DNA of 64,000 nt from contig NC_068981.1 in the NCBI RefSeq assembly GCF_001194135.2, positions 147,873,321 to 147,937,320 of the forward strand, read 5' to 3'. The first letter of the stretch is position 1. Every line of letters begins with the position of its first letter. The DNA is from Octopus bimaculoides. Lineage: Eukaryota. The notes below the pieces were generated by a model. The model saw nothing but the letters and a program-made list of their open reading frames with translations. It did no database searches and was not told the DNA's origin. The translations under genes and the position numbers were made by a program. Positions 1-64,000 of the stretch are shown in pieces.

Positions 1-75
1 AGCAAGCAATGTGGTTAGCCCATCTACATTTGTTCTCCTTAATGGTTCTAGTGTGTGTATGTTATATTAAATCTG

Positions 76-119
<44 letters not shown>

Positions 120-839
120 ACACTAGATANNNNNNNNNNATATATATATAGATATATGTGTGTGTGTATGTCAGACCAGTGATTTGAATTCATTTCAAGG
201 TGACTCTTGGGTATACAGTACTAATGAGCTGAAACAACAGCAAAATATCAATATCCACCATATTTGATGACCTACAGGGCAATTTGTTTCATCTGGTTTT
301 CAGTTATTCAGAGGTTTTTAAACACTTGAAGTCTTAAAGGGATTTTTCCAGGACAAAATTCTATAGTTAATAAGCATAAAAATAAAATGCATACATTACA
401 CACACACACACATTATAGTCTCTTTCTGTGAAATGTTCTGTGAAAGAACATTTTCTATTCTTCAGAATACATGCCTGTAGACAGGAAAAGAAGATGTTTG
501 CTTTTGATAAACGATAGATAATTTGAACGTTTGTCATTTCAAAGAACACCATATGTGCTGGTAGATTTAATAGCATTCAGAAAATGAAGAATTTGACAAA
601 CAGAAGAAATTTAAGAATAACACTGAAGAAATGACAAAAGAGTGGAAATAAGTTGTTTGTTTTTAAAGAGGAATTAAATGCAATTAGGTGCTCACAAAGA
701 TTTCGAGTGAGGTTCTATCTTAAAAATGGAAGGCCAGATCAGGGACGAGGGGGCTGTCATATTTGCTTGATCAGGGGTGGATGGGGTTAAACAACCACAA
801 CCATCAATCAAAATAATAAAACAAACAATAGTAAAAACA

Positions 840-1000
840 TTATTTACATTATTATTTACATTATTTACATTCGACGGATATTTGTCCTCATCTTGTTTGT
901 TGTTAACACAACGTTTCAGCTGATATACCCTCCAGCCTTCTTCAGGTGTCTTGGGAAATTTCGAACCTGGGTTCTCATTCCTAAGGTATTTTTCGATGTT

Positions 1001-1057
<57 letters not shown>

Positions 1058-1312
1058 GTTCAGGTCACTGCTTAGAATCAAACTCGTAATCTTGGGGTTA
1101 GTAGCCCGCGCTCTTAACCACTATGCCATATGCCCGTGGGCATATCTTAGGAATGAGAACCCAGGTTCGAAATTTCCCAAAGGTTGGAGAGTATATCAGC
1201 TAAAGCGTTGTGTTAACAATAAACAAGATGAGGACAAATATCTGTCGAATGTAAATAATGTAAATAATAATGTAAATAAAGTACATAATTCCTCATCTCT
1301 TAAATATAGAAT
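840..1312 (-). mobile_element. tRNA-headed, Penelope-tailed non-autonomous retroelement with 5' inverted arm (copy 1)
   Basis: Exact 14-bp TSD CAATAGTAAAAACA at 826-839 and 1313-1326. On the minus strand: tRNA-like head (1135-1058), (AAT)n linker, tail with hammerhead (989-840). An inverted copy of the tail lies at 1142-1312. Homologous to 60154-60526. Confidence 0.85.
905..950 (-). ncRNA. Minimal type I hammerhead ribozyme motif (Penelope-type)
   Basis: Minus strand reads GACAC-CTGAAGA-A-GGCTG-gagggtatat-CAGCT-GAA-ACGT-T-GTGTT: stem I, CUGANGA core, stem II, GAAA, palindromic ACGU in place of stem III. Confidence 0.7.
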
Positions 1313-2788
1313 CAATAGTAAAAACAATACCTGATGACCAAAAGATTATGAGAAATATTGTTGTGTGAGTTTAGTATGATCATAATATAAAGCATATATA
1401 GCTCAAGCATCAGATTCGATGACTTTTCAAGAGATTAAGCTTTTCCACCCTACACCCACACGTAACAAAAACACCTGATTCTTATATCCAGCATCCATCC
1501 AAATAAAATGAAGATTATAAGAGAATGATGAACATGCTATAATAGCTAAAAGAGATGCACACATACAACACAGCCATACAACACTTGGTTTCATTCTACT
1601 TTGTGACAATTTGGCCAAATGCCTTTTTTTTTTATCATATCTTCACATCAGCCCAAGACTTGTGAGTAACAATGTGTGTAGGTGGAAACTGGATGGAAGA
1701 TTGTATCTGTTCTTGAATTGAGCTTAATCTGGTGCCCAGTTTAACACTACCACTATCCTTTTAGAAATGTCTGTGGAGCCCACCCTGTTGCAAGCACTTG
1801 GACCAGGTCTCTGGTCTGAGCAAGACTTTATATCTTGATGGGCTGTACCCTACAGTAGCAACTTACACAAGTCTCCAAGGCCATGGAAAAGGTTATAGTC
1901 ACAGTTCTTCTTTTTGTCTAAACCATAAAAAATTCCTACAGGCACCATAAAAAAGATAAATAAGGTCTGGAGAAATAAAAACAGAGATATAAGATAAGTA
2001 AATTCAAGTACATTAGCAAAAGTATACCTATTTATATTAAATATTAGAAAGGTCTCTGATATAAAATACATATACAAATAATGCAGGTTAAAAACAACCA
2101 CCTTCACAAATAAATTTTCACTAACAAATGAAAGTAACACAGTTAGAACTTGCTACACACATACTGCTAAATAGATTTACTACACAACCATGTATAAAAT
2201 ATAACAAACATTACAAAATCAACTACAATGGATCAACAGAAATATGTTCCCAAACTATGAAATAAGCAATTTTGAAAGATGATACCAAAGATAACCAGAT
2301 CCTGCAAGAAATTATTTTCACAAAAGTAAAGTCAAATATCAGTAAACTATAATTTACTCAGTTACCAGGACAGTAAAGAAGGGAAGCAGGTTTGACCTTA
2401 ACAGAGTAGACCCTTTAGTCAAGTGACCCAAATGAAACGTTAAGAATAAAGTATTCAGATATAAAAGACTTATTCTTATCCTGATGGGGTTAAACATAAG
2501 AAAGAAAAATACAATGAAAAGAAATGTGTATATTAGACATTTTGTGTCAAATCCCCATCCTAAAATAGGGCTCAGATGTGAGTTTCCCTTCAATCCTTCA
2601 AGACTAATTCCTCTTGAAATGTTTTGTACTTATGATACAGTAACATCAAAATATTAGATTTGTGCTGCCTTTCATTAAGCTTGCTTGCTTTTGTGTTGAT
2701 CTTACTCCAGTATTGTTGCCTAACAAACTATATCATATTTTTCTTCATAAAGAAACTAGCATTGGTCTCAGTCAACTGAATTAATTAA

Positions 2789-2985
2789 CCCTTTAGCATT
2801 TTAATCAGCTATATCTGGCCCAAATGTCTTATGTTTAAACAAACCAGATCTAGCCTCTCATACCTACTCTACAATGTCATTCTAAAAATAAACACTCACT
2901 TCATTGAAATCTCAAAATTTTAAGATAATGCATGTTTAATCCAAATATGAATAAGTAAGCATTACATTTGACAGCGCAATGGCTG
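2789..2985 (+). mobile_element. piggyBac-type MITE, 3' end degraded
   Basis: TTAA-CCCTTTAGCATT start; colinear with 32681-32903. Confidence 0.65.
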
Positions 2986-3403
2986 ATACAGTATCAGAAA
3001 AAGTAAACTTATAAGAGATGTTTCTTTTGGGCTATTTATTTATTTATTTCTTTTTTGGTAAACTCTCTCATCTTTTTGTCAGACCATTGAAACTAATAAT
3101 TCAAATTTTGAAAAAGGTGATATTTTGGCCCCTTGAGGTTTGCAGGAGAGTTATTACTAGAAATTCTCTTGATACAAAAATACTTTCTTGAAAATTTAAT
3201 AGTGTAAAAAGAATGAAAAAAGAAAAAGAAAAAGAAAAACATTGGTGCTCATGAAAGTAAGTATAATAAAACAAATATTGTTACTAACATATGTTTCATC
3301 ACTATCAAGTTAATGTGTTAGTGATGACCAATGAATCAGCAATCTCTGCAAGTATAACACACATACACACACTCACACAAATAGCCTCAATGATGAAAAC
3401 AGT

Positions 3404-3435
<32 letters not shown>

Positions 3436-4050
3436 TGTCATTTAATATCTGCCTTCTATGCTAGCGTGGATTGGATGATTTGACAGATCTTGGCGAACTA
3501 GAGGACTGTACCAAGATCCACAGTCTGTTGTGGCATAGTGTTTACAGCTGGATACCTGTCCTAGCACCATCCTTACAGAGTGGACTAAGTGCTTTTTATG
3601 TGACACCAGCACCAGCAAGATCTGCTTTGGCATAGTTTTATGGCTGGATGCCCTTCCTTTACAGAGTTTACTGAGCAGATTGGGTACTTTTTGCAGTGCA
3701 CCAACACCAGCATGGTGTGCTTTGATTTAGCTTTTACAGCTGGATGCCCTTCCAAATGCTAACCACTTTACAAAGTGGATTAGTGGGTATTTTCTCATGG
3801 CACCAGCACTGACAAGATCACCAAGTAACTTACAAGATGATTTGAGAGTGGGGTAGTATTGAAGGAAGTGACTTTGTACCAGGTGGTGAGAGATTAGAAC
3901 ATGACAAAGGGACAGAAACAGGTGTCTTACTGTAGAGGAGCTTGAAAACTGGTGAGGGTTGGCAACAAGGAGAGCATCCAATTGTAGAAAATCAGCCTTA
4001 AATACGGTCCATCTGACCCATGCAAGCATGGAAAAGTGGACGTTAAATTA
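3404..4050. mobile_element. Cluster of RTE-type 3' ends, minus copy then plus copy (head-to-head)
   Basis: (CAT)n tail on the left; repeated TTTACAGCTGGATGCCCTTCC blocks; opposite-strand 3' end at 3950-4050. Confidence 0.7.
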
Positions 4051-4691
4051 AGATAGATAGTAACGTAAAAGACTTTCTCACTTTCCCGAGTGTCAAAGTA
4101 ATATACCTGCTTGTTGTTCATACACCTGACTTCATTTTTTGTTTTTCTGTAAATTTCAACTATATATGCGTGTGTGTGTGTTTGTGTGTGTGTGTGTGGA
4201 GAGAGAGAGAAAGAGAGAGAGAGATACATGTATATACAACAAGCTTCTTTCAGTTTCTGTCAGTCAAATTCACTCACAAGGATTTGGTTGCTCTGAGGTT
4301 ATAATACAAGACACTTGCCCAAGGTGCCATGCAGTGGGACTGAATCTGGAAATAAGTGGTAGGGAAGCAAACTTCTTATCACACAACCATACTTGAAACA
4401 ATTTGTTTTTTTCAAATTTCATTAATATTTCATCAGCTATCATATAGATAAAGTGAAGCAGAAAGCTAAATGAAGTTTAGTAATCAAGTAGTTTAGTGGT
4501 TGTGATTACAAGTTAACTGGAATACAAGTTAACTGGAATAAAAACAAAATTTTCTTAGTACCAAAAGATCTTGAAGACAAAACATCAAATCAACAACACC
4601 AAACAGGTGAAGCCAAAACATTTTGTACCAGAAAAGATATCACCACAAGAAACCAGTTCAACCTATGTCAGCATGGAAAAGCATACATAAA

Positions 4692-5094
4692 ATGAAGAAG
4701 AAGAAGAAGAAGAAGAAGAAGAAGAAGAAGAAGAAGAAGAAGAAGACGACGATGACGAAGAAGAAGAAGAAGAAGAAGAAGAAGAAGAAGAAGAANNNNN
4801 NNNNNNNNNNNNNNNNNNNNNNNNNNNNNNNNNNNNNNNNNNNNNNNNNNNNNNNNNNNNNNNNNNNNNNNNNNNNNNNNNNNNNNNNNNNNNNNNNNNN
4901 NNNNNNNNNNNNNNNNNNNNNNNNNNNNNNNNNNNNNNNNNNNNNNNNNNNNNNNNNNNNNNNNNNNNNNNNNNNNNNNNNNNNNNNNNNNNNNNNNNNN
5001 NNNNNNNNNNNNNNNNNNGAAGAAGAAGAAGAAGAAGAAGAAGAAGAAGAAGAAGAAGAAGAAAATGATGACGATGATGATGATGATGATGATG
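4692..5094. repeat. (GAA)n/(GAT)n microsatellite spanning an assembly gap (N 4796-5018)
   Basis: Directly visible. Confidence 0.95.
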
Positions 5095-5836
5095 TTGTAT
5101 GCAGCAGGCTTACATACCATTTCCATCTACTAACTTATATTCACAAAGCATTAGACAACTGAGCCTGCTACAGTTGACACATACCCTCCTGGAATGCTGT
5201 ACAGTGGGATCAAACCCAGAACTACGTAGTAGCAAAGAAAACTTCTTAACCACACAGCTATGCCTGCACCTATATATATAATTATATAAATTATTGTGGT
5301 TCGCTCAAAAAGCTGAAATTGAATATTTATTTGCTTTGACAGCAAACTTCAAGCTAAACTGTGCATTAATTCCTTTAATCTCTCTCAGAGTTAAGGATTT
5401 ATCTTTTGCAGCCTATCAGTAAGGAAGGACTGATGACAGTTGTCTCTAAGGACATAGAAATGTTATCTCTTCTATTTTCTCTTTGATGTTTTCTTCTGAA
5501 ATTTAATTCAATTCTCTCAAGTTGTATCATCATCATCATCATCATCATCAGGTATAGACCTTAACCTCTTGCTACTGTTTATTACTCATTTACTAGTTTC
5601 AGTTATTTGACTATGGTCAAGGTGTAGCACCACTTCTAAAGGTTTGTAGAATCAATCATACTGATCTCAGAACTTATTTTTTCCATTCCTATTTATCAAA
5701 CTGCTAAGTTACAGAACAGAAAAAGACACAATATAGACAACACCAGTTTTTAGACTTATTTAAACATGAACCTTGGACATACACACAGAAATACACACAT
5801 ATGCAAGCACACATGCAGAAGTGGGTGTGTGTGTGC

Positions 5837-5882
<46 letters not shown>

Positions 5883-6562
5883 GTATGTGTTAAGTCAAGG
5901 TTATTGTTTTTGAAGCAAATTTTAAAATAGTAATAACAGAAACTCCTCTAATGAGAAGGTTTATAACATTCATTTTCCCTGGAACTGACAATTTATTGAA
6001 CTAAAATGGTTAAATAAGCTGCCAGGTAAAACTTTACGCTCCCTCAACCACATGATTCCAAGTTCAGTCCCACTGTGTGGCATCTTGATCATGTGTCTTC
6101 TACTATAGCCTTGAGCTGAACAAATCTTTGTGAGTGGATTTGGTAGGTAGATGGAAACTGTGATTGGAAAGACCTGGCAAGTCAAGTGAGATCATAGCCA
6201 TGGCCGGTGCTAGTTTCGCATAACTGGCCTATTTAAAAGTACCCTTCAGTTGTCAGGCAATATGCTGTGCTTGAGAAGACTTGTTGAGTCAAGCGAAATC
6301 GTAGTTGTCTATATCTGATGAGCTACTCCACTGTTTGCCGACCAAATTTCATTCACAAAGTATTGGTCAACTTGAGGTTATAGTAGAAGACACCTGCCCC
6401 AAGGTGCTACAGAATAGAGTCTAATCTGGAACTGTGTGGCCATGAAATGAACTTCTTAATTGCATAGATTCCCTATCTTACTTTCCTTGTAGAAAATATA
6501 AAGCTAACAATACTATTTATTAATTAGAACCTGAAATTATCTGAGAATAAATAGATTTTTAT

Positions 6563-6915
6563 CCCCTTAGCAGTAAGATTACTCTATCAAATGCAATATT
6601 TATTCACATTATTTTGAATTAATCATGCATTACCTCACAGCTTTGAGATTACAATGATGTGATTTTTGATTTTTAGAATGATATTGTAGAGTAGGTGAGA
6701 GATTGAACAGTAAAACATTTCCTGCTCTTTAACTGAGATCTTTCAGCTTGAATACAAAACAGGCAGAATATTTGGTCTGAATATGGCCAGTTTAACTGCG
6801 ATGGACTGGTGTCCCGTCCAGCTGGGGGGAACACATATGCCATAGAAACCAGGAAACCAGGTCATGAGCCTGGCTAGGCTTTGAAAGGGCGAAAAAAAAA
6901 ATGGCCAGTTTAAAT
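6563..6915 (-). mobile_element. piggyBac-type MITE carrying two secondary insertions
   Basis: Reverse-complement match to 32681-32903, interrupted at 6701-6738 and 6796-6900. Confidence 0.65.
6796..6900 (+). mobile_element. 5'-truncated SINE 3' end with poly(A) tail
   Basis: 13-bp TSD ATGGCCAGTTTAA at 6783-6795 and 6901-6913; CTGCGATGGACTGGTGTCCCGTCCAG (V-SINE-like) body; poly(A) tail. Confidence 0.75.
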
Positions 6916-7611
6916 GTTAATTGGTTATTATTGTTTCTCAGTAAAAGTGATAGAACATCAGAGAATGAAAATATTTTTGTTCTGCAGTTGACTTGTTCAT
7001 CCCTCATTGTTCTGTTAAAAGTTATATTGTTCAAGATCAGGACTATGATAAAAAAAAGAAAACATTTCAGCTATTACAACCTTATGTATGACAAGTCCTT
7101 TTTTTTTAAGATGGTAGAGTGTGATTTGTGGAATATTTGTCTGCTATTTCTAGCAGGTTGTGCAATCTCATTGGCTTGACCATACTTCTTTTGTAGCAGA
7201 GGCAGGATGATCAAGAAAGATTTGATGACAAATTGAAGTGTTCACAGAAAGTCAATATGTTTGGTTGTTCTAATGATTGAACAGTAAAACATTTCCTGCT
7301 CTTTAACTGAGAGAAGAGAACAACCAGTGTTATTCACTGTCTGTTCTCACTTGAAGTGCAAGTACTGGAAATGTTACATTTTCTACTCTTCATAGTAAAC
7401 AAGTGACATTCTATAAACGCTCATTTGGATTGATTGTTGCTGGTTCTAGAGTTTCCCCTTGATGGTAAATAAGTTAGGTCTCGCAATATTGGATCCCTCA
7501 ATATTATGACATAGGACTAAAACATGAGAAGAAATGTAGAAGAGACATAGTAATGCAAAGATGTTAACTTCAAACCAGTGTGGAAAAATGGCCATTCAAA
7601 TCATAACAAAG

Positions 7612-7714
7612 ATAGTAGTAGTGGTGGTGGTGGTGATGGTGGTGGTGAGGATTGTGGTCATAGCAGTGGTGGTGATGATTATGATGATGGTGGTGGTAAT
7701 TATCACAATGATGG

Positions 7715-7770
<56 letters not shown>

Positions 7771-7912
7771 CTGGTAGTGGTGGTGGTGGTGGTGGTGCTG
7801 GTGCTGGTTTGATGGTGTTGAGGATTGTTGTCATAGCAGTGGTGGTGATGATTATGATGATGGTGGTGGTAATTATCACAATGAAGATGGTGATGATGAT
7901 GATGATGATGAA
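7612..7912. repeat. Compound (GGT)/(GAT) tract with a ~175-bp-period duplication
   Basis: The block GAGGATTGTKGTCATAGCAGTGGTGGTGATGATTATGATGATGGTGGTGGTAATTATCACAATG occurs twice. Confidence 0.9.
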
Positions 7913-9205
7913 GATACATTTACATTACACAACTGCACTGTTTACCAGTCCAATAGTAATTCCAGAATATCTACAAGCACATTGCATTAGATTTAGAAAA
8001 ATATATCAAGAGTCAATAAAAAAAAAAGGTTATTCACCTTATTTTATGACAGCCCAGCATGAGTTCAGAGATTCTCTGAAAGCCAGTGCCAGTATATTTT
8101 ATGGTGTTAGGCATTCCAGGGAATATTGTTGCTGTTTATGCAACCAAGCCTTACAGCTGCATCTGCTCTTGCAGCCCAATAACTACAGAGATGTAAGCTT
8201 TTATGTATGAGCTGATCAGCTAGATGACAAAGTATAACCTTTACAATGAACTTGCTCATAAAAGAGACACAAATAATTGGATTGTAATTAGATGGAACTT
8301 CAAAACCCAGGTATTTTTTATTGTAAGTGTGATGCTGCTTTCAAGATATCTGTGGGGAGATTTTTTTTTTAAGATTAGGAAGAAGGTTATCAGAGGTGGA
8401 TGATTATATAAGAAAAGAATTTCTCTAAATTCTTTCCATCAGAGAAATCTAAGTTGTTTAGACTTGATAAAATATCTGACAGGCATGATTGCTCTTTTAT
8501 GTGTTTATAGTCATAAACCAAGAACACTATTTTTGAAGAACGCAGATTTCTTTGTGTGATATTTCAAGAATGTTGGGGTGTAATAAGTGTCAAGCGAGTG
8601 CAATTATTGTCATATTAATTAATGAGATTATTTTACCTGTAAGACCAACAAATGATAATAGCATCGAAACAAAGGAACAAGAAATTGTCCACAGTAACTC
8701 AATGTGCTAGAAATAAGAGCCAAACCTCCCTTAATTTACAACCTACCATCTCAAATAAAGTGAGGTAAAATGGACAGTTTAGTCATCATTGTAATCCCTT
8801 GAATACAAAAAAATGTGAGGATCATGGTTGAAATACCTTTAATCAAAGCTCCCATGGATCAGGGATAACCAGGTGTTCATTAACAACATTGATAACGATG
8901 CCAGTACTAGGGTTGAGTACCAGAGAGGAATAATTGTTTTAAGTTATCAGGAAAATGTTAGTAATGCTAATTTTATGGCTTCTGTTTCAGTTATCATAGA
9001 TAATGAAAATTAGAGCAATAGGGAAATACAAAGTTGAAATAAAGAAGGTTTAATATATTCTTGTTCAAAAGAAAAAAAGAAAACTTCCAACAAACAACAC
9101 TACACATGTTTCATTTAAACCTCACATAGATTAAACGGAAAGTAAGCAGACAATTCCCTTACTATTTCTATATGCATGCTGTGAAGAATGAAAGGAGTTG
9201 AAATA

Positions 9206-10062
9206 CAGGGTGTCCCCAAAGTCACTGATGGGTTTTAATTTTTAATAACTTCCTTAACTGTATAAATAAATGCATGAAATTTTGATACAATATAAAAGAT
9301 ATGATGGAAATTAATATGCACAAGTCAAATTTTGCAACACCACTACATCATATATGAAAAATGACATTACTTAAATGGCAGTCATTTTTGGCTTCGCATG
9401 CCAGTGCTCTTTCCAAAACTTGCATCATAACACCTTCAAGAGTTTCAGACCCCACTTCTCTGATTTCTGCATTGATATTCTCCTTCAGTTGCATCAGGGT
9501 CACCAATATGTTGACATAAACCCTCTCTTTCAAGTATCCCCACGAAAAAAATCCAGGCTAGTCAAGTCTGAGGAATGTGAAGGCTATTCAGAGTAGACCT
9601 CACACATGGTTCCAGCAGGATGGGGCAACTTCTCATACCACAAGAGAAACAATGCAGTTGTTACAGCAGTGCTTTGGAGAGAGAATAATCTTCTGATACG
9701 GCAATATCAACTGGCCTTCACATTCCCCAGACTTGATTAGCCAGAGAGGGTTTACATCAACAAACCAGAGACCGTGATGCAACTGAAGAACATCAACTGA
9801 GAAATCAGAGAAGTGGGGTCTGAAACTCTTGAGGGTGTTATGGTGCAAGTTTTGGAAAGAGCACGGGCATACAAAGCTGAAAATGGCTGCCATTTAAGCG
9901 ATGTCCTTTTTCATGTGTGATGTAGTGGTGTTGCAAAATTTGACTTGTGCATATTAATTCCCATTATGTCCTTTATATTGTATCAAAATTTCATGCATTT
10001 ATTTGTAAAGTTAAAGAAATTAATAAAAATTGAAACCCATCAGTGACTTTTGGGACACCCTG
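9206..10062. mobile_element. Fold-back non-autonomous Tc1/mariner element, DD41D (rosa-type), made of two inverted 3' ends
   Basis: TA-CAGGGTGTCCC...GGGACACCCTG-TA with arms of about 380 bp. Transposase remnant WFQQDGATSHT...WPSHSPDL on +, and DLTSLDFFSWGYLKERVY on -. The reconstructed D2-D3 spacing is 41 aa. Confidence 0.9.
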
Positions 10063-11829
10063 TACTGCATCTTATGTTAACATGCACCTACATTCTGTAG
10101 TAATTCCTCATCACCACCTTCCTTGCTGCTTTCTTTGTTCAAACCTTTTGCAGTTTAATAGTAACTTAATAGCAACTCCTGACTCAGCATCTTACTTCCT
10201 AGAACATCACTTTACAGGCTTATACTCTGTTTATGATTTTTTTTTCTTTTGCACTGCTATGGAATAAAAATAACATATAGTTTTGTGAAATGAATACACA
10301 TAAAATTATTCCTATTTTGTGTTCCAATGTTCATTTTAAGCTTGAATAACTTTGTTAAGCAGTAACTACTATTAGTTCTTCTCTGCCAATGAAACTCAGT
10401 TCTGCCTGATGAATTCAGCTTTATATCTTCTGCTTTCCCTGCCCACATTCTAAAACACCCTTCTCTAATGAATTGTGCTGGAACACAATACAAGTCATAA
10501 AATTACTTCTTTCTAATTACCGAGCTAAAACTATTAAATAGCTGTAAAAAAAATAGAAGCAAAGTTTAATAAAATTTTAATTGTCTTTGAAAAATGAAAA
10601 AAAAAAAAGATAAATAAATATAGTAATTATTAAAAAAATAATAATAAAACAGGCTAAAATTTCTGACTGAATGAGATGATTTCTATTTCTTGCCAGATCA
10701 AAGCAAATTTATGTTGTTAATTCATAGAAGCCCATTGTTTTATTATTAGATTGTTTGCAGAGTGCTTTCATAGTGTAAAAAATTGTTGGGTTTATTTTTC
10801 TCAATATAGTCTTAATTTTTTTTTTTTATTATAATAGAAAGGAAGAGATATTTATATCAGAAACAAGATAGCAAGGTGACAAAAATTTATAAGAAGGGGT
10901 GTTCATTCATTTTCAAAGGACTAATAAAAAGAAAATGGCTATTTATATGAAGAGTGTGACAGCAAGAAACAGTCAGTTGTCCCTTACTGAAAAAGTTAAA
11001 TAGCAGGGAAAAAAAATTTGAAATGTAAGACATAAATAGAAATAATTAATATTTATCTGTAAAGAGAAATAACAAGAAGGAATGGTTGTTTATCCAACAT
11101 GAGACAGCAAGCAGAAAATATATTTACATGAAAAGACAGCCAGCAAGATAAGATAGTTTCTTTTTTACATTACAGGAGAGTTTGAAAAAAATTTCTTGTG
11201 TTTTCTTTGAGATGAATGACAGCAGACACAACAGAGAGGATGATGATAAAAACAAAGTAAAGAAAACTCCATTTTTGCTTAACCCTTTCCTGACTTTTTT
11301 TTCTAATAAGTAGACTGCCAGTGTTTCAATTAGATTCTCAAAAGAATCAAGGTTTGGAGAGTTCAGTTAAATATCTGTAACTTTATATATTGGCATATAT
11401 TGTCGGTCTTGACCAACTGGAATATCTAGTCACATTTATGTCATAATAAAATCAACCTACATTTTAATTTTATTACAAATGCTTTATAGCACGGGTCACC
11501 TCAGGTGGATTTGTTAAGAAGAAAATTATTTATCTAAACAAGCTCCTCTTTCTAACACAGAAACCTAATTTGGTGAAATTGTCCTTTTATGTTTAAGAAT
11601 TTAATGACATGGCACTACTTCTTTAGAACTACCAATAACAACGTACAAGGGAATGTGAAGGGATATTTTGTATAGTTCATTGTGGAGCAATGAACAAAAA
11701 TTTCAATAAAATCTGAAGATTAATTTGAACGAGTCAATAAAACCAAGCAAAAGCAAAAGTTACTGTTGCTGTTATTTAGACTCAAATCAGCTTTAATTGA
11801 ATAACTCCATGATCAAAGACCTCTTTTAT

Positions 11830-12105
11830 TTTTTTACCTCTTTCAGTCATTGGATTGTAACCATGCTGGAGTGCCACTTTGAAGGGTTTTAATTCAACAA
11901 ATCGACCCTAGTACTTATTTTTTAAGTCTGGTACATGTTCTATTGGTTTCTATTGCTGCATTTCTAAGCTATCAGGATGCAAACAAATCAATACAAACAC
12001 ACACACACACGCACACACATATACATGACAGGTTTTCACAGTTTCCGTCTACCAAATTTATTCAAAGCCATGTAGTTGCAAAGTAAGCTTCATAATCATA
12101 CATCC
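11830..12105 (-). mobile_element. SINE-A, internally deleted
   Basis: Tail and core match, with part of the head missing. Confidence 0.75.
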
Positions 12106-12873
12106 ATGTCTACGCTTATCCATTTCTTTCCATTTACTTTGCAGTGTGCCTCCATTACTACATACTATCCTATATACCTTTCTGCTTTTAAGACTGTAGG
12201 GTGAAGTTTGACAGATGTCTGACTACTTTTTCTATCAAGTCTAGTGGTCACATGGAAGTGCCATTATTAAAGCTAATAGTGGAAAGATAATGTAAAATAC
12301 CAGAGAAGAAATTAAACTAAAAAACCATGAAAAAAAGTGAAGAAATCTTTCTTTAAACAATTAATATTAATGGGGGTTTTGCCCTTTTTTCATTGTACAT
12401 TGATTTCTTTATGCTGTCATTATTTAGCCAGGTCTCTGCCTCAATTTAAAACCCAACTGAACCAGGTCTATAAATCTGTAGCAGGTCTCTGTTTAACTGG
12501 AAACATGACAAAACACCAAGTGACACACAGAGCAAACAAGTATAGAAGTGAATGTGAAACCCAGTTGATATGTGTGTGTAAATGAACAAGATTTGGAGAC
12601 AAGGAGGGAAGGAGTTTGATTAGCAGGTTCCATTTCAGGAACTTAGTGATCTGTACAGTCTTCACTGTGATCACAATCAAAATGCTGAATTCTAAACAGA
12701 ACAGTCAACTTTAACACATTCACAACTTCTACATACATATTTTTGAATTTCTTTCTGGACACATATTCTTCCATTATGAACAACACTTTTCAATCTCCTT
12801 TGGTTTCATTAGGGATGGTCATATTTTGCCAATTAAACACACGCACTATATATCTGGTCTTCACTTCAGTTTT

Positions 12874-13110
12874 CATCATCATCATCATATAACGTTTGTT
12901 GTCCATATTGGCATGGATTGGACAGTTTGACCAGAGCTGGTAAGCTGAGGACTGTACCAGGCTCCAGCCTGATTTGACATGGTTTCCATGGCTGGATGCC
13001 CTTCCTAATGCCAACCACTCCAAGAGTGTAATGGGTGTTTTTACACGCCACCAGCATGGGTGCGAGGTGCATGACACCAGTATTTGCCATAACTATGATT
13101 ACACTTGGCT
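12874..13110 (-). mobile_element. RTE 3' end fragment
   Basis: (CAT)n tail plus CTGGATGCCCTTCCTAATGCCAACCAC motif. Confidence 0.75.
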
Positions 13111-13259
13111 TTTATTATTATTTTAGTTTCTATGTCGAAGTTCTTTTGTCACACATTGGTTTCTTTCCCTTGAAACAGTAGTGTTCCTTTGAAATTATTA
13201 ACCATAAAACAGAAGCTAAAACTGAAGACTACATTTTGCATTCATCTAACATCACATTA

Positions 13260-13293
<34 letters not shown>

Positions 13294-13443
13294 GTTTAAC
13301 GTCCGCTTTCCATGCTAGCATGGGTTGGACGACTTGACTGAGGACTGGTGAAACCGGATGGCAACACCAGGCTCCAATCTAAATTTGGCAGAGTTTCTAC
13401 AGCTGGATGCCCTTCCTAACGCCAACCATTCAGAGAGTGTAGT
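13260..13443 (-). mobile_element. Young RTE 3' end fragment
   Basis: Nearly identical to 27400-27565. Confidence 0.85.
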
Positions 13444-13496
13444 ATACATAACTGTTAAAACTCTTTTAGAGATACTTGCTCTATCGAAGGTACTCT

Positions 13497-13912
13497 TTAC
13501 TCTCTTTTACTCTTTTACTTGTTTCAGTCATTTGACTGTGACCATGCTGGAGCACCGCCTTTAGTCGAGCAAATCGACCCCAGGACTTATTCTTTGGAAG
13601 CCTAGTACTTATTCTATTGGTCTCTTTTTGCCAAACTGCTAAGTTACGGGGATGTAAACACACCACCATCGGTTGTCAAGCGATGTTGGGGGAACAAACA
13701 CAGACACACAAACATATACACACACATATACACATATATACATATATATGACAGGCTTCTTTCAGTTTCCGTCTACCAAATCCACTCACAAGGCTTTGGT
13801 CAGCCCGAGGCTATAGTAGAAGACACTTGCCCAAGGTGCCACGCAGTGGGAATGAACCCAGAACCATGTGGTTGGTAAGCAAGCTACTTACCACACAGCC
13901 ACTCCTGCGCCT
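13497..13912 (-). mobile_element. SINE-A, full length, low divergence
   Basis: tRNA-like head (GGCTGTGTGGTAAGTAGC...GGGTTCATTCCC), CTTGGGCAAGTG core, internal (TA/CA)n, (GTAAAAGA)n tail. Confidence 0.9.
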
Positions 13913-14011
13913 ATGTGCAAAACAAATAATCTTGCTGTGAAATGAAAAATCTCAGAGGATATACAGCAAGTTGTACATAGAACAAACAAACGTCGAAAGG
14001 AGCCTCTACAT

Positions 14012-14324
14012 CAGTGATTTCCAAAGTCGGCATTACTGGCTCCCTACTGCCTCCCTAAGAGCAGTGGAAAGGTCTGAGGGTGGGATGGGGTTGGGGGCAT
14101 TGAAGAAAAGTGGGGTGATAATGGGGTTGCCAAAAGGGGGTGGTAGATGTAAAAACAACAAAATAATGGGTTAATTAGGTTAGGTTTTATTTGTGAAATA
14201 CAGTTGTTCTGAATTTGCTGCAGGAAGTGGTCTATGTCTGTGGGGGTGAGTTGGGGTGAGGGGCGCTAGGAATATGGCCTGGGTATTAAAGGGACAGCAG
14301 CCCAAAAAAGTTTTGGATCCACTG
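14012..14324. mobile_element. hAT-type MITE
   Basis: CAGTG...CACTG ends; 8-bp flanks CTCTACAT / TTGTACAT (6/8 identical, central TA); G-rich interior. Confidence 0.65.
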
Positions 14325-14663
14325 TTGTACATGATCATTAGACCAACTTGAAACAGCTTCTTGAAGTAGAGATGAGGTGGAAGAAAAACTGGGTGTAAGA
14401 GGAATCAGTTGTAGTATGCAAGAGAGATAGCTAGTTCATATAGATCTGTAATATATATGGATGATGACAGATGGGTGAAGAAGTGCCAAGTGATTCATGA
14501 GGAAAGAAGTCACTCCGAATTCTGGCCCACAGATAAAAAGTCTCCTTACATTGCCTTTCTACTGTAGTGACTAAGCTGTTTAGCAAGTCTCCTATAGTGA
14601 CTAAGCTGTTTAGCAAGTCTCCTGCCATCTCAAACTCTCCTAATTCATTCATTTCTTCTCCTC

Positions 14664-15039
14664 TTATTACTACCTTTGCCTTAGCGAAGGTGGAGGTATT
14701 GTTTTCAGTCGTGTTCCTTTGTTTGTTTGTCTGTGGACAAGATATCTCAAGAACTGCTGGATGGATGCGGATGAAACTTTCAGGGATATTTGACCTCGTG
14801 ATTGGCATGAACTGATTAGATTTTGGGATTGATCCAGTACTGGACAAGGATTCTGGATTATTTTTCTGTTTTTTTTTCTTAATTTTTGAGAGCAGTTGGA
14901 TTCATTTTTAGTATTCTCGTTTGTGAGAGCAGTTGAGTTTATTTTAAATATTCTCATTTTAAAAATCACCTCTGGCTAATCGTTGAGAGGACATTGGTGT
15001 TGTCTTGGTGGAGGTTTGTGCTCTCTGAGTGCTCTTGTT
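14664..15039 (+). mobile_element. Helentron-associated non-autonomous element (HINE-like)
   Basis: Starts and ends at TT. 5' palindrome ACCTTTGCC-TTAGCGAA-GGTGGAGGT; 3' subterminal GGTGGAGGT followed by hairpin GTGCTC-TCT-GAGTGC; internal (TTTG) motif. Confidence 0.65.
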
Positions 15040-15117
15040 CATATTGTATCTGTTTCACAGGCTTAATATAAACCACTACATCCAGTTCTTCCATCTCAAA
15101 ATGTCAGCCCTCTGGAA

Positions 15118-15485
15118 TTACTTGTTTCAGTCATTAGACTGCAGCCATACTGGGGCACCACTTTGAAGAATTTTTAGTCAAATGAATCAACTTTAGTACT
15201 TATTGTTTCTAAGTTTGATACTTATTCTATCAGCCACTTTTGCCAAACTGCTAAGTTATGAGGATGCACACACCAACACTGATTTATTAAGCAGTAGCGG
15301 AGAACAAACACAGACAGAAAAACATACATATATGATGGACTTCTTTCAGTTTCCATCTACCAAATCCACTCACGCGGCTTGAAACTATAGCTGAAGACAC
15401 TTACCCAAAGTGCCATGCAGTGGGACTGAACCCGGAATTGTGTGGTTGGGAAGCAAACCTTTTACCTTACAGCCATGCCAATGCC
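15118..15485 (-). mobile_element. SINE-A
   Basis: Colinear, older copy. Confidence 0.85.
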
Positions 15486-15500
15486 TAAAAAATAGAGCCA

Positions 15501-15562
15501 TTCCCATGCTGGAAATTGAACCCAGGTTGCCTGGGTGAAAGGAATCTTAACCACTAGCTTAT
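15501..15562 (-). pseudogene. tRNA-Glu(TTC)-derived pseudogene
   Basis: Minus strand CTAGTGGTTAAGATTCC-TTTCACCCAGGCAACCTGGGTTCAATTTCCAGCATGGGAA matches the eukaryotic tRNA-Glu layout, with a deletion in the anticodon stem and a broken acceptor stem. Confidence 0.7.
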
Positions 15563-16294
15563 GTTCTTTTCCTGCAGCCATCAACTTTCAACTAGGAATA
15601 ATAATCTTGTTAATCTCACCAGTCTTACAAGACTTGCAAAGGCATGGATATGACCCCTTGCTCCAGATCAAATCAGTAATGTTTTTTTTTTTTTTTCGTT
15701 TTTTAATCTAAATAAACTCGAAATTTCTATTATGTTACTAATCCATCAATTTTGGGTTTAGACAGAGATTAAATGTTGAACAATTAGATAATGAACTTCT
15801 CATTAATTATCATATTAATCAATTCCCATTCCCTTGATAGTTAAATTATAACTATACTGAAACATGTAGAGTTAAAAGCTTTGCCCAAGGTTACAATATA
15901 GGATCACTTATTAATTATACTACTGAGACTCAATACATTTATTTCTAACTATTCCATTAATCAACTACCATTAACTATTTTATATTTTCTGCTATAGACT
16001 ATTTTTGTATTTTCCTGTATTTTACATTCTTTCTTTTGTGACAGAATGTGTATTTGAAAGCTTCCTCAGATTTGGATATTGGAATATTGTGGGAGTAAAT
16101 GTTTTTATAGCTGAATAGTTTCACTGGTTCAAAACACTCAACAGTGATGAGCCAGTGAGGAAGCCTCCACTGGGTTATTTCACCTGTTAGATACAGCAGT
16201 CAAATATCCCTCATATTACCAGAATAAGTCCAGGACTTTATCAGTCTCTTCTGCTGAACTGTTGTCAAGTTGTGTGTAGGGAGACAAACAAAAA

Positions 16295-16337
<43 letters not shown>

Positions 16338-16689
16338 ACACACGTACACATACACACATACAAAAACATATACCATCTTACATAAGAAAGAACCTATTTG
16401 ATGATGAAGTTCTTGACACATTGTCTTGACAAGAGAAACATGTATGGTTACATTTGGAATGCATTTATCATAAATCTACATGATGAAGGATGACCTGAAG
16501 CTAAACAGAAACATCTATACATAGCCCCTACTTTCAGTGAACCAAACTAAAGCATGTATCAAAAGTGTCTTCACTAGAATCCTAAATTACTGTATCAAGG
16601 TTTCAAATCATGAACATGCTGGCATCTAAAATGCATATTCAGGCATCCAAGTTGTTCTCAGAAATATGATTTGTAGAATGCATGGAATT

Positions 16690-17290
16690 TGAAATTTGAA
16701 ATCTGAAATCGAAATTGAACCGAATCCGACGACTGGCACCCATGCCAACCTTTCCTTCATTGAACACTAAACTCTGCTTGTGAAGACCTGTTGGGGAAAG
16801 TGAAATCATAATTGAACCATACTTGATGACTGGCACTGTGCCAGTGGAGCACTAACAGCACTGTCGAGCGTGTTCATTGCCAGAGCAGCTGTCTGGCTTC
16901 CATACTAGTGGCCCGTAAATAGCACCATTAGAGCGTAATAGCTACCAGTGTTGCCTTCTAGCACTTGTGCTGGTGGCACGTTAGAAAACCATTCAAGCGG
17001 GGTCGTTGCCAGTGCCACTGGACTGGTTCCCATGCTGGTTGCATGTAAAAAGCACCATTCAAGCATGGTCGTTGCCAGTGCTACCTGACTGACCTTTGTG
17101 CCGGTGGTACGTATAAGCACCCACTACACTCTCGGAGTGGTTGGCGTTAGGAAGGGCATCTAGCTGTAGAAACTCTCCCAGATCAGATTGGAGCCTGGTG
17201 CAGCCTTCTGGCTTGCCAGTCCAGTCCTCAGTGAAATCGTCCAACCCATGCTAGCATGGAAAGCGGACATTAAATGATAATGATGATGAT
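16690..17290 (+). mobile_element. RTE 3' UTR with internal tandem units and (GAT)n tail
   Basis: Repeated GTCGTTGCCAGTGC...GTGCCGGTGGCACGTAAAAAGCACC units; 3' end shared with 47230-47552. Confidence 0.8.
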
Positions 17291-17680
17291 GGCTGTGTGG
17301 TTAAGAAGCTTGTTTTGCAATCACATGATTTGGGGTTCAGTCCTACTACATGGCACCCTCAGATAAATATCCTCTGCTATAGCCCCAGGATAACCAACGT
17401 CGTATGAATGGATTTAGAGGGGGGGAAACACTGTGGAAGTCTGTCATACATAATGTGTGTGTGTGTGTGTGTACATGTGTGTGTATCTTTGTGTTTGTTC
17501 CTCTACACACAGCTTGATGACTGGTGTTGCTTTGTTTACATCCATATAACTTAACAAAAGACACTGATAAAGTACCAGACTTATTCCAGTACTGGTGTCG
17601 GTTTGTTTGACTAAATCCTTCAAGGTGATGCCCCAACATGGCTACAGATAAATGACTGAACCAAGTAAAAGATAAAAGAT
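17291..17680 (+). mobile_element. SINE-A
   Basis: Colinear, older copy. Confidence 0.85.
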
Positions 17681-18192
17681 ATTCCTAAGCATGTAGATAG
17701 ATGAATACAGAAAACAGGAGAAAGGAATTGGGAGGTCACAACTTATGTACTACATACATGTGATTAGAATGTCACAGGAAAGAATTGCAGGACAGATTTT
17801 TCAAGCCAAGCCAAGTGCCAGGAGACCTAGGGGTACACCAAGAACAAAATGAACAGATAATATCCATAGTCTCAGTTGCTCATGTTTGGCAATCCAGCTC
17901 GAAAATCAAATGACAGCTGTTTCTGATAGGACCCTACGGAGGAACTGCCAGAGGACTCTACTCAGGAATAGTGGGCAAAGAAGATCATCATCGTTTAACT
18001 TCCGCTTTCCATGCTAGCATGGGTTGGATGATTTGACTGAGGACTGGTGAACCAGATGGCTACACCAGGCTCCACCAAATGTTAGTATAATACAAGACTG
18101 TATTACACTTAAGGGGAACTTCTTAACCATGCCTATACCCTAATTTCATTTAGAAAATAAATTCAGTAGTTGGAGAAGAATCTAAAATGGTG

Positions 18193-18252
<60 letters not shown>

Positions 18253-19719
18253 AAACAAAAATTTTGAGAAAAATACACCAACAATGAGTTGAGCTAATGA
18301 GGGAATGTTTCTGTGGTCAGTCGACCAGCAAGAAATAGCAGCTAAAATCTTCCTGAGATCATGCCCAACTGTCTTTAAACTTGTATTAAAAAAAAGCACA
18401 CTGAATGACGTAGTCCAAAATAGAATATGTAGTATGAAAAGAAAGAAGATGAAGTGGTCATGGCTGGAATGCCTTTGATCATAAGTCTACTTGATGAAAG
18501 TTGACCCAGATCTAAACAGCTATAACAGCACAATAAGAGTAACTTGCCTCAATGTTGTTACAAAGTCAATTAACTGAAGTTTATTAAGTCTCTCTCTCTC
18601 GAGAGAGCTATTATTTCTGAACAATACTCATTTGGCTGTCCCTCAATAATGTTTCCCTTTGTCAAGATACCTAAGTAATGTCACCCTGTCCAGCTAAGAT
18701 AATTTGCAGCTATTAACCTAGTCAAAATTATTCAACTTTATAGACATCAAATCATTGTAGCGTGGAAACTTAGAAAAATCACTTCAAAATATTTTAGAAT
18801 GAGATTCTAATTTAATGAGAGTTTGTAAAATTACATTATTCTATTACAAAATTACTTTTAATTATATCATATCATTAAGCCATTACAGTGGCTAATTATT
18901 GCTTTCATATTAATTCTATGCCTCATTTTATCATATCACTGGTATTCTGTTTTCATATCAATTATTACCTTCATATGATACTACTTTATGACTGACCCTA
19001 CATGTAGTATACCATACTTTCTATATTATTTGTTTACTGTACATATCAGACAATGAGGAAACTGCTACATGGTAATTCAAGCTGCTACAAATAACAACCA
19101 AACCTCTTATTTCATATGCTTTCATCATCATCATCGTCGTTGTTTAACATTTGTTTGATGATGATAGTGATGATGGGGGTGGGGTGGTGCTGCTGCTGCT
19201 GTTGTTGGTAGCATATATTTTGAGGGAGATTTGGTTGCTACTCATAGCAGTGTTGAATTGTCATGTTTAGAGGTTCCCTAGAAGGAGACAGTGTATGATG
19301 ACCTTGATACACAATATCAGGATGAAAGATGGGACAGATGCACCAGGAATGATTTAGATCAAAGCTCTGCACAAACAAGGCTTACCTGGAACTAAACAAC
19401 AATAAGTATAATAAGCCTCATTCATGGTCAGATAGTTAAGAAATGAATTTCTCAATCATGAGAGCCTGTGTTCAATCCTGCTGTGTGGTATCTTGATCAA
19501 GTAATTTCTATCTAAGCCTCAAGTTGACCCAAACCTCAATGAGTACAAGTGATCAGAGAGAAACTACTGAATGGATTGCAAGTTAGCCTTGTTACACGTT
19601 TATATGGATTTTGGCTGAGGATCACATTAAGGATACAAGTGCTTATAGAATACTCAACCATTTACACTATAATTTAATGAGTCAGTATTTTTGTTGATTG
19701 AATAACACAAACATCCTGG

Positions 19720-19929
19720 CAGAAACGTTAGCACGCCGGGCGAAATGCTTAGCAGTGTATCGTCTGCCGTTACATTCTGAGTTCAGATTCCGCCGAGGTC
19801 CACTTTGCCTCTCATCCTTTCGGGGTCGATAAATTTAGTACCAGTTACGCACTGGGGTCGATATAATCGACTTTGTCTGTCCTTGTTTGTCCCCTCTATG
19901 TTTAGCCCCTTGTGGGCAATAAAGAAATA
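19720..19929 (+). mobile_element. SINE-B with 13-bp TSD
   Basis: TSD ACAAACATCCTGG at 19707-19719 and 19930-19942. Confidence 0.9.
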
Positions 19930-19989
19930 ACAAACATCCTGGACTACATCCACAAAAAGACTAATTGACTGACATGCCTTAAATCACTA

Positions 19990-20295
19990 ACAGGCACACT
20001 CTTAATTCTTGTCCATGTGTGTTCTATCTCTTCTCACTCTTTTTCATTATTACTATAAATCACTAGTCTCAAACCTCCTCTACTCAGGCACCCTTGATTT
20101 TCTTATCTCTTCACCTCTTGTCACCTTTGCTGCATCCAACTACTCACCCATCCAATACTACACTAAGCACTTTAAACCAAGTTCTTCTTCTCCAGAATAT
20201 CAACCCACTGGAATTTTCTCCCTGCTCACGTCTTTTCTGCAGGTGTTAACTTGCAAAATTTTAAATGGAACATTAACGGCATCAAGTTTGGGGTC
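19990..20295 (+). mobile_element. CR1/Jockey-group LINE ORF2 C-terminal remnant
   Basis: Translates to SLLTLFHYYY...FFSRISTHWNFLPAHVFSAGVNLQNFKWNINGI, matching the conserved SFFPRTxxLWNSLPxxVFPxxxNLxxFK end. Confidence 0.75.
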
Positions 20296-20953
20296 ATCGA
20301 CAGCCTTGATCTACTCTCAAACTTGGAACAGGCAAAATGAGCCACTCCTCTCCTGATTGGAGGTGGCTGTTTTGCAGACATAATGAATACACAGTGCCAA
20401 GATAGACTTGAGTTCTATTTTCACTCATTAGATTTTCACTCAGTGTATTAAACAACGAGGATATAGTAGAAGACATTCACCTGAGATACTACCCATTGGG
20501 GCTAAACCCAGAGCCATATGGTTATGAAGCAACCTTTCTAACTATACAGCCCCTATACTGCTATTTTATTTTTAATTCTTTTTTTAAGAGCTAACAACTC
20601 AGTGAGACAGCTAGTATAGTTCTTTAATAGGGACTGAGGGCTCAAGTGTAGCCATTAGAACTTCTCTCTAATATGGATATGAAAATAAAGATGTAATGCA
20701 GTATATCAAAATTTACCAATGTAGTTGTACAGTTGAAGAATAATATTTACAAATAAATAATGTCTTTCGTTTCATTCTATAAATAAGAGTGGTAACATTT
20801 TGATGTGAAGTGAAAAATAGAAAGATAAGAGCTCCCAAGACAGAAAAGGTAGCAAATATATAATCAAGGAAGATAGTTTCACAGATGCTGTCTACAAAGA
20901 TTGCATGTTCAATATAACCTATGCAGACTTTTACACCATCTAAAGAATCAAAT

Positions 20954-20988
<35 letters not shown>

Positions 20989-21082
20989 GCACGCACGCAC
21001 GCACATATATAGTTCAAATTTACAGAAAACAAAAGACAGGTGAGGGAACAACAATGTATGTATATATCTATCTGTGTATATA

Positions 21083-21958
21083 CAGGGTGCGATGGGTAAA
21101 TTGTTGCCATTTTATGGCTTTAATTTCGCACGTGCACATTGTTTGTTTTTGATTTTATCAACTACACTGTATAGTAGAGTCAGTTGGGCACTGTCTGTGA
21201 GAAAAACAGCACTATGACGCAATTCACTCTGCCAGAAATTTGGAAACAAAAAGCTGTACTGCTTGGCATTCACATCCGAAGCTTCAATATGAACATTTCA
21301 GAGTGTTTGGTGCCAATCTGAGGGCAGTGCATGTACCGAGAGTGATAAAAATCAAACATTCACTCAACATCATGGTATTTGGAGTGATCACTTGTGATGA
21401 TGATGTTATGCCTCCATTCATCTTCGCACATGGCCTCAAACTCAACACAGAGGCTTACATCAAGTACCTGGAGGAGGTAGTGCTGCCCTGGGTCAAGAGG
21501 GTGGCTACTGGAGGACCCTATGTCTGGCAATGGGACTCTGCCCCATGCCACACAAGCAGGAGAACCCAGTCACGGCTGTCAAACAATTTCTGTAACCACA
21601 TCACCCGTAACATCTTGCCACCTAACTCTCCAGACTGCAACCCCTTGATTATTATGTGTGGGCCACAGTTGAACTAGAGACCAACAAAACTCCTTGTAAC
21701 ACCAAAGATGAACTGAAGGCAAGCATTATAGCAGCATTCACCAACTTAAACAAGGAGACCGTCCACAAGAGCTGCAGGAGATTCTGAAGTCATCTGGAGG
21801 GTGTGGTTGAAGCCAATGACGATTTTATTGAATAAATTTACTCTTTAGTATTTCAAGATATGTTTATGTAAATTTGGTAAATATATCTGTTAAAATGAGA
21901 TGTCAGTGTTATTTTCATTTTTGCACAATTTAGATGACAGTTTATTCACCGCACCCTG
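21083..21958 (+). mobile_element. Internally deleted DD37D (maT-type) Tc1/mariner element
   Basis: Imperfect TIRs CAGGGTGCG...CGCACCCTG with TA on the left. ORF 21240-21677 contains MVFGVIT, PYVWQWDSAPCHTS and PPNSPDCNPL(D), giving 37 aa between D2 and D3 across a frameshift. Confidence 0.9.
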
Positions 21959-22995
21959 TTGTGTATATATTTTGGTTCTCTATAACCTTTGAACCATACA
22001 GTTTTCAAAATAACTGTGGAATTTATATATAATATCAATATATAATATCGATAAAAAAAAAATTGTTCTTTTTTTTTTAAACAGATAATAGATATTTCTC
22101 AATTTGTCATTTTGTAATAGATCTTCAAATGGTGAACACCCCACTGATAAGCTCTTGACTATGAGGATTGTCTCCAATCATAGAAAATATTCCATAGTTA
22201 TTTTATTTTATTTATTTATTCTTTGCATGCTGGTATCATTGATATTCTCACATAAAAAGAAAACAAAATATCATAACAGTAAAAAAAAAAGTCTTCAATT
22301 ACCAACACTAACAGCAAATGGAAAATAGTTTTTTTCCAGTAGCTTCTGCTAAATAGTTGAATATTTCCCTGAAACTTTGTCAACTGACACATTAGTTCAG
22401 CAACAAGGCAGAAACTACTTTTGTTTCAATGTTAATGCAATGCAATTTCAACATCATTTTTTCTTTTCCATTTTAGTTTTTAAAAAAATATTTGAAACGA
22501 ACAATTTTTACAGAATCTTTCAGTTGAAAGAATCAAATGTCATTTTATATCCACCATTAAATATACTGGAGTGTGTTTTCAACTGTAAATATGCAGTATG
22601 TTAATTTTAAAAATTGGAAATTACCCGTGCAAATAATTAAGGGTAGGAAAATGTTTTATAACTTGAGAAAAATATATAATTTGATGAAATGCTTTACAAG
22701 TGTTCATTTTTTTCTTTTTTTTTTCAGCTTTTCCTTCTACAAGAGCAAGAAAATTGAAATGTTCTTGACAAATGTGATATTAATAAAAGTCCAAAAATGA
22801 AAGATCATTTACAAATTGCCACCCACTGAGAAGCTCCTATTTACAACCACTGAACATAAATGATGTATCATTTCTACAGAAAAGCAGTTCCTGAAAGATA
22901 TGTTAGATGTGTATAAAAATGAATTTTCATTGCTTCCAAATTTCTTTAGAATTTTTGGATTTTTCCTACTTTCTTATTCTCCTCACCCCTTCACC

Positions 22996-23041
<46 letters not shown>

Positions 23042-24760
23042 CTCTCTCTCTCTTTCGTTCTACTGTCACAGGTTCATTTTCTCTCTAATGTTATGTTGCT
23101 ATGGAACAAAAGAGGAAAAGGTAGAGATAAAGATTATTGATTGACTTATTTCATCAAAGAAAAACCAAATGAAACTATAACCAAAAATCAGTGAACTGAT
23201 TAGTATAGTAACATGATGGAAGAGCTAAAGCAAGGATGGAAGAATGTTGCCAAGAAATTTTATTGATTATCTCTTAATTTCTTTATCAAATTTTTTTTTT
23301 TCAGATAACTTTGTCAATATTTTGTGATTTCTGTTTCAGTAGAGTTTTTGCTTTCATTTATCAAGTTCCAAAACTGAGTCAAAATGTTAGAGTAGCAAAA
23401 TTAGAGAATAGCTAAAAGATAACTAAAATCTGAAATATTTTAGTAGTATTATAACACATTCTTAAAGGATGCAAAACAAAATTTGAGATCATGTAAAGTA
23501 TTCTTTCGATAATTTGAAATATTCAGCAAGGTGGGAGGGGGATACTCTATGATCATCTGAAATATTTCTTTAATAATCCTAACCTCTTAGAATACCAAAA
23601 GATGTTTTGAAAGGAAAGAAAATATTCCATTAAGATATGCGAAATGTGATACATATGAAATATCCTAAAAGAGGTATACTATTTTGAGAATGCGTAACGT
23701 TCGACAATGTGAAATGTGTATATGTACAATTTTTACTTTATGAAATGTGTGTGTTATTTCAGCAATGTGAAATATGTCAAAGAAAAATGTGTGTGTGTGT
23801 GTATGTGTGTGTGTGCACTTGATGGCAACAATGGGAAATGTCTATACACATGTGTTATTTCTGCATATGCACAATGAGCATTATTTATGCAGTATGTACA
23901 ACTGTGTTATTTATACAATGTGACCATGTCTGTAATTGTACAGTGTGTATGTGTTTGTTATCTTTACAATGTGAAAAGAATGTGTGAGCTTATTATTACT
24001 ACAATGTAAAATATGTGTTCTGCTTCCACAATAAAATATACATGTAAAATATGTTTACTTCTACAATGCAAAATATGTGTGTGCTATGCATATGTGTGTG
24101 CTATGCATATGTGTGTCATGAGTCAATATGGATGTAGCCTGAAGACCTATACATATTTGTCCCCTTTGGTGAATGGGGAGGGAGAATATTTTATATGCAC
24201 TGCTGGTATGTTCAATTCTTCATAATACATATAATATTATATCTTTTTTTTATACATTATTATATGTAATTACCAATATCTTTTACCACATTTTTTTAAG
24301 GAACAGCAGCACTATGTGATCACTCAATCTACTAGAAATAGCAATCAAATCTCCCTCAAAATACACCCTATCATTTTGAAAATTGAAAGGACACATGGGA
24401 TAATGAAGTACCATTTACCTGGTTGATCAAGGCTCGTTGATTATACCTGAAATGCCTTTGATCATTACATCAGTTCAATCAGAGGAGATTTAGGATTAAG
24501 CAAAATTGGCAATTTCCTTTATTTCTTTAATTTTCTTAATATTATTTTATCTTTTTATTTCATTTCATTTTATTTTATATTTTTCTCAAATATAAAATAA
24601 AATGAAAATATAAATATATATAAAAATATAAATAACATGGGTATTCCTTTTTTTTTCTTTCTAAAGTGTAAACCACCAATTACATTTTTTGGGGTTTTTC
24701 ATGTAACCACCTACTAGTCATTCCTTCAAAGTTTTCAAAATATACTTCTAGGTTTAGCTT

Positions 24761-25171
24761 GGCACTAGAGTCACATAAACAGCACTGGTGCTGGTGCCAT
24801 GAAAAAAGCATTGGTGCCGGTGTCACATAAAAAGCACTGGTAATGGTGTCATGAAAAAAGCATTGGTGCTGGTGCCAGTTAAAAAGCACTGGTAATGGTG
24901 CCATGAAAAAAGCATTGGTGCTGGTGCCACATAAAAAGCACTGGTGACGGTGCCACATAAGCAACACTGATGTTGGTGTCACATAAAAAGCACTGGTAAT
25001 GGTGCCATGAAAAAAGCACTGGTGATGGTGCCACATAAAAACCACCAGAGCTGGTGTCACATAAAAAGTACCAGAACTGGTGCTACATAAAAAGCTCCCA
25101 GTACGCACTGTAAAGTGGTTGGCATTAGAAATGGCATTCAGCTGTAGAAACCAAGACAAAACAGATGTTAA

Positions 25172-25222
<51 letters not shown>
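24761..25222 (+). mobile_element. RTE 3' end with expanded 26-bp minisatellite
   Basis: About 13 copies of AAAAAGCACTGGTRMTGGTGYCAYRW, followed by the shared RTE 3' end and (GAT)n. Confidence 0.8.
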
Positions 25223-25679
25223 TTTTGCATATAATCTAACATCTGAAATATAAAAAATTTCACCATTTTGTGGATAGATCCTTGTCACTTTTGCATAACA
25301 GCCAAATGCTTACTGCATCAAAGACTTTTTCCTTGTTTCCAAGAATAACAGAGACGATTGAATGAGATAACAGTAGCTCACATATGATAGCCTTTACATG
25401 GTTCTTCCATTAAATTTTGGCTAATATTTTCATTTTAATTTTCAAATCTGTTTCTGGCCTGGCGTATTGGTATATAGAGAAATAATCCTTTTGCATGATT
25501 TCTTTGGGGCTGGTAAGTTCTTAGACACTAGGTGAAATGTTTGCAATATGGCTGCTGAAGTATAACTGATGTTGACAGAAAACACAGTGCTGCAGCTGGG
25601 CAATACTGACTCTGAAACTGTTTGTGGAAAATTCTCAATAAATGGGAATATTTGAATTTTTTGTTTTGGGCCTTATGGA

Positions 25680-26117
25680 GGCAATGACAGGTGACCGAGA
25701 TCTTTGACGATATGCTGTGCTTGAAAAGACTTATCACAGTCATAGTTGATGCCAGTGCCATGTAACTGGCACTCATACTGGCAGCATGTAAAAAGCACCT
25801 TTTGAACGTTAGGCTTCACAGATGCAGTGGCTGAGACCTTTGACAACATACCTTGATTAACAAGACCTGTCAAGCCAAGTGAGATTATAGTCATGGCCAG
25901 TGCCAGTGTTTCGTAACTGGCACCCATGCTGATGGCACGTAATAAGTATCCACTATACTCTTTGAGTGGTTGGTATTAGGAAGGGCATTTATCTGTAGAA
26001 ACTATGCCAAATCAGATTGGAACCTGGTGCAGCTCCCTAGCTTACCAGTCTTCATTCAAACTGCCCAACCCATGCCAGCATGGAAAACAGACATTAAATG
26101 ATGATGAGGATGATGAT
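25680..26117 (+). mobile_element. RTE 3' UTR fragment
   Basis: GCTGTGCTTGAAAAGAC...AACCCATGCCAGCATGGAAAACAGACATTAAATGATGATG. Confidence 0.75.
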
Positions 26118-26134
26118 AACTGATCAGTCATAAC

Positions 26135-26515
26135 TGTGGGTGAGTGCACATAGCATGCTGGATGAAATGTTTAGCAGTATTTTACCTGCTGCTACATTCT
26201 GAGTTCAAATTCCGCTGAGGTCGACTTTGCTTTTTATCCTTTTGGGTCAATAAATCAAGTACCAGTGAAACAGTGGGGTCAATGTAATCAACTAGTCCTC
26301 TCCCATCAAATTTCAGGCCTTATGCCTTTAATAGAAAGGGTTATTATTATTATTAATACAATTATTATTATTATTATTATTATTATTTAGCACAAAAGGC
26401 AGCATGCTGGCAGAATCATTAGCATGCCAGGCGAAATGCCTAGTGGCATTTTGTCTGTCTTTATGTTCTGAGTTCAAATTCCACTAAGGTTGACTTTGCC
26501 TTTCATCCTTTCGCT
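26135..26515 (+). mobile_element. Two tandem SINE-B copies (second truncated) separated by (ATT)n
   Basis: Both match TTCTGAGTTCAAATTCCRCTRAGGTYGACTTTGC. Confidence 0.8.
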
Positions 26516-27340
26516 CTTCATCGAACTCAACTGGATGGCCAGAACGAGGTGCATCTTTGAGGTCAAAATTTCCATTTTTAAACTTGGCATACCAATCATG
26601 AGCGGTTCTTTCAGGTATGGAACCCTCTCCATACACAGCACAAATTCCAAAATTTTTTTAAAACAGCAGGAATTTAGTTGCCAATCCAATATTTTATTAT
26701 ATAATTCTTCCCTTGCATATCTAAGTATTGTTCTTTCCTTTTATTTAAATTTATATACTATTTTACATACATTTATATTTTTCTTTACTTTTATATTATA
26801 ATTTCTTACTTTACCATTATCTGTATGTTATGTTATTTTTTATTTTATTTTATTTTATCTTTACTTACATCTATAATTCACTAGCTAAATACATACGCAT
26901 AATATATATGTTCTAACTTCTTAAACTTATTAGTAATTTGTCTGCATCCTCTCATGGAATATGTTCACCTTTGCAGTATAAGCTCATAAAGCCCTGATAG
27001 TTGAAAATGATAACTAATTCTTAGTATATGACTCTACTCAAATGCTTATAATTACTAATCACTTAGGGGCATGAATGGAAACATATGTAGGTTTTTGACA
27101 TCTGCCATTTCTTTTAGAGCTTTATAATTTCAAATTTATTTGTATTGTTTTTATAAAATAAAACTTTCAACCTCATTATATCTTACAAATAGATTATTTA
27201 AACATACATAATTCTCCATTTTCTTCATTTCATTTTTATTAACATGTATTACTATAATAATCCCTAACATATTGCTGAGACTTTCTCCTTATATGATAGT
27301 GATTATTTAATCCTTAATGAGGACATGACAATTGACTGAC

Positions 27341-27376
<36 letters not shown>

Positions 27377-27399
27377 ATCTAATTGACTGACTATATATA

Positions 27400-27586
27400 T
27401 CATCATCATCATCATCGTTTAACGTCCGCTTTCCATGCTAGCATGGGTTGGACGATTTGACTGAGGACTGGTGAAACCGGATGGCAACACCAGGCTCCAA
27501 TCTAATTTGGCAGAGTTTCTACAGCTGGATGCCCTTCCTAACGCCAACCACTCAGAAAGTGTAGTGGGTGCTTTTACGTGTCATTC
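27400..27586 (-). mobile_element. Young RTE 3' end fragment
   Basis: Nearly identical to 13260-13443; (CAT)n tail. Confidence 0.85.
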
Positions 27587-27589
27587 AAG

Positions 27590-27715
27590 TAAATGAATAA
27601 TAAAATTAACAATAACAGACAACAAAAGGAGTGCACAAGGAGTGTATTAGTTTGATGCTCTCAGTAAAAGGCGAGAGTTTTTGATGTTTCAAGCATAGCT
27701 CTTCATCGGAAAGGA
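27590..27715 (-). mobile_element. Penelope-like pLTR fragment with degenerate hammerhead signature
   Basis: Minus strand reads CCGATGA-A-GAGC-TAT-GCTT-GAAACAT. The adjacent sequence is related to fragments at 4060-4170 (+) and about 21005-21060 (-). Confidence 0.45.
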
Positions 27716-29626
27716 GAATGAGAAAAATCCAAAGAAGGAAAAGAAATCGCCAACAGTTCATGTGTAGTTACATTGCTGAAATAGGTTGGTTGAGAGAAAA
27801 AGAGAAAACAAGAAAAAGCTTGAGAGTGAAAGAGAAATGGAAAGAGAAAAAAATTAATTTAGTGATGATATTGTATTGCATACTTTCTTTTAATGAAATA
27901 TAAATTCAGGATCGTAAATGCAAAGATCAAAAAACTGTCATCAAATTTCTATGTCTGAAATAGAATTGTTAGTTAATAAAAGAAAACCAAAACTCTACAA
28001 ATAAACACTATAAAACGAAATTGAAACTCATTTAAATTAGTTGTTATTTCCATCAACTAATCTCTTACTTTTGACAATCCTTTGATTTGCTTTAATATAA
28101 CATAAATCTTTCTAAAATATATGTAACCAAATTTATATTTACAATGAAGAAAAAGAATGTTTTCATCTTTTAACAATTTGATCTAAAAAATATATTCCTT
28201 ATTTCTTATTTATATAGTTTTCCTTGATGATGCTAAATCATTCTAGATCTTTCTATTCACTTTTGCAAAAAGATATTCAAAGTAATAAAGTTAAAAGTGA
28301 TTGAAAAATTCTTCTTTTGAAAACTGATACATATGAATGATCAAAATTGTAAAGAGTCTTTCTCCTTGTGTCTACTTTGATAAGGTAGCACACAGCCACA
28401 CAACAAACTTCTTAGTGGTATTGGGTGGGTTTTGTTGGAAAGTACTTCAATTGGCTAGCTTCCTATTACAGCTGCTCTAAACAAAGTCAACTTTAGCTAG
28501 TAGCAATATTTAACATTACATTTATCACTCTATATTACTTTTATCTCTCTATATACACCAAGCATTTATTTTTATGCTAGCTTCCCATAAATCAATTTCC
28601 TTAACACCTGTTATTAGTACACACACACACATTTTTTCTTCACTTTGTAAATACTGCTTAAAGAGCTTTGTCACATTCAAGAATGCATTAGTCTTTGTCA
28701 CAGCTGGTAGTGTTAGAGAATCTATGTCATGTTCAATGACCACAGATCTTCATATAATGTTTGTCACAACTGTTGCAGAAATCATGTGCTGTTTAATGGT
28801 AATGTCAAACTTGCTCAGTTCCCATCACTCATCAAACAAGGAAACAAGAAAATGTCCAACAGCTTCACTAACTCTGTGTGTTGTAATACCTCAAAGATGC
28901 AATGCAACTCAGGAACTGATTGCAAAATCCCTAACAATTTCACCTCTATTTGTTTGTATAAGTAGTGAAATAAAAAGCTTCAAAATTACTTGTATTTGAA
29001 ACATCATCATCAATGTTTTAATGTCTATTTCTTTCTTTGCTTGTATGGTTTAGAAAAAATTAAATGGGAGCAGAGTTTTCCATGGTCAACCACCAACCAC
29101 TACTTCAAGTAAGGAAAAACTCTCCCTACCCCTCAAACAACAAACAACCTAGACATGTTTATGTGGAGAACTGGAAATAATTGACACCAGAGGAACTATT
29201 CTTTTTATTTATAAGTACCATACAACAAGTCTGTGAGGATGAAGTGAACCAGAAGTAAAGAATCAGTGATATCAACAGCTGAGGGGCCCTGCAGAAAGAT
29301 CAGGAGTGAGGGAGGTCACATGGGCAGAAGTTGGACCAGTGTGGGCCCCTTTGCTTCAGGACAGTCACAGTGGATGGATGCATGTGGACATAAAAGCTAG
29401 AGGGATTTTGCTGTTAGGTTCTAACGGAGGTTAGGTAGGTAGGGCACCTTTTGGATGTAACCTAGCTGGAAAGACGATGCTGCAAGAGAACCTGAGAGGT
29501 AGGTGAATCATATTCGTTTCTCATACTACAATGTCAGAACATGCCAAGAAACCTGGTTGTGCTTTTGTGGTGGGCCATTCTTTACAATCAATGAGTAAAC
29601 ATGTATAGACAAGGAAATATGAACTC

Positions 29627-29629
<3 letters not shown>

Positions 29630-29715
<86 letters not shown>

Positions 29716-29880
29716 CACACACACACATACTAACACACACACACTAACACACACACACTAACACACACACACTAACACACACACACTAACACACACACAT
29801 TAACACACACTATCACACACACATACTCACACGCACTAACACACACACACACACACACGCACGCACTAACACACACACAC
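29630..29880. repeat. (CA)n array punctuated by regularly spaced CTAA
   Basis: Directly visible higher-order (CTAA(CA)4-6)n. Confidence 0.95.
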
Positions 29881-30344
29881 GTGAGCACATGATAGGCTCC
29901 TTTCAGTTTCCATCTATCAAAATCCACTTATAAGATTATGCCCAGCTTGAGACTATGATAGAAGACACTTGCCTAAGGTGCTACACAGTGGAACTAAACT
30001 TAAAACTATGTGATTGAGATGCAAACTTCTTAATCACCTCATAGCCACACCTGTGCCTAATTGAAACATTTTTTTCAATTCTCTTCAGCATAATGGAAGG
30101 ACATTTATTGAAAGTTAAGTCTGTATAAGTTAGATGCCACTCTGAACATGTGTGTGTGCATTTGTGTGTAAACCTTTCTGATGTCACATGGACAGATACA
30201 GCAACATCATTGCTCAGTGAAAACTGTGCAGGAATGAAAGCCTCCACTCAAGCTACAGATCAAAGAGATCGATACTTTTGAGTGTATGAGAATATCCAAG
30301 CAAATCTTATATGAGAGAAGTACATTATGCCAGTGAAGCACATA

Positions 30345-30480
30345 GCCTGGTGGTCAGAGTATTTAGCTTGTGATCATAAAGTCATGGGTTCAAATTCTGG
30401 ACTGAGCACTGAGTTGTATTCTTGAGCAAAGCACTTCATTTCACATTGCTTAAATCTACTCAGCAGTAAATAAATATCAG
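30345..30480 (+). mobile_element. SINE-D head/core fragment; relatives at 33890-34040 (-) and 62110-62320 (-)
   Basis: tRNA-like head with GGTTCAAATTC B-box and TTCTTGAGCAAAGCACTTCATTTCACATTG core. Confidence 0.65.
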
Positions 30481-31539
30481 CTCTCTCCAGCTGTTACATC
30501 TTGGATATACCACTGGTGTCAGTGGCGAGTAGTGGTGGGAGGAAGGAGTCTGTATATGTCTACTTACAACTACATAAGCAACTAAAGCAATTAGTGAAAC
30601 TATGGTACCCATACTTACTCACCAGTGACAGCTGGTTGTATTTATTGTATTGTACTGTTTGACGTACAGCTTCTTGCTCCACTTTACAAACAAACTGAAG
30701 GTGAACCAGGACATGCAAATGAGCATCATGTTAACAATGATTTTTGAGGAATATGCTTCAATAAAGTTGTTATTTGAAGAAGAGAAAACAGACTTTAAAG
30801 TATGGCTAGGAAGTTATTGCTATTTATCTCCAGATGAACGTCAATCAAGCAAACTTGTAATCAAAGACATTCCACTCTTGACCAATACTTCTTTCTTAGA
30901 GGCATGTCTATGCATATCTTAATCAATGCGTTCTTTTGTTATCTGTATGAGAGAGTAATTTGCAGGAGATAAGGATTTGACAGCTATTTCTGGCAGGTAA
31001 ATGATTAACTAAAGGTGTGTTCACTAGGCAGGTTAGCATGTAGATTAACATTTTTAATATCAAATGGATTCAACTTGTGTATATGCTTCCTGTATCTTTC
31101 TCACAAAATGCAGACCTGGACTAGCTGACATTAGACATGTGCTAGAATAGATATAACTGCAGTAGGAAGTTATTTCAAGAGGATAATTTCTTGCTTGATT
31201 AAATAAACTTCAAAATGCATCTATTTACAGAAACAACATATATTGATGTGCTAATGTATGTTGTTTCTGTGTATAGATTCTGTGTATATGACGATAAAAT
31301 GTCAGAAACAATATTTGCAACAGCTGGGCTAATATACCTGTTGCCTGATTTAACATTTCCACCTGTCCCATGGGTGATTTCAACAGAATCCATTCTGTTA
31401 CAAACATCTGAGTCAAGTCTCAAGTTTGGGAATAATTTATCTTCTTCCTCTCACCAATCTCAGTGGCAGTGAAATGTTGTGAGCACTGCTCTAGTGCCTT
31501 TGACTAAGCTATAAAAGAAGATTGAAAAAATAGATAGCA

Positions 31540-31947
31540 GGTATGGCTGTGTGGTTGAGAAACTTGCTTCTCGACCATGTGGTCTTGTTTCATTTCGCAG
31601 GGCAGCACTTTGAGCAAGTGTCTTCTACTATAGCCCTGAGCTGTCCAAAGCCTTGTGAGTAGATATGGTAGATGGAAACTGAAAAGAACCTGTTATGTGT
31701 ATGTGTACCCTTGTCTAGACATCACATGATGGTTGTAAATGAGCATCATTGTCATACAAGGTTGTTTGCTTCCAGTCTTCCATGGAAAACATGTCTGGCC
31801 GTGGAGAAATATCATCTTGCTTGGAAAAAGACAAAGTTTGGCAACAAGAAAGGTATCCAGCTGTAGAAAATCTTCCTCAACATATTCCATGTGACCCATG
31901 CAAGCATGACAAAGTGGACATTAAATGATGATGATGATGATGATACA
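31540..31947 (+). mobile_element. SINE-A head joined to an RTE-type 3' tail (SINE-A2)
   Basis: SINE-A head and core to about 31700, then a different body ending CCAGCTGTAGAAAA...CATGCAAGCATG...ATTAAATGATGATG. The same body occurs at 48190-48400, 59030-59290 and 62820-63075. Confidence 0.7.
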
Positions 31948-32680
31948 TCAACAAATGATTAATTGAGTCCAAGTCTCTATGGACATTATCAATGCTTAGC
32001 CCCAGGTGATCCCTGATTGAACAGATGTACGATCAAAGGTGTTTGAATAATTACCATACTGTCTTTTGTAAACAACAGTGACATTGCACAGTGTGACCTG
32101 ATATTTCATACAGTGGGTTCAGTAAGATGTATTTTGAGGAAAATTCATCTGCTATTTTTAGCATTCAAGTGACCATGTAGAAGCCTCTTTTGTTGGCTCT
32201 GGACATTACTGAGGAAGGCAGCAGATGCTGCCTTCCTCATCAACTTATTTGATGTATATTTGGAAGATCAAGGAGATATGTGGAACTAACAGCCAATTTG
32301 GGACACCAACCAAGGTACCATGTGTGGGTGCTGGTACCATGTCAAAAGCACTGGTGATGGTGCCACAGTACACTGTGGAATGATTGGCATTAAGAAGGGC
32401 ATTCAGCCATAGAAACCAAGCCAAAACAGACTATGGAACCTGGTACAGCCCCTGGCCTTACCATTTCCTGTCAAGGCAGCCAAGCAACGCCAGCATGGAA
32501 AACAGACATTAGATGACAATGAAAGCAAGTTAGCAGAAAGACAGAAAGAAAAAGGACTATGGTGATATTCATATACTGGGGGTAGATTAACTGACTGTTA
32601 GTGGTGCCCCCCAGATTTCTTTGAGCACAAAACCTGTTGAGGACCCTGAAAGAATCTTCTTAGTGTTGATTGTGCTTTAA

Positions 32681-32903
32681 CCCTTTAGCATTAAAACTGG
32701 TCATATCTGGCCCAAATATTCTACCTGTTTTATATTCAAACTGGCCAGAACTGGCTTCTCACACCTACCCTACAATGTCATTCTAAAAATAAACAATTAC
32801 ATCATTGAAGTTGCAAAAGTACAAGATAATGTATGAATAATTAAAAGCAATGTGGATAAATAAGCATTACATTTTGACAGGGTAATCTGAAAATGCCAGA
32901 GGG
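32681..32903 (+). mobile_element. piggyBac-type MITE (TTAA TSD)
   Basis: TTAA-CCCTTTAGCATT...ATGCCAGAGGG-TTAA; related copies at 2789-2985 and 6563-6915. Confidence 0.75.
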
Positions 32904-32959
32904 TTAAGGGTGGATGACAACGTAGTCCTGATGGGAGTAGTAATGCCTGAGTATTTTTA

Positions 32960-33340
32960 GCTTTGGTGGTGGCGGTGGTGGTGGTGGTGGTGGTGAGAAG
33001 AAGTGGGGGGAGGGAAGAGGAGAGGAGGAATAGGAGGAAGAGACAAAGAAGAAGAAGAAGAAGAAGAAGGAGGAGGAGGAGGAGGAGGAGGAGGGGAAGA
33101 AGAAGAAGAAGAAGAAGAAGAAGAATTAGGAGAAGAAAGAAAGAAAGAAAGAAAGAAAGAAGAAGAAGAAGGCGGAGGTGGGGGGAGAAGAAGAAGAAGA
33201 AGAAGAAGAAGAAGAAGAAGAAGAAGAAGAAGAAGAAGAATTAGGAGAAGAAAGAAAGAAAGAAAGAAGAAGAAGAAAAAGAAGAAGAAGAAGAAGAAGA
33301 AGAAGAAGAAGAAGAAGAAGAAGAAGAAGAAGAAGAAGAC
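32960..33340. repeat. Long polypurine (GAA/GGA/GAAA) compound microsatellite
   Basis: About 340 bp, almost all purine, with an internal duplication of GAATTAGGAGAAGAAAG. Confidence 0.95.
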
Positions 33341-34639
33341 CATGAGAACAACTATAATCACCAGAGGAATGTTCTGTTACTTCGCCTCTTCTTTTCTCTT
33401 ATCTTGACATTTTCACAATCTGTCTTATTTCTCTGAGATTTCCCTTATCATTAAAGGGTTTGTCTTCAATAAGATAGGAAGTTGCAGATGGACAATTTCT
33501 CTACCCTGAAGTAGCAGATAAAGCAACCGAACTTCAAGATGTTTGTTTATTCAATTCAGACTTTAAACTTCAAGAAAGAGAAATTTTGCTGACAATAAAT
33601 GTTAGGATGTAACAGATGTTATGTGGTTTAATGACTGATAATTTAGATGTAAAATACAGAGTGATGTTAAATGTAAACAATTAAGAGTAGGAAATTTCAA
33701 GAATGGAATAATATAATACTTTCTTTTTGCTTTTTTGTTTTATTCTATTGTTCAAACTATTTCACATTTAAGAGAATTTATAATTAACAGCTTAATTTTA
33801 GAATGAAAATTTTCAATACAACAGCAAATTGTCAGAGCTGTTAAAGGAATGTCAGACAGAACGGTTAATCCACATTACTCCATAGGGAGTGTAGGGTCGG
33901 TTTCTCAGTTTCACTGACATATATAATCCTCCCTGGAGAGGATGCCAGTCCTTTGCAGGGTTACTCATTTTTACCAGCTGAGTGGACTGGATCAATGTGA
34001 AATGAAGTGTTTTGCTCAAGAACACAATGCATCACCCAGTCATCATCATTATCATCGTCATCGTCGTCGTCATCGTCATTGTTTAACATTCGCCTTCCAT
34101 GCTGGCATGGGTTGAACAGTTTGTAAGGAGTTGGCTAAGCAGGAGCCTGCACCAGACTTCTCTATCTGTTTTTTGCAATGTTTTTTACAGCTGGATGCCC
34201 ATCCTAACACCAACCATCCAGCAGGGTGGACAAGAGTCTAGAAATCAAAACCACAGTCTTAATATCATGAGTCCAACACCCTAACTACTAAGCCATGCAC
34301 CTCCACTATCAGACAGAATACCTTGTGTTTTTACTCTGTACACTCTAAGTTTAAATCCTGACAAGGTTGACATTGCATTTCATCATTTTGGTGGTCAATA
34401 AAAAAAAATCTATCACTCAAGGGCAGGGGATTGGTAGAACTGTAAGAATATTGGACCAAATTGTTACATCAGGTCATTATTGTTGTCATCCATCACTCTC
34501 TCCTACTATTGACTATCTCTAACATTATCCATAACTTAATCTATTGATTACACTCTCTAATGCTAGCATCATGATAAAATGCACTCAGTACTCCATAAAA
34601 TGCCAGTAGGGTTATCTAGAAGTAGTTGATAGCTTTCAG

Positions 34640-35399
34640 TATCCAGGTGACCAAGTCAGCAGTGGAAGGGGATGTTCTGAGAGCATAGCTGCTAGAATAA
34701 GAATAGGCTGGGTAAAGTTCAGAGAGCTTCTACCTTTGTTAGCAACAAAGAGCCTCTCCCTCAGAGTGAGAGGCAGATTGTATGATGCCTGTGTGTGAAC
34801 AGCCATGCTACATGGCAGTGAAATATGGGCTGTGATGGCAGAGGACATGCGAAGGCTTGAAAGAAATGAAGCTAGTATGCACTGTTGCATGTGCAATGTC
34901 AGTGTGCATGTATGAGTATCTTGAGAGAAAAATTGGGCATAAGAGGCATCAGATGTGGTAGGCAAGTGAGCCATCTGTGCTGGTATGGTCATGTGATGTA
35001 TATGGATAAGGACAGTTGTGTAAAAAAGTGTCAGTCTCTAACTGTGAAGGGAACATGTGGAAGAGGTAGACTCAGGAAAACATGGGATAAGGTGGTGAAG
35101 CATATAGCATCTCATGGAGGCAATGACAAGTGATCGTGACCTTTGGTGATTTGCTGTGCTTGAGAAGGCTTGCCAAGTCAAGTAAAATCATAGTTGTGAC
35201 TGGTGCTGATAACACATGAAAGTACCTGTGCTGGTGACACATAAAAGGGACCCACTACACTCTTGGAGTGGTTGGTGTTAGGAAGGGCATCCAGTTGCAG
35301 AAACAAAACCAAATTCAGACTGGAACTTGGTGCAGCTCTCTGGTTTACCAGTTCCATTCAAGCCGTCCAACCCATGCTAGTATGGAAAGCAGATGTTAA

Positions 35400-35443
<44 letters not shown>
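34640..35443 (+). mobile_element. 5'-truncated RTE-clade LINE (ORF C-terminus, 3' UTR, (GAT)n tail)
   Basis: RIRIGWVKFRELLPLL...RGRLYDACV*TAMLHGSE...LREKLGIR...WYGHV...GRGRLRKTW. Confidence 0.9.
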
Positions 35444-37332
35444 ATACTTGCTAAAGTAGATAATAAATGAGCAAAACAACACAGGGCTGACAGGACCTTT
35501 TATTCTGGTTTTGGACATGATAACCTCTTTAGTGTTAGCATCATGATAAAATGCACCCAATACACTCTATTTAGTGGTTGGTGTTAGGAAAGGAATCCAA
35601 TTATAGAGACCATGTTAAAAATGGAGTGTGTAAATGAGATGTAGTCCTCCGACTTAAGGAAGGCAGTCACTCTGAATAAGAACTGACTTTCAATATAACA
35701 ATGATGATATAACTATCTGAGCCACATTGATACTTCCTCCCAAAACTATATAATTATTATAACACCTATGATAACTCTAAATTAATACTTATATCAAGTA
35801 ACTTGTATATCATACAAGTTGGAACTTACCTTAAAAATGACAACATATATTATTAAATGTGACGCCTAATTGATTTTTCAAGTTTCTACAAAGCAGAGTA
35901 TTTGTAAATCTTCATCACTCTTACTGGAAAGTAAACAGGGTCAAATGATCAAGCCTCATACAACAGGTGACATTTTAACTAATCACCAGTTTTCACTTGT
36001 TCCCTTGGCCAATAGGAAAACAGTACTCCAGCAGCCTTAGCAAAACTGAAAAGAAGAATCCTTCCTTTTTCTTGGCAAAACACAACTGTTATAACTGTTT
36101 GTTTTTCTCTTCTCTTCAGCAGATATCAGTATTATAGGAACCAACAAAATTTCATTTCCTTCGTATAGAACTCTCTTGTCCATTAGTTTTAAATGACAAA
36201 ATATGTTTGAGCTGAATGAGAAATCACTTCACCACATCTCATTTCCTGTAACTTTCCCTTTACTATGTTGTTTTCCTTTCTGTTTATCTCATTATAATTA
36301 TCCACTCCCATTATGTGTGACATCCAAAAGGAACTTTCATTCGAGAACATATATATAATGTTAGTTCTACAACTTTAAGTTATATAATTCACCTTACAAA
36401 CATAAACATAACTATTTCCAAAAGAAAATTTATGCAAACTTTGCTTTTATTAATGTTATAATTTGAAACCTAGAAGAAACATCTGCTGTTTAACAACTTC
36501 GAACTGTTGTATTAAAAGCTAAAAAAGAGGTCTATATCTTAATTCGTATGTAGAAAATATACTATTATATAATATACTATTATAATCAACTTATTATTGT
36601 TGCTATTTCTGCAGATCTTAATTTTCCCCACAAAACTTGATAATAATAAATTAAAGGCTTTGGACATTAGAAACAGTAGTTGAGAGAGAGAGAGAGAGAT
36701 GTAGAAATGTATTTGTATTTGGTCTACTGATCATGTGTTCAGCTTTCTTGTGATGCTATGCATTTACAAATACCTAATAATTTACTGAGCATTAAAGGTC
36801 AACCTTCAAAATCTAGCTCTCAGTGATATTTGATATGATGGCCTGACACACCTGTCATGGCAATTTGTAGAATTTGTGAAAGATTTGTCTCTAGTTTCCA
36901 AAGAGAAATTAAGAAATTGAAAGATGAAAAGTTACATTAAAGATGAAAGGTTGCATATATTATTTAGATTTGGTCTCAATACCTATAAAAATGAGAACCA
37001 TATTGCTTTAGATACCTGCAGCAATCAGCAGTAGATTATTAAATGAGATGAATATTTAACAGTTGCATGTGACAGAGTCATTGTATAATACATTTCTGTT
37101 TGAGCTTATATTTAGGCTGGCAAAAAAAATAATCAGCATTCTTTATGCTGTGTCCCATAATATTTGGCACTCTGATAAATAGAGATCAATAAAATAAATA
37201 TCAGGCAGAAAATCTGAGGTACAGGAGTTGATATGATTGATTAAATCTCAGAAAGAGTTGCTCCAATATGGCTGCAGTCCAATGACTAAAACGAATAGAA
37301 AAAGAATAGAAAAATACATTGTTATGTTTATT

Positions 37333-38167
37333 TTGTGTTGAGTCAAACTTTTGCAATATTTTGGTAACTTATTTGCTTTATTCATCAAAATACATCAAAT
37401 GCAGCCTAGCATTCAAAGTAGAGGCCATCATGTTGCACTGTCTGAAGCCAGCTTTCTGCAATTCTTGCCCATCGAGGTAAAGATCTCTTTCAATTGAAGC
37501 TTCCACCTCCTCTTGGTTGATGAAACTTTGCAAGTTCTGGAAATGAGTCATGGATCAGAACAAGTAATAGGTTCAGACCATATGCTAGGTGTAGCTTTAT
37601 TTCAATTTCCTCAAGTTCCTGGATTTTATTCCTGGCCAGTCAAGTGGTATGAGGTCTTCAATTGTCTTGCTGCAGAAGTGCTTGCTTTCTGTCAACCAAT
37701 ACCAGGTATTTTTGCCAGGCATTGGCATACATCAATGGTTCAACCATCGAGAACAAACTCACAGTGAATTATCCCTGCATAATTCCATCAGATACAGATC
37801 ATCATCTTGTGTTTGAAATGCTCATGTTTGGTGACAGGTTCCAGAAGCTGGCCCTTGCTTAACCACTACTCATGCATGTTAGGATTGCAGAAAAATATCT
37901 CCTCTGGATTATTACTTGCTCTGATCCATAGCTCACTTCCTGCACTCGCAATGCTTCATCAGCCATGAGGAGATGGAAGCTTCAGTGAAGGAGTTCTTTG
38001 CCTTGAAGGGCAAGGACTGGTATCAGCATGGGATCAAAGAACTGGCAGAAAGATGGCTTCAGATGGTGCAACATGATAGCCTCTACTTTGAATGCTGCTT
38101 TTGTTGTAATTTGATGAATAAAGAAAATAAGTTACCAAAATATTGCAAAACTTTTGACTCAACACAA
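37333..38167. mobile_element. Mariner (DD34D-like) derivative with two inverted 3' ends
   Basis: Ends TTGTGTTGAGTCAAA(A)(C/G)TTTTGCAATATTTTGG are inverted copies. Minus arm encodes LLQQDN*RPHT...EEVEASIE. Plus arm encodes EEMEASVKEFFALKGKDWYQHGIKELAERWLQMVQHDSLYFE, a mariner C-terminus. Confidence 0.8.
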
Positions 38168-40769
38168 TATTATTATTTATAGAATTGATTTGCTTCTTAT
38201 AAAAGGTTGCATGAAGAAAACTAATGATAACTTGTCAATGAACATTGAAACATGCATCATTGTAGAACGTATATAAGCAAACACTTCACTGTTTAAAGCT
38301 GGAATGTCTATCAAGAATATATATTATTTTAACACTATCATGTTGCTATTCCATAATAACATATAGGAATTGTTGTTGTCTAGAAACTGACTCTGGTTTC
38401 AAATGACTTGCTGTTTAGCAAACTTAGTATTTTGACAAACTTACAAGGAATGAGAAATCTAGATGGATTTGTGGATACGTGTAACTAAACTTTGAATGTT
38501 AACATATTTATATAAGATCTTGGTGTATATTTGATCTTGGTTATTGTGTTTATTTGATTTTTGATTTGTGAAACATTTGATGGGAGAAGTGTAGAGATCA
38601 TGTTAATTCAGAATTCAGAGAGTTCTCCCTCTTTTTTGATGCCCAGGAGTAGGGACAAATTCATCATCATTTCACGTCCATTTTCCATTAGAAATTTATA
38701 CAGAGTCAAGGGATAACCACTGACCAGGGTATACTCAAAACCCAAGTAATGGATAGGCAGAGATAATAACAATAGCCACAACTTCTCCACCTATTATACA
38801 GAATATCATAAGGTCTCAGTCTTTTATGATACTACTATAAGCAAGCAGGTCACAGGCACTCTACATTGCTGTATACTTGCATCAGTGTATTTTTATTTTT
38901 TATAACACAGTTGTTACAGTACTAACACAGCCTTATACTAAATCACTTGCAAGACAAAATAAAATATTCCAAATATTTCTTCTTAATTTAGTAATCTCCT
39001 AATCAGGGGCAAGGGAAGAGCCCATGAACCTTTACATGACCCTGAGACTGGGCGGAAAGAGAGAGAGAAAGGTATCCTTAAACCAGAGACATGTTCTATA
39101 TGCTTGTGATAGATTGGACTCTACTAAATGCACCCAAGCAACAGGAAATGGTATTAATCCATGCAACAGATTAGGTCTATGAGTCAAGTAGACCACAGCA
39201 GAATTTGAACAAAGAATGCAAAGAAATAGAAGAAATATTAGAAAGCATCCTGTCCAATGCTCTCATGTTTCTACCAATCCACTGTCTCAGACCATTATTT
39301 TATTTATCAAAGCAGGAAAAAGAAAAGGCGTAACTGACCTCAGTAAGATTTAAATTCAAAACACTATTTTACAATTATGAATTTATGAAAAAGTCATACA
39401 AGAAGGATGTTGTTTTTGATTTTTAGTTCTATTTCTGCATACAAACAGTAATCCTCCTTTCTCAATCACTTTTGATAGATTATTCCTTAGTTTTCTTATG
39501 AATCTTATTTACAAATCTATGAGTTTTTCATTATAAGGAACTTACAAGGTCACAAGTAGCTTGTAGGACATACATTACTCAGGCATTGCTTAAAAAGAAA
39601 TATTAAGTGTAAACTGCAATGAACAAAAATATATGTGTAATATGTAATTTGTGGTAAAAGATTGCCTTACACTGAAAAATATTTTTACTTGATTCATGGA
39701 AGTAAAATTTTTTGTAGTAAAGGCAGCAGTCAGAAATTTATTAATGGACCGACTATATCAAACAGAAGGAGTAGTTTATCAATCACAAAGCTTACACTTG
39801 CTAATGTGTTAATGTTCAAACAAAACAGACCATTCCATATATGAGAATTAGTACATGTAGATTTTAGTTTGTTTTTCTTTTACTGTACAGAGTATTAACA
39901 AGATAGTTAGGTGTAAAAGCTATATAACTTTGAAAAGAGAAACTAAATCTTTTTTTCTGAAGTTTTGGCAATGATAATTGTTGTGCTCATAGTATCTTTA
40001 AATAGGTTCTACAATCTATGTTTTCCTATAATGACATGAGCAACATGTTTCTGGATATCCAAACAAATACATGAATTTATAAAAGAGCTATTTTACAGCT
40101 AAATGCTCATTCATACTACTTGCTATATTCAACATATTTTTAAACAAGTTAAATTAAACAACTTCAGTTACAAGCTTTGCCTAAAGGTGAATACACCTCA
40201 ATGCTTGTAATAAGCCAATAACTGAACATCCAAAGCCAAACTCACTTACCACTTCTCCTACAAAATATGAATCAAAATAAGAACAAAAATAAAGTTATCC
40301 AATATCTTTCAACAAATGTTAAACTGAAATTCAACTCGAGCCTAAATATATCTCTTGTTGCATCATCTAATATGTTTTAAACCATTTAGTAACATTAAGC
40401 AAAACAATTAACATCTTTCATTCAATTACTATAGATTTCAGCGTAAACTATTTCGTAAAGAGCAGACCATTATTTTAATTACACAATAGACATTTAATTA
40501 AAGCTGCTCTTAAATTTTAATTGAGCTTTGGAAATACAATTTTATCGTCTTTCAAATAATTTTTGCTTTCATATTTGTAATTAATACCTTCTCAAACTTG
40601 AGTAACTCTGTAAGGTATTGAATCACAATGTCAGCATTTTCATAATTTATCCCTTGGGTAATTGACTATAAATCTATTTTCTTTCAACAGTATTTTTCTG
40701 TATACTTATCTATACACATGCATATCTGTGCACGCGTATGTGTGTGTGTGTGTGTACATATATATATAT

Positions 40770-41011
40770 NNNNNNNNNNNNNNNNNNNNNNNNNNNNNNN
40801 NNNNNNNNNNNNNNNNNNNNNNNNNNNNNNNNNNNNNNNNNNNNNNNNNNNNNNNNNNNNNNNNNNNNNNNNNNNNNNNNNNNNNNNNNNNNNNNNNNNN
40901 NNNNNNNNNNNNNNNNNNNNNNNNNNNNNNNNNNNNNNNNNNNNNNNNNNNNNNNNNNNNNNNNNNNNNNNNNNNNNNNNNNNNNNNNNNNNNNNNNNNN
41001 NNNNNNNNNNN
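40770..41011. other. Assembly gap flanked by (TA)n and (GA)n
   Basis: N-run. Confidence 1.
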
Positions 41012-41098
<87 letters not shown>

Positions 41099-43044
41099 TG
41101 GATGTTTTTTAAATATGTGCATATATATAGCTAACTAAATACATGCATTTAAGTATATGTGTACGTGTGTATGTGTGTGTGTATGTGTGTGTGTGTGTGT
41201 GTGTTTATAAACTCATATCAATACTGGTTCCCACAAGGTATTGTATTTCTCTTGTCATGTTTATATATATTATATTTCTCTTGTACTTATAAATCTAAAT
41301 ACTTAAGATGCAGCATTTAGAATTAGCTGATTTTTCTTGTTTGTGTGAATATGGTGGTAAACACAATACAGAATATTTCCAACAAAGAATGTTTCAAAAT
41401 ATTTAGTATTTATTTGTCAATCACAAATTCTCAAAGCAAAAAACATTCACTGTATGAAATAAAGTATATTCTTTTCAATATTTGATTTGTTTAGAATGAT
41501 TAATATCTTTAAAATATATTTCATTTATATAACTGCATTAACTAGCAAATAAACACATCCTATCAAATAATGTTATCTATAAGCTAGCTGTTGCATCTTT
41601 CATGTTTTTCTCTTTAGTTTAACTTACCACTTATCTCTGTGTAGTAAAAGCAGATTATAGGGAAGAGAATAATCATAAAATTGGTAGCAAGCATTGATTC
41701 TTTGCTTCTGCTATGAAGTACAACAAGACACCTACAGCTGTTCCAAGAATTTTGGCAACCACCATTGATATTACTGAGAAGTGGTGGTATGGGCAGCAAT
41801 GGAAATCAATAAGCTTCAGAGATTAGACTGTACAGAATTCATATTGAAAAGCATGTGTATTGTGAAATTCTATAGCTACTTTGTATCTGCTGAGCAACTT
41901 GGCATAAGGATCAAACCAAACATGTTACTGCAATTTATTTTTTAAGTTTTCAGTCACATACATGATTGTCTTGTCATCATCATCTCAGAGAGTTGAGAAA
42001 ACTTAGGACTTTCATCATCATCATCATCATCATTTAACGTCCACCTTCCATGCTAGCATGGGTGGGACTGAGTTGGTTTTTGATAACAGTTTTTGTAGTA
42101 GAGCTTTTTGAACTTATAACATAATTTTTTTTTATAATAATGGTCAGTATTATAATAGAACAGTATAATAATAGAACAGGTTCCACTGTCAAAAGTATAA
42201 TGAAATTTACAGTTTATCTTTCCTGGGATAATCCTCACAAATTGAAACTGTCAACAGTAACTGATGTGCTCAACAGAAGGAAGTTCAAACTTATACAATG
42301 TTAGTTAATTTCATGTATTTTCAATCTGTTGCTGTTTGTTTCACTTTCTCCAGATATCAGCTGTTATTTTTCTCTGGTTTCTTTACTATATGCTATTCTT
42401 TCCAAGTGACTAAGATTCCTTAAAAAAGAAATGACAGGAGAACATAACTGTCCCCTGAGAATCAGGAAAGTTAATATATAGCAGTTATATTTTGCATGAC
42501 AGCCTAATTTTCTTCTAACCAGAAGATTTTTTGCAGTTATCCTTAACATTAAGGTAATCTCAACAAATAATAACAATTTTAAGGACCATTATGGTCCAAT
42601 TATATGCCTCCTTAAGGACATTGCTTCACTACTTGCCACAGTTTATCTAACTAGAAAATTGTATACTGAAAGCAACAAATAACAAGAATGTATGCAATTA
42701 TAAGAAGTTACTCCTTCAAACTTCTTGGAAAAATTCATAAGCATCAATGGTGGGGTTAAAAAACATATAGTCATAACTGCATTTGTTTGTACATAGCATG
42801 TGTGTGCGTGTGTGTGTTTGTGTGTGTGCACGTGTGCTTATGTGCATGTGTGTATGTGTGCACACACACGTGATGATGCCTTTATGTGACTTTATGTGAC
42901 TTTATGCTATAAGGCCTTTGTTTTTAAGCATGAATATCAAAATTAATGCAAACCATTCAATGAAGAAGAAATTTAGATTCTTGGGAAAATTTGATGAATT
43001 TTTTTTGTACACACAAAACATATATTTAGATACCTTATTTTCAT

Positions 43045-43051
43045 CTCCCTA

Positions 43052-43112
<61 letters not shown>

Positions 43113-43353
43113 GTCACTCACACATGCACAAACACACATATGTATATATATATATACATATATATATGTATATACACTCACACACATACATATATATACA
43201 CACACACACACATATACACACACATACATACATGCATGCATACGTACATGCATACATGCTGCAAAGTTACATTGTATTACAATAGATAGGATGTTTATAA
43301 CTGAGAATATAAAAATACACGCGCGCGCGCACACACACACGCACACACACACA

Positions 43354-43422
<69 letters not shown>
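43045..43422. repeat. Compound (TA)/(CA) microsatellite
   Basis: Directly visible. Confidence 0.95.
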
Positions 43423-43426
<4 letters not shown>

Positions 43427-44822
43427 CATTGTTTTTAAGGATTTGAAATTCAACTAGTATATTTTTCATAATATAAATTATTTCAACTGGTATGCTTCTT
43501 TTTTCACTCTTATTATAAAATCCCATTGAATAAAACAGGAAACATTGTTCTTAGTTTATACAAACAGAAATATTCAAAATATAGAGAATGCTGGATAATT
43601 TAATTGATTTTTGTTACTGCGGAATTTCCTAAACATCTACTGAGAATGAAAAATCATGTTTTAAATTTTAGCCTAACAAAAAATCAAAATTTCCCCAAAT
43701 TAAAAAGCCAAAAATAAGCAAAGCAAAGAAAACATTGTGTTGTTATCACAATAGTGTGAGTTCACTATATAAAATTGAAGAGGCAGCTACATTATATGTA
43801 AATATTGTTATATGCTGACATTCATACATATACATATAATTCTGTGTGTATTTGTATGTGTTTGCATGAGTGCATACACATGCAGATCTTTGCATGCACT
43901 TGCACTTATATATGTAGACATGTAATTATGAATGTTTTGCAAGAGTACTTTTAGAGTTTTGAATTATGCTAGAATATTATATGTAATGACAACTGTCTTA
44001 TCACTAATGGACACAGGCATATATTTTTAGTTGCAAAAATGTAAAAGCATAAGTATAAGTTACTTTTGTTGTTGCTGGTGCTGTTGTTAACCCTTTTAAT
44101 ATCACAATGGTTGAAATTATCTGTAGTAAAGTGCTAATATTTAAATTAAAATCTTACTCAGAGTCTAAATATAACATAAACTCAACAACACTACTCCTGA
44201 CATGCTTATGCTCTCTTTTCTCTTTATAGTTCTTTTACCTTTCATTTTCCTGTCTTTTTTGTGTTTTATTCTGTGTACTATGTATGCACTTTTAGCTTTC
44301 ATTGCTGTCTTTTCTTACTTGTCATATTGATGCTCTGTACCCACTCTTACTCTTTTCCAACAAGTTGTAGTGCATCAGGGCTCTGTATACAATAAGCTCC
44401 TAATTATAATTATTTTATTATCGTTGCACAACTTCTAACACTGGAGATGTACTACAATGTCAGCTGTTCACTGCCAGTGAACTAAGGTAACACCCCTTAT
44501 TTTTCGAGCACCATCTGGAGTATTTGAGTGGGTCCAAGCAGTGCTGTTTTCTGCAAGTGCTCCACCCTTATTGCAGCCCCTCAAGATTTTTACCAGGGCT
44601 CCAACAATTATTGGTACTACTACCACCTTTTTCAGCGACCACAATTTCTTAACCTCCCAAGCTAACCTGTTATATCTATTGACTTTTCTTTCTTCCTTAT
44701 TGCATACCTTGTTGTCAGCTAGGCATGCTATATCTATGACCCAGCATTATTATCATTATTATTATTAATATCATCATAAGATTTCTGTTGGCCAACAATA
44801 ACATAAATAGGGGTCTCTATGA

Positions 44823-45583
44823 CAGTGGGTCTGAGTCTTTTGTAGCTCAGTGGCCCCCACTTCTACTGAATAATATTTACAAACCTTCAAAACTCCCCCA
44901 CAAAGAAACAGATTGTTTTAACCAAATAAAAGCTAATTTTATGCACTGGTTTATTATTCATATGTTCTTATACTATTCCATCCAACATGTGCTTACTTTT
45001 AAATATTTGCATGGATAATTGCCCCTGCATTAAGTTTTATGCATACAGACATGGTTATATGATTAAGAAGCTTTGCGACCACATGGTTTTGGGTTCTATC
45101 CCACTACACAGTGTCTTGGGCAAATATCTTTTATTATAGCCTCAGACCAAGAATTGCCTTGCGAGCGAATTTGGTAGAGAGAAAATGAGTGGAAGGCAGC
45201 TCCCCCTCTTTCTCCCCCCTCTCTCTCTCTCTCTCTCTTTCAAAGGCAGTGCCCCTTCATGGCCACAGTTCAATGACTGAAACAAGTAAAAGATCACTAA
45301 AGAAAAGAAGAACATATAAAGAAATTATATTAAACCTTGGTACATAATCAGTCCTAGTTCTGGTCACTAATAATAAATTATCCAACATATATTCTAATCT
45401 CAATTAATTATTTTTTTAATCTGTTTAAATAGAAGTAGTATACCTGGTTAAATTATTTCTAAGAATAATCACATCGCCTCTATACACCCAGAACTCCTAT
45501 AGTGCCTTTGTGACATTCACTGCCACTTTCTTAGCTCACAACATCCCCAAGAGGGCACTTTCTGACCAGGTTAAGAACCACTG
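44823..45583. mobile_element. hAT-type MITE with a nested SINE
   Basis: CAGTGG...CCACTG ends; 8-bp TSD CTCTATGA / CTCTATGT; SINE-A inserted at about 45050-45300. Confidence 0.75.
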
Positions 45584-46689
45584 CTCTATGTGATTGCTTG
45601 ACTTGATAGAAACAGCAGTTAGCTTTTCCTATAATGCATCATATCTTAAAAAATGCAGGACAACACATTGGGTAAAGTAGTCTAGGGATTCACTCAGGTT
45701 AGATGGTGTAGAGAGCACATGTCTTGACTGTCACATTGTACCTCTATATGATTCTTTACTGCTTATTAGAGTGAGTGTCATAATTCTTGCCTGGGTGAAG
45801 ACATAATGTAACTAGAAAAACCAAATATGAGTGCCATTCCAGATATGTATGTGCCAACTACCAATAGGCTACCTGATCGGAGCTGACCTAGGGTTATATA
45901 ATAACAACATCATCCCTAATAATCTTCTTTGTCACCCTATACTAAGCTTCATATACCAAGAACAGTTCACTCTTAGCAATTTTAAAACAAAAAACTCATG
46001 TGCTCATTTGTTACCTTTAGAAATATTTAATAGTCTTCATTTTCTTTTTCTTTGCTTTTTTTGGCCAATTCCACTATTATTGGAAAGAAATAATAAACAA
46101 TTTTATTACTGAAGACCAAAACAACAATTTGATAGTTCTTTTTGAATTTGTTTTATTGAATTTTTCTTCAAAATCCACTTTATTAGCTACCTTCAACATA
46201 AACCAATCTAAATAAATAAATTTAAAAAAGTCTACAAGTTACCATAATTGTGTTCATCAATTCATCACACACCAGCTTATTGATTATGGTTCTAAAATTA
46301 TTCCAACCAAACTACACTTATATGAAATCATTTAATTAAAAAACATATTTCTCAGTAAAAATACTTAAATTGTATAAATATTAAGAAGAAAAAAAATTAG
46401 TTTAAAACCCCTTGAATATTCAGTCTTCCATCAGTATGTATCTACTTTGTCATAATTTCACATAAAGATATTTTTAAGCTTTAATGAGTATAAACAATCA
46501 ATTTCAATGTCTGGCTGAAATTAGGAATTTTATGACTGAAGAATTTTCCTTGAAAATAATAACAAAATAGGAAAGAACTCTCCATCACGTTTCATTTGCG
46601 TGTAAATAACTGATATTTGTCTAAATTTGTAAAATAAGTTTTCTGATGCTTTGAGCAGAGAATTTTTTCTGGGAAGAGAGTCAGTCTAG

Positions 46690-47552
46690 ATAAGATGCAG
46701 TTTGGGTTCATGCTAGGGAAAAGCACCACTGATGCTATATTTCTGGTAAGACAGCTGCAAGAGAAATACCTAGCTAAAGATAAACCTCTGTACTTGGCTT
46801 TCGTTGACATGGAGAAAGCCTTTAACAGGGTCCCCCAATCACTTATCTGGTGGTCAATGAGGAAACTAGGCATAGATGAATGGTTAGTGAGAGCTGTGCA
46901 AGCCATGTACAGGGATGCTGTCAGTAGAGTGAGGGTTGGCAACGAGTACATTGAAGAATTCTGAGTAGGGGTAGGGGTCCACCAAGGATCAGTCCTCAGT
47001 CCCCTCTTATTCATCATAGTCCTGAGTCACTATCAGAACTAGAGGAAAAGTTTCTGGTGTGGAAGCAAGGATTAGAATCGTAGGTCCTTAGAGGCAACCA
47101 AGCTAAAACCAAAGTCTTAATAAGTAGGAAGGCAGACAAACCACAAATGTCTTCAGGTAGATGGCCCTGCTCGATCTGTAGAAAAGGCGTAGGTAGAAAC
47201 TCCATAGGATGTATCCAGAGTATGATCATTGCCAGTGCCGCCTTACCGGCACGTAAAAAACAACATTCGAGTGTGGTTGTTGCCAGTGCCACCGGACTGG
47301 CTCCCATGCAGGTAGCACATAAAAACACCTTTTGAGCGTGGTCGTTGCCAGAACCGCCTGACTGGCTTTCGTGCTGGTGGCACGTAAAAGCACTCACTAC
47401 ACTCTCAGAGGGTTGGCATTAGGAAGGGCATCCAGCTGTAGAAACTTTGCCATATCAGACTGAGCCTGGTGCAACCTCTAGCTCACCAGTCCTCAGTCAA
47501 ATTGTCCAACCCATGCCAGCATGGAAAGCGGACAGTAAACGATGATGATGAT
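46690..47552 (+). mobile_element. RTE-clade LINE remnant: reverse transcriptase fragments plus 3' UTR and (GAT)n tail
   Basis: QFGFMLGKSTTDAIFLVRQLQEKY...FVDMEKAFNRVP...GVHQGSVLSPLLFII, then WKQGLES and RWPCSICRKGVGRNS; stops and internal deletions; the YADD region is missing. Confidence 0.9.
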
Positions 47553-47993
47553 GTATTGTAACTTCATTCACAGTCATCCACACTTCTTCACAAGAACTCA
47601 TTTCTCCTCATGGCACAACCATCTTATTTTATAAACTTTATTCACTTGTTTTTTTTACTAATGCAGTCCATCACTACTTTATTCAGATTTTTAGCTTTCC
47701 TTTCTTCTTTGTGTTGAAGTTTAAACAAGTACAAAATCCAGTTTCCTCCAATTGAGTAGGCCTCAGACAATGAGAGCAACCAACAAAATGTGTTTTAGAT
47801 AGGCTATTAATAAATTCTACCTGCCAAATATGTGTGTGTGTGTGTATAAATATATAAACATACATAAATATATATATGCGTATAAATATATACAGCTCTT
47901 CGATGCTGTTAACTGTTCACTAATACATCAAGCATTTCTGAAAAAAAGTGACATAAAAAAGTAATCAAATTTAACCTGAACACCTTATATAAA

Positions 47994-48135
<142 letters not shown>

Positions 48136-48653
48136 CGTGAGCATGCACACACACATTTGTGCATGTGTACCATTATCTGGATATATCATGTGATAGTTGT
48201 ATACAAGTGCCAGTCAGATAAAGAATATCGTTTGTTTCAAGGTTTTCCATGGCAAACATATCTGACCATATTAACTTGCTTGGAAACAGACAAGGGTTGG
48301 TAACAAGATGGGCATCTGGCTGATGAAAATCTGACTCAATATATTCCATTGGACCTATGCAAGCATGGAAAAGTGGTCATTAAATGATGATGATGGGGAT
48401 GATGTGTGTGTGTATATATTTAGATTCCAGTACTTAAATTTTGTTTTTGCAGCCAGTTGGATAAAAAGCAAACAGAACTTTATATATAAATACAACAGAT
48501 GACCAAAGAAATAAACAAATTAAAGCCTGAGGTAACTCATTTATGATAACCTTCATCGATAAGAACAAAAAAGAATCTTTTAATAAAACTTGTAAAATGA
48601 GAAAACTTGTATAGGTGCAGGCATGGTTGTGTAAGCGCAAGCATGGCTGTGTA

Positions 48654-48780
48654 CAGGGTGTCCACAAGGTCTGGGTACATGAAGTAAATAAAATCATAAC
48701 ATAAACAATTAAATATAAGAAATAATAATTTCTTAAAGTATGTGTTAATCCCCATGTACCCAGACTTTGTGGTCACCCTG
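48654..48780. mobile_element. 127-bp Tc1/mariner-type MITE
   Basis: TA TSD on both sides; ~28-bp TIRs CAGGGTGTCCACAAGGTCTGGGTACATG / CATGTACCCAGACTTTGTGGTCACCCTG; AT-rich core. Confidence 0.9.
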
Positions 48781-48799
48781 TAGATGCCGGCATGGCTGT

Positions 48800-48964
48800 G
48801 TAGGCACAGGCATGGCTGTGTGGTAAGAAGCTTGCTTCTCAACCACATGGTTCTGGGTTCAGTCCTGCTGTGTGACATCTTGGGCAAGTGTCTTCTACTG
48901 TAGCCTCGGGCAAATCAAAGCTTTGTGTGTGGATTTGATAGACGGAAACTGAAAGAAGCCCTTC

Positions 48965-49006
<42 letters not shown>

Positions 49007-49237
49007 GTTTGTGAGTTTGTGTTTGTCCCCTCACCATTGCTTGACAACCGATGTTAATGTGTTTACACCCCCGTAACTTAACGGTTTGGCAAAAGAGACT
49101 GATAGAATAAGTACTAGACTTACAAAGAATAAGTCCTGGGGGGGTCGATTCATTCGACTAAAGGTGGTGCTCCAGCATGGCCACAGTCAAATGACTGAAA
49201 CAAGTATAAGAATAAAAGAATAAAAGAATAAAAGAAT
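48800..49237 (+). mobile_element. SINE-A, full length
   Basis: Colinear with 13497-13912; (AATAAAAG)n tail. Confidence 0.9.
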
Positions 49238-50394
49238 AGGGAATTTTTGATATTCTAAGCAAGGTCCACCTGAAAAAAAAGGGGGGGAAAAAATGGAACT
49301 TGTTCATATTTGTAAACACACTTATCTATTATGTTGATTTATGGTCAAAGCATATTCTGAGATTTATCTTCTGTCATAAAAATCTCAGTCAAGTTATCCA
49401 ACAGGATTAAGAACTGAAACAGTTTTCTTAAGTAAAACGGAATATTTGGCTGCTGTAAAAGCAGGTTAAACAACCTTTTTTTTTTTTTTTTTATAAAATC
49501 TTCTTAGATTCTTCTACTTGTAAATATCCTAAAGTCTGGAAACTAAACATCATCTCATGCAAATTTCAATTGTTGCTCTTCAGCCACATGTCAAAATGGA
49601 TCAAGCAGACCTATGAACAAAAATATTCCAGTTGTGACAATATTTTCTTTTAATAGATATCTAAAGGTATTTTTCAGACAAAATATTGTGTTAATTTAGC
49701 AAAAAGAGACCAAGAAAGAGAGAATAGGATGAAAAATTGGTATATAAGTATGATGCACATCATACAGGTATAATTATCCTATATGCATTTGGTTAGTCAT
49801 CTCCTTTCACAGCTATTAAAGAGAGTTTATGTAAAGTTTATATTATATCGTATAAAATATTTATAGAATATTCCTATTGTTCAGGTAGAGATATTCTACA
49901 TGCATTAGATTATTCATCTCTTTTAACAGTTGTTTAAATGGAAGTTTATATAATATTCCTCTTCATTTGAAAAGTGTTAGGGAACAGATCCTGTTGTAGA
50001 TAAATACATATGCTACAGAGACAATGATATGTTGCGCTATATAATGGCCAGATTACTGTATCATCACTCTGTTCAAACTGCCCTCCACAGTTACAATGTT
50101 ATAAGGATACAGAGACAAATATATAAAAAGACAGATCAAAGGGTACAAATATACATGCTTACATACACACTAAATGTATAACATAAACACACATTTATAC
50201 ACAGATATACATGTGTAAATGTACTCATACACAAATAAATGGATGTTTATGTAAATACACATAAATACATCAATATATAATTCCAAATATCTGTATTTCC
50301 CCATATATATATTGCCACGAACTGATGCTTATGTTGTTGTTAATGATTATTTTACCTTTGTTGTACAGCCTTTTGTTCTGTACAATTTTTTATA

Positions 50395-50690
50395 TAATAA
50401 TAATGAGCTTATTGTTCAGGTGCACAGCTTGTTGGGAAAGAGTAAGAGGAGACCGAGAACAGCAATAAGTCAAGTAAAGAAAGACAGCAACGATAGCCAG
50501 AAGTGCATGCATAATACATAAGGTAATACACAAGAAGATAGAAAAGTGAACAGTAATACAGTCATAAAGAGGAAAGAATGCATTGACACATCAAGAGTAG
50601 TGTTGGTGAATTTCAGGAAGCATGGAATTTTTGAAGGAAGTTGTACCCTAAAAGCTAGCAACCAATACGGATAGTCTATTCCATGATTTA
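50395..50690 (-). mobile_element. LINE 3' end/UTR remnant, related to 44180-44410 (+)
   Basis: Shared CTCTTACTCTTTYCCAACAAG...ACAATAAGCTC terminus with (ATT)n. Confidence 0.55.
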
Positions 50691-51400
50691 ACAATTCTGA
50701 ATATGAAAACTGTTTCTAAAAGTCATGGGAGTTGCACTGTTTTGTTTGATTTTATAAACATATTCATGAACGAAATCCTAAATTTACAAAGTTGACCAAA
50801 AATGTTGTTGGAGAGATGAAGGGTGGGCTTCAACTAAGGTGCTGGACATCAAAGCTTTAGTGTGTTGATACCCAAAGAAGCAAAATGTTCAGAAAGTGAC
50901 TGACAGAAGGTATTTGTCTGAACAGGTTACTGCAGATTGATATTTTGGACATAATAGGGAATCCAGATTAGAGAATCAGATTATAATTACACACATTTAA
51001 CAATAGCATTTTGTTTAATACCATATTATTAGCATTGAGTGTCAGACAAAATGCCTTATGGCATTTTTCCCTGGTCTTTAAATTCTGAGTTCAAATCCTG
51101 TCAAGGCCAAATTTGCTTTTCATCTTTCTGGGATCAATGAAATAAGCACTAGTCAAGTACTGGGGTTGATATAATCAACTATTCTTCCCCCACCCCACCA
51201 ATCCACCACAAAAAAATAATGTCAGACTTTGTGCTTATGGTAGAAATAATTATTAGCTCAAGGTCAAGCTAAAAGTGCTTTTGTAAAAGTTGAATTGGTA
51301 TGGCAAACAGCAATATCACTCAAATTTATATTCCATCTTAAACAACACAAAAACGAACAACGATAAAAAAAATTCTGAATGATTGGATATAATCATACCC

Positions 51401-51776
51401 CTGTGGTGGCACAATGGCCCAGTGGTTAGGGCAGCGGACTCGTGGTCATAGGATCGTGGTTTCGATTCCCAGACCAGGCGTTGTGAGTGTTTATTGAGCG
51501 AGAACACCTAAAGCTCCACAAGGCTCCGGTGAACCCTGCTGTACTCTTTCACCACAACTTTCTCTCACTCTTACTTCCTGTTTCTGTTGTGCCTGTAATT
51601 CAAAGGGTCAGCCTCGTCACACTGTGTCACACTGAATATCTCCGAGAACTACATTAAGGGTACACGTGTCTGTGGAGTGCTCAGCCACTTGCACGTTAAT
51701 TTCACGAGCAGGCTGTTCCGTTGATTGGATCAACTGGAACCTTCGACGTCATAAGTGACGGAGTGCCAACAACAAC
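51401..51776 (+). mobile_element. SINE-C, full length, with 10-bp TSD
   Basis: TSD AATCATACCC at 51391-51400 and 51777-51786; A-box TGGCCCAGTGG and B-box GTTTCGATTCC; (CAA)n tail. Confidence 0.9.
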
Positions 51777-51919
51777 AATCATACCCTGCTAAGGGAGTTC
51801 CCTTTGAATGATTAAATATTGGATTAAATGGAATATTGAGCCAAATTCAAAACCACACAAAAAAAGAAAAAAACAGTAAAAATACTCCTTAATTGCAAAC
51901 CAAAATAATAAAAAAAAAG

Positions 51920-52535
51920 TACAGGAATGGCTGTGTGGTTAAGAAGTTCACTTGGCAACCATGTGGTGTTAAGTTCAGTTCCACTATCTGGTACTTTGGG
52001 CAAGTTTTTATTATAATAGTTCCAAGCCATCCAATGCTTTTGAGTGGATTTGGTAGACAGAAACCATGCAGAAACTCGGCAGTTAGCTGACAGAAATGTT
52101 AGCACGCCGAGTGAAATGCTTAGCGGTATTTCATCTGCCACTACGTTCTGAGTTCAAATTCCGCTGAGGTCGACTTTGCCTTTCATCCTTTTGAGGTGAA
52201 TTAAATAAGTACCAGTTACGCACTGGGGTCGATATAATCGACTTAATCTGTTTGTTCCCTCTGTGTGTAGCCCCTTGTGGGCAGTAAAGAAATAAGAAAC
52301 CATGCAGAAACTCGTTGTGTGTGTCTGCCCGCACGTGTCTTTATGTTTGTCCCAAACCAATGTTTGACAGCTGGCATAGCTCTGTTTATGCCCCTGTAAC
52401 TTAGTAGTTCAGCAAAGGACACTAATAGAATAAGTACCAGATTTTAAAATAAGTCCTGGGGTTGATTTGTTCAACTAAACCCTATAAGGTGGTGCCCCAG
52501 CATGGCCATAGTCCAGTAAGTGGGACAAATAAGGG
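51920..52535 (+). mobile_element. SINE-A interrupted by SINE-B
   Basis: Host halves 51920-52078 and 52295-52535 are colinear with SINE-A. Confidence 0.85.
52079..52294 (+). mobile_element. SINE-B with 20-bp TSD
   Basis: TSD AGAAACCATGCAGAAACTCG at 52059-52078 and 52295-52314; B-box GAGTTCAAATTCC; AAAGAAATAA tail. Confidence 0.9.
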
Positions 52536-52980
52536 AGAAAAAGATATTTCAGAAACGACCTTTGCTAGCTATCAATGAAAATAATACTAGCTCCTTATCA
52601 ACAATGTGAAAATGAAGTTCTAAAGTTAAGGACTGACATGAACAGATCAAAAAAATTATAAGAAGCATTATAATCTCACATCATGGACAACTGCACGTGT
52701 GTGTGTGTGTGTGTATGTGTGTGATGTTTATAGTCTAAAATACACTGGTTTTTAAACTGTAAATACAAACATCTCTCTCTCTCTCTCTCTCTCACTCACA
52801 CACACACACACACTATGCCAATTCTTAGATTTTAATAAAAAAAATATTTTAGCTCTTTAAAAAGAATTTATTTAAATATTTGCAATAATCTGATTAAATG
52901 TTGATTCAAGTGACTTACTTTGATCAATTTTATTTGTTTTTCAGTCAACTGTTTACAACTAATAGTCAGCATACAGTACT

Positions 52981-52990
52981 AAGATGGCGG
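52981..52990. promoter_or_regulatory. YY1 consensus site AAGATGGCGG in a small CpG-containing non-repeat patch
   Basis: Exact consensus match, with nearby CpGs in otherwise CpG-poor DNA; motif only. Confidence 0.25.
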
Positions 52991-53116
52991 AGCATCTATA
53001 TCAGCGACGGGGAACCCCTAGCCTTTAGATTTGAAATGTCCAGCAGACAGAATATTTAAAAATCTTTTGATATAAGATGTACACCTATAAATTTGTAAAA
53101 ATAAATAGTCATTATA

Positions 53117-53283
53117 GGCTGGCATGGCTGTATGATAAGAAGCTTGCATCCCAACCCCATGGTCCTGGTTTCAGTCCCACTGCATGGCATCTTGGGCAAG
53201 TGCCTTCTACTGTAGCCTCAGGCTGACCAAAGTCTCGTGAGTGGATTTGGTGGACAGAAACTGAAAGAAGCCTGTTGTGTGTG

Positions 53284-53372
<89 letters not shown>

Positions 53373-53590
53373 GTGTCTGTGTTTGTGTCCCCCCCCCCAC
53401 CATCACTTAACAACCGATGCTGGTGTATTTACGTCTCTGTAACTTAGCGGTTCGGCAAAAAAAAAGAGACCGATAGAATAAGTACTAGGCTTACAAAGAA
53501 TAAGTCCTAGGGTCGATTTACTCGACTAAAGGCGGTGCTCCACCATGGCCACAGTCAAGTGACTGAAACAAGTAAAAGAGTAAAAGAGTA
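53117..53590 (+). mobile_element. SINE-A, full length
   Basis: Colinear with the other copies; long internal (TA)n. Confidence 0.9.
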
Positions 53591-53909
53591 ATTCCTAATA
53601 CTAGCTCATTTTTGGTGATCTTGTGTCAGATGATGAAAGGTTATAGCAAGACAGAGAGACAGAAACAGGTATCTTGTAAAAGAAGTACAAGTTTACCCCG
53701 CCAAGGAGGGAGAGAGAGAAAGAAAGAGAGAGAGAAAGAAAGAGAGAGAGAAAGAAAGAGAGAGAGAAAGAAAGAGAGAGAGAATGAGAGAGAGAGATCA
53801 GGAATGAAGACAGAAACAGGTATGCTACAGCAAAGGAAATACATGGGTGTTTCCTTTGCGGTAGCGCACATGTTTCTATAAAAATATAATAGGATACTTA
53901 AACATCGAA

Positions 53910-53982
53910 TGACTATGGGGGCTTATCCAAGTAAAATAGGAATCAAAGGGTTCCATAAGGGAAAAATGGCTGAGAACCCCTG
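53910..53982 (-). mobile_element. Solo hAT-like terminal fragment
   Basis: Reverse complement begins CAGGGGTTCTCAGCCATTTTT; no partner end found. Confidence 0.5.
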
Positions 53983-54119
53983 TATTAAAGATTCTTTTAC
54001 ATCTGCTTTAAACAGCCACTCAACCAAGAGAGGAACCAAATTTCCCACAAATCACAACCTAACAAGGAAAGATGTATTTATAATTATCATCATCATTGTC
54101 ATCATCATTATTTGACGTC

Positions 54120-54320
54120 TGTAAGGTGTTGAGCTGGCGAAATGCTTAGCAGTATTTTGTTTGTCACTATGTTCTGAGTTCAAATTCTGCTGTGGTTGAG
54201 TTTGCCTTTCTTCCTTTCAAAGTCGATTAGATAAGTACCAATTATGCACCATGGTTGATGTAATTGACTATCCCCCTCCACCACAATTTCAGGTCTTGTG
54301 CCAATAGAAGAAATGATTAA
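54120..54320 (+). mobile_element. SINE-B
   Basis: Matches the SINE-B head and body; another copy at about 51035-51250. Confidence 0.75.
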
Positions 54321-55619
54321 TTAATGTTTGTTTTCCATGCTGGCATGTGTAGGATGGTTTGACAGGAACTGGCAAACCACAGGGCTGTGCCAAGCTCTAA
54401 TGTCAGCCTGGCCATGGTTTCTACAGCTTGGTGCTCTTTTTAATACCAACCACTTTACAATGTGTACTGGTTGCTTTTTTATGCCACTGTTCTTTTCCTG
54501 CAAGACAGGAAAAGAACACAAAAGCTGCCTCAAGAAAGTGGGGGGAGTATTTAAGAGGAGGTGATTTTATGCCGGGTTTCGAAAGAGGGAACGAGCTCAG
54601 GTGTCTTGCAATGGAGTGGTATATGGCTATCTCACATTATATAATGATGGGAGTAGCTGGAAAAAAGATAAAGATAATAATAACAGGGTGCCAAAACAAA
54701 CTCTCAAGGTTTGTTATGTCTGCTATCAACAAGGAGAGCATAAGAGAGGTCACAGAGAGTGGATCAGGGGGAAGAAGAGGGTGTAGTTTCATGAGAGTGT
54801 GAGGCTGGGAGTAAAAGATTGTTAGGGATAATGGTAGAGGTGAATGATAGTGAGTGATCAACAAGGGTGGAGATGCAATTGATTGGAAATATCAGTATGG
54901 AGAGGGGGTAAGATGAAAGATATAGAATAGTTCATGAAGGTGGATAGACCAGAAAGTAGGAGAATGATGTGCAAGGTGTAAGAGCAATGGGGAGGGAGTC
55001 ATAGAGGTATATAAGGGTGATTACAGTGAATTGGGAATGATGGTGGATATGAGAGGATATTGAGAATGATAGCAGACATAACAGACATTCATACCCCTAA
55101 AATGAAAACAAGTGAGTCATGGCTAGGTTTGCCTGTTCTGGATTGACTTAGGTTTAAACACCAACTTGTACCAAGATCACAAGTTTCTGCTTCTAAACAA
55201 ATTTAATTGAAGCTGCACATTTTGTTCAGTTTCTTATTGTTAACTACCCCTCTTAGAATCAACAACACTCCATACTTTAAAATGAACTAAGTATGTTTGC
55301 GTTTTTTTTTTAAGTCTCTAGTTTTGTAGCTCTAATAACTTTACTAGAATTTGAAGAACCTCATCCTCCATCTAATAGACTAAACTCCTCATCACAAATT
55401 CTAATTATAGTTTGATGTGGATCATTAACAAAAAAAAAAAATGGTGAGGGAGAGGGAAAGAACAAACACAACAAAACACTGAGCAATAAACTTGTTAAAT
55501 ATTTGATTGACTATAGAAAAATTAAGCTTCACAGAATTATTTTGCTTTCTGTTTGTGTGTATTTATCCACACCCACCCAAACATATACCATACACGCACC
55601 TCAAACATAGATTGTATAT

Positions 55620-55832
55620 GAGCACACGTGTGTGTGTGTGTGACTGTATGAGTGTGTGTGTGTGTATACACACATACACGCTAATATATATATTTATACA
55701 TACATATATATACACACACATACTAATATATATATTTATACACCTACACATGCATATATGTACACACATGCACTCAAATACACCTCCATATATATATACG
55801 TGTTTATATTGCATACACTTGCATCTATATGT

Positions 55833-55881
<49 letters not shown>

Positions 55882-55940
55882 TACACGCACACCCAAACAC
55901 ACAGACACGCCCCCATATATCTGTGTGTATACATATGCAC
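55620..55940. repeat. Compound (TA)/(CA) low-complexity tract
   Basis: Directly visible. Confidence 0.9.
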
Positions 55941-56339
55941 ACAAACTAGAATGTTAATTTTCATCAATCATTCTACTAAAGGTTTTAGTTTTTGTTGTAT
56001 ATAGTTGTTTGCTTTAAAGCAACACTCCAGTTAAATTCTCTCAGAGAAGTGGTTAAATATTGATTGAACTTCATTTGATTTTACAAGAAATCTAAAACCA
56101 GATGCCATAAATAAAATCCAACACACACTTTAATTACAGAGGCAGAGTGACTAAGTTTTAGAATTGTTGGACTACTGACAAAAATGTTATGAGTTCAAAA
56201 CAAGTTACTGGCATCATTTGTTATTGTAGTAGTTATCCCCACTTCATCTCTGATCAAGGAGATATTTGAGCAAAAGCATTCCAGGTGTGACCATCAAGTC
56301 TCATTTTATTTTCTTATTTTCAAACAGGAAGCAATAACA

Positions 56340-56630
56340 AATGACTGAGACCTTTGGCAATACGCCGTGCTTGAGTAGAAGACCCATCAAGCCAAATGAA
56401 ATCATAGTTGCAGCAAATACTGGGGTCACACAACTGGCATCCATGCCAGTGGAATGTAAAAACACTCATTACACTCTTAGAGTGGTTGGTGTTATGAAGG
56501 GCATCCAGCTGTAGAAACCATGCCTAATCAGATTGGAGTCTGGTGCAGCCCTGGTCAAACCATCCAACCCATGCCAGTATGGACAATGGACGTTAAATGA
56601 TGACAATGATGAGGATGATGAGGATGATGA
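56340..56630 (+). mobile_element. RTE 3' UTR fragment
   Basis: Same 3' end motif with a (GAT/GAG) tail. Confidence 0.75.
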
Positions 56631-56904
56631 GTATAATTTAATTCTTTATGCCTTTTGGTTTAAATCAATCTAAATCCAAATGTGTGCTTTGTTTTTAAAT
56701 AGTAGGGTACAATTTGCTATTTCTAGCAGGTTAAATTACCATATATAAACTCTCTCCACTTACATTGGCTTGTAAACGCTTATGAAATTTATACATAAAT
56801 ATTTGCTTAAAATAAAATATATTTTTACATTTATTTATTTAACAGTATTTAACAAATAAGTTTATTGTCAATTAAAAGATTTCGATTAAAAAACATATAT
56901 AAAA

Positions 56905-56999
56905 TCAAATTGCCCATAAAAAGTATTTGCTGTCCACGGACCCCTGTCTTGTCCTTGTGGACCCCCTGTGGTCTGCGGACCACAGTTTGAAAACCCCTG
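56905..56999 (-). mobile_element. Solo hAT-like terminal fragment
   Basis: Reverse complement begins CAGGGGTTTTCAAACTGTGGTCCGCAGACC, a typical hAT MITE end; no partner end found. Confidence 0.55.
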
Positions 57000-57450
57000 A
57001 CTTAAACAATCCAAAGAAATGAAGTATATACATTGCTCTGTATTTAAGCAGTCTGCTATACTGAAATATACAGAAGCAGATGTATATTAATAATAACATT
57101 TAATCATTTCAATGCATCTGTAGGCTGCTAGAAAGTAAGCAGGTGTGAAACATATCTCCAATCATCTCAGTACTACATCAAATCATTGTTGTTAACTGAT
57201 GTTCTTGGATCTGACTGCATTAACTCTTCCCAAACCTTTAAAACTGCTACAAATACTAGATTTCACAATCTCTAATAATCTCTTATGGTGACCCCACCCC
57301 CTCCATACATATAACATCACTAAAATTGCATCATAAATATTAAGACTCTTCTTTAAATCTAGCATATACATCAGGGCTCTATTTCCACAAATCTAATGTA
57401 AGACTAACACTGGATTACTGTTTGCTTTGAAGAGCTGATGCAGCTGCTAC

Positions 57451-57496
<46 letters not shown>

Positions 57497-57559
57497 CAAA
57501 TATCTTAGAACAACTCCAAAACAATTTGGCCTTGGTCTATGATATCCCCATGTGGGTTT

Positions 57560-57740
57560 GGATTTGACTATTCAGTCACCAATGACCTTAAACAACTCAG
57601 ACATGCTGTTTCTTTTCTCTGTCTTTCCTATCACTATAATAACCTCCACTCCTCTGACTTAACCAACAGTACATTTTTGCCACCCAGACCCACTCATTCA
57701 ACAGTTTTTTTTCTCTTTCTGTCACTCTTATTATGTTTCA
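57560..57740 (+). mobile_element. CR1/Jockey-group LINE remnant
   Basis: RHAVSFLCLSYHYNNLHSSDL resembles the RRxVxSLxLFYRYYxGxCSxEL motif. Confidence 0.55.
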
Positions 57741-59469
57741 CCTCCAAGATATGACACTAAATACTTCACTAATCCTTCTTCTCCAGATCTGTGGCCCTCT
57801 ACATTTCCTTCTACACCTTTTTTTTCCAACATTTTTACACCAATATTTTTTCTAGACATCAGTTTATAGATGTCAAATCAAGCTCACAAGTTGAGAGGAC
57901 CTTCAAAGGTCATGAGCACTGCTCTTTTTCCTTTAGCTAACTTATTAAGGAAAAGTTTTTGATCTTTCTCAGTCGCAACTATCCTCCACCATGAACTTAT
58001 ATTATACATCGTACATCATCCATTTGTATCACATGCCCATAGTAACATAGCTACCATGGTAGCACATTATCTATTATTATCTCATCTGTTCCTATTTATT
58101 AATTTACTAGCTACAGTCAAAATAATAAAGCAAACGATATTTGCCTGGCCTGCAAGAAAAAATCCATTCATGAAATAATATATCTTGCTGTGTTTCATAA
58201 AAATATCTCAATATGCTGAATTAGACAAAAGTATGAAAACAGGTTGAAGCATTAAAAATTTAAAAACTGTGCATCTAAGTATCAACTTTATTTCTTATGT
58301 AATATAACTGTAATACAATGTGAAAAATGGAAGCATTATTAAAAAACTCAGATTTATAAAAGAGAGGAATAGAACAATCTGACATTTATTCTGGATTGCA
58401 GACAGACTTACATGAACTGGTTTATTCTATGCTGTTGGTGTATATGTTAGTATATGCTTAGGTACAATAGTAACTCTAGTATTTTTTCTAGTCTTTCAGT
58501 GAAGCCTTATAATAAATACAATATTCCTCCAAGTAATGACCAAGTGAGTATAGGTGGTGAAGTTATTATGTTGGTTACGTCAGAGGAACAGAGGTTATTG
58601 TTATAGCAATAGGTGAGACAAAGAGAATAAACAAGTTCCTTTACTTCTAGAAGCCTTATTCAATTGCATGGCCAAAATAGTCAAGTTTTTTTCTCAAACT
58701 GAACTTAGTAATAAACAACTAAATCATCCTCAAATCAAAATGCTACATCACTGGCCAATGGAAGATAATTCAGGAATTTGAATAGTATAATACTAAAAAG
58801 TATAACTTAAATAATAGCATTCAACCTCTTTACTATGCATATTGGACATTTTTTAAAAATTTTATAGAATTCAGTCCATATATTTTAACAACAAAATTTC
58901 AATAAAATACAATGTATGGAAAGACCAAGGAGAAAATCAACATTTAATTTTAAGGGTACATAACAAAAGCCAAAATATTGATGGTAGAGCATTAGGGCCC
59001 TTTGTGATTCTTATAGCTGAAACATCATCATCATCATCATCATCATCATCATTTTAACATCTACTTTTCCTTCTTGCATGCATCAAATGGAATTTGTGGA
59101 TGGAGATTTTTTACAGCCGGATGCCCTTCTTGTTACCAACCCTCACCTATTTCCAAGCAAGGTAATATTTTCAATGGCTTGACATGTTTCCATAGAAAAT
59201 TGGAAATAAATGACACCACTTGTATGATGGTGACACTCATTTACAGCTATTGTGTAATGTCAAGACAAGGAGACACAAACACATATACATGCATGTAGAC
59301 ATGGTTATGTGGTAAGAAGCTTGCTTACCAGCTACATGGTTCTAGATTCAGTCCCACTATGTGGCATCTTGGGTAAGTGTATTTTATTATAGTCTCAAGC
59401 CAATCAAAGCCTTGTGAGTGGATTTGTTAGATGGAAACTGAAAGAAGCTCATCATATACATACACACAC

Positions 59470-59548
<79 letters not shown>

Positions 59549-59560
59549 CATACATATACA

Positions 59561-59600
<40 letters not shown>

Positions 59601-60153
59601 CCCCCACCACTGCTTGACAAGGCCTTGGCGGAATTTGAAACTCAGAACATAAAGAAGGACGAAATGCCTCTAAGCATTTTGTTCCACACACTAACAATTT
59701 TCTCAGCTTGCCACCTTAGCAGTAGTAGCAATAGTAGTAGTTATGATGATGAGGATGATTTAGGCATAAGTTTAGAAAATCTCTGATTTACAAAGACAAC
59801 GACAACACCAGTTATTTACAAATGCCATATAAATGACTAATGAAAGCAGTGGTAACAAGTATTACATGATTCAGCAGAACTGACAGCTTGTGTTTTGAAC
59901 TGAAATGTTATGTTTATTGAGCTACACTGATATCCTCCCTTCAATGATGGAAATGAAGGAAAGACAGAACTGAGTAAACAATTCAATCAGAGGTAAATAG
60001 CAAAGCTGAAGTCTTATAACGTCGTCAACATTACTCAATGTCCACTTTTCCATGCTTGCATGGACCAGTTAATATCTGTTGAGGCAAACTTTTTAGGTAA
60101 ATGTCCTTCCTGTCATTGCCATACTTCACTTATTTCCAAACAAGGTAATATTT

Positions 60154-60323
60154 ACAGTTCTATATTTAAGAGATGAGGAATTATGTACATTATTTACAAT
60201 TGACGGATATTTGACCTCATCTTGTTTGTTGTCAACACAATGTTTCAGGCATATGGCGTAGTGGTACGCTACTAACCCCAAGATTCCGAGTTCGATTCCA
60301 GGCAGTGACCTGAATAATAATAA

Positions 60324-60354
<31 letters not shown>

Positions 60355-60526
60355 AAGAAGAAGAACAACAACAACAACATCGAAAAATATCTTAGAAATG
60401 AGAACCAAGGTTTGAAATTTCCCAAAACACCTGATGAAGGCTGGAGGGTATATCAGCCGAAACGTTGTGTTAACAACAAACAAGATGAGGACAAATATCC
60501 ATCAATTGTAAATAATGTAAATAATG
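60154..60526 (+). mobile_element. tRNA-headed, Penelope-tailed non-autonomous retroelement with 5' inverted arm (copy 2)
   Basis: Exact 12-bp TSD AAGGTAATATTT at 60142-60153 and 60527-60538; it interrupts another repeat that is seen unbroken near 59150-59190. Inverted tail 60154-60247; head from 60248 with B-box GAGTTCGATTCC; (AAT)(AAG)(AAC) linker; tail ending in (TGTAAATAA)n. Confidence 0.85.
60426..60471 (+). ncRNA. Minimal type I hammerhead ribozyme motif (Penelope-type)
   Basis: AACAC-CTGATGA-A-GGCTG-gagggtatat-CAGCC-GAA-ACGT-T-GTGTT, with perfect 5-bp stem I and stem II and an intact core. Confidence 0.75.
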
Positions 60527-60652
60527 AAGGTAATATTTTCCAAAACCCAGACATGTTTTTACAGAGGATTGGAACTAAAGGACACTGCTTGCGTGATGGT
60601 GACACTCATTTACAACTATCAAGTCAAGGCAAAGAGACAGTAATACACACAC

Positions 60653-61544
60653 NNNNNNNNNNNNNNNNNNNNNNNNNNNNNNNNNNNNNNNNNNNNNNNN
60701 NNNNNNNNNNNNNNNNNNNNNNNNNNNNNNNNNNNNNNNNNNNNNNNNNNNNNNNNNNNNNNNNNNNNNNNNNNNNNNNNNNNNNNNNNNNNNNNNNNNN
60801 NNNNNNNNNNNNNNNNNNNNNNNNNNNNNNNNNNNNNNNNNNNNNNNNNNNNNNNNNNNNNNNNNNNNNNNNNNNNNNNNNNNNNNNNNNNNNNNNNNNN
60901 NNNNNNNNNNNNNNNNNNNNNNNNNNNNNNNNNNNNNNNNNNNNNNNNNNNNNNNNNNNNNNNNNNNNNNNNNNNNNNNNNNNNNNNNNNNNNNNNNNNN
61001 NNNNNNNNNNNNNNNNNNNNNNNNNNNNNNNNNNNNNNNNNNNNNNNNNNNNNNNNNNNNNNNNNNNNNNNNNNNNNNNNNNNNNNNNNNNNNNNNNNNN
61101 NNNNNNNNNNNNNNNNNNNNNNNNNNNNNNNNNNNNNNNNNNNNNNNNNNNNNNNNNNNNNNNNNNNNNNNNNNNNNNNNNNNNNNNNNNNNNNNNNNNN
61201 NNNNNNNNNNNNNNNNNNNNNNNNNNNNNNNNNNNNNNNNNNNNNNNNNNNNNNNNNNNNNNNNNNNNNNNNNNNNNNNNNNNNNNNNNNNNNNNNNNNN
61301 NNNNNNNNNNNNNNNNNNNNNNNNNNNNNNNNNNNNNNNNNNNNNNNNNNNNNNNNNNNNNNNNNNNNNNNNNNNNNNNNNNNNNNNNNNNNNNNNNNNN
61401 NNNNNNNNNNNNNNNNNNNNNNNNNNNNNNNNNNNNNNNNNNNNNNNNNNNNNNNNNNNNNNNNNNNNNNNNNNNNNNNNNNNNNNNNNNNNNNNNNNNN
61501 NNNNNNNNNNNNNNNNNNNNNNNNNNNNNNNNNNNNNNNNNNNN
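60653..61544. other. Assembly gap
   Basis: N-run. Confidence 1.
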
Positions 61545-61632
61545 ATTTAGAATATATATATATATATTTAGAATATATATATATATATATTTAGAATATA
61601 TATATATATATTTAGAATATATATATATATAT
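61545..61632. repeat. (TTTAGAA(TA)n) minisatellite next to a gap
   Basis: About 5 copies, each TTTAGAA followed by a (TA)n run. Confidence 0.9.
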
Positions 61633-64000
61633 TTAGAATATATATATTTAGAATGATAAGGTAGTCAGAATGTTGGAAGATTGTATATTTTTATTTATTT
61701 ACACCTTATTTACATTTTAATAAGATGTAAATAAACAAAAAAATATATATAACCATCCAACATTCTATCTTATTATTCTGGAGCTCTGGTCCTCTGGAGC
61801 TCCATTATGTCAACAAATGCAAAAGTATACATCTTGATAACAGGCCTAGAAAGGATCATAAGAAATGTGTCTCAGAAGTGTTGACTCTGTGAACTGAGAA
61901 AACATGTACAGGATTTCATCTATTGCATGCATCATACAACTAAACAAAATATTCACCAAGTTTAATACAAAAAAATTCTTTGCCAAGATTAGACCCTTCG
62001 AATAGCATCTAATAGTTTGCCTGTATTTTTGGTAGCGTTTTTTTTTTTTTTTAGGTTAATCATGAGTCATGGGACTCTAGACCAAAGTTTAATCCAGTTT
62101 CTATTGTATATAACTGACTGAAATTACAACACCCCCACCCACACTGAACAGGACACCAATCTTTTGCAGGTTTAACTTCCAAGTTTTTGCTTGAACTCCT
62201 TTACAGCTGAGTGAACTGAAGCAATGTGAAATGAAGTATTTCACTCAAGGACGCAGTGCAATGCCCACTTGAGGAATGAAAACTACAATCTTGCTACTAT
62301 TAATGCAAAACCCTAATTACTAGGCCATCTTCCTTGACCCTGTTGTGTTTCCCTCCATGTATAGCTTCTATTGTAAAAGAATCATTTAGTATGAATTTTT
62401 CTAGTAAACAGCATCACTCTTTCAGCTACAAGAATTTTTTTCTCATAAATCCTTGGTCTTTAGATTTTCAGATCAATGTAACTCCAATTCTTGGAAAAAT
62501 ATTTGAACACAAGCTAAAAGAATGACATAAGCAAAACATCTGAAGCCACATTTTAACACCATTTATTATATTTATTCTATGTTCAATATCACACTTGTCT
62601 ATTTCAGCTATAAATACATAAAGAAATAAAATGAAGACCAGAAGATTGTTTACAAAATGTAGATGATTAGTTATTTAGAATTATTTTAGTTTATTATTTA
62701 TCTCCAGCATTTCTTCTTTTACTGGTTTTAGTCATTAGATTGTGACCATGCTGGAACACTACATTTTACAGTTGTGGCCAATTATATTGAGTTGAAGCTA
62801 AATGTCCCTCAATATGTGTGCGTATTTGTGCATGAGGGGCTGAGAGCATCTTGACATTGTCTGGTAGTTGTAAAACGCATGTCACAATCATAAAGTAATG
62901 TCTTTCAATTTCAGTCTTCTAGGAAAACACCTCTGGTCATGGGAAATACTACCTTACTTGGAAACAGGTGAAGGTTAGCAACAGGAAGAGCACTGGGTCA
63001 TAAATAATTTGCCTCAACAAATACCATCTAGCCTATGTAAGCATAGAAAAGTAGACATTAAAATGATGATGATGACTATGAAGCTGAAGATAATGAACAG
63101 TGTTTTGATCATTTTGTGGTGGCAGAACCCACACAAGTGGTAGAATGTTTGACTATGATTAACATAAGTTAATTAAGTAATATGTAATAGGATATAGTAA
63201 AATGCATGCTGTAACAATAACTCAGTGTTGAAACCCTATTGTGGAGCATCATTTTCTCTCAACTATGCTGACATTTAGGCATTTATCTGTCTAACTGGAA
63301 GGAAAACAACTTTCGTAATGATATCAGATTTCGATGAATATCTATAAAATATCATTGAAAATTATCAGAAAGAGTTTTAAACAACATTTGGCTGAAGCAA
63401 ACCAAAAGAAGGTTTAGATTTGATATATTATAAATGTCACCTAGACCTACCATCAAGGTGAGGAATGTTATGGGCTATCATAAAATTTTGAATTAATTAG
63501 ATGATCACAATATCTGAAAGACAAAGAAATAGTCTTTCTACTCATTTCACATTGACATACATCATCTGCCAAGCTACAGGTTTACTCTTTATTCTCTATA
63601 TTTCTCCCTTAACATTCCACATATAAAATGAAATATAAATATATAATATATGTGAAAATATATCAAAAATAAATATATTTAAAATATTCTTAACATTGAA
63701 GTTAAACATAGAGAAACTAGAAACATATGAGATATAAAGATATATTATATATATATATAGCAGTATACCAGTGTTGTAAAAAAAAAAACAACACTTTCGT
63801 TAATAGAAAATGGTGTATTATTGAAAATAGTGGGAAAAACCATTGATAAGTTTCTTAACTAAAATCTCAGCACTTTATATTCAACAAAAAAATGTTTCAA
63901 AAATGTGATGGTGCTTTTAACATTTGTGAAGCCTTTCATAATAGAACTTTTAATACAAAAGTGTGTGGATGTGTGTGTTTGTGTATATATATAACAAAAG

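What the first reader, a model, noticed from the sequence alone, without database searches (positions are those of the whole stretch)
840..1312. Candidate new element class: tRNA-headed SINE with a Penelope-type tail and hammerhead ribozyme (two TSD-bounded copies)
Seen: 840-1312 (-) and 60154-60526 (+) share one layout: inverted tail, tRNA-like head with A/B boxes, trinucleotide linker, ~150-bp tail, then (TGTAAATAA)n. Each has its own exact TSD (14 bp and 12 bp), so they are independent insertions. There is no coding capacity. Known: Penelope-like elements carry minimal hammerheads in their pLTRs and often have inverted, truncated pLTR copies at the 5' end, while described SINEs mostly borrow LINE tails. 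Inference: this is a Pol III-transcribed, ribozyme-bearing parasite of a Penelope-like element, between a SINE and a retrozyme.
Basis: partly seen in the sequence, partly recalled or inferred. Interest (0 to 1): 0.9.

Follow-up and report, generated by a model that had tools for sequence, protein, structure and literature searches.

The report
Octopus SINE with a Penelope-type ribozyme tail
Two short non-coding mobile elements in this octopus-like genome combine a tRNA-like promoter head with a tail carrying the minimal hammerhead ribozyme of Penelope-like retrotransposons, and they sit in the genome as real Penelope elements do, so they are probably parasites of a Penelope element rather than of a LINE.

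Summary
Copy 1 (840-1312, minus) and copy 2 (60154-60526, plus) share one layout and each has its own exact target-site duplication (14 and 12 bp). The layout is a 32-35 nt extension, an inverted 5'-truncated tail, a tRNA-like head with A and B boxes, a trinucleotide linker, a 128-nt tail and (TGTAAATAA)2-3.

A minimal-hammerhead descriptor and an A+B-box descriptor each hit only these two copies in 64 kb, and neither hit any of 300 shuffles. The hammerhead has the published Penelope (PLE) traits: an extra nucleotide after A9, a G10.1-C11.1 pair, a 6-bp helix II and a palindromic ACGU in place of helix III.

A real RT-plus-endonuclease PLE fetched here (L005) shows the same architecture: TSD, a one-sided 35-nt extension, an inverted truncated copy, then the direct copy.

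The tail's closest relatives found are 129-nt tandem, retrozyme-like hammerhead units in another animal (82-84% over 70 nt).

Not shown: an octopus PLE with this tail, Pol III transcription, or self-cleavage.

It is not a new class. Smα/Sjα SINE-like elements carry hammerheads, and non-autonomous PLEs and PLE-derived retrozymes are already described. I rate it a new variant of a known kind, interest 0.6.

The parts
1313..1326 (-). Copy 1, upstream target-site duplication (TGTTTTTACTATTG)
   Evidence: Exact 14-bp repeat of 826-839
1281..1312 (-). Copy 1, 32-nt extension at the outer end of the inverted arm; absent from the direct 3' end
   Evidence: Alignment of the four arms. The 31-nt core is identical in copy 2 and is encoded in P0001 from Octopus bimaculoides
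1142..1280 (-). Copy 1, inverted 5'-truncated copy of the tail (139 nt). It has a 12-nt deletion that removes the CUGANGA box
1059..1135 (-). Copy 1, tRNA-like head. A box TGGCATAGTGG (1118-1128) lies at tRNA positions 8-19; B box GAGTTTGATTCT is at 1074-1085
   Evidence: Box scan, 0/300 shuffles. ARAGORN calls a pseudogene only at the 80% threshold. No Rfam tRNA hit
998..1058 (-). Copy 1, (AAT)n linker
870..997 (-). Copy 1, 128-nt tail
905..950 (-). Copy 1, minimal type I hammerhead motif: GACAC-CUGAAGA-A-GGCUGG..UCAGCU-GAAA-CG-UU|GUGUU. Predicted cleavage is after 910
   Evidence: Descriptor scan. Folds to helix I plus helix II
840..869 (-). Copy 1, 3' terminal (TGTAAATAA)3
826..839 (-). Copy 1, downstream target-site duplication. 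It contains the first T5 run on the sense strand
60142..60153 (+). Copy 2, upstream target-site duplication (AAGGTAATATTT)
   Evidence: Exact 12-bp repeat
60154..60188 (+). Copy 2, 35-nt extension at the outer end of the inverted arm
60189..60249 (+). Copy 2, inverted 5'-truncated tail (about 61 nt). It joins the head through a GGC microhomology
   Evidence: junction read
60247..60314 (+). Copy 2, tRNA-like head, 9 nt shorter than in copy 1. A box is at 60254-60264; B box GAGTTCGATTCC is at 60288-60299
60315..60378 (+). Copy 2, (AAT)3(GAA)n(CAA)n linker
60379..60506 (+). Copy 2, 128-nt tail
60426..60471 (+). Copy 2, minimal type I hammerhead motif: AACAC-CUGAUGA-A-GGCUGG..UCAGCC-GAAA-CG-UU|GUGUU. 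Predicted cleavage is after 60466
60507..60526 (+). Copy 2, 3' terminal (TGTAAATAA)2 TG
60527..60538 (+). Copy 2, downstream target-site duplication. The first T4 run on the sense strand starts at its last three bases (60536-60539)

Best explanation
These are two independent insertions of a non-autonomous retrotransposon family from an octopus-type genome. The family is a SINE in design: a tRNA-derived head with an internal Pol III promoter, a variable trinucleotide linker, and a roughly 130-nt tail.

The tail is not LINE-like. It is a unit of the Penelope/retrozyme kind, made of a PLE-type minimal hammerhead, then about 60 nt ending in (UGUAAAUAA)n, then (in the full template) a 32-35 nt extension.

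Proposed cycle:
1. Pol III starts at tRNA position +1 and reads to the first T-run. There is no T-run inside the element; the first one lies 3-10 nt into the flank.
2. The reverse transcriptase and GIY-YIG endonuclease of an autonomous Penelope-like element recognise the tail.
3. Staggered cuts 12-14 bp apart give the target-site duplication.
4. Both DNA ends are used for reverse transcription. This leaves one full-length copy and one 5'-truncated inverted copy joined head to head, with the extension kept at one end only.

Shown here: the anatomy, the independence of the two insertions, the statistical reality of the promoter boxes and of the hammerhead motif, identity of architecture with a real PLE, and homology of the tail to tandem hammerhead units elsewhere.

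Inferred: Pol III transcription, mobilisation by a PLE, and any role of the hammerhead. My guess is that the hammerhead fold is kept mainly as part of the 3' recognition module. One sense copy per element cannot make the dimer this type needs, and cleavage would cut off the last 60-70 nt.
For: - Layout and TSDs.
- A+B boxes occur only in the two heads, 0/300 shuffles. There is no internal T4 run, and a T-run lies 3 nt (copy 1) or 10 nt (copy 2) downstream.
- The head scores 21 (copy 1) and 15 (copy 2) against tRNAs, versus a shuffled maximum of 12.
- The min-HHR descriptor hits only the two direct tails, 0/300 shuffles. It has all four emergent PLE traits listed in PMC4209133.
- The three differences between the copies inside the motif are all tolerated: U7 to A, G10.1-C to G-U, and A2.5-U to G-U.
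- A real PLE (L005, 844-aa RT+EN ORF) has the hammerhead GGAC-CUGAUGA-A-GACAGG..CUGUU-GAAA-GC-UU-GUCU, a 13-bp TSD, an inverted truncated copy, and a 35-nt extension on the inverted side only.
- All 4 PLE loci examined carry an inverted upstream copy.
- PMC8557442 describes exactly these hallmarks.
- The 2 of 2 informative sites group the two arms of the same copy.
- Related decayed copies exist in Logan assemblies and in O. bimaculoides proteins. One of them carries the extension at the direct 3' end (L017).
- The tail is 82-84% identical over 68-70 nt to 129-nt tandem hammerhead units of another animal. Pair 10.4-11.4 shows one compensatory change, U-A versus C-G.
Against: - No autonomous PLE with this tail was found. 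There is none in the window, and the octopus genome could not be searched.
- The tail has no significant match to the four PLE loci fetched, which come from a different host.
- The tRNA and hammerhead covariance models of Rfam, and ARAGORN at default settings, find nothing.
- Folding energies of the motif are not unusual (z = -1.8 and -1.0).
- Covariation over 10 distinct sequences does not exceed the shuffles.
- Only two head-bearing copies were seen. The other relatives are cut off by contig ends or are 5'-truncated.
- The reverse transcriptases seen near related units in the other animal are LINE-type, not PLE.
Confidence: 0.7

Rival explanations
1. It is a non-autonomous Penelope/retrozyme derivative that merely picked up a tRNA pseudogene. 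The head is a passenger, the template RNA comes from read-through or Pol II transcription, and the element is therefore not a true SINE.
For: The head fails tRNA covariance and ARAGORN default tests. PLEs are reported to carry host sequences in trans (PMC8557442). Related tail units exist without any head, in L015, L018 and L019.
Against: Both full copies start at tRNA position +1 with the A box in register. A and B boxes are kept at correct spacing in copies that are 16% diverged, and the B box of copy 2 still reads GTTCGA. There is no T4 run anywhere in about 280 nt of AT-rich sense strand. L001 and L017 enter the tail through the same kind of linker, so head-linker-tail is the transmitted unit.
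Confidence: 0.15
2. It is an ordinary LINE-dependent (stringent-type) SINE. The (TGTAAATAA)n end and tail come from a CR1/L2/RTE-like LINE, the hammerhead-like motif is a relic or chance, and the inverted arm comes from twin priming.
For: Many LINE and SINE tails end in short tandem repeats. LINE reverse transcriptases are present in the window (about 46.6-47.4 kb) and next to related units in L014 and L018. Mollusc SINE tails are commonly assigned to 'as yet unidentified' LINEs (PMC4758252).
Against: The motif has the full catalytic core plus four PLE-specific traits and never arises in shuffles. Twin priming inverts the upstream part of one copy. It does not duplicate the 3' end itself, and it does not add a one-sided 32-35 nt extension, both of which are seen in the real PLE L005. 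No LINE in the window shares the tail.
Confidence: 0.1
3. It is a foldback or MITE-type DNA transposon with long terminal inverted repeats.
For: There are long inverted arms and a very stable hairpin (z = -23 and -10.6). A real mariner-type foldback lies in the same window at 9196-10072.
Against: The very termini are not inverted repeats of each other: an extension at one end and (TGTAAATAA)n at the other. Arm length differs between copies at the inner end (139 against 61 nt). TSD length varies (12 and 14 bp). There is an internal Pol III head.
Confidence: 0.03
4. It is chance nesting: a truncated tail fragment inserted next to an unrelated SINE copy, twice.
For: The window is dense with SINE-like repeats.
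Against: The same order and orientation occur at two loci, each composite is bounded by a single exact TSD, and the arms of one copy share diagnostic bases.
Confidence: 0.02

Closest known systems
Smα / Sjα SINE-like retroposons of Schistosoma (Ferbeyre et al. 1998 and Laha et al. 2000, as reviewed in PMC6765202; listed in SINEBase, PMC3531059)
   Same: Short, non-coding, dispersed, apparently Pol III-transcribed retroposons that carry a hammerhead ribozyme.
   Different: Smα carries a canonical type I hammerhead with helix III and loop-loop contacts, and is often found in tandem. Here the ribozyme is the minimal PLE type with no helix III (palindromic ACGU), there is one sense copy per element, and each insertion has the PLE-style inverted arm and one-sided extension.
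Penelope-like elements and their pLTR minimal hammerheads (PMC4209133; PMC8557442)
   Same: Hammerhead architecture; distance of the ribozyme from the 3' end (cleavage site 60-70 nt from the end here, about 51 nt in L005); variable TSD; inverted 5'-truncated copy at the 5' side; 30-40 nt extension at one end.
   Different: No ORF, no direct pLTR or tandem, and a tRNA-like Pol III head in place of the PLE body. No sequence match to an autonomous PLE has been shown.
Metazoan non-LTR retrozymes (PMC7229834; PMC7761336; bioRxiv 10.64898/2026.07.22.740005)
   Same: Non-coding type I hammerhead units thought to depend on PLE machinery. The tail is homologous to 129-nt tandem hammerhead units in L014, L018 and L019.
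   Different: Retrozymes are tandem arrays that release circular RNA between two ribozymes and have no promoter head. These copies are single, dispersed, TSD-bounded and tRNA-headed. They use a minimal rather than a classical type I motif.
Non-autonomous PLEs (MRC1 and other Chlamys derivatives in Chlamydomonas, PMC8557442; short non-autonomous Penelope elements in Heliconius, PMC6685494)
   Same: Short elements that share 3' ends with PLEs and show PLE insertion structures.
   Different: As far as the papers read here say, those have no small-RNA-derived Pol III head.
Described octopus SINEs OK, OR1 and OR2 (Ohshima and Okada 1994; cited in PMC4824008 and PMC4758252)
   Same: tRNA-derived SINEs of octopus.
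   Different: PMC4824008 names OR1 and PMC4758252 names OR2 as the octopus CORE-SINE. I saw no CORE-like segment here, judging only by eye and from memory of the MIR CORE sequence. I could not obtain their sequences, so identity with OK or another described family is not excluded.

Membership tests
SINE (SINEBase sense) | Short (under about 600 bp), non-coding, dispersed, flanked by target-site duplications | tested here: met
   The unit from head to 3' end is 296 and 280 nt. Exact TSDs of 14 and 12 bp. ORFs across it are only low-complexity read-throughs.
SINE (SINEBase sense) | Head derived from a small RNA gene, with internal Pol III A and B boxes | tested here: inconclusive
   A+B boxes at tRNA spacing are found only in the two heads, 0/300 shuffles. 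However, ARAGORN default and the Rfam tRNA model find nothing, and the parent tRNA is unclear (Thr/Ile/Arg-like).
SINE (SINEBase sense) | Transcribed by RNA polymerase III | not testable with these tools
   Only indirect: no internal T4 run, and a T-run 3-10 nt downstream.
SINE (SINEBase sense) | Multi-copy family in the genome | tested here: inconclusive
   Two copies in 64 kb, plus relatives in an O. bimaculoides protein, Logan contigs and 84 ORF clusters. No genome census was possible.
PLE-dependent non-autonomous element | Minimal type I hammerhead of the PLE kind: core boxes, extra nucleotide between 9 and 10.1, G10.1-C11.1, palindromic 15.2-16.2, long helix II, short helix I | tested here: met
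   Both direct tails meet it. Traits are as listed in PMC4209133. The same build is seen in the real PLE L005.
PLE-dependent non-autonomous element | Inverted 5'-truncated copy directly upstream of the full copy, inside one TSD | tested here: met
   The comparator loci L002-L005 all show it. Described in PMC8557442.
PLE-dependent non-autonomous element | [quoted passage not shown] | tested here: met
   32-35 nt on the inverted side only in both copies. L005 has 35 nt on the inverted side only.
PLE-dependent non-autonomous element | 3' end homologous to an autonomous RT + GIY-YIG element of the same genome | not testable with these tools
   No PLE in the window. Collections reachable by DNA hold no octopus. 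The PLEs retrieved are from another host and do not match.
PLE-dependent non-autonomous element | Direct pseudo-LTR or partial tandem | tested here: not met
   No direct repeat of the tail in either copy. This is common in PLEs but not obligatory.
Non-LTR retrozyme | Tandem repeats, each with a type I hammerhead, so that a unit lies between two cleavage sites | tested here: not met
   One sense hammerhead per copy and no tandem. Homologous 129-nt tandem units do exist in another animal.
Non-LTR retrozyme | Expressed as small circular RNA | not testable with these tools
   No expression data available.
Hammerhead ribozyme (active) | Conserved core C3 U4 G5 A6 N7 G8 A9, G12 A13 A14, A15.1-U16.1, H17 | tested here: met
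   All are present in both direct tails; U7 is A in copy 1, which is the one free core position. The Rfam models do not score it, but they also miss the L005 PLE hammerhead.
Hammerhead ribozyme (active) | Self-cleavage | not testable with these tools
   Published PLE minimal motifs cleave weakly and only as dimers (PMC4209133).
MITE / foldback DNA transposon | Terminal inverted repeats that reach the very ends, and a fixed TSD length | tested here: not met
   The ends differ (extension against TGTAAATAA repeats). TSDs are 12 and 14 bp.

The most novel reading that the evidence does not exclude
This would be the first recognisable partnership between a SINE and a Penelope-like element. A roughly 135-nt retrozyme-type unit (minimal hammerhead, 3' repeats and a 35-nt extension) would act as a portable retrotransposition module, here placed under a tRNA-derived Pol III promoter.

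If so, two consequences follow. First, part of the large 'unclassified SINE' fraction of octopus genomes, and of the mollusc SINE tails attributed to unidentified LINEs, may in fact depend on PLEs. Second, every insertion is born as a ready-made long hairpin.
Probability: 0.35. Interest if true: 0.75.

Novelty: new variant of a known kind. Interest (0 to 1): 0.6.

Why it matters
SINEs are defined in practice as parasites of LINEs, and repeat classifiers have no category for SINEs that depend on Penelope-like elements. A clear tRNA-head plus PLE-tail family would give PLE biology a small, trackable substrate. It could be used to ask what the PLE reverse transcriptase recognises, what the minimal hammerhead is for, and how the inverted copy and the one-sided extension arise.

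It would also tie together three things usually treated apart: SINEs, PLE pseudo-LTR hammerheads and animal retrozymes.

For cephalopods it matters in two ways. SINEs dominate octopus repeats and most are unclassified (PMC13282606). And each insertion of this family creates a 60-140 bp perfect-type hairpin in any read-through transcript, the kind of double-stranded RNA that editing and small-RNA pathways act on. That last point is speculation.

Tried and rejected
- **Rfam and ARAGORN.** Rfam at gathering and at E<=10 on both copies, and ARAGORN at default, gave no tRNA and no hammerhead. I do not count this against the hammerhead, because Rfam also misses the real PLE hammerhead in L005.
- **Exact-pattern scans.** A 22-mer from helix II found nothing in metagenome and viral contigs. 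A 19-mer from the tail gave 8 hits that are chance matches of 19-22 nt.
- **PLE probe.** The top hits shown are all ENA-sourced, and the four I looked up all come from one ENA assembly that shares no repeats with the window. They served as an architectural yardstick but not as the partner.
- **Exonised copy.** An octopus gene model that contains an exonised tail (P0138) returned no DNA because the gene spans more than 100 kb.
- **L014 as a second example.** I first read L014 as a second tRNA-headed example. Its middle segment is not tRNA-like in my crude test and is missing from the sister loci L018 and L019, so I dropped that claim.
- **Snap-back origin of the extension.** I considered whether the extension is a snap-back copy of the tail's AAGATGAGGA. 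A 7-10 nt match is not beyond chance, and the extension is constant across insertions and templated in tandem relatives, so I rejected the idea.
- **Folding and covariation.** Thermodynamic folding and covariation counts add little.
- **Window motif scan.** A motif scan of the window found no PLE RT or GIY-YIG motifs.
Full report
**1. What is there**

The window is AT-rich (35% GC) eukaryotic DNA with assembly gaps. Copy 1 lies at 840-1312 on the minus strand and copy 2 at 60154-60526 on the plus strand.

Read in the sense of the element, both copies have the same order of parts:
- target-site duplication
- a 32-35 nt extension (TTCTATATTTAAGAGATGAGGAATTATGTAC)
- an inverted copy of the tail, truncated at its inner end (139 nt in copy 1, about 61 nt in copy 2)
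- a 68-77 nt head
- a trinucleotide array, (AAT)n in copy 1 and (AAT)3(GAA)n(CAA)n in copy 2
- a 128-nt tail
- two or three TGTAAATAA units
- target-site duplication

The duplications are exact: 14 bp (TGTTTTTACTATTG) and 12 bp (AAGGTAATATTT). The copies are 84% identical, and the only other window matches to either copy are to the trinucleotide linker.

**2. The head**

An A box plus B box at tRNA spacing (TRGCNNAGTGG, 20-45 nt, RGTTYGANNCY) occurs exactly twice in 64 kb on both strands. Both hits are the two heads, and there were none in 300 first-order shuffles.

The A box sits at tRNA positions 8-19, so both copies begin at tRNA position +1.

The sense strand of both copies has no run of four or more T. 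The first such run starts 3 nt (copy 1) or 10 nt (copy 2) past the 3' end.

The best matches are Thr, Ile and Arg, so the parent tRNA is unclear, and this comparison is a lead rather than a test.

ARAGORN at default settings and the Rfam tRNA model do not recognise the head. ARAGORN calls a possible pseudogene only at 80% of its thresholds. This is the usual state of SINE heads, but it means 'tRNA-derived' rests on the promoter boxes and overall similarity, not on a preserved cloverleaf.

**3. The hammerhead**

Both direct tails read:

(A/G)ACAC-CUGA(U/A)GA-A-GGCUGG-AGGGUAUA-UCAGC(C/U)-GAAA-CG-UU|GUGUU

I wrote a descriptor requiring all of the following:
- the core boxes
- an optional bulge after A9
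- a helix II of at least 4 bp opening with G10.1
- a palindromic 2-6 nt insert between A15.1 and U16.1
- a cleavable H17
- a helix I of at least 3 bp

It hits only these two places in the window and nothing in 300 shuffles.

Cervera and de la Peña (PMC4209133) list features of PLE minimal hammerheads that emerged beyond their own search pattern. Three of them can be read on a single motif, and all three are here, together with the long helix II and short helix I that they report for the motifs they describe:
- the G10.1-C11.1 pair
- palindromic positions 15.2-16.2
- a long helix II with a short helix I

The three substitutions between the two copies inside the motif all fall where change is tolerated: U7, G-C to G-U at 10.1-11.1, and A-U to G-U in helix I.

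Taken alone, the 46-nt segments fold into helix I plus helix II, but the energies are unremarkable (z = -1.8 and -1.0).

Rfam finds no hammerhead even at E<=10. As a control, it also finds none in a real PLE, so that negative carries no weight.

**4. Which organism**

A peptide read from the tail matched an Octopus bimaculoides UniRef entry (81% identity, including the extension) and a Logan contig.

A profile of tail peptides then found 84 clusters of short ORFs. One is an O. bimaculoides gene model named dystrobrevin beta isoform X1, whose first 30 or so residues are an exonised tail.

The window is thus from an octopus or a close relative.

Recent octopus repeat annotations report SINEs as a major repeat fraction. 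In O. vulgaris, 893 of the 900 SINE families with recently active insertions are unclassified, and 31 PLE families have recently active insertions (PMC13282606).

**5. A real Penelope element as yardstick**

No PLE reverse transcriptase or GIY-YIG motif is present in the window. It returned 4829 real proteins. The four I looked up lie in one ENA assembly of an unidentified animal that shares no repeats with the window.

Locus L005 is a textbook case:
- An 844-aa ORF.
- The hammerhead GGAC-CUGAUGA-A-GACAGG..CUGUU-GAAA-GC-UU-GUCU in the upstream pseudo-LTR, in the downstream one, and in an inverted copy.
- A 13-bp duplication.
- An inverted 5'-truncated copy directly upstream.
- A 35-nt extension at the outer end of the inverted copy only.

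In L005 that extension is the reverse complement of the bases that follow the pseudo-LTR at the internal tandem junction. It is therefore templated by a more-than-unit-length RNA.

All four PLE loci have an inverted upstream copy, of 113, 203, 777 and 1474 nt.

This is the same build as the two copies in the window, and it is what Craig et al. describe as typical of PLEs (PMC8557442). LINE twin priming does not produce it. Twin priming inverts the upstream part of one copy; it does not duplicate the 3' end or add a one-sided extension.

**6. Relatives of the tail**

*Logan contigs from runs SRR11869384, SRR11869385 and SRR11869394* hold decayed relatives:
- L001 and L017 enter the tail from a trinucleotide linker, as in the window.
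- L017 carries the extension at its direct 3' end.
- L015 is a pair of 5'-truncated arms with the extension at both ends.

So the extension belongs to the full template and can end up at either end. This also answers how it is inherited: copies like L017 could serve as sources.

*In a second unidentified animal (ENA ERZ21867824)*, three loci hold 2.7 tandem units of 129 nt. Each unit carries CUGAAGA-A-GGCCGG..CGGCC-GAAA-CG-UU, and each locus has an adjacent inverted partial copy. Three things stand out:
- The units are 82-84% identical to the octopus tail over 68-70 nt, and nothing else in those loci matches the window.
- In these arrays, the roughly 35 nt after the point where single copies end is simply the spacer leading into the next hammerhead. 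This is the anatomy of a small retrozyme-like unit.
- Helix II pair 10.4-11.4 is U-A in octopus and C-G there, one compensatory change. Taken over all ten distinct sequences, most of them decayed, covariation does not exceed the shuffled controls.

No PLE ORF lies next to these arrays. The nearby reverse transcriptases are LINE-type.

**7. Most likely mechanism**

The element is a SINE by design whose tail is a Penelope/retrozyme unit.

Proposed steps:
1. Pol III transcribes from the head to the flank T-run.
2. A PLE reverse transcriptase and endonuclease recognises the tail.
3. Staggered cuts give a 12-14 bp duplication.
4. Priming at both ends leaves a full copy and a truncated inverted copy.

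The two arms of each copy share the only two informative sites, as expected if both come from one event.

I think the hammerhead is kept as part of the recognition module rather than for cleavage. A single sense copy cannot form the dimer this type needs, and cleavage would remove the last 60-70 nt. That is inference.

I put 0.7 on this reading. The main rival (0.15) keeps the PLE dependence but treats the head as a passenger. A LINE partner (0.1), a foldback DNA transposon and chance nesting are each contradicted by specific features.

**8. Novelty**

The paper searches found no paper among the listed titles and abstract openings, or among the 15 I opened, that describes a tRNA-headed SINE with a PLE tail.

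They did show that the neighbourhood is occupied:
- Smα/Sjα SINE-like elements with hammerheads (PMC6765202)
- non-autonomous PLEs (PMC8557442, PMC6685494)
- animal retrozymes proposed as PLE derivatives and likened to SINEs (PMC7761336; bioRxiv 10.64898/2026.07.22.740005)

I could not consult Dfam, Repbase or SINEBase sequences, nor the 1994 octopus SINE paper.

I therefore call it a new variant of a known kind, not a new class.

The decisive test remains undone because no tool here reaches octopus genomic DNA. That test is a match of the last roughly 170 nt to an RT + GIY-YIG element of the same genome.

Noticed in passing
window 1128-1145 (minus strand): At the junction of the inverted arm and the head in copy 1, the sequence is a near-perfect palindrome, ATATGCCC-AC-GGGCATAT. 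The first 8 nt of the head are repeated in inverted form next to it. This resembles a hairpin or snap-back joint. Copy 2 instead joins through a 3-nt GGC microhomology (about 60245-60250).
   Followed up: partly
window 1142-1280 and 60189-60249 against the direct tails: Over the 71 columns shared by all four arms, the inverted arms carry more private substitutions than the direct tails (about 8-10 against 2). Copy 1's inverted arm also has a 12-nt deletion that removes the CUGANGA box. The numbers are too small for significance, but this could mean lower fidelity when the inverted copy is made.
   Followed up: partly
window 840-1312 and 60154-60526: A read-through transcript of either copy would fold into a very long hairpin (-227 kcal/mol, z = -23; and -119 kcal/mol, z = -10.6). 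Every insertion of this family is therefore born as a double-stranded RNA former.
   Followed up: partly
window 9196-10072: A foldback element with 333-bp inverted arms (87% identical). Its ends read ACAGGGTGTCCCCAAAGTCACTGATGGG, which I take from memory to be mariner-type, and its arms encode what looks by eye like transposase remnants. It is probably an internally deleted mariner.
   Followed up: partly
window about 51400-51540 (+), and many sites such as 13260-13443, 27399-27577 and 13503-13913: A different tRNA-like SINE head lies at about 51415 (TGGCCCAGTGGTTAGGGC...GGTTTCGATTCCC). Several other repeat families of 170-420 bp are present in many copies at 70-98% identity. The window is dense with repeats unrelated to the finding.
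   Followed up: no
window about 46590-47400 and 21240-21677: By eye, a LINE-type reverse transcriptase fragment (FVDMEKAFNRVP...) and a mariner/Tc1-type DDE transposase fragment; neither was checked against a family library. Neither shares sequence with the element studied.
   Followed up: no
P0138 (XP_052825882.1, Octopus bimaculoides): A RefSeq gene model named dystrobrevin beta isoform X1 (94 aa) starts with about 24 residues (GEGWRVYQPKCCVNNKQDEDKYPS) translated from a copy of this tail. This is either an exonised copy or an annotation artefact.
   Followed up: partly
L005 2503-2537 and 3988-4022: In a real PLE, the one-sided 35-nt extension is the exact reverse complement of the bases that follow the pseudo-LTR at the internal tandem junction. 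Those bases include the ORF's start codon. So the extension is templated by a longer-than-unit RNA.
   Followed up: yes
L014 10030-10379, L018 10159-10511, L019 about 10011-10374: An unidentified animal (ENA ERZ21867824) carries short tandem arrays of a 129-nt hammerhead unit, each with an adjacent inverted partial copy. The unit is smaller than the 170-400 nt that I recall, from memory, as the reported size range of animal retrozymes.
   Followed up: partly
window 60653-61544: An 892-nt assembly gap starts 127 nt downstream of copy 2. Other gaps lie at 4796-5018 and 40770-41011, each bordered by microsatellite.
   Followed up: no
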